A stretch of DNA of 64,000 bases from Rickettsiaceae bacterium (GCA_045106605.1 JBGCEV010000002.1:25996-89995), one strand, 5' to 3'; positions 1-64,000 are shown, counted from the stretch's first letter. Program-made: numbers and translations. Notes: generated by a model not told the origin, from the letters alone.

Positions 1-408
1 GGGGCAGGAACACCTGCGGAAAAAAGGGAGAGAATTTGTGCACAAGTTGTTAATGCTATAGCCGACAAAACCTCCTCTGCTGCAACTACTATTCAAGCTG
101 CATGTGAAAAACTTAGAACAGATACTACAGGTTCAGATGAGGCTAAACTGACATCTTTAATGTCAACAATTAATACTGCAGCAGATGCATTGCTTGCAAA
201 TATATCAGCAGACGTCGAAGACACTAAGGCACAGAAGGCCTCAACCAAAGCATATACTGATCTTGGTGATACTATTGAATCATTTGTTGAGGAACAGGAG
301 TTCAAACCTACTATTACTATTGATCAAGGTACTATTGTAAAAATATACGTAAATAAAGATTATAAATTCCCTAAGAATGCAATCAAAAAAGCACGGTGGA
401 TGCAATGA
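1..408 (+). CDS. virB10: VirB10 type IV secretion protein, C-terminal part (5' end outside window)
   Basis: Frame 1 is open from base 1 to TGA at 406-408. The C-terminus PTITIDQGTIVKIYVNKDYKFP resembles the conserved VirB10/TrbI end. It sits directly upstream of virB11-virD4 and overlaps virB11 by 13 nt. Confidence 0.8.
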   Translation, partial: GAGTPAEKRERICAQVVNAIADKTSSAATTIQAACEKLRTDTTGSDEAKLTSLMSTINTAADALLANISADVEDTKAQKASTKAYTDLGDTIESFVEEQEFKPTITIDQGTIVKIYVNKDYKFPKNAIKKARWMQ

Positions 409-1397
409 GCTTTGCTGCATTAGAAACATACTTATTACCTTTTAAGAATATTTTTGCTGAAGATGGTGTTAATGAATTGATGATTAACAAACCAGGCGAG
501 GTTTGGGTTGAAAAACGGGGCGATCAAAGGATGGAACTATTGCCTGAAATTGATATTGACCATCTATTGGGCTTGGGTCGATTGGTCGCACAATCAACTG
601 CACAAAGAATTTCCGAAGAGTACCCCCTACTTTCAGCGACTCTGCCCAATGGCTACCGTATTCAAGTAGTATTCCCGCCTGCTGTTGAACCTAATCTAGC
701 TGCTTTTTCGATACGTAAAGGTTCTACAATGCACCTTACTCTTGATAAATATGAAGAAATGGGAGCTTTTGATAATACATCAACACAGGAAATTGTAGAT
801 TTAAATAATGATATTTTGTGTAAATATTTGCAGGAAAACCGGATAAAGGAATTTATTAAACATGCAGTCAATTGTAAAAAAAATATTATTATTAGTGGAG
901 GTACTTCAACAGGTAAGACAACATTTACTAATGCTGCTCTGGCAGAGATTTCAAGTGATGAAAGATTAATTACTGTTGAGGATGCTAGAGAAGTATTGTT
1001 GCCTAATCATAAAAACAGAGTGCATTTATTGGCCTCGAAAGGAGGACAGGGAAGAGCGAAAGTTACCACCCAAGATTTAATAGAGGCTTGTTTGCGCCTA
1101 CGACCTGATCGAATTATTGTCGGTGAATTAAGAGGGGCAGAAGCATTTAGTTTTTTAAGAGCAATCAATACTGGGCACCCTGGCTCAATCTCCACCCTGC
1201 ATGCGGACACCCCGACTATGGCTCTTGAACAATTGAAATTGATGGTAATGCAAGCAGGCCTTGGTATGCCACCAGAAGAAGTAAGGAAATATATTGCAGA
1301 AGTAGTAGATATCGTAGTACAACTAAAACGTGGAGAAGGTGGGAAAAGATATGTTTCTGAAGTGTATTTTAATAGTATGAGGGAGGAAAAAGAATGA
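396..1397 (+). CDS. virB11: VirB11 T4SS traffic ATPase
   Basis: 333-aa ORF with Walker A GGTSTGKTT, RIIVGELRGAEA, and His-box INTGHPGSISTLHA. ATGA overlap with the virD4 start. Confidence 0.95.
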   Translation: MDAMSFAALETYLLPFKNIFAEDGVNELMINKPGEVWVEKRGDQRMELLPEIDIDHLLGLGRLVAQSTAQRISEEYPLLSATLPNGYRIQVVFPPAVEPNLAAFSIRKGSTMHLTLDKYEEMGAFDNTSTQEIVDLNNDILCKYLQENRIKEFIKHAVNCKKNIIISGGTSTGKTTFTNAALAEISSDERLITVEDAREVLLPNHKNRVHLLASKGGQGRAKVTTQDLIEACLRLRPDRIIVGELRGAEAFSFLRAINTGHPGSISTLHADTPTMALEQLKLMVMQAGLGMPPEEVRKYIAEVVDIVVQLKRGEGGKRYVSEVYFNSMREEKE

Positions 1398-3161
1398 GTT
1401 GGCTTAATATTTTATCTAAGGCTCGTACTCTTTTTGGACATATGGTAATCCATCCGTTAGTGATTCTTGCTACGTTTTGGTTTTGCGGTTTAATTGTGTC
1501 GTTTATTACAAATGAGTATGGGGCAGCAATTGGATTAAATCTTAATGCACTTTCTATAGCTTACAAATGGTCATCATGGTTATTAAATTCTTGGTCTACA
1601 TTGGGTTTCAGCGCCTATAACCATATAAAAATTAAGCTTATTCTAGCTCTGTTCGGGCCACCTTTTTGCGTGATATTATATTATATTAAATATTTCAACA
1701 GAATAAAATCTTTAGAATTTTTTAAACAAAAGGAATCCGTATATGGTTCTGCTGATTGGGCTACTCAGGCAGATATCGAGAGAGCTAATCTTAGAGAAAA
1801 GCATGGAATGTTATTAGGAGTGGATTCTGGTGGATATTTTGTTGCAGACGGCTTTCAGCATGCTCTATTATTTGCTCCTACCGGTTCTGGTAAAGGTGTA
1901 GGCTTTGTAATTCCTAATTTATTATTTTGGAATCACTCAGTTGTAGTACATGATATTAAACTTGAAAACCATCAATTAACTAGTGGTTGGAGGGCCAAAC
2001 AAGGGCAAAAGGTTTATGTATAGGAACCTTCTAACCCAGATGGTATTACGCATTGCTATAATCCGATAGATTGGGTTAGCAGTAAACCAGGGCAAATGGT
2101 TGATGACGTACAAAAAATATCAAATTTAATTATGCCAGAAAAAGATTTCTGGAACAATGAAGCACGAAGCCTTTTTTTGGGTGTTGTACTCTATCTGATA
2201 GCAGACGATTCAAAGGTTAAATCCTTTGGGGAAGTTGTAAGAACAATGAGAAGTGATGATGTAGTATATAACCTAGCGGTGGTTCTAGATACACTTGGAG
2301 AAACTATACACCCAGTGGCGTATATGAATATAGCTGCATTTTTACAAAAAGCGGATAAAGAGCGTTCGGGTGTAATCTCTACAATGAACTCATCTCTTGA
2401 ATTATGGGCTAATCCATTAATTGATGCAGCTACAGCAGCTTCTGATTTTAGTATTATGGAGTTAAAAAAGCAGCAAACAACAGTTTATGTTGGTTTGACC
2501 CCTGATAACATTCAACGCTTACAAAAACTTATGCAGGTTTTTTTATCAACAAGCTACTGAATTTTTAAGTCGAAAAATACCAGATACAAAAGAAGAACCT
2601 TACGGTGTAATGTTTTTAATGGATGAGTTCCCAACACTGGGCAAAATGGAACAATTTAAGGCAGGCATAGCTTATTTCCGTGGTTATAGAGTTCGCCTCT
2701 TCTTGATTATTCAGGATACTCAACAGCTAAAAGGAACATACGAGGATGCGGGAATGAACTCATTTTTGTCAAATTCCACCTTCCGGATTACGTTTGCGGC
2801 TAATAATTATGAAACAGCAAATTTAATTTCTCAATTATGTGGTAATAAGACCGTAGAGCAAACATCATATAATAAACCACTATTTTTTGATTTAAATATC
2901 TCGACTAGAACGCAAAATGTATCAAAGGTTCAACGAGCTTTACTATTGCCCCAAGAAGTAATTCAACTACCAAGGGATGATCAAATTGTTTTAATAGAAT
3001 CTTTCCCACCGATTAGATCTAATAAAATAAAATATTATGAGGATAAATTCTTTACAAAAAGGCTTTTACCTCCTACATTTGTTCCAACACAAGAGCCTTT
3101 TGATCCTAAGAATTATAGTGCAAGCCATACTTCAGATCAAGATAGCTCAATTGAAGAATAG
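1394..3161 (+). pseudogene. virD4: VirD4/TraG coupling protein, disrupted by an in-frame TAG (2021-2023) and a frameshift in a T7 run (2538-2544)
   Basis: ORFs 1394-2023, 2096-2560 and 2610-3161 together rebuild one protein of about 590 aa. It has N-terminal TM helices, Walker A FAPTGSGKGVGFVIPN, and FLMDEFPTLGKM. Pieces 1 and 2 share a frame and the 24 codons between them are stop-free. Pieces 2 and 3 join if one T is removed from the T7 run. Confidence 0.85.
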
Positions 3162-3242
3162 GGATATATAAAATAAGTCCACATGGTAAATATCAGCATT
3201 GGGATTCTTATCGTTAAATCATTATACAAAAAATGGAAATGA

Positions 3243-4634
3243 ATGCGCTGTGCAATAATGGATATTGGCTATAATGCCATCCGAGCTGTAGTCTATGACA
3301 ATAATAAACTTGGTGCAGCTGAGCTTTTTAATTATAAATTCAAAACCGATATTCTCTGTTTGTTATCGCAAGATTCCTTCGATGTCAAGCATCAAACTTA
3401 TTTATCTATACAGTATCTGCTACATATATTTCACAAATTAAATGTACTAGATATCAGATGCATTGCTACGGCAGTATTAAGAAATCATCCTAGAGCGCAA
3501 GATTTTGTTGATTATATAAAACTGAAATATGGCCTTGAGATAACCGTTGTTTCAGGACAGCAAGAAGCTCATCTAATGGCCTTAGGTTTAATGAGCGGTA
3601 TTACTGACAGTAATGGTATTGCTGCAGATCTTGGGGGTGGAAGTCTAGAATTGGTGGGGGTAAATAATGGGAAAGTTGGTCAGTTAGCATCCTTTGCTCT
3701 TGGTATCAAAATGATGACGTTGAATAATATTACCACCGTAAATGAACTAATCGAAATAATAAAACAAGAGTTTCAAAATAAGACATATAAAAATCTTTAT
3801 TTTGTTGGCGGCTCTCTCCGTTTTATTGGGAGAACATACATAGACGCAAATAATATCTCTATGAAAAATTTACACTATGCCACTATCTTGTCCTCAGATT
3901 TAACTCATTATATTAATAAAATAAAGAGTACTAATAATTGTGTAAGTAAAAACCGCAGTAACAGAATCATTAATAAAAATTCTATATTGATGACAGAAGC
4001 ACTCCTTACAATATTTAAACCGGAACAAATAATTATTTCTAATTATGGCTTAAAAGAAGGAGTAAGATTGGAGTTGTTAAGCGCCGAAGATCGAAATAGT
4101 AATATCATTGAGGCCAAGCTTTTAGAAGTATGTAATTGTAACATATCATTAATAAATTTAGATAGTTATTACAAAATAATTAAGACGCTTATAAGTGAAG
4201 CAAATGACAGTATTTTAGAGTTATTAAAATATGCTATCATTCTTAGTTCCTTAAGAAAAAACTTTGATAGTACTATTCCTTCAAAAGGTATTTCAGAATA
4301 CGTATTGGCTTCTGAAATACCTTTCAAATCAGACACAAGAATGATGTTAGCAGTGATTCTTGAGTATTTTTCTCAGCATAAGCCTAACGCAGAGCTAATA
4401 CAAAAAGCAAAACAGTGCATAAGTAAAAAAGAATATGCAATTTGTCAGATTATTGGACATTTTTTATACATTACACAACAAATAGATGGGTCAGACTTCT
4501 CTACTCCATCTTTTTCTATTGAGAACAACAACTCATATTTACAAATAGTCTGGCCTAACAAGTTACCAAGGCCAATTTTTGACAAAGTATGTATTCGTCT
4601 AAAATATATTGCATCAGCAAGGAAATATAGCTAA
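3243..4634 (+). CDS. Ppx/GppA-family phosphatase (exopolyphosphatase / pppGpp phosphohydrolase-like)
   Basis: 463-aa ORF with actin-like ATPase motifs of the Ppx/GppA family: MDIGYNAIRAVVYD and AADLGGGSLELV. Confidence 0.7.
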   Translation: MRCAIMDIGYNAIRAVVYDNNKLGAAELFNYKFKTDILCLLSQDSFDVKHQTYLSIQYLLHIFHKLNVLDIRCIATAVLRNHPRAQDFVDYIKLKYGLEITVVSGQQEAHLMALGLMSGITDSNGIAADLGGGSLELVGVNNGKVGQLASFALGIKMMTLNNITTVNELIEIIKQEFQNKTYKNLYFVGGSLRFIGRTYIDANNISMKNLHYATILSSDLTHYINKIKSTNNCVSKNRSNRIINKNSILMTEALLTIFKPEQIIISNYGLKEGVRLELLSAEDRNSNIIEAKLLEVCNCNISLINLDSYYKIIKTLISEANDSILELLKYAIILSSLRKNFDSTIPSKGISEYVLASEIPFKSDTRMMLAVILEYFSQHKPNAELIQKAKQCISKKEYAICQIIGHFLYITQQIDGSDFSTPSFSIENNNSYLQIVWPNKLPRPIFDKVCIRLKYIASARKYS

Positions 4635-4787
4635 CCCTATTGCATACATAACACAAAAGAGTTTTTTTATAGGACAGAAAAATGCAATGAACTTAACCAA
4701 CTGGGGATTGTGTTACATACTAACTTTTAGTGTTATTAATTGATAACTCTAAGTGTTACTTTATATTAATTTAAATTTGTATTTTAT

Positions 4788-5960
4788 ATGAAAAACGTAC
4801 CAGAAGATCAACTAGAATTATTATCCCCAATACGAATAAGAAGTCATGATTCTAATAGCGAGCTTCCAAAGCTACAAAATCAAGAGTATTTAGAGACACT
4901 ACGAGAACTTATACTAGACCCCCCTAAAGAAAATATTGCTGGAAAATATCGAGTTTTAACACTTGATGGTGGTGGTGTAAAAGGCACTGCAATACTTTCT
5001 TCCCTTGCTGTAATAGAAAAAATTACAGATAAACCTATAGCAAAATTGTTTGATTGTATTGCTGGCACAAGTATAGGCGGTGTGATAGCTGCGTTGCTTA
5101 CTCTACCAAGTGAGACAGACCCAGATAAACCTCGATACAGTGCTGCTGAATTAATCAACATGCTCGGGCAAGTATTATCAGATGTTTTTCCCACAGATTG
5201 TTCCAGTACGTTAAGAAAATTTGCTAATTTATTTTGTTGTTGCCTTAATGTAAGTAAATATAGTCCAGATGGTATAGAAACACTTTTTGACCAATATTTT
5301 AATCAAGAAACTTTGTCATCTACTATCATTCCAATAATGATTACTGCAGTAGGTCCATCGAACACAGTCAAAATTTTTAGCTCCTATGATCCAGAAACAA
5401 AAAATTATAACTTACCTGATATACTACGTGCTACTAGCGCAGCCCCTACTTATTTTCCGCCGGCAAGGATTAACGGTTTAGATTATATAGATGGTGGAGT
5501 ATTAGCGAACAACCCATCTAATATTGCTGTACGTACTATTAAAACTTTTACTGAGATACCAGATAAAAATATATCCTTGTTTTATATAAATCTTGATAAA
5601 GCAAGAGAGTCCTTTATCATTCCACCAAATAATTTATTAAGTTTTTATGACAAAGCCTCTCTTGAGAGATTCGTCGATGGAGCTGAAAAAGAGGCGACAG
5701 CAAATGTAAAAAATCGAATAGGTGCAGAAAATTTCTATGAATTTAAAATCCATATTGAGACTCAATACGCAGTTATGGATAATGTAGCACGAGATAACAT
5801 AAGGCAATTAAAGGAAATAGGTCACAGCGCTTGTTATGAAAAAAATAACCAAGTGACCTTATCAAACTTTTTCCCAGGGTATACTTGGTCTGAAGAGATT
5901 GAGTCTGAAGAGGTTGAGTCTAGTTTATTACTAGGAAATGTAGAGCTAATAGATAATTGA
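4788..5960 (+). CDS. Patatin-like phospholipase
   Basis: Motifs in canonical order: LDGGGVKG (oxyanion Gly-rich loop), GTSIGG (G-x-S-x-G) and DGGVLANNP (catalytic Asp). No signal peptide; acidic C-terminal tail SEEIESEEVESS. Confidence 0.85.
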   Translation: MKNVPEDQLELLSPIRIRSHDSNSELPKLQNQEYLETLRELILDPPKENIAGKYRVLTLDGGGVKGTAILSSLAVIEKITDKPIAKLFDCIAGTSIGGVIAALLTLPSETDPDKPRYSAAELINMLGQVLSDVFPTDCSSTLRKFANLFCCCLNVSKYSPDGIETLFDQYFNQETLSSTIIPIMITAVGPSNTVKIFSSYDPETKNYNLPDILRATSAAPTYFPPARINGLDYIDGGVLANNPSNIAVRTIKTFTEIPDKNISLFYINLDKARESFIIPPNNLLSFYDKASLERFVDGAEKEATANVKNRIGAENFYEFKIHIETQYAVMDNVARDNIRQLKEIGHSACYEKNNQVTLSNFFPGYTWSEEIESEEVESSLLLGNVELIDN

Positions 5961-6010
5961 GCCCCTGTACAAATAAGGAATATCTAGGTTATACAATACA
6001 AATTGATAAT

Positions 6011-6178
6011 GCAACCGCAAAACCACGGGGCTAATCTCGTGGCTGTAGTAACCTCAATGCTCTCGTGTTACAATTTCTATTATTAGGAGCAACATGGGTA
6101 AAAGACATGGGGCAAGCGCAGCTTGTACTCGGCTTAAAGCTGACTTGATACCATTGGGTTTGCCCTATGGAGGTTCAC
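6011..6178 (+). mobile_element. Miniature (tnpA-less) derivative of the IS200/IS605-type element seen at 55014-55545
   Basis: The left about 48 nt (gcaaccgcaaaaccacgg...ggctgtagta) align to the reverse complement of 55498-55545. The right about 90 nt (ggagcaac...gataccattgggtttgccctatggaggttca) align to the reverse complement of 55014-55105. Identity is roughly 75-80% by eye. Subterminal hairpins are present and the whole transposase body is missing. Confidence 0.55.
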
Positions 6179-6231
6179 TTGCGGCTTAGATAGAAGAGTT
6201 TTGTTAAACCTACAGAACAAGCCGCATGGTA

Positions 6232-6597
6232 TCAAGTTGGTGGATCACCGTATTTGTTTGATCCATCATTTCCTTTGAAGCATATAAGTAGTATCTTAAT
6301 TAATAGACCAAACCCAGTCAAATAAATTAACGCCCACCATCCACTAAAGCCTAGATCATGCAATCGCCTTACATTTAGAGAGAGAATCTGAATCAGACAT
6401 AAGCATGAAATTAGGGAAAACATAGCAAGCATTAAGGACCCAATAGCAGAATATTGTGATCCTATAGCAATAAAGATAATATGAGAAAAGAAGATCAGGG
6501 TTAATAACAGTAGAGTCAGTAAATTTCCTATAATATACTCTTTTCTATTAGCTCTACCTTCAAAACTAAATAAGTTTTTAATTACTAAACTATTCAT
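6232..6597 (-). CDS. DUF805-family inner membrane protein
   Basis: FSFEGRANRKEY, RRLHDLGFSGWWALI and a KYGDPP tail, plus 3-4 hydrophobic helices. The track start is GTG at 6603; the ATG at 6597 is preferred. Confidence 0.75.
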   Translation of the reverse strand: MNSLVIKNLFSFEGRANRKEYIIGNLLTLLLLTLIFFSHIIFIAIGSQYSAIGSLMLAMFSLISCLCLIQILSLNVRRLHDLGFSGWWALIYLTGFGLLIKILLICFKGNDGSNKYGDPPT

Positions 6598-7087
6598 TAT
6601 CACATATCTGCGTTCATTGGGTTCACTTCAAATGTATCAACATTTTTATTAATTGCAACCCTTCTGGAGAAGTTGCTACTTCATTAAAAATTTCCAAAGA
6701 GCATATTATTATATTGCTGCAGTTTTTATCCCAAGTGGCGGAAAAAGCGCTCGTTTTTAACACTTGATCTATAGGTCTTTTATAGAAAGCTACTCTATTA
6801 TAATAGAATGTGCAGCATATTCCCCCATAAAACCTATTAAATCATCTGGGAATATTTGCAAATCTGCATGCGCTGTTTAAAGTTCATTGCTTAGCCCCAC
6901 TAGCGATCGTTAAGAGCTGTAAATGCAACATGCATGGAGAGGGACCATTTTTACCTAAATAATTACCACACATATCAACAGTATGATGTTGTGTATATTA
7001 TAAGAAAAAGCAATACTGACTAATCTATACCGCATATATACTGGCATATAAGAATTACTTATCCACAGTTGAGATTAAGTAATGCTA

Positions 7088-8998
7088 TTATTTTTTACCC
7101 TTTTTTTGCTCTAGCACTGACTTTGGCTTTTTATCTTTACTTGGCTTTGGCTTCACTATTTTGCTTTTTTTAGCAGGGAATTCTAGTTCCTCCGTTGCAT
7201 CAAGTTCTTTACCAAGCAATAAATTTTTAATCTGCTTACCTGAAAGAGTTTCATGCTCAATTAAAGCTTTAGCTAAAGTGTGTAGCTGGTCAATATGCGT
7301 TGTTAACGTCTCTTTTGCACGAAGATATCCCTCGTCAATTATACGTCTTACTTCATTATCTATCATTTCTGCAGTGTGTTGTGATTTAGATTTATTTCTA
7401 GATCCAGAAGAATACATATCTTCATTATTATCACCATAAAATACTGGTCCTACCACATCACTAAGCCCCCACTCCGTAACCATTGCGTGAGCCATTCTTG
7501 TCGCCATCTTGATATCTGAAGAGGCGCCAGAAGTAACTTTTTCTGTACCAAATATAATTTCTTCTGCTACTCTGCCGGCCATTGCCACTGCAATATCTGC
7601 TTTCATTTTCTCAAGAGCCATAGATAATCTATCATTTTCTGGCAATCTCATAACCATGCCAAGGGCTCTACCACGTGGAATAATCGTAGCTTTATGGATT
7701 GGATCAGATGCAGGGCAATGTAGCCCTACTAGGGCGTGACCTCCTTCATGATAGGCTGTTAATTTTTTTTCATCATCTGACATAGCGAGCGACTTTCTTT
7801 CTACACCCATTAACACCTTATCTTTAGCATCTTCCATATCATCCATATCGACAAGCTTTTTGTTTCTTCGTGCAGCAAGCAAGGCCGCTTCATTCACTAA
7901 ATTATACAACTCTGCTCCTGAAAAACCTGGTGTACCACGAGCAATAATTTTTGGATCAACTGTATCGGAATATTTAACCTTTTTTAGATGTACTTTTAAA
8001 ATCTGTTCTCTTCCTAACAAATCAGGGTGAGAAACAGTAATCTGACGATCAAATCTGCCTGGGCGTAGTAGCGCTGGGTCCAGAACATCAGGTCTATTAG
8101 TAGCAGCTATGATAACGACACCTTCGTTAGCCTCAAAACCATCCATTTCAACTAACATTTGATTCAATGTCTGTTCACGCTCATCATTGCCACCACCCAT
8201 ACCAATACCTCGGTGACGACCAACAGCATCAATTTCATCAATGAAAATTATACAAGGAGCATTTCTTTTACCTTGTTCAAACATGTCACGTACTCTACTA
8301 GCACCAACCCCGACAAACATTTCAACAAAATCAGAACCTGATATACTAAAAAATGGTACATTAGCCTCACCTGCAATAGATTTTGCCAACAATGTTTTAC
8401 CAGTACCTGGAGGTCCTATTAACAAGCACCCTTTAGGGATTTGACCACCTAGTTTTTGAAACTTTCCAGGGTTTCTTAAAAAATCAACAATCTCAGATAA
8501 TTCTGCCTTAGCCTCATCAATACCTGCAACATCGGCAAAGGTTATTTTAGGCCCTTTATCAGATGTAAGTTTAGCTTTTGATTTGCCAAAACCCATACCT
8601 TTACTACCACCTTGCATTTGACGCATAAAGAACACCCATACCCCAATGAGTAGCAACATAGGGAACCATGATATAAATATGCTAAACAATGAATGCATTT
8701 TAGTATCTGGAGGTATTACATCAATATGCACTTCATTTGCATTTAATTTATCAACCAACCCAGGATACTCTGTCGTATAGGTTGAAAAATGAGTACCATT
8801 GGCCAACACACCCTGTATATATCTACCTTGAATTTTTACTGAGTGCACTTGCCTTGATTCAACTTTATTTAAAAAGTCAGAAAAAGCTAAACTATCAGAT
8901 TTCCCTGATAATCCATTACCTTGTAACATGTTAAAAGTAACGACCATTAGGACAAAAATACCTATCCAAATCAATATTTGTTTATGCTGCTTGTTCAT
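7088..8998 (-). CDS. ftsH: ATP-dependent zinc metalloprotease FtsH
   Basis: Two N-terminal TM helices, Walker A GPPGTGKT, Walker [10 protein letters not shown], and zinc site HEGGHA. The start is placed at MNKQHKQ (8998) rather than 9037, which would overlap tilS. Confidence 0.95.
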
Positions 8999-9008
8999 TA
9001 TTAAGTTC

Positions 9009-10331
9009 CTATAAGAAATGGGTAAAACGCGATACAAACTTTGGTTTAAATACTACCTGTAAAGCTTTATTAAATTCCATGTTATCATAATAAGATATAT
9101 GGGGTATGGCTATTATTTTTTCAAGTTTTTTGACAATAGGCAGTGTAAATAAAATTGCTTTGTGATGCTGGGGGCTAAATTTTTGAAGCCTTTGTAGGTT
9201 GATATCACCCTTTAAATCTTGGTATTCTGCTAATGTTAGTGTGCTTATATAATATGATGGCTTGATATCTACCAATTGCAGGGCAAATCTATTATCCCAA
9301 ATTAAGTTATTATAATTATTATATTGTATATTATTTATTTGCGACCTTTCTCTAAACACTAACAATTTACTATTATGTTCTCTTAATACACATCCATGAA
9401 GAGTATGTTTAACGCAAATTGTGTTCTCATGGATTATTTCTAGGATTTTTTTTATACTCCTAAAGCGCGGCAATGTAATAGCACCACTAACTACAGTTAA
9501 AATATAGCTTAGAATCTGAATCTGAATGTCTACTATTACTGATCTAAAATTGCTTAGGTCAATGACAGCACAGCCATAATTATTAATACATACCGACTCA
9601 GCCATGGTACGTATAAGTAACTGATTAAGATCATTAGCTGTTTGATTAACGGCCTGCATCTCACTAAATAATTGTTCCCTTTCTAACCTAGAAAACGTTG
9701 CTATTTGTTGTCGCACTCGATTACGTTCATATATATCAAGTTTATTAGATTGGTCATCCAACCAACTAATATTATGCTTTGTTAAATAAGTGATTAAATC
9801 AACTTTATGAAATTTTATTAAGGGCCTTAATATTTGGATATTATTATAAAAAAAACTTGAGGAATAGCTTAAACCAAACACACCACTTTTCTTTCTTTTC
9901 CTCATCAGATATGTTTCTAGCATATCATCTATATGATGCCCCGTAAGCATTGTATCAATTGCAAGTTGATGACATTTTTGGGTCATCAATTGGTATCTAG
10001 CTTCTCTTGCTCTTGCTTGCAAAGCAACTTTACTGGCGTTATTATTCCATTCAAATTCATAGAATTCTAGACCCAAGATCTGGCATTGCTGTTGTACTAA
10101 TGCTATTTCTTGTTTTGATTCCAAACGAAGATTATGGTTTACACTGAACACAACCAGTTTAACCCCTCTTTGTTTCGCCCAATATAATGACAGATTTAAC
10201 AAGGCGACTGAATCACTACCACCAGAAACAGCCAATGCAACCGACTTAGTAGCGGAATCTACTAGGTAATCCATATAATTACAAAAAGCATCTTGTATAT
10301 TTTTACTTAAGAACACATGCTTATATTGCAT
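9009..10331 (-). CDS. tilS: tRNA(Ile)-lysidine synthase
   Basis: PP-loop ALAVSGGSDSVALL and HHIDD motif; conserved position immediately upstream of ftsH. Confidence 0.9.
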   Translation of the reverse strand: MQYKHVFLSKNIQDAFCNYMDYLVDSATKSVALAVSGGSDSVALLNLSLYWAKQRGVKLVVFSVNHNLRLESKQEIALVQQQCQILGLEFYEFEWNNNASKVALQARAREARYQLMTQKCHQLAIDTMLTGHHIDDMLETYLMRKRKKSGVFGLSYSSSFFYNNIQILRPLIKFHKVDLITYLTKHNISWLDDQSNKLDIYERNRVRQQIATFSRLEREQLFSEMQAVNQTANDLNQLLIRTMAESVCINNYGCAVIDLSNFRSVIVDIQIQILSYILTVVSGAITLPRFRSIKKILEIIHENTICVKHTLHGCVLREHNSKLLVFRERSQINNIQYNNYNNLIWDNRFALQLVDIKPSYYISTLTLAEYQDLKGDINLQRLQKFSPQHHKAILFTLPIVKKLEKIIAIPHISYYDNMEFNKALQVVFKPKFVSRFTHFL

Positions 10332-10337
10332 AACAAA

Positions 10338-11921
10338 TTATTTAAATACACCTTTAGAATATAGACTTTCAATAGTTTTATCAAGTTTGAGCGCCAATTC
10401 TTGTTTAATCTGTTCTATATCCTCAATTTTCTCATTATTTTTGATATAATCAAGATTACCAGCTACCGCATCACGCAGTAAGTTCTCTAGTATTTGTTCC
10501 TTTGTATTTTGTCCATTCATATATTTAAGTGCAGATTTCCTAAAACTATTGATGAAAATTGCTTGATGATTCGGACTTGTAATCCAATCCTTGTTTGTAT
10601 TATGTACTTGGTGAAATATCAACTGATCTACGACCGGTTTAGTAAGGTGAATTTTGTTTTTGTCTCTCTCATACACATTAATTTCCATAAAACCTTTCAT
10701 AATAAGACTCATCGCATTATCAAGTAATTCAGCCTCGATTGTTGTTTTCTCGTCAGTTGGAAAAATTTTATTAGCCAATGCAACAATTCTGTCAAATTTA
10801 ATTGGATATCCACGATGTGCAGATAATACATAAAATACAGCTTTTAAATACGGTGAAGAAATAGACACTGACTGATTGTTACTTTGCAAAAAATAAAAAT
10901 CTATTGCTTTCTCGCTTATCAAATCTACATATTCAAAAGCTTTTTCTGGTACAATATCCAGGGAGAGAGCAAATTGTCGTATCTGATCAGTATTCAGATT
11001 CCTGTTCAAACTTACGTCCCTATGACAAAGCAACGTACTTCTGAATTTTCGATTATTAATAAAATCCAAATATTGTGCTGTGCCTACAATATCATTTTCA
11101 GTATTTAAGTTTTTTTCTACTGATGCTTGCATACTATCTAAATACATAGTAGATAATGATACATCCGACAAATATTGCAAATTATGCTTTCTTGCTTTAT
11201 CAAGAAACTCGCTAAAATAAAATTGATAATTATTTTCTTCTAAATGATCATGCCTGAGATAATGATCACTGCGTTCTGCCAGTATTTTGGCTTCCTGAAG
11301 AAGTATTTTACTGTAAGGGGTATCTGTTTTTGCGAGACTATCTTGAACAAAACTCAATAACTCTCTGGCCTGCCTTACTTTATCCTGAGAATTAGAAAAA
11401 CCCTTAGTATGATACAACATCATATCACGAATAGTTTTTGATATGTTCCATCCAGGCAAGGTATTGTAACTAATATATACAACACCGTTTCTGGCTAAAT
11501 TCTTGTTAGATATTTCTAAAATTTTCTCTTGGATATTTTCTGGCACCCACGAAAAAACACCATGGCATATTATATAATCAAATTCACCAAAAGATTTATC
11601 AACATCTATAATCGAACAATGTCTAAGTTCAATATTTGTAATACCCAAAGCATTAATATCGCTTTGTCCTCTTGCAATCTGTTTTGCAGATAAATCAATA
11701 CCAAGATACCTTCCTTGTGGATAATGAATTGCATGAGGTATTAAATTGCCACCTGCTGCACAACCTAGTTCAAGTACTCTCGCATCCTCAATTGGCGGAG
11801 GTCTCATACCAAAGAACGTAGCAAGTGTGGCTAAATTTAAAGGTGACGCCAACGGATAAGGATAACTTTCATAAGGCATCTCATCATATGAATTGTTTTT
11901 TAAACTATCCCTCATGAGCAC
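10338..11921 (-). CDS. SAM-dependent methyltransferase with C-terminal regulatory domain, rickettsial PKMT-like protein lysine methyltransferase
   Basis: The N-terminus YDEMPYESYPYPLASP...VLELGCAAGGNLIPHA...FDYIICHGVFSWVP...YISYNTLPGWN closely resembles the PKMT1/PKMT2 family as I remember it. Length is 527 aa. Confidence 0.8.
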   Translation of the reverse strand: MLMRDSLKNNSYDEMPYESYPYPLASPLNLATLATFFGMRPPPIEDARVLELGCAAGGNLIPHAIHYPQGRYLGIDLSAKQIARGQSDINALGITNIELRHCSIIDVDKSFGEFDYIICHGVFSWVPENIQEKILEISNKNLARNGVVYISYNTLPGWNISKTIRDMMLYHTKGFSNSQDKVRQARELLSFVQDSLAKTDTPYSKILLQEAKILAERSDHYLRHDHLEENNYQFYFSEFLDKARKHNLQYLSDVSLSTMYLDSMQASVEKNLNTENDIVGTAQYLDFINNRKFRSTLLCHRDVSLNRNLNTDQIRQFALSLDIVPEKAFEYVDLISEKAIDFYFLQSNNQSVSISSPYLKAVFYVLSAHRGYPIKFDRIVALANKIFPTDEKTTIEAELLDNAMSLIMKGFMEINVYERDKNKIHLTKPVVDQLIFHQVHNTNKDWITSPNHQAIFINSFRKSALKYMNGQNTKEQILENLLRDAVAGNLDYIKNNEKIEDIEQIKQELALKLDKTIESLYSKGVFK

Positions 11922-11950
11922 TTATTTTGACATTATTTAATAACAATGCA

Positions 11951-12706
11951 TTAAGCAGGAATTTTAAATTTAACTCCTATCATGAAATCAGCAACACCAA
12001 TCGTTTTTTTGATAGGAGACTGAGATACAAAGACTCCTGCGTCGTTTTTTGTATCGTATTTAAATTTTATGCCATTTACAACCATCAATTTTGCTCCCAG
12101 GTCTATACTTACATTTTCGGTAAAATCATAGGTAATACCACCACCAAATTGCAAGACAGGACAATTATTTTTGCTTTTTGTCGCTCTAAAAAATGGATAA
12201 TCATTCCCCATCCCTACCCCTGCAAGCGCATCTGTAGTAGTGAGTTTGGGTTTAATTGATACTTTAGCAATACCACCACCAGCCGTAAGATACGGCTTAA
12301 TACCTGCATATTGTTGAGGTATTTCATAAATTAAGTTCAATGTATAAATATTTGCTGAAACCTTAGTTCTATCTGATGTTTCTGGTATAGACACTCCTGG
12401 CATAACAGCAGTTTCTGGTAAGGTATATTTAAATATATATTTAGGTTGGTGCGCTGCAGAAAGTTCGATCATCATACCTGGATAAAAACTATAACCCACA
12501 CTTATTCCAAACTGATTAGATTGTTTTATTCTAAATCTAGAATTGGTTTCATCGTGTGAAAAACTTTTTATCACTGGCTCCGATATACCAAATTTTGTGC
12601 TAACATATACATACTCATCCTCAGCATTATCTGCATAAATAATACTTGGCCAAATGATAAAAAAATTAGCAACTAAAATAATAAATGAGCTTTTTATTTT
12701 TTTCAT
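11951..12706 (-). CDS. Small outer-membrane beta-barrel protein (OmpA-like/OMP_b-brl type) with signal peptide
   Basis: Signal peptide MKKIKSSFIILVANFFIIWPSIIYA, then alternating hydrophobic beta-strand pattern with Gly/aromatic-rich strands. 251 aa. Confidence 0.6.
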   Translation of the reverse strand: MKKIKSSFIILVANFFIIWPSIIYADNAEDEYVYVSTKFGISEPVIKSFSHDETNSRFRIKQSNQFGISVGYSFYPGMMIELSAAHQPKYIFKYTLPETAVMPGVSIPETSDRTKVSANIYTLNLIYEIPQQYAGIKPYLTAGGGIAKVSIKPKLTTTDALAGVGMGNDYPFFRATKSKNNCPVLQFGGGITYDFTENVSIDLGAKLMVVNGIKFKYDTKNDAGVFVSQSPIKKTIGVADFMIGVKFKIPA

Positions 12707-12919
12707 AATTTTATTAATTTTTTATATGAAGTAAGCCACGATTATATATAAGAAGATGTCACCGTCAATTTAAACTTCTTATGTAAACATCAAGTTCTAG
12801 TATAAGTCGAATTTGCTTCATACAATATCTATAATTAAAGCAATTTGTGATAAAACTCTTAAACACCTATATTGTCCATTATTTGCTGCCACCCTGAACC
12901 AGAGTATCGCAACACACGT

Positions 12920-12962
12920 ATCCTATATATAGTATGTCAAGAAAAAAAACATACTATATATG
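12920..12962 (+). promoter_or_regulatory. Candidate NrdR-type operator pair / 13-bp perfect inverted repeat overlapping a possible nrdAB promoter
   Basis: CTATATATAG (12923-12932) equals the 10-nt core C-W-A-T-A-T-A-T-W-G of the NrdR box. A weaker second copy, CTATATATG, lies at 12954-12962, about 31 bp centre to centre. The arms atatatagtatgt (12925-12937) and acatactatatat (12949-12961) are perfect reverse complements. Possible -35 ATGTCA and -10 TATATG lie inside. Confidence 0.35.
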
Positions 12963-13082
12963 CAAATTTATTGTTGAATGCGAGGGTATTGCTAGCTATC
13001 ATTAGCACAATAATTTTACTTGCAACAATTGCTTAAAAAAATAAATAATAAAAAGATATTACAAGGAGCTTTATACCAAATT

Positions 13083-14930
13083 ATGACTAGTGCAAAAAAA
13101 ACTAACTACAAGGTTAAAATTGACAGAAGTAGAGACAAATTATTAACCGATTTTGGTAAAGCTGTTTTAAAAGATAGGTATCTTATAAACGGTGAAGATT
13201 ACCAAGACTTATTTGCTAGAGTAGCCTCTTATTACGGTGATAATACAGATCATGCTAATAGAATGTATGATTATATAAGTAAGCTTCGGTTTATGCCTTC
13301 TACTCCGATATTAAGTAATGGCGGTATTGATCGCGGGTTACCTATTTCTTGTTTTTTGAATGAAACAGATGATAGCCTTGAGAGTATAGTCAATTTGTGG
13401 ACAGAAAATGTTTGGCTCGCTTCTAAAGGAGGAGGAATAGGCAGTTATTGGGGAAATGTACGATCAATTAATGAAACTGTTCATGGTAATGGTAAAACCT
13501 CTGGTATAGTTCCTTTCCTAAAGGTACAGGACTCTATGACTCTGGCAATTTCGCAAGGATCACTAAGACGCGGTAGTTCAGCTGTCTATTTACCTATTGA
13601 CCATCCTGAAATAGAAGAATTTATCGATTTGCGCAGGCCAACTGGCGGTGATGTTAATAGAAGGGCCCTTAATATACATCACGGCGTAGTGATTCCAGAT
13701 GCATTTATGCATGCTGTAGAAAAAGATGGGAATTGGCCTTTGATCAGTCCATTAACTAAGAAACAAATTAGCACTGTTAAAGCTCGTGATCTTTGGACTA
13801 AATTATTAACAACTAGAATAGAAACTGGTGAACCTTATCTATTGTTTATCGATGCGGTAAATAAAGCTATTCCAGAGCATCATAAAAAATTAGGCTTAAA
13901 AGTCAAAACATCCAATTTATGTTCTGAAATAACTTTACCCACAGGAAAAGATCATCTTGGTAAAGATAGAACAGCAGTATGTTGTTTATCTTCTGTTAAT
14001 CTTGAGTACTACCAGGAATGGAATCAGAATCCTGATTTTATTCCAGATATAATGAGATTTTTAGATAATGTACTTGAAGATTTTATTCAATTAGCACCTG
14101 ACACTATGTACCGGGCCAAATACGCCGCAATGAGAGAGCGTAGTATTGGTCTTGGCACTATGGGTTTTCATTCATTCTTACAGTCGCAAGATGTACCAAT
14201 TGAATCGGTGATGTCTAAAGTATGGAATAATAAAATTTTTGAGCATATTCACCAAGAAACAGATAAAGCTTCTAAATTGCTAGCAGGAGAACGAGGGGCT
14301 TGCCCGGATGCAGCAGAGGTTGGAGCTCAAGAAAGGTTTAGTAATAAGACGTCTATTGAGCCAACTGCTTCTATTTCAATTATTTGCGGTAATTCTTCAC
14401 CAGGTATTGAACCTTTTGCTGCTAATAGTTTTACTCAAAAAACTTTAACAGGCTCATTTACCGTTAAGAATAAGAATTTAATAAAATTACTTGAGGAGAA
14501 AGGGTTTAATAATGAACAGGTATGGTCTTCAATCTCAACACACGAAGGATCTGTTCAGCACTTAAATTTTTTAACTGATCATGAAAAAGATGTGTTTAAA
14601 ACAGCTTATGAAATAGATCAACATTGGTTAATCGAACTTGCTGCTGATCGTACACCGCATATTTCTCAGGCTCAATCTTTGAATATTTTTATGGCTGGTA
14701 ATATTAGTAAACAATATTTACATGATATTCATTTTAAGGCCTGGAAAAAAGGGGTAAAGAGCGCCTATTATGCAAGATCAACATCTATTCAAAGAGCGGA
14801 CAAGGTTTCTCATAACGTAACTCAGGCGCAAGATATGATAGATCTAGAAAAAAATAATAATGTTTTGAATCGTACAACACAAGAAGCTACTATCGAAAAT
14901 AATTACGACGAGTGCTTATCTTGTCAATAA
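13083..14930 (+). CDS. nrdA: Ribonucleoside-diphosphate reductase alpha subunit (class I)
   Basis: FMPSTPILSNGG, catalytic NLCSEI, and CCLSSVNL regions, with a C-terminal Cys pair (ECLSCQ). The ATG at 13083 is preferred over the TTG at 13020. Followed by nrdB. Confidence 0.93.
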   Translation: MTSAKKTNYKVKIDRSRDKLLTDFGKAVLKDRYLINGEDYQDLFARVASYYGDNTDHANRMYDYISKLRFMPSTPILSNGGIDRGLPISCFLNETDDSLESIVNLWTENVWLASKGGGIGSYWGNVRSINETVHGNGKTSGIVPFLKVQDSMTLAISQGSLRRGSSAVYLPIDHPEIEEFIDLRRPTGGDVNRRALNIHHGVVIPDAFMHAVEKDGNWPLISPLTKKQISTVKARDLWTKLLTTRIETGEPYLLFIDAVNKAIPEHHKKLGLKVKTSNLCSEITLPTGKDHLGKDRTAVCCLSSVNLEYYQEWNQNPDFIPDIMRFLDNVLEDFIQLAPDTMYRAKYAAMRERSIGLGTMGFHSFLQSQDVPIESVMSKVWNNKIFEHIHQETDKASKLLAGERGACPDAAEVGAQERFSNKTSIEPTASISIICGNSSPGIEPFAANSFTQKTLTGSFTVKNKNLIKLLEEKGFNNEQVWSSISTHEGSVQHLNFLTDHEKDVFKTAYEIDQHWLIELAADRTPHISQAQSLNIFMAGNISKQYLHDIHFKAWKKGVKSAYYARSTSIQRADKVSHNVTQAQDMIDLEKNNNVLNRTTQEATIENNYDECLSCQ

Positions 14931-14948
14931 CATAGAGGAGAATTATTA

Positions 14949-15947
14949 ATGTCATTACTAAACGCAAAACCAATATATAAACCATTTGCATACCCTTGGG
15001 CTTATGAAGCTTGGCATACGCAACAAAAGATACACTGGCTACCGGAAGAAGTTCCTTTAGCAGACGATGTAAAAGACTGGAAATACAATTTATCATCTGG
15101 AGAAAAACATTTATTAACTCAGATTTTTCGCTTTTTCACTCAAGCAGATATTGAAGTTAATAACTGTTATATGAAGCATTATTCTCAAGTATTTCAGCCA
15201 ACAGAAATACAGATGATGCTAGCTGCTTTTTCTAATATGGAAACAATTCACATCGCTGCTTATTCCCACTTACTTGACACAATAGGCATGGATGAATCTG
15301 AGTATCAGGCTTTCATGAAGTATAAAGAAATGAAAGATAAATATGATTATATGCAGAAATTTGGAGTTGAAACCAAAGAGGATATAGCAACCACCTTGGC
15401 TGTTTTTGGTGCATTTACTGAAGGGCTGCAACTATTTGCATCTTTTGCTATTTTATTGAATTTTCCAAGATTTAATAAAATGAAAGGTATGGGACAAATA
15501 GTCACATGGTCAGTACGTGATGAAACTTTGCATACCAACTCAATCATTCGCTTATTTAAAACTTTTGTGCAAGAGAACCCCGAAGTATGGAATGAAAAAC
15601 TCAGAAGTAGGCTTTATGAAGCATGCGCCACTATCGTCCATTTCGAAGATGCTTTTATTGAGCTTGCCTTTGAAGTTGGCGGCATTGAGGGTCTTACCGC
15701 CCGTGAAGTGCGTCAATATATTAGATATATTGCCGACCGTAGATTAATGCAGTTAGGTTTAAAAGAGATTTATCTTGTAGACCACAATCCACTGCCATGG
15801 CTGGATGAAATCTTAAATGGGGTTGAACATACTAATTTTTTTGAAAATAGAGTAACCGAATATACTAAGGCCGCAACTACAGGCACTTGGGACGATGTGT
15901 TTATTAATATGGATAAAAAACAGTCCCCTAAAGCAGCATCAAAGTAA
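14949..15947 (+). CDS. nrdB: Ribonucleoside-diphosphate reductase beta subunit
   Basis: Di-iron/tyrosyl radical motifs (NMETIHIAAYSHLL; FTEGLQLFASF; RDETLH). 332 aa, 18 nt after nrdA. Confidence 0.95.
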   Translation: MSLLNAKPIYKPFAYPWAYEAWHTQQKIHWLPEEVPLADDVKDWKYNLSSGEKHLLTQIFRFFTQADIEVNNCYMKHYSQVFQPTEIQMMLAAFSNMETIHIAAYSHLLDTIGMDESEYQAFMKYKEMKDKYDYMQKFGVETKEDIATTLAVFGAFTEGLQLFASFAILLNFPRFNKMKGMGQIVTWSVRDETLHTNSIIRLFKTFVQENPEVWNEKLRSRLYEACATIVHFEDAFIELAFEVGGIEGLTAREVRQYIRYIADRRLMQLGLKEIYLVDHNPLPWLDEILNGVEHTNFFENRVTEYTKAATTGTWDDVFINMDKKQSPKAASK

Positions 15948-16044
15948 CCTTAATTTTGCTATACTAATGCGTTAAAAGAAATTATTGCATATTTTTGTAT
16001 AGTAGTTACTATCCACGCTCAAGTTAAGGCAAAGCTATTATGTT

Positions 16045-17361
16045 ATGAAAAAAGTCAGTAACAGTTCGGAAATTTCTGGTCAGAAGGCGAATAAACGACC
16101 TTTTATGACAATGAAAGAGCGTAAAATATATAATAAATGGAGATTAAGAATTCTCTGCTTTATTATCATTGGATATGGCACCTATTATTTGTGCAGACAA
16201 AACTTTTCCATGATAATGCCCGTCTATCTGGAAGAGTTTGGCTATAGTAAAACTCAACTCGGTTTTGTCTTATCACTAGCTTCCATAGTGTATGGGATTG
16301 GCAAGTTTGCCAATGGCTATCTCAGTGATCAATCCAATGCTAGATATTTTATGCCACTAGGATTAGTATGTTCTGCTGTCATCACGTTTGCCTTAGGTTT
16401 TGCAGATAGTTTATGGTTGTTTGGTTTTTTATGGGTTCTCAATAACTGGTTTCAATCTATGGGCTGGCCTCCTGCAGCTAGAATGCTTACTCACTGGTTT
16501 GCACCACATGAACTTGGTACAAAATGGGCGCTTGGATCTGCATCGCATCAAGTGGGTGGAGCAATGACTTTGATATTGTCTGGGTATTTAGTAACAAGTT
16601 TTGGTTGGAGATACGCATTTTTTGTGCCTGCATTGGTGGCCGTCATTATTTCTGTTGTGTTGTTTAACCGATTACGCCAATCACCAAAAGAGCTGGGTTT
16701 TCCGCTAGTTGAGGCTTATAAGGGCGATGAACAATTTATTGAAGATACTAGCAACGATCATTTGTCTACATTACAGATTTTTTGTCAAGTGTTCGCTAAT
16801 AAGAATATGTGGCTCATAGGCCTTGCTAATATGTGTGTATATATTGTACGAATAGGTATCATTTTCTGGGCCCCTTTATTTCTTAAGGAATTCAAAAATA
16901 TGTCACTTACTAATGCGGGCTGGCAAGTCGCTGCCTACGAATTAGTTGGGCTTGTTGGCGGTATTGCGGCTGGCTGGTGTTCAGATCGTATATTTAAGGG
17001 GCAAAGAGGCCCTGTAGGTACGATTTTTATGATTATACTTGCAATATGCCTGTTTCTCTTTTGGCAAATACCTGCAGAATATAATCGAATTGGCTTAATA
17101 GCTTTAATTTTAGTTGGTTTCTTTGTGTATGGGCCGCAAATTTTAATAGGAGTTGCTTCAGCTGATTTTACTTCAAAAAAAGCTATTGGCACGGCAAATG
17201 GCTTTGTTGGTACTATGGGGTATATAGGTTCTGCATTGTCTGGAATGTGTGTTGGTGCATTAATCGACTATATTGGATGGAATGGAGCCTTTCTCTTTTT
17301 CATATTTGCTGCCTTACTTGGGTCATATTTATTTTATCTAACATGGCACAAGGTAAATTGA
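16045..17361 (+). CDS. glpT: MFS organophosphate:Pi antiporter (glycerol-3-phosphate transporter GlpT/UhpC family)
   Basis: 12-TM MFS with the family-typical N-terminus: YGTYYLCRQNFSMIMP and GKFANGYLSD. Confidence 0.8.
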   Translation: MKKVSNSSEISGQKANKRPFMTMKERKIYNKWRLRILCFIIIGYGTYYLCRQNFSMIMPVYLEEFGYSKTQLGFVLSLASIVYGIGKFANGYLSDQSNARYFMPLGLVCSAVITFALGFADSLWLFGFLWVLNNWFQSMGWPPAARMLTHWFAPHELGTKWALGSASHQVGGAMTLILSGYLVTSFGWRYAFFVPALVAVIISVVLFNRLRQSPKELGFPLVEAYKGDEQFIEDTSNDHLSTLQIFCQVFANKNMWLIGLANMCVYIVRIGIIFWAPLFLKEFKNMSLTNAGWQVAAYELVGLVGGIAAGWCSDRIFKGQRGPVGTIFMIILAICLFLFWQIPAEYNRIGLIALILVGFFVYGPQILIGVASADFTSKKAIGTANGFVGTMGYIGSALSGMCVGALIDYIGWNGAFLFFIFAALLGSYLFYLTWHKVN

Positions 17362-17422
17362 CATAGATATGAATGTGCGGTTAATCTTAAAGAATAAATT
17401 GCAATAGGTTGAATCTTAAATT

Positions 17423-18103
17423 ATGATATTATCAGATCAAATTTATACTATTTTATGTGTAATATTTACAGTATTTATCATAGTAGGTAATTTAATCTAC
17501 CAAAAATTCGTCTGCTTACCTATTCTGCCCTTTCATACATTCGAATTATCTGTAGGTGCTATCACGTATCCCTTAACATTTTTGCTTACAGATCTAATTG
17601 CTGAATTTTATGGCAAAGATAGAGCTAATTTTTGTGTAAAACTAGCAATTGTAATGAACATTATTATTGCCCTAGTAATTATGATGATGGATCAATTAAA
17701 TGCTACTACATGGTCCAAAATTGATAATGATACTTTTCATCATGTTTTTGGCTTGTATAGTGTTGCCTTTATAGGATCTATTATTGCTTGTTATATTGCT
17801 CAATTAATTGATATTACAATCTATTTATGGATAAGAAGACTAACCAATAGTAGATTCCTGTGGCTTCGCAATAATGGCAGTACAGCAATTTCATTATTTG
17901 CTGACACAGTTATTGTTATTACCTTTATGACTTTTTTTGGTATCCTGCCAATAGAACGTATGTGGCCTCTGATTTTAAATAGTTACTTATTCAAACTGTT
18001 TTTTACCGTCTCTAGTACGCCGTTATTTTATTTATGTGTGTGGGTCATAAGACGGTTATTAAATAACGATAAGAAGCACATCAGCTTTACTAAACCACAT
18101 TAG
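17423..18103 (+). CDS. yhhQ: Queuosine-precursor transporter, YhhQ/DUF165 family
   Basis: Polytopic 226-aa protein with the YhhQ signature AITYPLTFLLTDLIAEFYGKDRA. Confidence 0.8.
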   Translation: MILSDQIYTILCVIFTVFIIVGNLIYQKFVCLPILPFHTFELSVGAITYPLTFLLTDLIAEFYGKDRANFCVKLAIVMNIIIALVIMMMDQLNATTWSKIDNDTFHHVFGLYSVAFIGSIIACYIAQLIDITIYLWIRRLTNSRFLWLRNNGSTAISLFADTVIVITFMTFFGILPIERMWPLILNSYLFKLFFTVSSTPLFYLCVWVIRRLLNNDKKHISFTKPH

Positions 18104-19676
18104 AGCGTTCGGCCGCCTTACTACATTTGATTTTATATTCTTTATTGAGTTCTAAAACTGCCCACAACCATACAATAGAAATTGCAATAAAAGCTACCAT
18201 CAGGAAGGTAGAAATTGATTGATAAGTTGCGGCAGGAAAAATAACAAATATTATCGATTGCAAAAAAGCGCCTCCAGATTTACCTAACTTAGTACCAATC
18301 ATATCCGCAGCTGCCTTACCCCTTGTTTGTATAGGCTCTTCGAGTGGTACATAAGACATTTCTTTTGTAGAATCAAATAACGTATATTTACTCGACTTAC
18401 TTAAAATATTCTGTATTGCCCCTATTGTTATCGCTAGAATTATTGGGTCCCTACAAGCAAATGATACCATCATAAATGTGGCAACTAAATTAAAATTCAC
18501 TACCACAAAAAACCCCAAACCTGTGACCAGGACCATTATGGGTGTAATAATGGCGGCTGACAACCATCCCAATTTTCTTACTATATTGGAACCAAGTACC
18601 ACAAAACACAAAGTTAATATGCCTGTGTAACTTAAATAATTACCAATAAAAGCTGCAAACTCTGTAGGAGTTTTATATATTTTGGACGCTTCTGATTTCC
18701 ATGGTCCCTCTATTAGATTAATAGCCATACCATAACATATAAGTAAAATGGCTATCAATCGAATATATCTAGATCCAGCAACTATCTGGATACTTTCTTT
18801 TAAACTTAGTTGATTTTTTTTGACTTTAAATTTCAAATTACTAGTAGTTGTAGTATCCAGTATTTTATGATTTAGAAACCAGAATATTATAAGAGCAATC
18901 ACCCCAAGTACTGTCACTACTGACACCACAATTTGAATAGTTATCACGCTTTTAGCACTAGAAAGAGCAAATATTTTTTGAGAATATGAGTTAATTTCTG
19001 GTAAATTGAGCAAAAAAGTGCCAGAAAGGTACAAACCTGTTTGCCCTAGCAAACCAAAAAGTGGATAAAATCTTTTAGATTCATCAACTGACGTGATCTT
19101 ATTTACAAACTGCCAAAAAAGCAAAGCAAATATGGCATTTGGCCATAACTCAGCAATGATATAAAATAAAGAAAAACTCCAATTAGAGAGTAATAAGATA
19201 AACCACTTTAAATTAGGGGAATTTACTATCAACTTGCTAGCTATTTGCGGGTCAAGATGTAATTCTTTATGATGAGGAAATAAATAAAAAGCAAATAACA
19301 GGAAGAAGCCTAAAAATGTTGACATAGTAAGGTAAAAAATATTTTCTCCCTTCATTACACTGACAAGTTTTACATAAATAATTGTTACTAAAAAGGCTGC
19401 TGGTAATACCCCCCAAAACTTTAAAAAGGAAATAGTTTCCGTACCCATCATAGTATTAATTACACTATCCTTCATTGCGCGTATTAGGTTCTGTATGCCT
19501 AATATACAAAACATCAACAAAGTTATAGATAAGAATTTAGGCAATTCTGAACGTGCAATAGGCCAAAGATAATCTAGGATTTTCTTGTAATAAGTAATTG
19601 GAGGAGAAGGGGGCTCAGAAAAAGTATTTTTAGGTTGTATATTTTCTGAAATACTACTCATACTGGACTTAACCAA
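18090..19676 (-). CDS. tlc: ATP/ADP translocase (Tlc/NTT nucleotide transporter family)
   Basis: 528-aa, about 12-TM protein. The N-terminus LWPIARSELPKFLSITLLMFCILGIQNLIRAMKDS is typical of rickettsial/chlamydial Tlc proteins. Confidence 0.9.
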   Translation of the reverse strand: MVKSSMSSISENIQPKNTFSEPPSPPITYYKKILDYLWPIARSELPKFLSITLLMFCILGIQNLIRAMKDSVINTMMGTETISFLKFWGVLPAAFLVTIIYVKLVSVMKGENIFYLTMSTFLGFFLLFAFYLFPHHKELHLDPQIASKLIVNSPNLKWFILLLSNWSFSLFYIIAELWPNAIFALLFWQFVNKITSVDESKRFYPLFGLLGQTGLYLSGTFLLNLPEINSYSQKIFALSSAKSVITIQIVVSVVTVLGVIALIIFWFLNHKILDTTTTSNLKFKVKKNQLSLKESIQIVAGSRYIRLIAILLICYGMAINLIEGPWKSEASKIYKTPTEFAAFIGNYLSYTGILTLCFVVLGSNIVRKLGWLSAAIITPIMVLVTGLGFFVVVNFNLVATFMMVSFACRDPIILAITIGAIQNILSKSSKYTLFDSTKEMSYVPLEEPIQTRGKAAADMIGTKLGKSGGAFLQSIIFVIFPAATYQSISTFLMVAFIAISIVWLWAVLELNKEYKIKCSKAAERSNVV

Positions 19677-19830
19677 GGTTGTTAATGTATCAGTTATGTC
19701 AGCATAATATAGAATTACTAACTAAGAGTCAATACTCTCATGCTATCATCTAATTTATATAGCCTAAATAAAAAAACATATCTCAGCGTGCGTAAGTAAT
19801 ATTAAATACATTTAAGCTATTTAGAATAGT

Positions 19831-31527: not shown

Positions 31528-31833
31528 TTACCAACTAGCCTTAATTACTCCAGGTAGCATACCTTGAGCAGCTAGTTCTCTTAATACATTACGAGAAAGA
31601 CCCATTTTCCTGTGAAAACCTCTTGGCCTACCTGTAATAGCACAGCGATTTCTTACTCTATTTTTAGCCGAATTCCTCGGCAGACTGGCAAGTTTAACTA
31701 CTAGACCAAACCTCTCGTCTAAAGGAGTGTTTTTATCATGAATTTTATCACTTAAAGCTTTTCTCTTTGCCGCAAAAGATTTAGCAATCTTTTTTCTTTT
31801 GTCATTTTTTTGTATAGATCCGATTTTTGCCAT
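31528..31833 (-). CDS. rpsN: 30S ribosomal protein S14 (long form)
   Basis: [42 protein letters not shown]-terminus. Confidence 0.96.
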
Positions 31834-31854
31834 ATTTTCTTTTCGTAATAAAAA

Positions 31855-32397
31855 TTAATTATAAAATGGGATATTAAACCCAGTCAATAGTTCTTTAGCT
31901 TCTTCAGCTGTATTAGCAGTAGTCACTATTGTAATATCCATCCCTCTAATCTTATCTATTTTATCATAGTTAATTTCAGGGAACACTATTTGCTCCTTTA
32001 TACCAAACGTGATATTACCGCTACCATCAAAACTCTTAACGGACAATCCCCTAAAGTCTTTCACCCTTGGTAGCGCGACAAGAACTAACCTTTCTAAAAA
32101 TTCGTACATTCTTGCTTTTCTCAGTGTTACTTTACAACCTAATTTCATCCCTTCTCTAAGTTTAAAACCAGCTATTGATTTCTTAGCATATGTAGTATAA
32201 GGTTTCTGGCCAGAAATTGCAGTGAGGTCACCTATAGCACGATTTATTACCTTAGAGTCTGCAACCGCATCTCCAACACCCATGTTGATAACCACTTTTG
32301 ATAATTTTGGCATTTGATGCTTGTTAGCATATTTAAACTTATTCTGCAAATTCTTTACAATATCCTTACTATAAAGCTCTTGAAACTTGAGTAACAT
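31855..32397 (-). CDS. rplE: 50S ribosomal protein L5
   Basis: [15 protein letters not shown] and FRGL...[14 protein letters not shown]. Confidence 0.96.
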
Positions 32398-32726
32398 TAC
32401 TTACCTTCCTTTGAAATTATCTCACCAGATTTTTTAGCAACTCGAACTTTTTTACCATTTTCAAGGATTCTATAACCTATTTTTGTAATTTCATTGGTTT
32501 TAGGATCAACATGACTAACATTAGAAACATGTATTGGCAGCTCCTTATGAACTATACCGCCTTCACTATTTTGAGTTGGCTTGGTATGTTTTTTGGCTAA
32601 ATTTACTCCTGCAACTAACAACTTACTTTCAGCTGGGAAGACTTTGATTACATCACCCACCTTACCTTTGTTTTTACCAGTTACAACCTTTACTTTATCG
32701 CCTTTTTTTATTTTCATCTTATTCAT
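32397..32726 (-). CDS. rplX: 50S ribosomal protein L24
   Basis: KOW motif [20 protein letters not shown]. Confidence 0.95.
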
Positions 32727-33095
32727 TTAAATCACCTCTTCCGCAAGAGAAATTATCTTCATAAACCCTTTACCCCGAAGCTCTCTAGGAACTGGGCCAA
32801 ATACTCTTGTACCAATAGGCTCATTCTGCTTATTAACTAATACCACCGAGTTAGAGTCGAATTGGATAGTACTACCATCAGGCCTTCTTACCCCTTTCTT
32901 AGTTCTGACAATCAAACCTCTATGAACTTCACCTTTTTTTACTTTACCGCCAGGTGCAGCTGATTTTATTGAAACAACAATTACGTCTCCACATCCAGAG
33001 ATCATACAAGCTGAACCGCCAAGAACCTTAATACACATAACCTTTTTTGCACCCGAGTTATCAGCGACATCAAGGACACTCTGCATCTGGATCAT
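32727..33095 (-). CDS. rplN: 50S ribosomal protein L14
   Basis: [19 protein letters not shown]. Confidence 0.97.
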
Positions 33096-33166
33096 AACTT
33101 AAACTTCCATTTTATACTCATTAAACAAACGACAAAATACAGAAAATTCCCGCAAGAGTCAATAAC

Positions 33167-33397
33167 TTATTCGGCCAATACCACCCAAGACTTAGTCTTA
33201 GATAATGGCCTACACTCCTGAATTTTAACTTTATCACCAACTTTACAGGCATTTTTTTCATCATGCGCTGCATATTTTGTTGAACTACGAACTATCTTTT
33301 TATACAAAGGGTGGCTGTATGTTCTTTCTACCCTTACTGAAATAGTCTTATCACTTGCTGCACTCTCAACAGTGCCTTGTAAAATTCTTTTAGGCAT
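33167..33397 (-). CDS. rpsQ: 30S ribosomal protein S17
   Basis: 76 aa; [18 protein letters not shown] and [11 protein letters not shown]. Confidence 0.95.
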
Positions 33398-33398
33398 C

Positions 33399-33614
33399 CT
33401 ATTTTGATTCCTCGGTCTTTCTTTTTGTTAACTCAGTTTTAACCCTTGCAATGTCTCTTCTAACTCTTAGAAACGTACTAGTGTTTTTAAGTTCTCCTAA
33501 GGTTTTTTGAAATCTTAAATTAAAAAGTTCCTTCTTCAATAGTACAACTTTTTCCTTTAACTTGGCAACACTTAAACCAGAAACTTCCTCTGACTTGATT
33601 TTTATCTTACTCAT
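33399..33614 (-). CDS. rpmC: 50S ribosomal protein L29
   Basis: 71 aa; [20 protein letters not shown]. Confidence 0.93.
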
Positions 33615-34017
33615 ATCTTTGTACTATTTTTGTTCTTACTGGTAACTTAGCCGAGGCTAGTTCTAATGCGACTCTAGCAATCGCTTCATCAACACCGTCA
33701 ATCTCAAACATAATTCTGCCAGGAGAAACTCTGACGGCAAAATATTCTGGCGCACCTTTTCCTTTACCCATACGCACTTCATTAGGCTTTTTAGAAACCG
33801 GCAAATCTGGGAAAATCCTGATAAAAAACTTACCTTGTCTTTTCATATGTCTAACTGCAGCACGTCGCGCCGCCTCTATTTGTCTTGCTGTTACACGCAA
33901 ACCATCCATTGACTTTAAGCCAAACATACCAGAATTCAACATAGTACCGCTTTTTGCTTTTGCAGCTACTCTGCCCTTATGAGCCTTTCTAAATTTTTGC
34001 TTTTTTGGAGCTAGCAT
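33607..34017 (-). CDS. rplP: 50S ribosomal protein L16
   Basis: [28 protein letters not shown]. Confidence 0.97.
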
Positions 34018-34049
34018 CGTTAATCTTCCAACCTAAATTTATATTATAA

Positions 34050-34694
34050 CTATCTTCTTGCCTGCTTATTGTAATCACCTTTGTATACCCAAACTTTTAC
34101 GCCGATAATACCATAGGTAGTCAAAGCTTCCGATGTACCGTAATCAATATCAGCTCTCAGCGTATGCAGAGGAACTCTGCCCTCTCTATACCATTCAGTT
34201 CTAGCTATTTCTGCTCCGCCTAAACGACCAGAACAAGCCACTTTAATACCTTTACCACCCTGTTTAAAACAATTCTGGATAGCTGTTTTCATCGCCTTCC
34301 TGAAGGAAATACGATTCTCAAGCTGTTGGGCAATGGATTGAGATATAATATGAGCATCTATACCAGATTTCTTTACCTCGTGAATATTAATAAATACTTC
34401 GCCTTTAGTAATTTTCTGTACTTTGCTTTTTAATTTTTCAATATCCGAGCCACTTTTACCAATGATAATTCCTGGCTTCTTGGCATATATATTAACAACA
34501 AAACCATTACTTGGTCTCTGAATTAACACTCTGCTTACTTGAGCTAATTTATATTCTTTCATGATCAACGCCCTGACCTTCAAATCCTGAAGCAGTTTTT
34601 CTGCATAATCTTTTTTTGCATATAGCACAGACTCCCATCCTTTGAATAATGTCGGCCCTACTCTAAAACCATGAGGATTTACTTTTTGTCCCAT
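34050..34694 (-). CDS. rpsC: 30S ribosomal protein S3
   Basis: [15 protein letters not shown] domain; [10 protein letters not shown]. Confidence 0.97.
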
Positions 34695-34695
34695 A

Positions 34696-35046
34696 CTATT
34701 TCTCCTCTTTTTCAGAAACTGTTATGTATAAATTACTAAATGGTTTAGTAATTTTTGCACCTCTACCCCTTGCCCGAGCTCTAAATCTCTTCATAACTAT
34801 CGATTTACCTACAGTAGCTGAACTGACTACTAAATTATCGATATCCATGCCTAAATTATTTTCCGCATTAGCAACCGCAGACTGTAAACACTTCTTTACG
34901 TCATAGGCTATCCGTTTTGGAGAAAAAGTCAACTGCACCAATGCATCAGATACTTTCATATTTCTAATTACAGAAGCTACTAAATTCAATTTTTGAGCAC
35001 TTGTTCTCAAACGTATAATTGAAGCTTTTGCCGATAAGTTATCCAT
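34696..35046 (-). CDS. rplV: 50S ribosomal protein L22
   Basis: 116 aa with an L22-type sequence, between rpsS and rpsC. Confidence 0.94.
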
Positions 35047-35058
35047 TATATCCTGCCT

Positions 35059-35337
35059 CTATTTTCTTTTTGCTTTTTTATCCGCACCATGACCATAGAA
35101 GGTGCGAGTTGGAGCAAAAGCACCTAGCTTCTGACCGACCATTTCTTCTGTTACAGCAACTGGTATAAATTTATGACCGTTATGCACTGCAAACGTATAA
35201 CCAACAAACATTGGTAAAATTGTTGACCTTCTAGACCAGGTTTTTATAATTTCTTTACTACCTGATTCCATCGACTTTTGTACTTTTTTTATTAAGTAAC
35301 CGTCAACGAAAGGTCCTTTCCATACTGAACGAGCCAT
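35059..35337 (-). CDS. rpsS: 30S ribosomal protein S19
   Basis: [21 protein letters not shown]. Confidence 0.97.
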
Positions 35338-35351
35338 ATTTATCTACCTAA

Positions 35352-36176
35352 TTATTTTGTTCTTCTTTTCAATATAAATTTAGACGTAAGTTTATTTTTA
35401 CGTGTTTTCTTTCCTTTAGTCGGTTTACCCCAAGGAGTAACTGGATGACGACCACCAGAAGTTTTACCTTCACCGCCACCATGTGGGTGATCTACAGGGT
35501 TCATAGCAACACCCCTAACTGTAGGGCGCCTTCCTAACCATCTACTTCTACCAGCTTTACCAACTATAGTATTCTTTTTATCCGCATTAGACACCGATCC
35601 AATTGTTGCTACACAATCTAACGGCACAACTCTCAGTTCACCAGAGGCCAATTTTATTTGAGCGTAACCAGAGTCCTTACCAATAAGATTAACTGCAGCA
35701 CCTGCAGATCTAGCAATTTGACCGCCCTTGCCCACTTTCATTTCAACATTATGTATTGTAGTACCAACTGGTATATTTTTCAACGGTAAACAATTGCCTA
35801 CTTTAATATCTGAACTAGCACCAGAGACTACTTTATCTCCTTCCTTCAATTTATCAGGTGCAAGAATATAAGCTAATTCTCCATCTTCATATTTAAGCAA
35901 CGCTATATAAGCTGTTCTATTTGGATCATACTCAATCCTCTCAACTATCGCCTCAATATCAAATTTATTTCTTTTAAAATCTATTAATCTATATAGTTTT
36001 TTATGACCACCACCTATATGACGCGACGTAATTCTTCCTAAATTATTTCTACCACCTGTTTTTTTTAACCCTTTGGTTAATTGTTTTACAGGCTTCCCTT
36101 TCCACAACTCACTCTTATCAACTCTTACTAAACCCCTTTGCGATGGTGTGGTAGGATTATATTTTTTTAAGGCCAT
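35352..36176 (-). CDS. rplB: 50S ribosomal protein L2
   Basis: GRNNLGRIT and [25 protein letters not shown]. Confidence 0.97.
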
Positions 36177-36469
36177 TATTTAATACCTCCAGCTAAATCT
36201 ATAGTATGATCCGTTTCTAAAGTCACTATTGCCTTCTTAACATCAGATCTACGACCAATGATACCTTTGAATCTTTTCACTTTACCCTTTTGATTCAAAA
36301 TATTTACTGATTTTACTTTTACATCAAATATTTCTTCTATCGCTTTTTTGATAGAGCCTTTATTAGCAGCAGGAGCAACTTCGACTACGTGCTTATTCTG
36401 CTCACCAAGAATTGTTGACTTTTCAGTGATCAAAGGCTTCCTGATCAAATCATATTTCACTTTTATCAT
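36176..36469 (-). CDS. rplW: 50S ribosomal protein L23
   Basis: 97 aa; PLITEKST; order between rplD and rplB. Confidence 0.94.
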
Positions 36470-37089
36470 TATAGTAACCTCTCTTCAAGCAATGGTAAAG
36501 CATCCTTAGATATCAGGACATGATCGCTCTTGATTATATCATACACATTGGCTCCAACAGATGGCACTACGCAAGCATGAATTATGGAAGAAATAGAAAG
36601 TTTAAAGTTGGCATCTACTTCATTACCACCAATAACAAAAAACTTACCTTCTCCAAATTTACTCAAGTTTTTAATCAAATCTGAAGTCTTTGGTTGATTC
36701 ATAGCAATCGAATCAACAAAGTATATAGACCCTTCAGCTAATTTAACTGATAGAGCGTGTTTTAAACCAAGCTTGCGCACCTTCTTTTGCAATTTTATGT
36801 CATGCGACCTTACCTGCGGGCCATGGGCTATACCACCACCTCGGCGCTGGATACCTCTAATATTACCCTGCCTTGCATTACCAGTACCCTTTTGTTTAAA
36901 AGGCTTCTTATTAGAACCAGATACTTCACCAACCGTCTTGACTGAATGCGTACCACTCCTAGCCTTCGCTCTTTGCCAATCAATCACTCTCTTGACAATA
37001 TCCTCTCTTGCTTCTAGTCCAAAAACACTCTCAGCAAGAGACACTTCTCCAACTTCCTTATTTTCAAGACTTACTAGTTTAGCTTTCAT
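36469..37089 (-). CDS. rplD: 50S ribosomal protein L4
   Basis: 206 aa; KPFKQKGTGNARQG. Confidence 0.95.
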   Translation of the reverse strand: MKAKLVSLENKEVGEVSLAESVFGLEAREDIVKRVIDWQRAKARSGTHSVKTVGEVSGSNKKPFKQKGTGNARQGNIRGIQRRGGGIAHGPQVRSHDIKLQKKVRKLGLKHALSVKLAEGSIYFVDSIAMNQPKTSDLIKNLSKFGEGKFFVIGGNEVDANFKLSISSIIHACVVPSVGANVYDIIKSDHVLISKDALPLLEERLL

Positions 37090-37122
37090 AATTTTTACCC
37101 AATATTCTCACAATAAATAATG

Positions 37123-37767
37123 CTATACCGTGACCGACTTTTTTACTGCATCCTTAATTAATACATACTTGCCCTTTGATCCAGGCACATTACCAGACAC
37201 AATAATTATTCCTTTATCATCATCTGTTTCTACAATTCGTAAATTTTGAATAGTAACCTTTTCATCACCAAGATGACCAGCCATTTTCTTACCCTTGAAA
37301 ACCTTACCGGGATCCTGACATTGACCTGTGGAACCATGCGACCTGTGCGAGATAGATACACCATGCGAGGCCTCTAGACCGCGGAAATTATGCCTTTTCA
37401 TTACACCGGCAAAACCTTTACCGATAGACTGACCAGATACATCAACGAATTGACCACTCTTAAAATGACTTGCTTTCATCTCCATGCCAATATTCAGCAT
37501 ATTCTCCTCAGAGACTCTAAATTCTTTCAACAAGGCCCGTGGCTCTATTTTTGCATTAGCAAAAACTGTCTTCATCGGTTTAGATACTTTTGAAATTTTT
37601 TGTTTTTTTGATCCTAAAACAACAGCGTGATAACCATCCCTTGCTTCTGTTTTATGACCGACTACCTGGCAATCTTCCAGTTGTAAGAAAGTAAGAGTCA
37701 ATCTTTTACCTTCCTCGGTAAACATAGAACTCATACCAATTTTTTTTGCAATTAAACCCGTTCTCAT
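37123..37767 (-). CDS. rplC: 50S ribosomal protein L3
   Basis: [29 protein letters not shown]. Confidence 0.96.
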
Positions 37768-37769
37768 CT

Positions 37770-38093
37770 TTAAGCACCCACTAATTTAATTTCAACATCA
37801 ACACCAGCCGGCAAATCAACCTTTCTTAAAGCTTCAACAGTTTGCGGAGTAGGATAATTAATAATCACCAATCTTTTTTGAGTTCTGATTTCAAATTGCT
37901 CGCGTGATTTTTTATCAACGTGCGGCCCTCTGATAACAGTAAATCTTTCAATATGCCTTGGCAACGGAATCGGACCACTTACGTCAGCTCCTGTGCGCTT
38001 AACCGCGCTAACTATTTCTCCAGTCGCATGCTCTAAAGACCGATGATCAAAAGATTTTAGCTTGATTTTTATTCTTTGATTATTCATTATCAA
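37770..38093 (-). CDS. rpsJ: 30S ribosomal protein S10
   Basis: [16 protein letters not shown]. The true start is probably the third codon (MNNQ). Confidence 0.96.
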
Positions 38094-38150
38094 CCTATAT
38101 ATTTAAAACAGCCTAGGTACGCCTAATTACATACCCACTCTAAACTAAAG

Positions 38151-38174
38151 TTTGACAGGGACAAGCCCCGTCAA
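38151..38174 (-). terminator. GC-rich hairpin between tuf and rpsJ (weak terminator/attenuator candidate)
   Basis: tttgacaggg-acaag-ccccgtcaaa is a stem of about 10 bp with one mismatch. On the transcribed (minus) strand only a short, interrupted T stretch follows. Confidence 0.3.
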
Positions 38175-38184
38175 ACCCAAAACT

Positions 38185-39363
38185 TTACTTAATTATTTTT
38201 GATACCACTCCAGCACCTACAGTTCTACCACCTTCTCTGATCGCAAAACGCAAACCTTCATCCATAGCTACAGGAGAAATCATTTTCACAATAATACTAG
38301 TATTATCACCTGGCATAACCATCTCCTTACCCGCTGGCAACTCAATCTCACCAGTTACATCAGTTGTTCTAAAATAGAACTGAGGACGATAATTTTTAAA
38401 GAAAGGAGTATGTCTACCACCTTCTTCTTTTTTCAACACATAAATTTCTGCTTCGAATTCAGTATGCGGAGTAATAGAACCTGGCTTAGCTAGCACTTGA
38501 CCTCTGACCACATCTTCTCTTTTAGTACCACGCAAAAGCACACCAACATTGTCACCAGCCTCACCTGAATCAAGTAATTTCTTGAACATTTCAACACCAG
38601 TACATGTAGTTTTTACCGTATCTTTGATACCAACTATTTCTATTTCTTCACCAACCTTAACTACACCTTGCTCAATTCTACCAGTCACAACAGTACCACG
38701 GCCAGAAATTGAGAACACATCCTCAATCGGCATCAAGAATGGCTTATCAAGATCACGAGTTGGCTGAGGTATATACTCATCAACAGCTGTCATTAGCTCA
38801 TCGATACACTTAGTGTCACCACCTTCCAAAACTTTAAGAGCTGAACCTTTAATAACAGGGATATCGTCACCAGGGAAATCATAAGCTGAAAGCAATTCTC
38901 TTACTTCCATCTCTACTAAATCTAGCAATTCTGGATCATCTACTTGATCTACTTTATTTAAAAACACTACTATTGCTGGCACACCAACCTGACGTGCAAG
39001 CAAAATATGCTCTCTTGTTTGTGGCATTGGACCATCAGCTGCTGACACAACTAAAATAGCTCCATCCATCTGCGCCGCACCAGTAATCATGTTTTTTACA
39101 TAGTCAGCATGCCCGGGGCAATCAACGTGAGCATAGTGTCTACCATCCGTTTCGTATTCAACATGGGCAGTAGAAATTGTTATACCTCTTTCTTTCTCCT
39201 CAGGAGCACCATCGATTTCATCGTACTTTCTTGCTTTGGCCTGACCTTTTTTTGCTAGCACACTAGTAATTGCCGCAGTAAGCGAGGTTTTACCATGATC
39301 AACGTGACCAATAGTACCAATGTTGCAATGCGGCTTATTCCGCTCAAACTTTTCTTTTGCCAT
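38185..39363 (-). CDS. tuf: Elongation factor Tu
   Basis: [16 protein letters not shown] and NKVD GTPase motifs. 392 aa. Confidence 0.98.
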
Positions 39364-39448
39364 AAACTCTATCTCCTAACCAATATAAAATTATCAACGA
39401 TTAATAAAAAAAAACACTCTCATCATTTCACCACAAATACAAACTCAA

Positions 39449-39522
39449 TGGAGCGGATGATGGGAATCGAACCCACACTACCAGCTTGGAAGGCTGGGGC
39501 TCTACCGTTGAGCTACACCCGC
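39449..39522 (-). tRNA. tRNA-Gly (anticodon UCC)
   Basis: The reverse complement folds as a cloverleaf: acceptor gcgggtg/catccgc, anticodon stem ccagc/gctgg with loop cttccaa, T-arm gtggg-ttcgatt-cccat. CCA is encoded. 74 nt. Confidence 0.93.
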
Positions 39523-39548
39523 AAATGCCCAAAACCACCTATCCAAGG

Positions 39549-39634
39549 TGGTGGAGGGAGAAGGATTCGAACCTTCGAACGCATACGCGGGCAGATTTAC
39601 AGTCTGCTGCCATTGACCACTCGGCCACCCCTCC
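39549..39634 (-). tRNA. tRNA-Tyr (anticodon GUA)
   Basis: Reverse complement: acceptor ggagggg/tccctcc, anticodon stem gcaga/tctgc with loop ctgtaaa, long variable arm, T-arm gaagg-ttcgaat-ccttc. CCA is encoded. 86 nt. Confidence 0.93.
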
Positions 39635-39822
39635 TTGTCCTTTAGACTTAAAGCAAAATAGACCATTTAACTAACAAACGCAAGTAGTAATTAACACTAA
39701 ACCTTACTATATTAAAATATCCATATCTACTGGGGCAACAACTATAATGTTATCTGTTGTATTTTTGTATAATAAATAGTATTTTCTGTCAAGAACATTT
39801 TATGAATCAAGCAGCATGATAG

Positions 39823-40563
39823 ATGAATTTAAAACACAAGGTAAGTAACCACGTAAAAGCTCAATACTACATATTTGGTACTCATGCAGTTATCGCAGCA
39901 GCTAACAACCCGAGGCGCAAAGTTATTAACATATTTTGCTTATCAAAACAGCTCCACACCCTCAAATCATTTATTAAAAACTATGAATTAATAGTAGTAG
40001 ATGCAAATTTTATTATTAATAATATAGGTCAAGATAAAATTCACCAGGGTGTTATAGCGTTAGTAGATACAGTATTTAAGAATGGTATTAACGAGTTAGA
40101 CTTTACTCCAAGTAGAGACAGAGTAGCAATACTTGATCAAATCGTAGACCCACAAAACGTAGGAGCTATTATCAGAAGTGCTGCCGCTTTTGGCTTTAAT
40201 AAAATAATAGTTGCAAAAGATAATGCACCAGACGAAAATTCCACTATTGCCAAAGCCGCCTGTGGATGCCTAGAATTAGTACAAATTACAAAGGTAGTTA
40301 ATATTAACAAAACAATTCTTGATCTTAAAAATAGAGGATTTTGGATTGTAGGTCTTGATACCAATGGGCAAGAAAATCTAGAACCAGTTAAAGATATAGA
40401 AAAAATTGCTGTAATCATCGGCTCAGAACACAAAGGTATGCGTCAATTAACTCGCCAATCTTGCGATTTTTTAATAAAGATACCTATCTCACATCAAGTA
40501 GAAAGCTTAAATGCCTCAAATGCGGCGAGTATTATTTTCCATTCCTTACATAACCTCAACTAA
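39823..40563 (+). CDS. SpoU/TrmH-family RNA 2'-O-methyltransferase (RlmB-like)
   Basis: IVDPQNVGAIIRSAAAFG, VIIGSEHKGM and ESLNASNAASI motifs. Confidence 0.85.
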   Translation: MNLKHKVSNHVKAQYYIFGTHAVIAAANNPRRKVINIFCLSKQLHTLKSFIKNYELIVVDANFIINNIGQDKIHQGVIALVDTVFKNGINELDFTPSRDRVAILDQIVDPQNVGAIIRSAAAFGFNKIIVAKDNAPDENSTIAKAACGCLELVQITKVVNINKTILDLKNRGFWIVGLDTNGQENLEPVKDIEKIAVIIGSEHKGMRQLTRQSCDFLIKIPISHQVESLNASNAASIIFHSLHNLN

Positions 40564-40580
40564 GCTAAAATAATTAGTCG

Positions 40581-43244
40581 TTAAATAATAATTGCCGCAA
40601 CTACTTCTTTAGTTTTTTGCTCTAGATTATCTAATTGTTTAACGTCATTACCTCCAGCTTGAGCAAGTGTAGCTTGCCCTCCTCCACTACCACCAATAAA
40701 TTTAGCAAGCGTCTGGGCTATGTTGCCAGCATGATATTTATCTGATATTAGTTTAGACGCAGCAACACATATAGATAATTTCTCGTTGGCTTGATAAGCA
40801 ATTACCAATACTAAATCGTCATGTTTTTTAGCTATCCTTTCTAATGATAGTCGAACAACTTTTGGATTAAAATCACCTGCAATTTGTTTGTATACTAAGC
40901 GAGCTGCGTTGATTTTTGGCGCGGCATCTATAATAGATTCAGTTAACGAAATTAGCTTATCGATCTGCCATTGCTCAATTTTCTTTTCTAAATTTTTATT
41001 CGACAAAAGAAGATGATCTATTTTAGGTAATAACTCTAATTTAGTACTTTTGAATTTAAATAAGATTTGTTCAAGCAATTCATCATTTTCGTTAATCTGC
41101 TGTAAGGCGAACTTGCCACAGACCGCTTCTATTCTTCTAATACCAGCCGCAATGGCACTTTCACTAACAATTCTAAATACACCGATTTCCCCTGTTCTCT
41201 TGACATGAGTGCCACCACATAACTCAAAGGAATAAGGTTTATTATTTACTACTGCTTCACCAAAAGAGACTACCCTTACTTCATCATCATACTTTTCACC
41301 AAATAAAGCCATGGCACCAGAAGCTACAGCCTGGTCAAACGGCATGAGATCCGTACATACTTTAAAATTATCGATAATAATTTGATTCACCTTATTTTCC
41401 ACTGCTCTGATTTCTGACTTAGTTAAAGCGGTAGGCTGACTAATGTCAAAACGCAATTTATCATTAGCAACCAAAGAACCTTTTTGAGTAACATGCTTAC
41501 CCAATAAATCTTGCAATACTGAATGTAAAATATGTGTGGCTGTATGGTGAATTTTCAAATGCTGGCGATACGATGAATCAATAGATAATTTGATTTCATC
41601 TCCTACCTTGATAGACCCCTCTTTCAACTCGCATACATGTCCTATTATCTGCCCCAAGAATTTTAGGGTGTTGACTACTTGAATTGTACAGTTTGCAGAA
41701 CTAATTGTACCAATATCCCCCATTTGACCACCCGATTCACCATAAAAAGGAGTTTGATTAGTAATCATAGTAAATTGACCACCTTTTGCATTCCAATTGG
41801 TGAATTTTTTACCGTTTTGAATTAATGCCTGTACGCATCCTTCTGCTTGATCTAGAACATAACCTAGGAACTCAGTCGCCCCAAACTCAGATAAATGGTC
41901 AAACCAAATAGCATCTGTTTTCAACTCTCCAGAACCGGTCCACGCCTTGCGCGCCCTTTCTTTTTGCAGGTTCATTTGCTGTTGAAAGCCTTGCGAATCA
42001 ACTGTAACATTTCGCTTTTTTAAAATATCTTCGGTTAAATCTATTGGAAACCCATAGGTATCATATAATTTAAACGCTACTGCTCCAGGTAAAATCCCTC
42101 CTTTATCAATTAACTGAGACTCTTCTTGCAGCAATTTCAACCCTCTGTCTAAGGTGAGTTGAAACCTTTCTTCTTCTTGCTTAAGAATACTTGCGACAAA
42201 CTCCTTGGTCCTTACTAGCTCTCGATAAGTATCACCAAATAAATCTATTAATTTTGGCAATAATTTATACATTATAGGCTCTTTAGCTCCGAGCTGATGA
42301 ATATGACGCATGGCCCTACGCATAATGCGTCTTAATACATATCCCCTGCCTTCATTAGCAGGCATAACACCATCAGCAATTAGAAATGCACTTGATCTCA
42401 AATGATCAGCGATAATTCGATACGAAAACAAAGCTTCGCCCTTTGCTGCTACTTTTAGAATTGATTCACTATAATGAATAATTTCTTGAAACAGATCTAT
42501 GTCATAATTATCGTGGACTCCTTGTATTACTGCCGATATTCTCTCCAGCCCCATGCCGGTATCAACTGATTGTTTTGGTAGTTTAATACGGTTATTCTTA
42601 TCTATTTGTTCATATTGCATAAACACTAGATTCCAGATCTCGATAAAACGATCACCGTCCTGCTCTGGCGTCCCTGGTAATCCCCCGGCTATATGTTCAC
42701 CATGGTCATAAAATATCTCGGTAGAAGGACCACAAGGACCAGTATCCCCCATAGACCAGAAATTATCGCTGTTATTAATTCTGATGATGCGGCTATCATT
42801 TAAACCCGCTATTTTTTTCCAATAAGATACGGCCTCTTCATCGTTATGATAAACAGTGACGTATAGTTTTTCTATCGGCAAGCCAAAATCTTTGGTTAAC
42901 AAGTTCCAAGCATAATATATCGCTTCTTCTTTAAAATAATCACCAAACGAGAAATTTCCTAGCATTTCAAAGAAAGTATGATGCCTAGCAGTATATCCAA
43001 CATTATCTAGGTCGTTGTGTTTACCCCCAGCACGCACTGCTTTTTGACAACTTGTCGCCCTAGTATAATCCCTCTGCTCAACACCGGTGAACACATCTTT
43101 AAATTGCACCATGCCTGAATTAACAAACATTAGACTAGGGTCATTATGAGGGATCAATGAACTAGACTGCACATGTTGATGCCCTGTGTTTTTAAAAAAG
43201 TCAATAAATGTATTTCTTACTTGTTTTGTTGTGAGTTTAATCAT
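40581..43244 (-). CDS. alaS: Alanine--tRNA ligase
   Basis: 887 aa. Class II core (FFKNTGHQHVQSSSLIP; FEMLGNFSFGDYFK), editing-domain zinc motif HTATHIL...CGGTH, and C-terminal GGSGGGQATLAQAGG. Confidence 0.97.
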   Translation of the reverse strand: MIKLTTKQVRNTFIDFFKNTGHQHVQSSSLIPHNDPSLMFVNSGMVQFKDVFTGVEQRDYTRATSCQKAVRAGGKHNDLDNVGYTARHHTFFEMLGNFSFGDYFKEEAIYYAWNLLTKDFGLPIEKLYVTVYHNDEEAVSYWKKIAGLNDSRIIRINNSDNFWSMGDTGPCGPSTEIFYDHGEHIAGGLPGTPEQDGDRFIEIWNLVFMQYEQIDKNNRIKLPKQSVDTGMGLERISAVIQGVHDNYDIDLFQEIIHYSESILKVAAKGEALFSYRIIADHLRSSAFLIADGVMPANEGRGYVLRRIMRRAMRHIHQLGAKEPIMYKLLPKLIDLFGDTYRELVRTKEFVASILKQEEERFQLTLDRGLKLLQEESQLIDKGGILPGAVAFKLYDTYGFPIDLTEDILKKRNVTVDSQGFQQQMNLQKERARKAWTGSGELKTDAIWFDHLSEFGATEFLGYVLDQAEGCVQALIQNGKKFTNWNAKGGQFTMITNQTPFYGESGGQMGDIGTISSANCTIQVVNTLKFLGQIIGHVCELKEGSIKVGDEIKLSIDSSYRQHLKIHHTATHILHSVLQDLLGKHVTQKGSLVANDKLRFDISQPTALTKSEIRAVENKVNQIIIDNFKVCTDLMPFDQAVASGAMALFGEKYDDEVRVVSFGEAVVNNKPYSFELCGGTHVKRTGEIGVFRIVSESAIAAGIRRIEAVCGKFALQQINENDELLEQILFKFKSTKLELLPKIDHLLLSNKNLEKKIEQWQIDKLISLTESIIDAAPKINAARLVYKQIAGDFNPKVVRLSLERIAKKHDDLVLVIAYQANEKLSICVAASKLISDKYHAGNIAQTLAKFIGGSGGGQATLAQAGGNDVKQLDNLEQKTKEVVAAIII

Positions 43245-43433
43245 TTTGCTGCTAAGATGTTTTTTTTGGCGCCTAATGGCGGTAATACTAGTGACTTTAT
43301 TGCTAAATTACAACGTTAATTTAACAAGATCCTTCTTAATACTGTAGTATTGTTGAGTTGACCTTAATTGAGCTTTAGAGTTGATAGTGGATATTTGTTG
43401 TAGAAATTACTTAATTTGAATAACATATAATTT

Positions 43434-44954
43434 ATGAGGCATAAAAAAGGGTTCCCAACATACATTTCCGGGCTTCTTGGTTATAAGGGAAATATTATCA
43501 TATTGCTCGGTAGACAAGGAATAAAGTTAGTAGCACTAACTAGGTCCGCGCCTCCAGATATTGAATTTATTGACTATGCTACAAACAACTATTTGCAAGG
43601 ATGTTTCAAATTTATCGCTAAGCATCCCTATTATCAAATTACATTGCTTCTTGATCATAATGAATGCTATTTAAAGCACGAAACTTTTCCCATATTAAAC
43701 TCAATAGTAAGTCACGACCTCATTAATAGATTTATTGCCGAAAATTATAAATTAGAAGATATTGTTGGTTATAATATTCATGAAATTAACAACCAAACAC
43801 GAGAAGAATTGAATGTTTGTCTTGCTGCTTCACCAATGACTAATGTAATTAATGAATTAGTAAAATACGTTATTAATAATTCATTAAGATACGGAGGTGT
43901 ATATTTTTTATCCCTCGAATTTGTACCAATAATTGACCATTTACTTAAAATAACTAACAATACACATTATCAAAAACATTTACAAATCCTTACCACAATT
44001 ACCGAATCATCTGGCATTAAATGTATTGTCAAATATAAGAAGAATATTATAAACGAAGAAACAGTTAACTACCCGCCAAATAAATCTGATTTATACATCC
44101 AGGGATGTATAGAACAAACAGTTCGTGACCAACTATTATTTTGCAAACAATTCATCAAGACTTCTAACGTAAAAGTGTGCATAATATTCCTTCTGGATAC
44201 ATCCATACTTCACCTAGTTAGTAAACTTGATTTCGATTCCCATAAAATCATTGCCATCCCCCCTCAATATCCTGAAATTGAAAATCGTTTTTTTGATACT
44301 AATTTTATTGCGTTATTTGATCAATATCGCACCTATCTGGCGTCTAATAAAGCTCTTAGAGTTATTAGGCTACTAAGTTTTATCAATCATCGATTATTTC
44401 CACCTTTAGTAGGGGTATTTGCAATCATAATTATTATGCTGGCTGGTGTACAATATTACAGCCTACGATTAGAATCTAATATTAGTAAGTTACTGACCCA
44501 GGACTACAGATTATTTGAAGAATATAGACACATGAAGGCGCATAATTTAGAATTTGGTAATATTGGTGATTTAGTAGATTTATATAATACAGAGCAAATT
44601 ATTAATAAGCAACCAGCAATGCCGCAAACAGATATAAAAGCTTTAATTAATTTGCAAACGAATAATTTTAAAATTAGACAACTAACTTGGCAAATTATCA
44701 ATCCCGTATTCTATAATCTGCCAAAAAGCAATTTAGAAATATCGGTGAAAGCTCATTATACTGACAAAATAGATACTAAGGATAAAGGGCAAAAATGTAT
44801 CAATGAATACTTAAATAATGTACGTGCTATTTTTCCAAATTATAAAATTAAGCATAAAAAAACCCATGATATATACGAATATGCAAATAGAACCATTATT
44901 CCTACTGATTTTGTCATTGAGGGCAGAATAGGAGAAACAATGCATGCAAAATAA
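43434..44954 (+). CDS. Hypothetical bitopic membrane protein (about 320-aa cytoplasmic domain, one TM at residues ~321-343, about 160-aa C-terminal domain)
   Basis: A 506-codon open frame in about 30% G+C DNA cannot be chance. Single hydrophobic helix LFPPLVGVFAIIIIMLAGVQYYSL. Its stop overlaps the next gene's start. No family recognised. Confidence 0.7.
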   Translation: MRHKKGFPTYISGLLGYKGNIIILLGRQGIKLVALTRSAPPDIEFIDYATNNYLQGCFKFIAKHPYYQITLLLDHNECYLKHETFPILNSIVSHDLINRFIAENYKLEDIVGYNIHEINNQTREELNVCLAASPMTNVINELVKYVINNSLRYGGVYFLSLEFVPIIDHLLKITNNTHYQKHLQILTTITESSGIKCIVKYKKNIINEETVNYPPNKSDLYIQGCIEQTVRDQLLFCKQFIKTSNVKVCIIFLLDTSILHLVSKLDFDSHKIIAIPPQYPEIENRFFDTNFIALFDQYRTYLASNKALRVIRLLSFINHRLFPPLVGVFAIIIIMLAGVQYYSLRLESNISKLLTQDYRLFEEYRHMKAHNLEFGNIGDLVDLYNTEQIINKQPAMPQTDIKALINLQTNNFKIRQLTWQIINPVFYNLPKSNLEISVKAHYTDKIDTKDKGQKCINEYLNNVRAIFPNYKIKHKKTHDIYEYANRTIIPTDFVIEGRIGETMHAK

Positions 44955-45579
44955 ATCAGTTATCCGTCTTAAAAACATTATTTTCTTAAAGGCTTTGTTA
45001 TTAGCCGTACTGAGTGTGATTATTATTGTGGTTATTGTCATCTTAAAAAATAAGATCACAGCAAATTTATTAGTAAAAAGAACGCTAACAACAGATATAA
45101 ACAATAACAGATCACAATTACAATCTATCCAAAAATTTAAACAAAATCTAAAAAACACAAATTACGATTACAAAAAGTTGTTAAACCATAACCATTTTTC
45201 TTGCAACAAAACAGCAGAACAATTGATCAGTGCTATAAAACAACTAGATACTAAATATAAGTTATTTGCACCAGCACAGATCACAAAGATAAGCGATGTA
45301 ACAATTAGCAATTCTTTAATCAAAAACCATCATGTTAATATCAGATATGATAAAATAATATTGAAATTTGGCATATCTGATTATTCCAGTCTGTTGAATT
45401 TATCAGATGAGTTATATAAAGCAATGCCTTGTGGATCATTTGTTTTGAGTTATCATATTAAAAAAGTAGATTTTTTAACCCCTGAAATAATAGCAACTCT
45501 CAATACGTATAAAGCTCCCGATACTATTCAAGTTAAGATAATAATCTTCCTACAAAACATCATTTATAATGAGCAGTAA
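44944..45579 (+). CDS. Hypothetical bitopic membrane protein (N-terminal TM, coiled-coil-like segment, C-terminal alpha/beta-like domain)
   Basis: 211-aa ORF. TM at residues ~11-34 (NIIFLKALLLAVLSVIIIVVIVIL). The ATG overlaps the upstream stop by 11 nt. Confidence 0.65.
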   Translation: MQNKSVIRLKNIIFLKALLLAVLSVIIIVVIVILKNKITANLLVKRTLTTDINNNRSQLQSIQKFKQNLKNTNYDYKKLLNHNHFSCNKTAEQLISAIKQLDTKYKLFAPAQITKISDVTISNSLIKNHHVNIRYDKIILKFGISDYSSLLNLSDELYKAMPCGSFVLSYHIKKVDFLTPEIIATLNTYKAPDTIQVKIIIFLQNIIYNEQ

Positions 45580-45581
45580 TT

Positions 45582-46580
45582 ATGACAAATAATCTGAATA
45601 TATTGGATGCAACAGATCTTGCACCTTTTACCTTGTGCCTGACTCAATATTTAGATGATAACATGGAAAAGGGCTTAATATCATCTATTGCTACTTTAAT
45701 AGCCATAGATTACAAAAACAGATTAAAATCCAATTATGCTATCGCAGATTATGCTGAGTTATGCGCTACAAGGATCAAACAACATTTAGGTAACAAAGTA
45801 GTAATGGACGAAGATTTTTCATCAGCTATGACCCTGTTTGTTGTAGCTATCACACCAGAAAAAAATAAAAGTGATGATCAAAACAACCTAAAAGAGGAAC
45901 ATCAGGATATATTGATAGATAGCATTATCGCATTACAATTTGCTGATTTAAATCCAAAAGAGCAACAAAATATCAGATTATTACTAAGAGATTTATTGAA
46001 AGACCCTATAGGTAAAGCACTGATGAACTCTATCAGTTCTAATCCTAAGCTGTTTTATTCAGTTGTATTTTCTGCTATCAAAAGCAAACAAAAACAGCAT
46101 GACGTCCTGTTGTCAGTTACCACACATTTAAAACAAATTTTTCATCATTCTAATAAAGCTGACCAATCTGTTATTAATACACAAGGATTATTAACAAAAC
46201 TCGTAGTTACTGGTGGTATTTTAGCCGCGTCATCTCTAGGAGCATTTATTAGTGGTATTTCATTACCAGCGTTAGCTGTACCCGCAATGATTGTAGCTGT
46301 TACAGTCAGTTCCCAATTAGGCCAAAATATTGGTTACAAAGTAGCCAGTAATATGGCTAAAGTGAAAAATGGAGTTAATATACTTGCTAATCTACAAAAA
46401 TCTATGAGCATTCAATCCACAAGCATTGCATTACAAAACCAACTAGATAGTGCGCAGCAAGGTAACCTACACAAACAGGAATTGCCAACCTTAACCCCAG
46501 AGCAGGACGTTGAGAGCAACCATGTTGGTAAAAATTATAAATTTGCTGAACATCAGGAGAAAAACTCCAGACGTAGATAA
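45582..46580 (+). CDS. Hypothetical protein with a bilobed hydrophobic hairpin (residues ~203-243)
   Basis: 332-aa ORF starting 2 nt after the upstream stop. LLTKLVVTGGILAASSLGAFISGISLPALAVPAMIVAVTVSS is the only hydrophobic region. Polar Q/N/S-rich C-terminus. Confidence 0.65.
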   Translation: MTNNLNILDATDLAPFTLCLTQYLDDNMEKGLISSIATLIAIDYKNRLKSNYAIADYAELCATRIKQHLGNKVVMDEDFSSAMTLFVVAITPEKNKSDDQNNLKEEHQDILIDSIIALQFADLNPKEQQNIRLLLRDLLKDPIGKALMNSISSNPKLFYSVVFSAIKSKQKQHDVLLSVTTHLKQIFHHSNKADQSVINTQGLLTKLVVTGGILAASSLGAFISGISLPALAVPAMIVAVTVSSQLGQNIGYKVASNMAKVKNGVNILANLQKSMSIQSTSIALQNQLDSAQQGNLHKQELPTLTPEQDVESNHVGKNYKFAEHQEKNSRRR

Positions 46581-46620
46581 TAACAAATTATTGGGGTAAT
46601 ATTAATATACAAATCCTATT

Positions 46621-47412
46621 TTATTTCTCTGCAAAGGCTGGCTTACCAGGTAGTTTTGAATTTATATAAGTTAATAAACCAGCTGGTAGCAAACAACATA
46701 ATTTCATAAAAATATATAATATCCAAGGAAACGTAACTAAGTGTTTATTACATGCTATACCAGCAGCAACTTTTTCGGCTGCCTTTTCAGCGCTTATAAT
46801 AAATGGCATAGGAAATTGATTAACTTTAGTCATGGGTGTTTGAATGTAACCAGGAATAATTGTTGTAACTGTAATATTGTAACGTTGTAAATATCCACGC
46901 AAGGCATCGCTGAATAAGCGCATCGATCCTTTACTTGCGGAATAAGATGGAGCGCAGGATAGACCTATAATACCCGCCATAGAACTAACAATAGCTATAT
47001 TGCCCTTTTGTTGTTTGATCATATAGGGAATAATCGGCATTATTGTATTTAAAACACCATAAATATTTGTATCAAAAATCTTTTGCACCTGCTCTAGAGT
47101 CTCTGGTCCTTGCAAAGTACCAGCAGATACTCCCGCACAAGCTATTACTATATCTATATTTTGTTCGCGTGCTATTGTTTCTAAACATCGCTTCATAGAG
47201 TTAGCATCTGTAACATCCTCTGAGAAAGTTTGAATATCGCTACCATTTGCTTTACATGATTCAGATACTTCATGCAGCCTTGCATGTGATCTACCAAATA
47301 AAAATAGCCTATGATGCTGTTTGGAGTAATGAACAGCAAGTGCTGCACCTAGCCCACTTGAAGCACCTGTAATAATTATTGTTTTTTGAGTATTGATCAT
47401 TATACTTAGCAC
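46621..47412 (-). CDS. Short-chain dehydrogenase/reductase (SDR) family oxidoreductase
   Basis: Cofactor motif ITGASSGLGAALA and catalytic YSASK. Confidence 0.88.
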   Translation of the reverse strand: MLSIMINTQKTIIITGASSGLGAALAVHYSKQHHRLFLFGRSHARLHEVSESCKANGSDIQTFSEDVTDANSMKRCLETIAREQNIDIVIACAGVSAGTLQGPETLEQVQKIFDTNIYGVLNTIMPIIPYMIKQQKGNIAIVSSMAGIIGLSCAPSYSASKGSMRLFSDALRGYLQRYNITVTTIIPGYIQTPMTKVNQFPMPFIISAEKAAEKVAAGIACNKHLVTFPWILYIFMKLCCLLPAGLLTYINSKLPGKPAFAEK

Positions 47413-47448
47413 AATTTATAACTTAAACTGATTCATTGATACAAATAT

Positions 47449-48021
47449 ATGAACACTAATGCAATGATAATTATTTTATCTGCGCCCTCTGGAGGTGGTA
47501 AATCATCTATAGCACAACAATTATTAGCACTTGATACCAATTTAGTGTTATCAATTTCAGCAACTACTAGAAAAGCAAGAACTGGTGAGAAAGATGGTGA
47601 GCATTATTTTTTTTGCACAAGAAAACAATTTAATGAACTGGAATTGCTAGAACAGGCAGAAATTTATGGCAATTTATATGGCACGCCGAAGAGTTATGTG
47701 GATCAAAAATTGGCATCAGGTCATGACGTATTATTTGATATTGATGCCCAAGGTGCTTATCAGATAATGCAAAAAGCACACGCTAAAGTAGTTAGTATTT
47801 TCATTTTACCTCCAAGTATTGACGAGCTTGAGGCAAGACTAAAAAAAAGAGGACAGGATAATCAGGAATCTATAAAATTAAGGCTACAAGCTGCTAAAGA
47901 GGAAATAACCAACGCTGATAATTATCACTATGCATTGATCAATGATGATTTAGCTCTCACGGTCAAAGAAATAAAAAATATTATTGATTTGGAACGGAGG
48001 CAAAGTAATAAGCATGCGTAA
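47449..48021 (+). CDS. gmk: Guanylate kinase
   Basis: P-loop SAPSGGGKSS; ISATTRKARTGEKDGEHYFF; 190 aa. Confidence 0.93.
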   Translation: MNTNAMIIILSAPSGGGKSSIAQQLLALDTNLVLSISATTRKARTGEKDGEHYFFCTRKQFNELELLEQAEIYGNLYGTPKSYVDQKLASGHDVLFDIDAQGAYQIMQKAHAKVVSIFILPPSIDELEARLKKRGQDNQESIKLRLQAAKEEITNADNYHYALINDDLALTVKEIKNIIDLERRQSNKHA

Positions 48022-49264
48022 AAATTCTAAAAAGAAAATTACAGGGGCATTTTTTGGTACTATAGTTGAATATTACGATTATAGTTTATATGGATTTTCA
48101 GCTGGTATATTAGCTGAAAAATTTTTCCCAGGTACAGATAAAGTTTCTAGCCTCATGTATGTTTTTGCAATTTACGCTCTTTCCTATTTGGCCAAGCCCT
48201 TTGGTGCAATCTTTTTCAGTAAAATAGGAGATAAATATGGTAGAATTATCTCTCTTAAATTAACGATATTCGGAATTGCTATACCAACTGTGATCATTGG
48301 TCTATTGCCGGAAAACCAACATATTGGCTCAACAATTACACTTATTTTAGTATTCTGCAGATTTTTTCAAGGCTTTTTTACTGCTGGGGAATACGATGGA
48401 GCTGCAATCTATGTGATAGAGCATATGGACCAGAAGCATAATTACACCGCATCTGCTATTACTCGGGGCGCAGGGGTTGCCGGCCTATTACTTGGTATAG
48501 CATCAACAAATTTCTTTAATTCTTCTATATTTCCTGAATGGTGCTGGCGAATACCATTTTTATTATCCTTGCCATTGGTTGGTATCACTCTATATTATCG
48601 CAAATTCCTAGAAGAGACACCAGATTTCGTCAAATCACAAAATAACACAGTCCCATTTTCAAATATCATTATTTTTATCAAGACACAATGGAAGCTTCTT
48701 TTAATCGTTACTATGCTCGCTGGCGGGTTTGGTGTGACTTATCAAATAGCAATTATTTTTATGAAGCACTATTTATTACTTGTCATACCAGGGGCTAGTA
48801 ATATTATGAGTTCTTTTTCTGTAATCATCGTGCTCGTTTTTGGTATTACCATGCCTATTGCTGGGGTGCTAGCAGATCGCTTTGGTAGAGAGCTGATTTT
48901 GAATACGAGCCTACTACTCGTTTTGATTAGTTGCGTTGTATTAATCGCAGCCATCAAAATGCAATTATTAAATCTAGCTCTCATTGGCTGCTTATTGCTT
49001 GCTATTGCTGTTTCGCCATTTAATGCATTGTCACACGCTGTACTCATAAGGGCATTTAAGGTAAATGAACGTTATCGTGGTATAGGTCTCGGCCATACTA
49101 CTGGTTCAGTATTGATGTCAGGTACTGCAAGTTATATTTGCTTATTGTTTATAAAAAAATATAATATTATATTTTTTCCGATTATCTACATCGCATTATT
49201 TGCAATTATCGCCTACCTAATGATTAGAATATTAGATAAGAATAAAGATACACACGAAATTTAG
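48014..49264 (+). CDS. MFS metabolite:H+ symporter (ProP-like proline/betaine transporter family)
   Basis: 12-TM protein with the N-terminal FFGTIVEYYDYSLYGF motif typical of ProP-type MHS transporters. The ATG at 48014 is preferred over the track start at 47984. Confidence 0.85.
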   Translation: MRKNSKKKITGAFFGTIVEYYDYSLYGFSAGILAEKFFPGTDKVSSLMYVFAIYALSYLAKPFGAIFFSKIGDKYGRIISLKLTIFGIAIPTVIIGLLPENQHIGSTITLILVFCRFFQGFFTAGEYDGAAIYVIEHMDQKHNYTASAITRGAGVAGLLLGIASTNFFNSSIFPEWCWRIPFLLSLPLVGITLYYRKFLEETPDFVKSQNNTVPFSNIIIFIKTQWKLLLIVTMLAGGFGVTYQIAIIFMKHYLLLVIPGASNIMSSFSVIIVLVFGITMPIAGVLADRFGRELILNTSLLLVLISCVVLIAAIKMQLLNLALIGCLLLAIAVSPFNALSHAVLIRAFKVNERYRGIGLGHTTGSVLMSGTASYICLLFIKKYNIIFFPIIYIALFAIIAYLMIRILDKNKDTHEI

Positions 49265-49291
49265 AACTTAAATACTGATTACAAAATAAAT

Positions 49292-49336
49292 TTCTTGACT
49301 ATTTCTTGACTATTGGCTCAAATTAATGCATATTAC
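49292..49336 (+). promoter_or_regulatory. Candidate promoter of tRNA-Val containing a tandemly duplicated -35 box
   Basis: The 11-nt unit ttcttgactat occurs twice in tandem (49292-49302, 49303-49313), giving two TTGACT hexamers. CATATT/TATTAC lies 17-19 nt after the second, about 12 nt before the tRNA 5' end. Confidence 0.35.
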
Positions 49337-49347
49337 GCTGGATTAAG

Positions 49348-49423
49348 GGGCGATTAGCTCAGTTGGTAGAGCATCTCGTTTACACCGAGACGGTCGGCAG
49401 TTCGAGTCTGTCATCGCCCACCA
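49348..49423 (+). tRNA. tRNA-Val (anticodon UAC)
   Basis: Acceptor gggcgat/atcgccc, D-arm agctcagttggtagagc, anticodon stem tctcg/cgaga with loop tttacac, T-arm ggcag-ttcgagt-ctgtc. CCA is encoded. 76 nt. Confidence 0.95.
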
Positions 49424-49754
49424 TTTTTGAATCAATAGGTTTTAATAATGACCCATAACATTAACAAAATGGTGTTTATCATTAGTGGTTTAATTATTAT
49501 TACTTCCTTATTTATAATTATTAAATCAATACTATAATAGAGTACTACTACAATCAACGATATGGTGATTGACAAGCCTAGTATCTCAACTCTCCAATTA
49601 GTGAATCCTTATGCTTGTCGTAGCTTTACACCAAACAAGTATCTGATTTGTAGACACATATCAATTTATTGGCTCCTTGGATAATTCAGCGATTCATCAA
49701 CAAAGCTTCTTAACACAACCCTTTTTCCATTTACCACCTATTACCTAGCTAATT

Positions 49755-50450
49755 TCATAAAATAGAAGTGGTAATTAATCTTTGAAGATTTGAATAGGAT
49801 ACGTAGCTACTACGCATATTGCTCCATATTACCACTATATTGTCAGCACCAATCAACGCTCTGGCGCTCAATAGGTAACTAATTATCATCTCTCCTGTAG
49901 TCATTGCTAATCCATTGGTTGAGACAGCGACATAAGCGCCTATACCTAGAATCAACGTGCAAGCAATAATCTTAATATTAATAGTAATCAATTCTTTAAC
50001 AAAACGATAGAATTTTGATAAATTATTGTTACTATAAGGTTTGTTTGATAGTTTTAAGGCCTTGCTCGTTATATGAAAACTAAACCACGAATATCCAATA
50101 TTTAAAACGCAGAACAGTATAATATGTGAAGGTGCCATCAGTATGAGGAGTTCTGCTATTTGCTGGATTGAATAATACCCTCCTGCATCCTTGGAATCGA
50201 ATTCTGTGACCTCCCTTACCTATCTATCTGTTGTAACTATCTTAATATAAGCAAATCCCATGACTAAAATCACCCCAATAATTGCTGCAAGTCCAATATA
50301 GGGATGGATAAAAAAGCCTTCTTCAGCCTACTCTTAATATTTACCAAAAGTTTGATTAATAATTTCTATGCTATTGTGTTCTTGGGGAAGTGGCATAAGT
50401 TGCTGCTCATTATGTGTTGTTACTATAAACGGTATCTCCGTTTGCGCACG
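49755..50450 (-). pseudogene. Decayed type I secretion ABC transporter (PrtD/AprD/HlyB-type) - transmembrane-domain remnant only
   Basis: The minus-strand reading AEEGFFIHPYIGLAAIIGVILVMGFAYIKIVTTDR*VREVTEFDSKDAGGYYSIQQIAELLIL runs into ORF 49755-50138 (LILGIGAYVAVSTNGLAMTTGEMIISYLLSARALIGADNIVVIWSNMRSSYVSYSNLQRL). Both follow the conserved T1SS ABC TMD pattern (F..HP.LG ... LG.GAYLVI.G.LT.G.MIA.SIL.GRAL.P ... A..AY.RL). The reading has in-frame stops. The N-terminus and nearly the whole ATPase domain are missing. Only faint Walker-A-like traces may persist down to about 49560. Confidence 0.7.
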
Positions 50451-50673
50451 CTTATCCTACTTATTATGTAAATTAATATAAATTAAAATGTCTGATGCAT
50501 ACAACACACATCTTGAAGAAGCCCGGTGAAGTATGGTACTCGCAAATAATCCCCCATTTTTCTACTTGACTATTATAACAGTCGCAAAGTTCTCTTAGAC
50601 AGGATTTATTGGAATTAGAAAATACAACTTACACAACTAGCATGATCGACTCTAATGACAAGCGAATGGTATT

Positions 50674-52338
50674 TTAAGCTTCTAGGCCAGTAACATTGGC
50701 ACCACCTAAATCCACATCTACATCATTCCCTGTATCGTCAGCATTTAAGGTTTCAATAAGTTCATCAAAAATAGATGGATCAACGCTTACAGAAGAGCCA
50801 GAGGTTAAGTCTGAAATCTGGTATTTTTCTATACAGTGTTTCATTAAATTTGCAAAAACACCGCCTTTCCAGCAGGAGGCTAACCTTTCTGGTGGCAGTT
50901 GCATTTGAGTCATGGCTTTGCTTATAAAAAGTTTTCCAACGCTAATAACATCATTTGTTCTATCATAATGCCATACTAATTCTCTCATTGTTAAGAGCGA
51001 TACATTCAAATCTGTGACAAGATCAGAATTAGGGTATAAAATTAGTTCCTTTAAAATAAATAATGGTACTGCCTCTTGTATAGGCATCTCTGCGTTTATA
51101 TTTTTTGGTTTATAAGTTGTTAACGCTTTTGATAGCAATGATTTATTTTTAAAGAAGTCACCGAACGTTATTGCACTATTTTTAAAATTTAAAATATGGG
51201 CTGGGTAATCTGGTTGATCTGAAACTAAACGTACTACGCGTAATTCATCTGTAATAGATTTAGCCTGTTTATCGATTGAACTAGGTTTATGAAAATCTAA
51301 CACTTCAAGCACAATTCCCACTCCGTCTTTACCCATCAGAACCGGAACGTGCTTTTTCTCTTCTCTTATAGAATCATCCAGCCTATCGTCTAATTGTACT
51401 CTCTCTATTTCTGAAGATGCCATTTTGACAGCCTCTTCTAACGCCTTAATATATTTGGATATCTCTTGTATTTTTGTAGCATTCTTTTTTAACAAATATT
51501 TTTCATTTTTTATACGATATTTTGAATCCGTTCTACCATCCCGTAGTAGTAATGCTGCCTCTACTATATGATTTTCTTTAATTGCATAATCTAACGCAAA
51601 GTAACCACTTGTATCTTGTAAATTCATTACTGCCTGAACAATGAAAAAGCTTAAAACGTCAGTTTTCCCAAGTCTCGCAGCATAATGTAATGCAGTCTGC
51701 CCATTAGAATTAGTTGTATTTAATAATTCTGGTCTAGCATCTACTATGATTTTAACGGCCTCTAAGTTTCCACTACGAACAGCAGCAGATAACTCATTAA
51801 AATCATGTTTTCTTGACTCTAATTTTGCATGATTCTCAACCATATTTTTGATTATTTTAGGTGAATTAGTATAGTCTATTGTATTTTTCAAACCTTTAAA
51901 AAGTTGTTTTTCATATTTTTCAGGATTTGGTACGCTTACAACTCTACCTAATGCACCAGGCTGATCAACTGGCTCAATAATACACATGTCTTTCAACACA
52001 TTTTCTGTATCAAATTCAATAATAATCCCCTCTTCTGGAGGTTTTCCTTGAAACTTCCATATATCTAAATCCTCTATATAATGCCATAAAGGTTGAGTCC
52101 ATACGGAGTCATCATCTTGCACCTTGATTACTGGATACATAGACTTCGCAGTTGTAGCATCATTCTTTCTAAGAATAATAGTTCCACTATTTTTATTCAC
52201 TGTGCCAAGTTGGTAGCTAGCAACCTTTTCAGGTGCCCGTAGATGGCCAATCTCTATACTCCAGCCTCCTTTAATAGCAGTAAGTGACACAGGAATATTA
52301 AACAATTCTATCGGCTCGATAGGTTTGCTACTCTTCAT
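50674..52338 (-). CDS. Ankyrin-repeat protein (2-3 central ANK repeats, unknown N- and C-terminal domains)
   Basis: 554-aa ORF. ANK consensus in LSAAVRSGNLEAVKIIVDARPELLNTTNSNGQTALHYAARLGKTDVLSFF. No signal peptide. Acidic C-terminal tail rich in L/D/A/V/T/S/I/F. Confidence 0.85.
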   Translation of the reverse strand: MKSSKPIEPIELFNIPVSLTAIKGGWSIEIGHLRAPEKVASYQLGTVNKNSGTIILRKNDATTAKSMYPVIKVQDDDSVWTQPLWHYIEDLDIWKFQGKPPEEGIIIEFDTENVLKDMCIIEPVDQPGALGRVVSVPNPEKYEKQLFKGLKNTIDYTNSPKIIKNMVENHAKLESRKHDFNELSAAVRSGNLEAVKIIVDARPELLNTTNSNGQTALHYAARLGKTDVLSFFIVQAVMNLQDTSGYFALDYAIKENHIVEAALLLRDGRTDSKYRIKNEKYLLKKNATKIQEISKYIKALEEAVKMASSEIERVQLDDRLDDSIREEKKHVPVLMGKDGVGIVLEVLDFHKPSSIDKQAKSITDELRVVRLVSDQPDYPAHILNFKNSAITFGDFFKNKSLLSKALTTYKPKNINAEMPIQEAVPLFILKELILYPNSDLVTDLNVSLLTMRELVWHYDRTNDVISVGKLFISKAMTQMQLPPERLASCWKGGVFANLMKHCIEKYQISDLTSGSSVSVDPSIFDELIETLNADDTGNDVDVDLGGANVTGLEA

Positions 52339-52872
52339 TAATAAACCTTCGTAATTTTAGTTGTATGTTACGGGATAGTAAACCTATGATTAAATACTGT
52401 CAATTCTTAATACTGGGCTAATTCAGTCCATTATCTCGCTTACCAATTTCTAGGATTCTAAATCATATCAGGTATTAACTTCCACGATACTTCAATGATT
52501 CATACAACAAAGCCAGAAAGATGCATACATACCAAGGATATTCGGCAATAAATAATACTATTATAACATACTAAGCTATAAATATATGAGTATGGTGTTG
52601 CTATTTTATTGATTGCAAGCCGCACTAATCAATAGCTAATTGACTTATATTATGAAAATGATTCAGAATAGCAGCCAGAAATTAACGGCTTCGTCAAGTT
52701 AATGTAAGGTAAAATATTAGGGTCTTGCATGGAAGGGTGAAAATTATTCAATCTTAGTTATTCGGAGTGAAAATTGATGTATCTAAAGAAAAGTCTAAAA
52801 CCTTATAGATTCAACGACGGCCTCGATATATACAAGAGAGCAGACATAGAGTGGCATAATTAGTTCATTATG

Positions 52873-53114
52873 AACCTCTACGAAACAAGCCCCGTGGTAT
52901 CAAGTCGGCTTTAAACCGAGTATAAGCAGCACTTTCCCCATGTCTTCTTTCCCCTGTTGCTCCATATATTTTAATGATTTGTTCGTTCACACCTACTATA
53001 GACACAAAATACCCATCAGCCCCTGTTCTATCAACACCCCAATAGGGCTTTACGCATATATCCAAACTTCCTCTTTAGTAAAAGACCTGTTGTAAAATTG
53101 GTACTGCATAATAC
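52873..53114 (-). mobile_element. IS200/IS605-family tnpA 3' fragment with right-end hairpin remnant (copy A)
   Basis: The minus-strand translation PYWGVDRTGADGYFVSIVGVNEQIIKIY matches the IS200 TnpA C-terminus (..W..GYFVSTVG.NEE.I..YI..Q). About 85% identical by eye to 55014-55254. Truncated at about 53114. Confidence 0.7.
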
Positions 53115-53222
53115 AAACTATAACACAGTCTAAGTTTTCTACTTGTGCAAAGAGAAATTATTCACTATGGTGCCCGATTACATAATTAATGTATTAACAC
53201 AAATTAAGGAATCAGAAATAAG

Positions 53223-54122
53223 ATGACAAAGCGTAACCAGGAAAATGACTCTATTCGTAGCAAGGTCTCAGGTCTCAAAAAACATAAACCAAACTTGAAT
53301 AATGATCGTGCTAATGCTGAGACAGATCTTAGTAAAGCTTTTTTCATCGCTGCAAGCAAAGGCAATCAGGAGGCCATGGAGACTTTGATTACTGCTAAAG
53401 TAGATGTTAACCTTATTTGTCAGGATGTTGAAACAGCGCTAATAATTGCTGCATACAAGGGGCATAAAGATATTGTTGAAACTTTGATTACTGCTAAAGC
53501 AGATGTTAATAAGAGTAATGAAGGAGGCGATACGGCGCTGTTACACGCTGTCTTCATGAATAGTCATATAGATATTGTTAAAACTTTGATTGCTGCTAAA
53601 GCAGATGTTAATCATCATGAGAACAAAAGTACCTCCACAGCGTTGCTATTTGCTGCACGCAGTGATCATAACGATATTGTTAATACTTTGCTTAATGCGA
53701 AAGCATATGTTAACTATCATGAGAACGTAAATGGCAATACAGCGCTGATAGTTGCTGCACGCAGAGGTCATAACTATGTAGTTGAGACTTTGATTAATGC
53801 TGGGGCAAAGGTTAATGAGACTGATAGACATGACAATACAGCGCTGATAGTTGCTGCACGCGGTGGTAATAAAGATATTGTTGAAACTCTGCTTGTTGCT
53901 GGAGCAAAGGTTGAAACTAATGACAATGGCACTGAAGCACTGATAATTGAACCTATTCCTTATCAAGGTATAGCTAACTTACTACACTTATCAGTAAATA
54001 TTGATAACATTTTCTTGTCCTCACAATATGAAGAAATAAGGGATGATATGTTACCCCATCTATTTATAGAAAGGTATAGAACTCTATGGACCAAAGTTGG
54101 TTACGATAACAGCTCAGATTAG
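53223..54122 (+). CDS. Ankyrin-repeat protein (about 6 tandem 33-aa repeats); N-terminal part of a longer frame interrupted by TAG at 54120-54122
   Basis: Repeats of the type TALIIAAYKGHKDIVETLITAKADVN recur with a 99-105 nt DNA period. 299 codons. Confidence 0.85.
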   Translation: MTKRNQENDSIRSKVSGLKKHKPNLNNDRANAETDLSKAFFIAASKGNQEAMETLITAKVDVNLICQDVETALIIAAYKGHKDIVETLITAKADVNKSNEGGDTALLHAVFMNSHIDIVKTLIAAKADVNHHENKSTSTALLFAARSDHNDIVNTLLNAKAYVNYHENVNGNTALIVAARRGHNYVVETLINAGAKVNETDRHDNTALIVAARGGNKDIVETLLVAGAKVETNDNGTEALIIEPIPYQGIANLLHLSVNIDNIFLSSQYEEIRDDMLPHLFIERYRTLWTKVGYDNSSD

Positions 54123-54332
54123 TATATTGAAAAAATCAGGAATAACGTTAAGAATGCTGAGATCAAAGACGGTCTAATCTCTATAATTAAGGAGGGGTCT
54201 CAACAAACAGATATATGCTGTGCTCAGCTGTTTTATACTCTATTTGATGACATAGACCTTGTATCTCCTCTCTATATATTACTCAATCAAGGCAATAAAT
54301 TTAATACACAAAATCAGAAGACTAGAGCACAA

Positions 54333-54920
54333 ATGCAAGCTGTCAAATTGTTATATAAATACATGGGGCATGATATAGATTTTATAAATACATCTAAAGC
54401 TGCAAAAACCGAAGAAAGCAAAGAGAATGACACCCTAACTTTAGACCTAGATGCTGACAGAGCAAAAAATAATACTTATAAACAATTGGAAGAGGAAATA
54501 CATACGGCCAATATAGATATTCTTATGACACAAATCTATGCATTCATAGCAAAAGCATCTAGCATTGATAACTACGCAGGTAAAGAGAGTATTAATTTAA
54601 TAAAAAATCTTAGAAATAATCATGTATTACCTAAAATCCTCGTTACGAGTCTAGATAAAGCTTTAAAAAGCTACAAAGAGTATACTAGCAATCCTGTATC
54701 TGTTTTGACTGATCAAATTCTAATGCAAACTATAATGTCACTCAAGACAAAATCAACACAACAGAAGCTGCAATTAGAACAGCAAGAACAAAGAATAAGC
54801 AAAGTAGAGTCATTACTAGCACAAATGTTAGATCAGAACCAGAATCCAATACATATTGCTGACGATGTAGTAAACATAGTGGGAGATGATCCAGACAGTC
54901 TCTTACAGTCAATTGAGTAA
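54333..54920 (+). CDS. Hypothetical coiled-coil-rich protein; same frame as the upstream ankyrin ORF (probable C-terminal part of the same ancestral gene)
   Basis: 195-aa ORF. The 70 codons between the TAG at 54120 and this ATG are stop-free in the same frame (both starts are multiples of 3). Confidence 0.55.
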   Translation: MQAVKLLYKYMGHDIDFINTSKAAKTEESKENDTLTLDLDADRAKNNTYKQLEEEIHTANIDILMTQIYAFIAKASSIDNYAGKESINLIKNLRNNHVLPKILVTSLDKALKSYKEYTSNPVSVLTDQILMQTIMSLKTKSTQQKLQLEQQEQRISKVESLLAQMLDQNQNPIHIADDVVNIVGDDPDSLLQSIE

Positions 54921-55013
54921 TCGTATAGAGAACTAATCTTTATATGGCAACTCAGCCCGTCAATGGCAAAATCTGTAAATCCTCAAGAATGGAGAAAACC
55001 CAAGTAGTAAGCA

Positions 55014-55545
55014 AACCTCCACGGGGCAAGCCCCGTGGTATCAACACTCCCTCAAGCCGAGTACAAGCAGCACTTTTCCCATGTCTTCTTTCTCCTGTTG
55101 CTCAATATATTTTAATGATTTGTTCGTTAACACCTACCGTAGAAACAAAATATCCATCAGACCATATTCCATCAACACCCAATTAGGCTTTACGCATATA
55201 TTCAAACTTCCTTTTTAGTAAAAGACCTGTTGTAGAATTGATTCTGCATACTACATCACTAATACGCATCTTATAGGTGGAATAGACAAAAGCATATGTA
55301 TGTGATCCTTATCATGGTTAATCTCTAGAAGCACAACTTCTAGCATACCACCGTGAATTACTCCTTTCATCAATTCTCAAAAATAGTTAAAAGACCCTTC
55401 TTGAAATATTTTACGGCGATATCTTGCAACTATCACAATATGGTACTCACATTTATAGGCTCAATGTCCTTATTTTCTTAACTGCATAATACAAAACATG
55501 GAGAGTACAATAGCCACGGGATAAGCTACGTGGCTTTGCGTTTGC
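55014..55545 (-). mobile_element. tnpA: IS200/IS605-family element with degraded tnpA (copy B), both subterminal hairpins present
   Basis: Minus strand reads MQLRK*GH*AYKCEYHIVIVARYRRKIF...LEVVLLEINHDKDHIHMLLSIPP...GYFVSTVGVNEQIIKIY(frameshift)EQQEKEDMG. This carries the IS200 Y1-transposase hallmarks (Y.HIV...KYRR; DH.H.L.S.PP; GYFVSTVG). Hairpins: ccacgggg-caag-ccccgtgg (55019-55038) and gccacg-ggataagcta-cgtggc (55513-55534). Confidence 0.8.
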
Positions 55546-55582
55546 AGAATAAAATTTTAATCTCCGCTGGAAGTACATAATA

Positions 55583-55735
55583 CATTATCACTGAGGGTAG
55601 TGAGGAATATATTTGCGGTGCATGTGGCCGTATACACAAAAAACGCTGCTGACCGAATAACCTCATCTGCTCAGTCTGAAGCAATTTGGCATGAGGCTAC
55701 CCGTGACGTCTTGTTGCCTAAAATTCAAGAACATT
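55583..55735 (+). pseudogene. tnpB: TnpB (IS605 OrfB) C-terminal zinc-ribbon remnant
   Basis: IITEGSEEYICGACGRIHKK..(stop)..LICSV(TGA) then, after a frameshift, HEATRDVLLPKIQ. This follows the TnpB pattern E.YTS..C..CG....K......C..CG....RD.NAA.NI. The second CxxC has its last Cys codon replaced by TGA. Confidence 0.5.
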
Positions 55736-55833
55736 ACTTTTTTATGCAACTAACTTGGCGATACCGGTGTTAACCATATCTCACTTAGGCCACATAAAAT
55801 AGCTCCAGGACCATAGCGCACTTAATGCAGAAT

Positions 55834-56304
55834 TTAATGAACTTTCTGTTCTGCATCATCAGGTTGTTCTGTTATTTTTTTACTGTATAATAGACCAAAG
55901 TCGACTGGGTCAATCATCAGAGGCTGAAAACCACCATCTTGGGTTGCATCTGCAATTATTTTCCTAGCATATGGAAATATAATAGATGGGCAATGTACTG
56001 CTAATAGCATTTGTATACGATCATCTGGAATGTTCAGAAAATGAAAGACTCCTGCATATTTTAAATCTACTAAAAATAAAATCTGGTCTTTTGCTGTTGC
56101 TTTAGCATTGATATCAATTTCTACTTCATAGTAATTGTCTTCTGCTAATTTTTTTACATTCAAATCGAGTGACAAATCAATTTTTGGTGACTTGTCAACA
56201 TTCACAATACTAGCTGGTACATTAGGATTTTCAAACGAAAAATCTTTAATATATTGGGCTTGTACTGCAATATGCGGGTTTGTGTTTGTTTCGTCTGTAC
56301 TCAT
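55834..56304 (-). CDS. secB: Protein-export chaperone SecB
   Basis: [17 protein letters not shown] and the overall SecB pattern. 156 aa. Confidence 0.92.
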
Positions 56305-56327
56305 AATTAGCTAATCTCCTTGTTGTT

Positions 56328-56894
56328 CTAGGTTTTAGGCAAGGTAACTCCTCTTTGCCCCATATATTTACCGGCTCTATCAGCGTATGTTGTAATACAT
56401 TTTTCATTACCTTTCAAGAATAGAAATTGGCAAGCCCCTTCTCCTGCATAAATTTTGGCTGGTAAAGGGGTGGTATTAGAAAACTCTAAAGTGACATGTC
56501 CCTCCCAACCCGGCTCCAAAGGTGTAACATTTACTATAATTCCACAACGTGCATAAGTTGATTTACCAACACAAATCACTAACACGTCATCTGGTATTTT
56601 GAAATACTCAATAGTTCTAGCTAAAGCAAAACTGTTTGGAGGAATAATGCATACATCCAATTCTCTATGAATTAAACTATCTTTATCAAAATTCTTTGGA
56701 TCAACTATGGACGTGTTAATATTGGTAAATAGTTTAAATTCATTTGATACTCTAGCATCATAACCATAAGATGACACCCCGTAGGAGATTATTTTATTAC
56801 CTGCTACAGCTTTTACCTGCTTATCTGCAAAAGGTTTTATCATTTCATGGTCAAGGGATTTTTTAATTATCCATTTATCAGACATTATGGTCAT
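56328..56894 (-). CDS. dcd: dCTP deaminase
   Basis: [31 protein letters not shown] and [11 protein letters not shown]. The track start at 56906 is TTG; an ATG at 56894 or 56885 is more likely. Confidence 0.93.
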
Positions 56895-57264
56895 AACACA
56901 GCTCAAATATTTATTTTTATATTAACCTAGAACTTAGGATTATTAGTATCTTAATTATCAACTGAGTTGATATCTAAGATTCTTATTTTGTACCACTCAA
57001 ATTTGTAAATATCTACTCTCTAATACAATATTATGTGATAAATTTACAATACACACTATATAATATAATATGCATCTAGATACAATGCTTACAATGTTAT
57101 ATGTGATTGCATTCATAGTATGATATAAAGTTTAGCTGTAAGTGGAAGATGTAATTTAGTTGTATAGATATTGAATATTTTTTTTGTCGTATCTATTCAT
57201 TCTAAATGACAAGAATTTCAGAATTCGCAATAAGAAATATTACAAGTACGAGGATAATGGTAAT

Positions 57265-58581
57265 ATGACCAACCTAAAAAGAATTTTATTGATGTCGGCA
57301 AGTGTATTTGCTTTTACAAATGTTGTAATAGCAGAAGAGGCGAAGAAACCAGAGCAAGTGCCAGTTGTATCAGATTTGGCAGTTAAGCTTTCTGGCTTTG
57401 CCCACTTTCAATCAGCGTACAGAAATCAAAACAAACTAGAAAAAGATGAAAAAAATGTGTCTGCTAATAAGAAAAATTTCGCTTTCTATAGTCAAGCGGC
57501 ATTGGTAGCAAACATCTCGAATCAAGTAGATGAAATAACATACGGCGGTAGAATCGTCTTAGTTCCTACCACGAAGGCAAAGGGTGGTACTAGCTACAAT
57601 GGTTCGCATATATACCTTGAAAGTGAATTTGGTAAAGTAGAAGCGGGGTCACCTTCTCTTCCTTCTCAGACAATGAGTATAGGGGCAGGAGATATCACCG
57701 CAGCTTCCTTAACTGATTTTAGCAGTTATGCAAAATTTGATACGGATTATTTAACACAAAGAGGTGTATCACCTACTTTTGCAACCAGTACAGATTTTTT
57801 CCTAGATAGTGCACTTAATACAACTCTTGATAGCAAAAAATATAGTAGTGAGCCTTCTAGATCCGTAGTTTACTATACTCCCAAATTTGATTTAGGTAGC
57901 TCAACAAAAATACAGGTAGGTATTTCTTATACTCCAGACTCAAGTAACACCGGAGCTGACAAAGCGAGTACAAAAGGAAGCGGCGTAACTGAAAAAATTA
58001 TAGACCATGGTGGAGTGTATAAATTCAAGATGGATCGCAGTGTAACAGATGCATTCACTGGTGGTATCTGTATAGAGCAGAATTTCTCCGATGGTGTAGA
58101 TCTAAAAGTAGCTTTAACAGGAGAGTATGGTAAGTCTGCAGGTAGCGCGCAAAAATTTGCAGCAAAGGATGATACTGATCCTACTAAAACATTTAAACTA
58201 AGCGATTTAAAGGCTTACAGTGTTGGAGCTGTGCTAAATGTCGGCAATATCTCTTATGCTGGATCTTATGGTAGTTTAGGAAATAGTTTAACAACTCCTG
58301 AATTACACAAAACTGGTCGTAAGACAGAATATTATACTGGTGCGGTAGCTTATAAACAAGGCCCGTTTACTGCTTCTGCCGGGTATTTTAAATCTTTCCA
58401 ATTCAAAAATACTGTTGATGCTGTTTCACTTGGGACGAGCTATAAATTAGCACCTGGGTTCAAGCCTTATGCTTCTATTACAGGCTACACAGCAAAAGGA
58501 GCACCAGTATGCTTTCCAGATTTAGACAAGAAAACCACTCGTGGCACAGTTTTTGTTTTAGGCGCAAAAATGAGCCTATAA
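57265..58581 (+). CDS. Porin-like outer-membrane beta-barrel protein
   Basis: Signal peptide MTNLKRILLMSASVFAFTNVVIA, then a long alternating beta-strand pattern rich in G/Y/S/T, about 410 mature residues. Start moved to the ATG at 57265. Followed by a strong terminator. Confidence 0.65.
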   Translation: MTNLKRILLMSASVFAFTNVVIAEEAKKPEQVPVVSDLAVKLSGFAHFQSAYRNQNKLEKDEKNVSANKKNFAFYSQAALVANISNQVDEITYGGRIVLVPTTKAKGGTSYNGSHIYLESEFGKVEAGSPSLPSQTMSIGAGDITAASLTDFSSYAKFDTDYLTQRGVSPTFATSTDFFLDSALNTTLDSKKYSSEPSRSVVYYTPKFDLGSSTKIQVGISYTPDSSNTGADKASTKGSGVTEKIIDHGGVYKFKMDRSVTDAFTGGICIEQNFSDGVDLKVALTGEYGKSAGSAQKFAAKDDTDPTKTFKLSDLKAYSVGAVLNVGNISYAGSYGSLGNSLTTPELHKTGRKTEYYTGAVAYKQGPFTASAGYFKSFQFKNTVDAVSLGTSYKLAPGFKPYASITGYTAKGAPVCFPDLDKKTTRGTVFVLGAKMSL

Positions 58582-58603
58582 GCACATAAGCTTAATGATT
58601 AAG

Positions 58604-58648
58604 AAGGAGCGGTCATAATTGTTATTATGACCGCTCCTTTTTTGTTTT
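58604..58648 (+). terminator. Rho-independent terminator downstream of the porin-like gene
   Basis: Perfect 16-bp stem aaggagcggtcataat / attatgaccgctcctt (58604-58619 / 58624-58639), 4-nt loop tgtt, then a T-rich run. Confidence 0.9.
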
Positions 58649-58703
58649 ACTTCTACCTAGTAATTGTATATCATTTACAATTACTAAACGATAGCTATTT
58701 ATT

Positions 58704-59171
58704 ATGGACCTAATATTTAATAAGTACAGATCAAGTAATAATTTTTGTTCTTATTATATGAGTATTATACTTTTTGTAATAAGTGTTTCCTTTCATTGCC
58801 AGGCTGAAATCCCGGTTATCGATACTATATACAATGATAATAACTCACAATATTTCAATAATTCTCTTATCAAGCATCAACATGCTAGGCTAATTATCCT
58901 AAATAAAATCACTGCTAAATCTTTTGAACAATTATTGACAATAGGGCGCAAGCAATATATCGGTAATTTATCAATTGAGGTACATGCATGCATCAAAAAT
59001 ATTGATCCTTTTGACCGTAATAATTTAATATCCCTTACGGTAATTGATAATAAGATTGAAGACGAAAATATATTAATATTTCAAGGGTGGCTTGTATCAT
59101 CTGACCCTTCTTTATCCACTATTGAACATCCTGTATATGAAATCATAGCTCAAGACTGTTTAACTTATTAA
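58704..59171 (+). CDS. DUF2155-domain protein (periplasmic, alphaproteobacterial)
   Basis: ARLIILNKITAKSFEQLLTIGRKQYIGNLSIEVHACIKN matches the DUF2155 pattern (L.KVT.r...f...vG....fG.L.i....C). Likely signal peptide from the internal Met (MSIILFVISVSFHCQA, start about 58758). Confidence 0.7.
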   Translation: MDLIFNKYRSSNNFCSYYMSIILFVISVSFHCQAEIPVIDTIYNDNNSQYFNNSLIKHQHARLIILNKITAKSFEQLLTIGRKQYIGNLSIEVHACIKNIDPFDRNNLISLTVIDNKIEDENILIFQGWLVSSDPSLSTIEHPVYEIIAQDCLTY

Positions 59172-59194
59172 CTAGAACAATATACGTAAACTAT

Positions 59195-60394
59195 ATGCAT
59201 AATGTTATTCCAATTCTAACTTTTTTAACTATTAATATTGGGGTAATGGGTGGCTTATCTGCAGCAGCTACCATACCTATATTTCTATTAACTTCACTTT
59301 ACCTAATAAAAGACTCCATAAGGTTTGAATGCAAGAATATAAAGCTAGAGTTAGTGTTTTTTATATGGCTGTTTATCAGTAGTTTTTGGTCTGCAGATAT
59401 ATACAAAAGTTTGACGGCATTTTCTATTGTATTAATTTTATTTTTTACAACATATCTTTTAATAAACAACATAAATATATTATCAACTAAATTTTCTTTA
59501 ACCAACAATACCCTGATAATTATTTTGACAATGGCAATGATAATTTTTCTTTTTGAATTTTTAAGCGACGGTTATATCAACTCACTATTTAGAAGGGAGA
59601 TTCAACAAAAGGATTCTCATGAATTTTATTTACATTATCTAAATCGTGGCTGCTCCTTACTATCATTATTCGCATGGTTTGTCCTAGCCGCCCTATTAAG
59701 AAAGAAAAAATATGTACTTTCTGCATTAATATATATTGTCTTGTTATTTGTTTTTGCTATATCAGATAGTTTGGCCTCCTTTGTTGGTTTTATAGCTGCG
59801 GGTTTAGTATTTATTGCAACTAGATACTCATTTTTATCTAACCCTAAACTAATTTCTGTTGTATTAATCATCAGTTCTCTTGCCTTTATCAGCCTCACCT
59901 TTTTAATGGACCCTTATAAAACATCAAATCAAAATAGTTTTTTACCATGTTCTGCCAAGCACCGATTATTTATTTGGAGCTTTACCGCAGGTAAAATCGC
60001 TGAAAAACCTATAGCTGGTTGGGGGCATGGGTCGTCTAGAATGTTTCAAATACCTGAAAATAATATAATCACTTATGAAGGCTATACTTTTCACCCGTTA
60101 CCCATTCACCCTCATAACAATTTGTCACAAATTTTACTAGAAAACGGAATTATTGGTCTATTTCTTTACGGAGCTTTAATTATTAAATATATTTTCGCCT
60201 GGCATAAATATACAAAATCAAAATCTAGTGCATTACTCAATATTAGATCAGCCGGTTATGCATTTTTCGTCAGTTTTTTTGTGATTTCATTAATTGCATT
60301 TAATATGTGGCAGAGTTGGTGGCTTTGCAGTTATTTATGGGTCGCCTTACTGTTTTGCAACATAGCTACAAAAGAAAAATCATCTATCGAATAA
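59195..60394 (+). CDS. O-antigen ligase (Wzy_C/RfaL) family membrane protein
   Basis: Polytopic 399-aa protein with a periplasmic loop motif HPHNNLSQILLENGIIGLFLY. Confidence 0.85.
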   Translation: MHNVIPILTFLTINIGVMGGLSAAATIPIFLLTSLYLIKDSIRFECKNIKLELVFFIWLFISSFWSADIYKSLTAFSIVLILFFTTYLLINNINILSTKFSLTNNTLIIILTMAMIIFLFEFLSDGYINSLFRREIQQKDSHEFYLHYLNRGCSLLSLFAWFVLAALLRKKKYVLSALIYIVLLFVFAISDSLASFVGFIAAGLVFIATRYSFLSNPKLISVVLIISSLAFISLTFLMDPYKTSNQNSFLPCSAKHRLFIWSFTAGKIAEKPIAGWGHGSSRMFQIPENNIITYEGYTFHPLPIHPHNNLSQILLENGIIGLFLYGALIIKYIFAWHKYTKSKSSALLNIRSAGYAFFVSFFVISLIAFNMWQSWWLCSYLWVALLFCNIATKEKSSIE

Positions 60395-60420
60395 AGCTTT
60401 ATTATTATACAAGCGCAGAA

Positions 60421-60588
60421 CTACATGGATTTCTCTTTTATGATGTGTAATACTAAAATATCAAAGGATAGCTCAGCAAGATCATCCCACTCATCACTTC
60501 CTCTTGCCAAACCGACACAAGTAAATGATTTAAGTTGGTTAATTATAAATTCTTGAAAATTTAAAATAATTTCTGTTATATCAATCAT
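60421..60588 (-). CDS. Small hypothetical protein (55 aa) translationally coupled to the CPCC gene
   Basis: The ATG at 60588 overlaps the CPCC stop (ATGATTGA). Acidic (GSDEWDDLAELSFD). The longer 91-aa track ORF overlaps the CPCC gene and is less likely. Confidence 0.35.
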   Translation of the reverse strand: MIDITEIILNFQEFIINQLKSFTCVGLARGSDEWDDLAELSFDILVLHIIKEKSM

Positions 60589-60796
60589 AATTTTCCCATT
60601 GTCTTTTATAGTCATTACGTGATAGATCATTAGCCCCACCCGAAAAATCAGGATCATCATCTTGTACGTTGTCATCCTCCCATCTGAATTTGTCACAGAT
60701 CAAATATGACCCCGGAAACTCTTCAGAGTAAAACGATATATTATTACAAATAGGACATAGTATATCTTTTTGTCCTTTGACACGATAAAATATCAT
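60581..60796 (-). CDS. Cysteine-rich CPCC-family protein (second Cys pair degenerate)
   Basis: ILCPICNN...SYLICDKFRWEDDNVQDDDPDFSGGANDLS follows the CPCC-domain pattern CPCCG...ICPVC.WEDD..Q...PD..GGAN..SL. Here the second CxxC reads CDKF. Confidence 0.6.
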   Translation of the reverse strand: MIFYRVKGQKDILCPICNNISFYSEEFPGSYLICDKFRWEDDNVQDDDPDFSGGANDLSRNDYKRQWENYD

Positions 60797-60832
60797 GTTA
60801 GTTACCTCCTGCTATTAAATTGAAAAACAACT

Positions 60833-61129
60833 TCACCATTTTTTCTTTTGTGTACCATAGTATTTTGGGGTGAAGAAATGATAATTTTTTTCCTCCTCGA
60901 CATATTGCTTATAATTAGAAATATTAGAAAAACGTTTACGCTGATTTTTATAATGTATGTATGCATTCTCAACGATGCTGTAGCTGGTTTTGTAGATCAA
61001 TAGCGTAATCAGTTTTGGTATTTTAGAGCTGGTGTTTGTAATAGTGCGTCGATTATTTTTTGAACACCACGCTTGGTTGTTGTAGGTGCTTGCCGAACCT
61101 ATTGACGGCGGCATTAGTTGGTTTGGCAA
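60833..61129 (-). CDS. Hypothetical protein (possibly a gene remnant)
   Basis: 98-codon ORF with no recognisable motif; lies in a decayed region. Confidence 0.3.
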   Translation of the reverse strand: MPNQLMPPSIGSASTYNNQAWCSKNNRRTITNTSSKIPKLITLLIYKTSYSIVENAYIHYKNQRKRFSNISNYKQYVEEEKNYHFFTPKYYGTQKKKW

Positions 61130-61567
61130 AGCTGCTAATTAGTTTATTGTCTGGTATTTTAGTATTAGCAAAGATTTCTTGCTCGATAAATGTTGCAGTT
61201 CTGCTTTTTTGACTACCTTACTGCCTTTCTGCCACGTGTTAGATTCTTACGCTACCTTAGCCCCTTGAACTGCCCTAGTGCCGATTTTGATAACCAGGTC
61301 AGCCTCACCGGTAGCGAATAAATATAATATTTTCTAAGATTTCCTTATGTCTAGAGGTGAAGATATTAGTCGGTACTCTATTGAACTAACCTTGTACTAT
61401 TGCTCCTTTTGTTAAAGTTGACTGGTTTAAATATATTGCTTGCTCTAGCTACTGCCTACTCTTGAGCATTCTTGGCAAAATTCTCTATAGCTGGGCGAAT
61501 TCTCTAGCTTCCTGTCAGAATCACTCATTCCGGCAATCTTGACCATTTAACTTCACAGTGGCCAAAA

Positions 61568-64000: not shown

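Follow-up and report, generated by a model that had tools for sequence, protein, structure and literature searches.

Two adjacent genes of a Rickettsiaceae bacterium, here called g1 and g2, are probably very divergent descendants of the inner-membrane alignment/assembly-platform pair of a T4aP-like machine in the Rickettsiales ancestor. Together with a third gene, g3, they lie in a 64,000-nt stretch of DNA (GCA_045106605.1 JBGCEV010000002.1:25996-89995), hereafter the window. The assignment draws on the structural model of g1 and on the gene neighbourhood of distant g1 and g2 homologues.

A translationally coupled gene trio

The preliminary description of this DNA, made from the sequence alone, had placed three coupled ORFs of 506, 211 and 332 residues between alaS and an SDR gene. 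Their coordinates (Table 1), the 11-nt overlap between the g1 stop and the g2 ATG, and the 2-nt distance from the g2 TAA to the g3 ATG were all reproduced; the topologies claimed for the three products are visible in the sequence, and that of g1 also in its AlphaFold2 (AF2) model. The g2 ATG is preceded at 9 nt by a Shine-Dalgarno-like site within the end of g1, and a scan of the + strand within the trio found no terminator-like sites. The intergenic region between the divergent alaS and g1 is the presumed promoter region, in which a promoter-like site (43321-43350) is consensus-level only and no commoner than expected by chance.

The description had also stated that none of the genes carries a motif of a named family. 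This held for g1, as the Pfam and NCBIfam models, including PilM, T2SSL and GspL_C, match neither g1 nor 65 members of its family, but not for g2 and g3, which pass the curated cut-offs of PF17460 and PF17542, respectively. These two families carry no functional annotation.

Table 1. Features of the g1-g2-g3 locus, in coordinates of the window
Feature	Position	Strand	Basis
alaS, flank of the trio on the g1 side	40581-43244	-	
Divergent alaS/g1 intergenic region, presumed trio promoter region	43245-43433	.	
g1, 506 aa; probable bitopic inner-membrane protein, PilM-PilN-type (GspL-like) fusion	43434-44954	+	ORF; AF2, Foldseek, homologues
g1 actin-like (PilM/FtsA/GspL-type) domain, residues ~19-305, predicted cytoplasmic	43488-44348	+	AF2 secondary structure, Foldseek
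g1 TM segment, residues ~321-343	44394-44462	+	Sequence, AF2
g1 alpha-beta-beta-alpha-beta-beta domain, residues ~398-498, predicted periplasmic	44625-44927	+	AF2 (pLDDT ~90)
AGGAG, Shine-Dalgarno-like site of g2	44930-44934	+	
g2, 211 aa; predicted bitopic membrane protein (Pfam RP854), putative PilO/GspM-position partner of g1	44944-45579	+	ORF; PF17460, hhalign
g3, 332 aa; Pfam RP853 protein	45582-46580	+	ORF; PF17542, alignment A4
g3 two-lobed hydrophobic hairpin, residues 203-243	46188-46310	+	Alignment A4
SDR gene, flank of the trio on the g3 side	46621-47412	-	

Structure and sequence family of g1

The AF2 model of g1 (pLDDT 90.9, pTM 0.71) consists of three parts. The N-terminal domain adopts the two-lobed actin-like (ASKHA) fold with an extra subdomain of the FtsA/PilM type, an assignment drawn from both the model and the Foldseek matches. 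It is followed by one continuous helix (residues 306-370) that comprises the TM segment and a coiled-coil stalk. The C-terminal domain has two α-helices (398-405 and 449-466), each followed by two β-strands (412-422 and 433-444; 471-475 and 486-498).

Structural similarity search against the PDB using Foldseek yielded 40 matches at E<=1e-3. PilM chains occupy ranks 1-8 (E 3.6e-11 to 6.5e-10, probability 1.0, target TM-score 0.43-0.51), with 5eoy at the top (E 3.6e-11) and 5eoy, 5eox and 5eou together spanning E 3.6e-11 to 2e-10. Matches at a probability of 1.0 also include Myxococcus xanthus PilM (3jc8_Ma), Thermus thermophilus PilM (2ych), FtsA, GspL (4pht), PulL (5tkw) and EpsL (1yf5 and 1w97). 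The cytoplasmic domains of GspL, PulL and EpsL gave E-values of 1.5e-7 to 2.2e-6 and target TM-scores of 0.45-0.54, including GspL 4pht_Y at 1.5e-7 and EpsL 1yf5 at 8.4e-7. Overall, the g1 matches reach moderate target TM-scores (0.43-0.56) at an rmsd of 6-8 Å. Chains of PilN, PilO, GspM and the periplasmic domain of GspL are absent from the top 50 matches of either model, in which the C-terminal domain was searched only as part of the model. As the single g1 ORF runs through the TM helix into the C-terminal domain, we rejected a plain PilM, namely a soluble partner of the N-terminal peptide of a distinct PilN.

The canonical ATP-binding motifs DxG and DxGGG are missing across the 65 family members. 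At the phosphate-1 site, hydrophobic residues are followed by G-[DE]-x-G in place of DxG; the column two positions before Gly26 holds Leu, Ser, Phe, Thr or Ile and never a conserved Asp (alignment A2). In the same alignment, no DxGG was found in the hairpin of residues 183-196.

The g1 family comprises 379 representative homologues. One distant member, P0097, retrieves 281 matches, among them a Ca. Arcanobacter lacustris protein that UniRef lists under the title 'Competence protein A'. Comparison of g1 against Escherichia coli HofM by hhalign gave a probability of 0.0-0.1%, and searches with PDB profiles and with hhalign against E. coli HofMNO and GspLM found no sequence similarity to PilM, PilN, PilO, GspL or GspM.

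g2 in the position of PilO/GspM

The protein g2 matches the RP854 family with 45.6 bits (E 9.4e-12; gathering cut-off 25); the family is matched by 14 of 17 g2-type proteins. A TM segment can be seen at the N-terminal end of the g2 sequence, and a crude periodicity analysis, calibrated on the C-terminal domain of g1, gave a polar stalk after this segment and then the pattern alpha-beta-beta-alpha-beta-(alpha)-beta. The PilO and T2SSM models of Pfam and NCBIfam, PDB profiles and hhalign against the E. coli proteins gave no match to g2, and hhalign found no relationship between g2 and the C-terminal half of g1 (7%). The gene sits directly downstream of g1 and is coupled to it, as is the PilO/GspM gene in pilus and secretion clusters. 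This position and the periodicity suggest a PilO/GspM-type fold for g2.

Distant homologues lie in pilus-type clusters

Less-reduced Alphaproteobacteria carry g1 and g2 homologues in clusters of the order PilB/MshE-type ATPase (MshEN+T2SSE domains), PilC/GspF (T2SSF), g1-like gene, g2-like gene, a third gene of PilP-like layout and an ABC ATPase, after which two PilT/PilU (T2SSE) genes lie on the opposite strand. The cluster is complete at three loci (L026, L028 and L029) and partial at a fourth (L027). The neighbours score above the NCBIfam family cut-offs as GspE/PilB-type proteins with the c-di-GMP MshE motif, GspF/PilC-type proteins and PilT/PilU. A g1 profile built solely from the Rickettsiaceae relatives close to the window matches the cluster proteins linked to PilB/PilC, with E-values of 8e-16 to 1e-9 at a database size set to 1.84e9 sequences. 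The g2 profile aligns over 191 columns with the gene in second place in these T4P-linked clusters (hhalign 96.3%, E 2e-9). No secretin or pilin was found within +/-10 kb of L026-L029, and no pseudopilins within 10 kb of the distant homologues. Nor are pilB and pilC immediate neighbours at several non-Rickettsiaceae loci (L020, L021, L025 and L030).

Because the homologues sit inside pilB-pilC...pilT/pilU clusters, g1 and g2 would represent the platform pair of an ancestral T4aP-like machine, and the PilT/PilU retraction ATPases of these clusters argue for a T4aP rather than a T2SS. The T4P link comes from gene neighbourhood, pilus and secretion models showing no sequence match. A T4P has been inferred for the Rickettsiales ancestor, with repeated loss in the crown families (PMC9352585; PMC10847448). 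The PilMN/PilO- or GspL/GspM-like architecture originally read from the topology of g1 and g2 gains support from both the AF2/Foldseek matches of g1 and the pilus-cluster context of the homologues.

An orphan pair at the Rickettsiaceae locus

The window and 19 related Rickettsiaceae loci (338,843 nt in all) contain no pilin, secretin or PilB/PilC/PilT-type genes, and neither GspE-type ATPase nor GspF nor pseudopilins; the search for PilB, PilC, PilT, secretin, pilin and peptidase homologues gave strong positive controls. The earlier remark that no pilin, secretin or secretion ATPase lies nearby therefore extends over all of this DNA, and the orphan status of the trio is established at the locus level.

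Alternatively, the trio might not be an orphan if a complete T4P/T2SS-like machine were scattered elsewhere in the genome, with g1-g2 as its ordinary platform and g3 as an accessory. The genome was examined over 64 kb only, and some Rickettsiaceae that branch early or live in water do have T4P components (PMC10847448). Moreover, a gene with a prepilin-peptidase N-domain directly follows g3 in three Megaera-type loci (L001, L002 and L009). However, PilB, PilC, PilT, secretin, pilin and peptidase homologues are absent from the window and the 19 loci, and in published surveys of Megaira genomes, which cover L003, L008 and L014, the systems listed are Sec, Tat and T4SS alone. The peptidase-like neighbour itself is devoid of the first catalytic Asp and of the GxGDxK motif. 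In addition, the RP854 and RP853 families were founded on genes of Rickettsia prowazekii, whose genome is not known to encode a T4P or a T2SS. We consider such a scattered machine rather unlikely.

g3 is a Rickettsiaceae-specific RP853 protein

The product of g3 matches the RP853 family well above its gathering cut-off of 25 (101.8 bits, E 5.4e-29). Its conserved N-terminal domain (residues ~1-195) is helical and is followed by the hydrophobic hairpin and by a basic, polar tail of low conservation. The N-terminal domain and the hairpin form its most conserved portion, and prolines separate and follow the two hairpin lobes, Pro234 being invariant and Pro244 nearly so (alignment A4). No N-terminal signal peptide or hydrophobic segment was found in g3. 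By contrast, the third gene of the other lineages encodes a Pro-rich, β-rich protein with a signal peptide, to which g3 is unrelated (hhalign 0.4%). In Rickettsiaceae specifically, g3 has taken the place of this different third gene. A PilP/GspC assignment was rejected, since g3 has no N-terminal anchor, is predicted to be mostly helical, carries an internal hairpin and is unrelated to that third gene.

The bilobed hydrophobic domain of about 40 residues is shared with chlamydial Inc proteins as a sequence feature only, and an Inc-like reading of g3 goes no further than analogy. We think it very unlikely that g3 is secreted as an Inc-like effector, with its hairpin inserted into a host membrane, and is merely co-transcribed with g1-g2. 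Its two-lobed hydrophobic stretch and disordered polar tail, together with the lack of a signal peptide, would fit such an effector, but g3 shows no similarity to Inc or effector families, and conservation is highest in the N-terminal domain and the hairpin rather than in a surface-exposed tail. Furthermore, the tight translational coupling of g2 and g3 is conserved across Rickettsiaceae, which suggests that g3 acts in the bacterial inner membrane as a stoichiometric partner. Inc proteins depend on type III secretion, which is not known from Rickettsiaceae.

Actin-fold relatives, conservation and selection

FtsA structures are also among the significant Foldseek matches of g1 (3wt0 at E 2.7e-9, 3wqt, 4a2a and 7q6i), and single members of the g1 family show weak coiled-coil matches to DivIC and FtsL_2. 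Nevertheless, it is highly improbable that g1 is a divisome or envelope protein of FtsA-like or other actin-fold type, unrelated by descent to type IV filament machines and sharing nothing but the actin fold with PilM and GspL. PilM ranks first in the structural search; the build of g1, with an actin-fold domain, one TM helix, a two-αββ domain and a small bitopic partner gene, is unlike that of FtsA; and the homologues lie inside pilB-pilC...pilT-pilU clusters at four independent loci.

The arrangement of alaS and the trio is preserved in 17 of the 19 Rickettsiaceae loci, and the g1-g2 pair is retained in an 18th; the divergent alaS/g1 arrangement is also present in L020 and L025. The dN/dS values range from 0.05 to 0.30 across the three genes in five locus pairs (0.06-0.22 for g2 and 0.12-0.24 for g3), demonstrating that all three are under purifying selection. 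Homologues, synteny and dN/dS together establish the ORFs as real genes rather than chance ORFs. That the trio is a non-functional, decaying relic of a lost pilus, open by chance, is hardly credible: its lower GC content (0.27-0.33 compared to 0.35-0.40 in the flanks), an evolution 2-4x faster than that of alaS, the shortened g3 in L005 and the absence of g2 and g3 beside g1 in L016 would suit decay, but the dN/dS values, and the full-length ORFs and start/stop overlap geometry retained between lineages at only 24-40% protein identity, argue against it.

Proposed organization and role of the trio

We propose that g1, as a descendant of the ancestral platform, would do the job of both PilM and PilN in a single polypeptide, which is the design of GspL. 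Its actin-fold domain, having lost the nucleotide motifs, would act as a docking module, from which the TM helix and the coiled-coil stalk would lead to a periplasmic two-αββ domain. In the place of PilO/GspM, g2 would contribute a TM segment at its N terminus, followed by a stalk and a periplasmic domain of the same type. By analogy with PilN/PilO and GspL/GspM, the TM, stalk and periplasmic parts of g1 and g2 may mediate their pairing, and the two may further oligomerize to form an inner-membrane ring or cage. Where the pair is encoded between pilB/pilC and the gene of PilP-like layout and beside pilT/pilU, as in less-reduced Alphaproteobacteria, it presumably docks the motor. In Rickettsiaceae, the pilus neighbours are gone and the third gene has been swapped for RP853, translationally coupled to g2 and predicted to combine a cytoplasmic helical domain with a membrane hairpin. 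Being under purifying selection, the trio probably still works as a membrane complex, which might either act for what is left of the pilus system at other sites in the genome or be re-used for another envelope function. We tentatively put forward, with limited confidence, that in Rickettsiaceae, including Rickettsia pathogens without other type IV filament genes, g1-g2 have been re-used and form, together with RP853, a novel scaffold in the inner membrane that serves another machine. This machine might be the Rvh type IV secretion system, in which VirB11 remains as the sole ATPase of the GspE/PilB superfamily.

These findings connect RP854 with the PilO/GspM position in a T4aP-like cluster and show RP853 to be a third gene specific to Rickettsiaceae, and thereby suggest a structural and evolutionary identity for both, as well as for a family of at least 379 representatives outside all Pfam and NCBIfam models; all three are conserved across Rickettsiaceae. 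Current pilus and secretion annotation would miss the platform proteins of this alphaproteobacterial T4aP-like system, so that surveys of T4P presence or absence in Rickettsiales would be blind to them. The question arises why obligate intracellular bacteria of minimal genome keep the platform pair of an otherwise lost machine, and with what it now docks; the RP853-855 orthologues in cultivable Rickettsia would be direct targets for localisation, interaction and mutant work.

Comparison with known systems

PilM of the PilM-PilN-PilO system (5eou, 2ych and 3jc8) is the best structural match of the g1 N-terminal domain. The predicted layout of TM, coiled coil and two-αββ domain resembles the design of PilN and PilO, and the homologues cluster with pilB, pilC, pilT and pilU. 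However, g1 fuses a PilM-like and a PilN-like part and is without the ATP-binding motifs of PilM; PilP and PilQ are not downstream of g1-g2, and the PilM, PilN and PilO models of Pfam and NCBIfam give no match.

In the MSHA pilus, MshI is a PilM-PilN-like fusion of ~480 residues, followed by the PilO-like MshJ of ~215 residues, with MshK and the secretin MshL encoded downstream. The extension ATPase of the relatives' clusters has an MshE-type c-di-GMP-binding N-domain, in line with this system; MshK and MshL were not seen here.

The GspL-GspM pair (E. coli gspL-gspM-gspO, Vibrio cholerae EpsL/EpsM) has the same single-polypeptide build as g1, with a cytoplasmic actin-like domain devoid of nucleotide motifs, one TM segment and an α/β domain in the periplasm, and the gene of a small bitopic partner follows with overlapping stop and start, as in g1-g2. 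The order gspL-gspM-gspO is mirrored by the prepilin-peptidase-like gene after g3 in the Megaera-type loci. The two pairs differ in that no sequence similarity is detectable and that the cytoplasmic domain of g1 is larger (~305 compared to ~240 residues). Compared to the T2SS, genes for GspC, the secretin and pseudopilins are not near g1-g2, whereas the relatives' clusters have PilT/PilU.

In Helicobacter pylori, orphan PilM, PilN and PilO are re-used in the flagellar motor cage, with no other T4P genes identifiable (PMC10823254). There, the three are separate proteins and the host machine is the flagellum, whereas here the PilM-like and PilN-like parts are fused and the third gene, RP853, is unrelated. 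Nevertheless, H. pylori likewise keeps a distant PilMNO-type operon and offers a precedent for the re-use of such a platform as a peripheral cage (PMC10823254), which the scaffold tentatively suggested here for Rickettsiaceae would parallel.

Gene organization and conservation of the trio

The three ORFs g1, g2 and g3 were confirmed at the positions proposed in the preliminary description, as were the 11-nt overlap between the g2 ATG and the g1 stop, and the g3 ATG lying 2 nt past the TAA of g2. An AGGAG sits 9 nt upstream of the g2 ATG. The terminator scan found no terminator-like site on the + strand inside the trio, and promoter-like matches stay at chance level, both scans being no better than shuffled sequence. 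The trio (window 43500-46000) has a GC content of 0.27-0.33, compared to 0.35-0.40 in alaS and the downstream genes. Three tRNA genes were also located, two of them between tuf and a TrmH/RlmB-like methyltransferase gene, where the mechanical ORFs overlap tRNA genes and are not genes. The mechanical MFS-transporter ORF overlaps the end of gmk by 38 nt, and its true start is probably further downstream.

Features of the window, of related Rickettsiaceae loci (L001-L019) and of distant non-Rickettsiaceae loci with g1 homologues (L020-L022, L025-L030)
Feature	Location	Strand	Description
tuf	window 38185-39363	-
Mechanical ORFs	window 39295-39674
tRNA gene	window 39452-39522	-
tRNA gene	window 39552-39634	-
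TrmH/RlmB-like methyltransferase gene	window 39823-40563	+
alaS	window 40581-43244	-	upstream of g1, divergent
g1	window 43434-44954	+	ORF, 506 aa
g2	window 44944-45579	+	ORF, 211 aa; PF17460 (RP854)
g3	window 45582-46580	+	ORF, 332 aa; PF17542 (RP853)
SDR gene	window 46621-47412	-	downstream of g3
gmk	window 47449-48021		downstream of trio
MFS-transporter ORF	window 47984-49264		TTG start
tRNA gene	window 49348-49420	+
g1 homologue, then gyrB	L016:7926-12196
g3 with insertion	L008:10103-11290
Short g3	L005:10103-10699		198 aa
Prepilin-peptidase-like gene	L001:11167-11901, L002:11205-11954, L009:3061-3810		right after g3
Cluster gene 1	L026/L028/L029		MshEN+T2SSE ATPase, 590-694 aa
Cluster gene 2	L026/L028/L029		T2SSF, 400 aa
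Cluster gene 3	L026/L028/L029		g1-like, 570-636 aa
Cluster gene 4	L026/L028/L029		g2-like, 215-227 aa
Cluster gene 5	L026/L028/L029		third gene, 252-368 aa
Cluster gene 6	L026/L028/L029		ABC ATPase, 246-248 aa
Two T2SSE ATPases and TPR protein	L026/L028/L029	opposite to cluster	ATPases 370-397 aa
Third gene (PilP-like layout)	L020:12379-13335, L021:6356-7318, L025:12252-13247, L026:12561-13319, L027:12500-13807
ABC-2-type ATPase	L020:13364-14077, L021:7364-8095, L025:13249-13995, L026:13331-14077, L027:5112-5846, L028:13561-14301, L029:13224-13964, L030:13462-14196
PF27156 gene	L028:3094-6474, L029:3290-6751		upstream of pilB
Glycosyltransferase-MshEN fusion	L021:10533-12386	-

A reference-genome scan revealed 19 loci with g1, all of them Rickettsiaceae, spanning Ca. 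Megaera/Megaira, Ca. Tisiphia, one 'Rickettsia sp.' MAG and unnamed MAGs. The proposed synteny check showed the layout to be conserved, with a divergent alaS and the order g1-g2-g3 in 17 of the 19 loci and likewise conserved overlapping or abutting gene junctions, while L019 retains g1-g2. In the 'Rickettsia sp.' MAG (L016), an intact g1 homologue is followed by gyrB on the opposite strand, and the locus lacks any detectable g2 or g3. It is an exception to the conserved order, or may reflect a rearrangement or assembly effect.

Searches of Pfam and NCBIfam with all three proteins returned only two families, RP854 for g2 (E 9.4e-12) and RP853 for g3 (E 5.4e-29), both above the cut-off. Thus, the earlier statement that none belongs to a named family stands for g1, whereas it fails for g2 and g3, although both families are of unknown function and take their names from Rickettsia prowazekii genes. 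A word-index search with g1 found only 13 homologues, all hypothetical proteins of Rickettsiales/Rickettsiaceae MAGs; the 65-sequence g1 family alignment retrieved the same 13 and nothing further, and cluster look-ups yielded almost no names. An exhaustive profile search gave 379 representatives at E<=1e-3 and 246 at <=1e-10, nearly all of which measure ~500-550 aa and align over their full length. When 65 g1-family and 17 g2-family members were scanned against Pfam, no recurrent match to PilM, PilN, PilO, GspL or GspM emerged.

Overall fold of g1

A first AlphaFold2 run on 11 close sequences (pLDDT 53.6), whose model gave no significant match in the fold search, was replaced by a run on the 65-sequence alignment from the exhaustive search, which reached a pLDDT of 90.9 and a pTM of 0.71. 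The model consists of a cytoplasmic region (residues ~19-305) with two beta-rich lobes plus helices, a single continuous helix (residues 306-370) comprising the hydrophobic TM segment (~321-343) and a stalk, and an alpha-beta-beta-alpha-beta-beta C-terminal domain (H398-405, E412-422, E433-444, H449-466, E471-475 and E486-498). This is the two-alpha-beta-beta design seen in PilN, PilO, GspM and the periplasmic domain of GspL.

Structural similarity search of the PDB using Foldseek revealed 40 matches at E<=1e-3, with TM-scores on the target of 0.43-0.56. Ranks 1-8 are all Pseudomonas aeruginosa PilM (E 3.6e-11 to 6.5e-10), followed by the actin-like BT_3980, FtsA, and PilM of M. xanthus (3jc8_Ma) and T. 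thermophilus (2ych), and at lower ranks by the cytoplasmic domains of GspL (4pht), PulL (5tkw) and EpsL (1yf5, 1w97). The modelling proposed in the preliminary description therefore yields for g1 an actin-like fold with PilM as the best match and GspL-type domains also matched. The top 50 matches of either g1 model include no PilN, PilO or GspM chain, the N-terminal domain dominating the search. At the phosphate-1 site, DxG is replaced in the g1 family by a run of five hydrophobic residues and then G-[DE]-x-G, and the DxGGG of the second lobe is absent across the family.

Sequence methods are blind for linking g1 to PilM/GspL-type proteins. Searches against PDB sequences, using g1 as a single sequence and profiles of g1, g2 and g3, returned TM/coiled-coil noise only, and hhalign of g1, g1N, g1C and g2 against E. 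coli HofM/N/O/P and GspC/F/L/M/O gave no signal. These hhalign negatives are uninformative, because g1N against HofM/GspL is also silent though the Foldseek match is clear.

Distant homologues of g1 in a pilus-like gene cluster

Distant members of the g1 family share the three-gene layout. In L020, three genes encoding 543, 218 and 318 aa and then an ABC ATPase gene follow a divergent alaS, an arrangement resembled by L021 and L022. With the distant homologue of L020 (P0097) as seed, a search found 281 relatives from Ca. Arcanobacter lacustris and from 'Rickettsiales' and 'Alphaproteobacteria bacterium' MAGs, on contigs of up to 613 kb; one carries the UniRef name 'Competence protein A', a PilM-type name.

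In L026, L028 and L029, the g1 homologue lies inside a conserved cluster, which is a type IVa pilus (T4aP)-like machine. NCBIfam assigns the first neighbour in L026 to GspE/PilB-type ATPases carrying an MshE-type c-di-GMP-binding motif and the second to the GspF/PilC type. The two small ATPases, scoring 424 and 472 bits where the cut-off is 319, are assigned to 'PilT/PilU family type 4a pilus ATPase'. In L027, a T2SSF gene is directly upstream of the g1-like gene, with the MshEN-T2SSE and ABC genes a few kb off. A profile restricted to the close relatives of the window's g1 matches the cluster proteins P0217 (E 8e-16), P0242 (5e-14), P0219 (2e-12) and P0206 (1e-9) over positions ~22-490 of 516, the E-values assuming a database of 1.84 billion sequences. 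At the level of sequence profiles, g1 of the window is thus linked directly to proteins of PilB/PilC clusters.

The DrrA/GldA-like ABC-2-type ATPase (244-248 aa, 41-71% identity among loci) is constant in the clusters outside Rickettsiaceae, immediately downstream of the third gene and with no permease gene adjoining; neither the window nor any of the 19 Rickettsiaceae loci has it. A gene with the R. prowazekii-named domain PF27156 ('RP005_N') in L028 and L029 hints that these less-reduced genomes are Rickettsiales relatives. In L021, a family 2 glycosyltransferase fused to a c-di-GMP-binding MshEN domain is encoded a few kb from the trio.

g2 and the third genes

The RP854 profile aligned to the second gene of the non-Rickettsiaceae clusters with an hhalign probability of 96.3% (E 2e-9, 191 columns), compared to <0.4% in the cross-controls. 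A hydrophobic-periodicity analysis, calibrated on the g1 C-terminal domain, where it recovered the modelled elements, predicts for g2 a TM segment, a polar stalk and then alpha-beta-beta-alpha-beta-(alpha)-beta. Comparison of g2 with PilO/GspM models or structures showed no similarity. By its place in the clusters, g2 takes the PilO/GspM position, and it plausibly has a fold of that type. A PilN/PilO-like paralogy of g2 and the C-terminal half of g1 was unsupported (hhalign probability 7%). Altogether, the PilM-PilN/PilO- or GspL/GspM-like reading, previously drawn from architecture, is upheld by the fold for g1 and by cluster homology for g1 and g2, which most probably descend from the alignment/platform pair of a T4aP, with a fused design like that of GspL/GspM.

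In RP853, the conserved portion comprises a ~195-aa N-terminal region without signal peptide and a two-lobed hydrophobic hairpin (residues 203-243 of g3), with P234 invariant and P244 nearly so, whereas the basic, polar C-terminal tail is poorly conserved. The g3 profile has no match among PDB sequences, and the likeness to Inc proteins would be an analogy of the hairpin only. In L008, g3 contains a G/E/K-rich insertion of ~58 residues, and the g3 of L005 stops before the hairpin, which may reflect truncation or a frameshift. The tight coupling to g2 argues that g3 may be a stoichiometric inner-membrane partner, with its N-terminal domain cytoplasmic like that of g1.

Outside Rickettsiaceae, the protein encoded by the third gene combines a signal peptide with a Pro-rich linker and a beta-rich domain of ~170 aa, suggesting a PilP-like layout, and has no Pfam or NCBIfam match. 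These third genes are mutually homologous and unrelated to RP853, which is therefore a Rickettsiaceae-specific replacement.

Orphan status of the trio

tblastn with E. coli GspC-O and HofQ, and with alphaproteobacterial PilB, PilC, PilT, third-gene, ABC and TPR proteins, gave no match in the window or in the 19 Rickettsiaceae loci (338,843 nt); as positive controls, the alphaproteobacterial queries matched the distant loci strongly. A GspE match in L013 proved to be a CcmA-type ABC ATPase, sharing the Walker A motif only. The window also contains no prepilin motif or prepilin peptidase (A24_N), so that the reported lack of a nearby pilin, secretin or ATPase gene holds there.

In three Megaera-type loci (L001, L002 and L009), g3 is followed immediately by a gene encoding the prepilin-peptidase N-terminal Zn-finger domain (PF06750, E 1e-19), echoing the E. 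coli order gspL-gspM-gspO; the window has no counterpart. This gene has no detectable A24 catalytic domain, and alignment with E. coli GspO shows a Tyr in place of the first catalytic Asp and no GxGDxK motif; it therefore probably encodes a degenerate prepilin peptidase.

The trio is an orphan at its locus, and we infer the same for the genome. Two phylogenomic studies place a type IV pilus in the Rickettsiales ancestor by inference, with repeated loss in crown families (PMC9352585; PMC10847448). In published surveys of Megaira genomes, among them the source genomes of L003, L008 and L014, Sec, Tat and type IV secretion are the only systems reported.

Proposed role and comparison with known systems

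We propose that g1 and g2, as probable platform descendants, would pair via their TM, stalk and periplasmic domains and oligomerize in the inner membrane, where the actin-fold domain of g1, devoid of ATP motifs, would serve as a cytoplasmic docking module. For what they dock to in Rickettsiaceae, a scattered residual pilus system is one option, of low probability; in the other, of slightly higher but still low probability, they would form together with RP853 a scaffold re-used for a specific new partner machine. Helicobacter pylori, which has no type IV pilus, retains PilM/N/O in its flagellar motor cage, a clear precedent for re-use (PMC10823254).

Pure decay of the trio is unlikely given the dN/dS (Nei-Gojobori, five locus pairs) of 0.05-0.30 for g1, 0.06-0.22 for g2 and 0.12-0.24 for g3, with 0.03-0.07 for alaS in comparison; the three genes are under purifying selection. 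An FtsA-like divisome role of g1 is likewise unlikely, as its homologues reside in pilB-pilC/pilT-pilU clusters.

Literature searches on RP853/854/855, and on Rickettsia with GspL or GspM, turned up no relevant paper, and none that ties the g1 family, RP854 or RP853 to a pilus or secretion platform. Systems of this kind are known, but the g1 family is new, having no Pfam or NCBIfam model. The evolutionary twist is that the pair was kept under selection in reduced intracellular genomes while the third gene was swapped. Overall, g1-g2 is a very divergent variant of a known system, in which two traits of g1, the lack of nucleotide motifs and a periplasmic domain joined on through a TM helix, recall GspL rather than free PilM.
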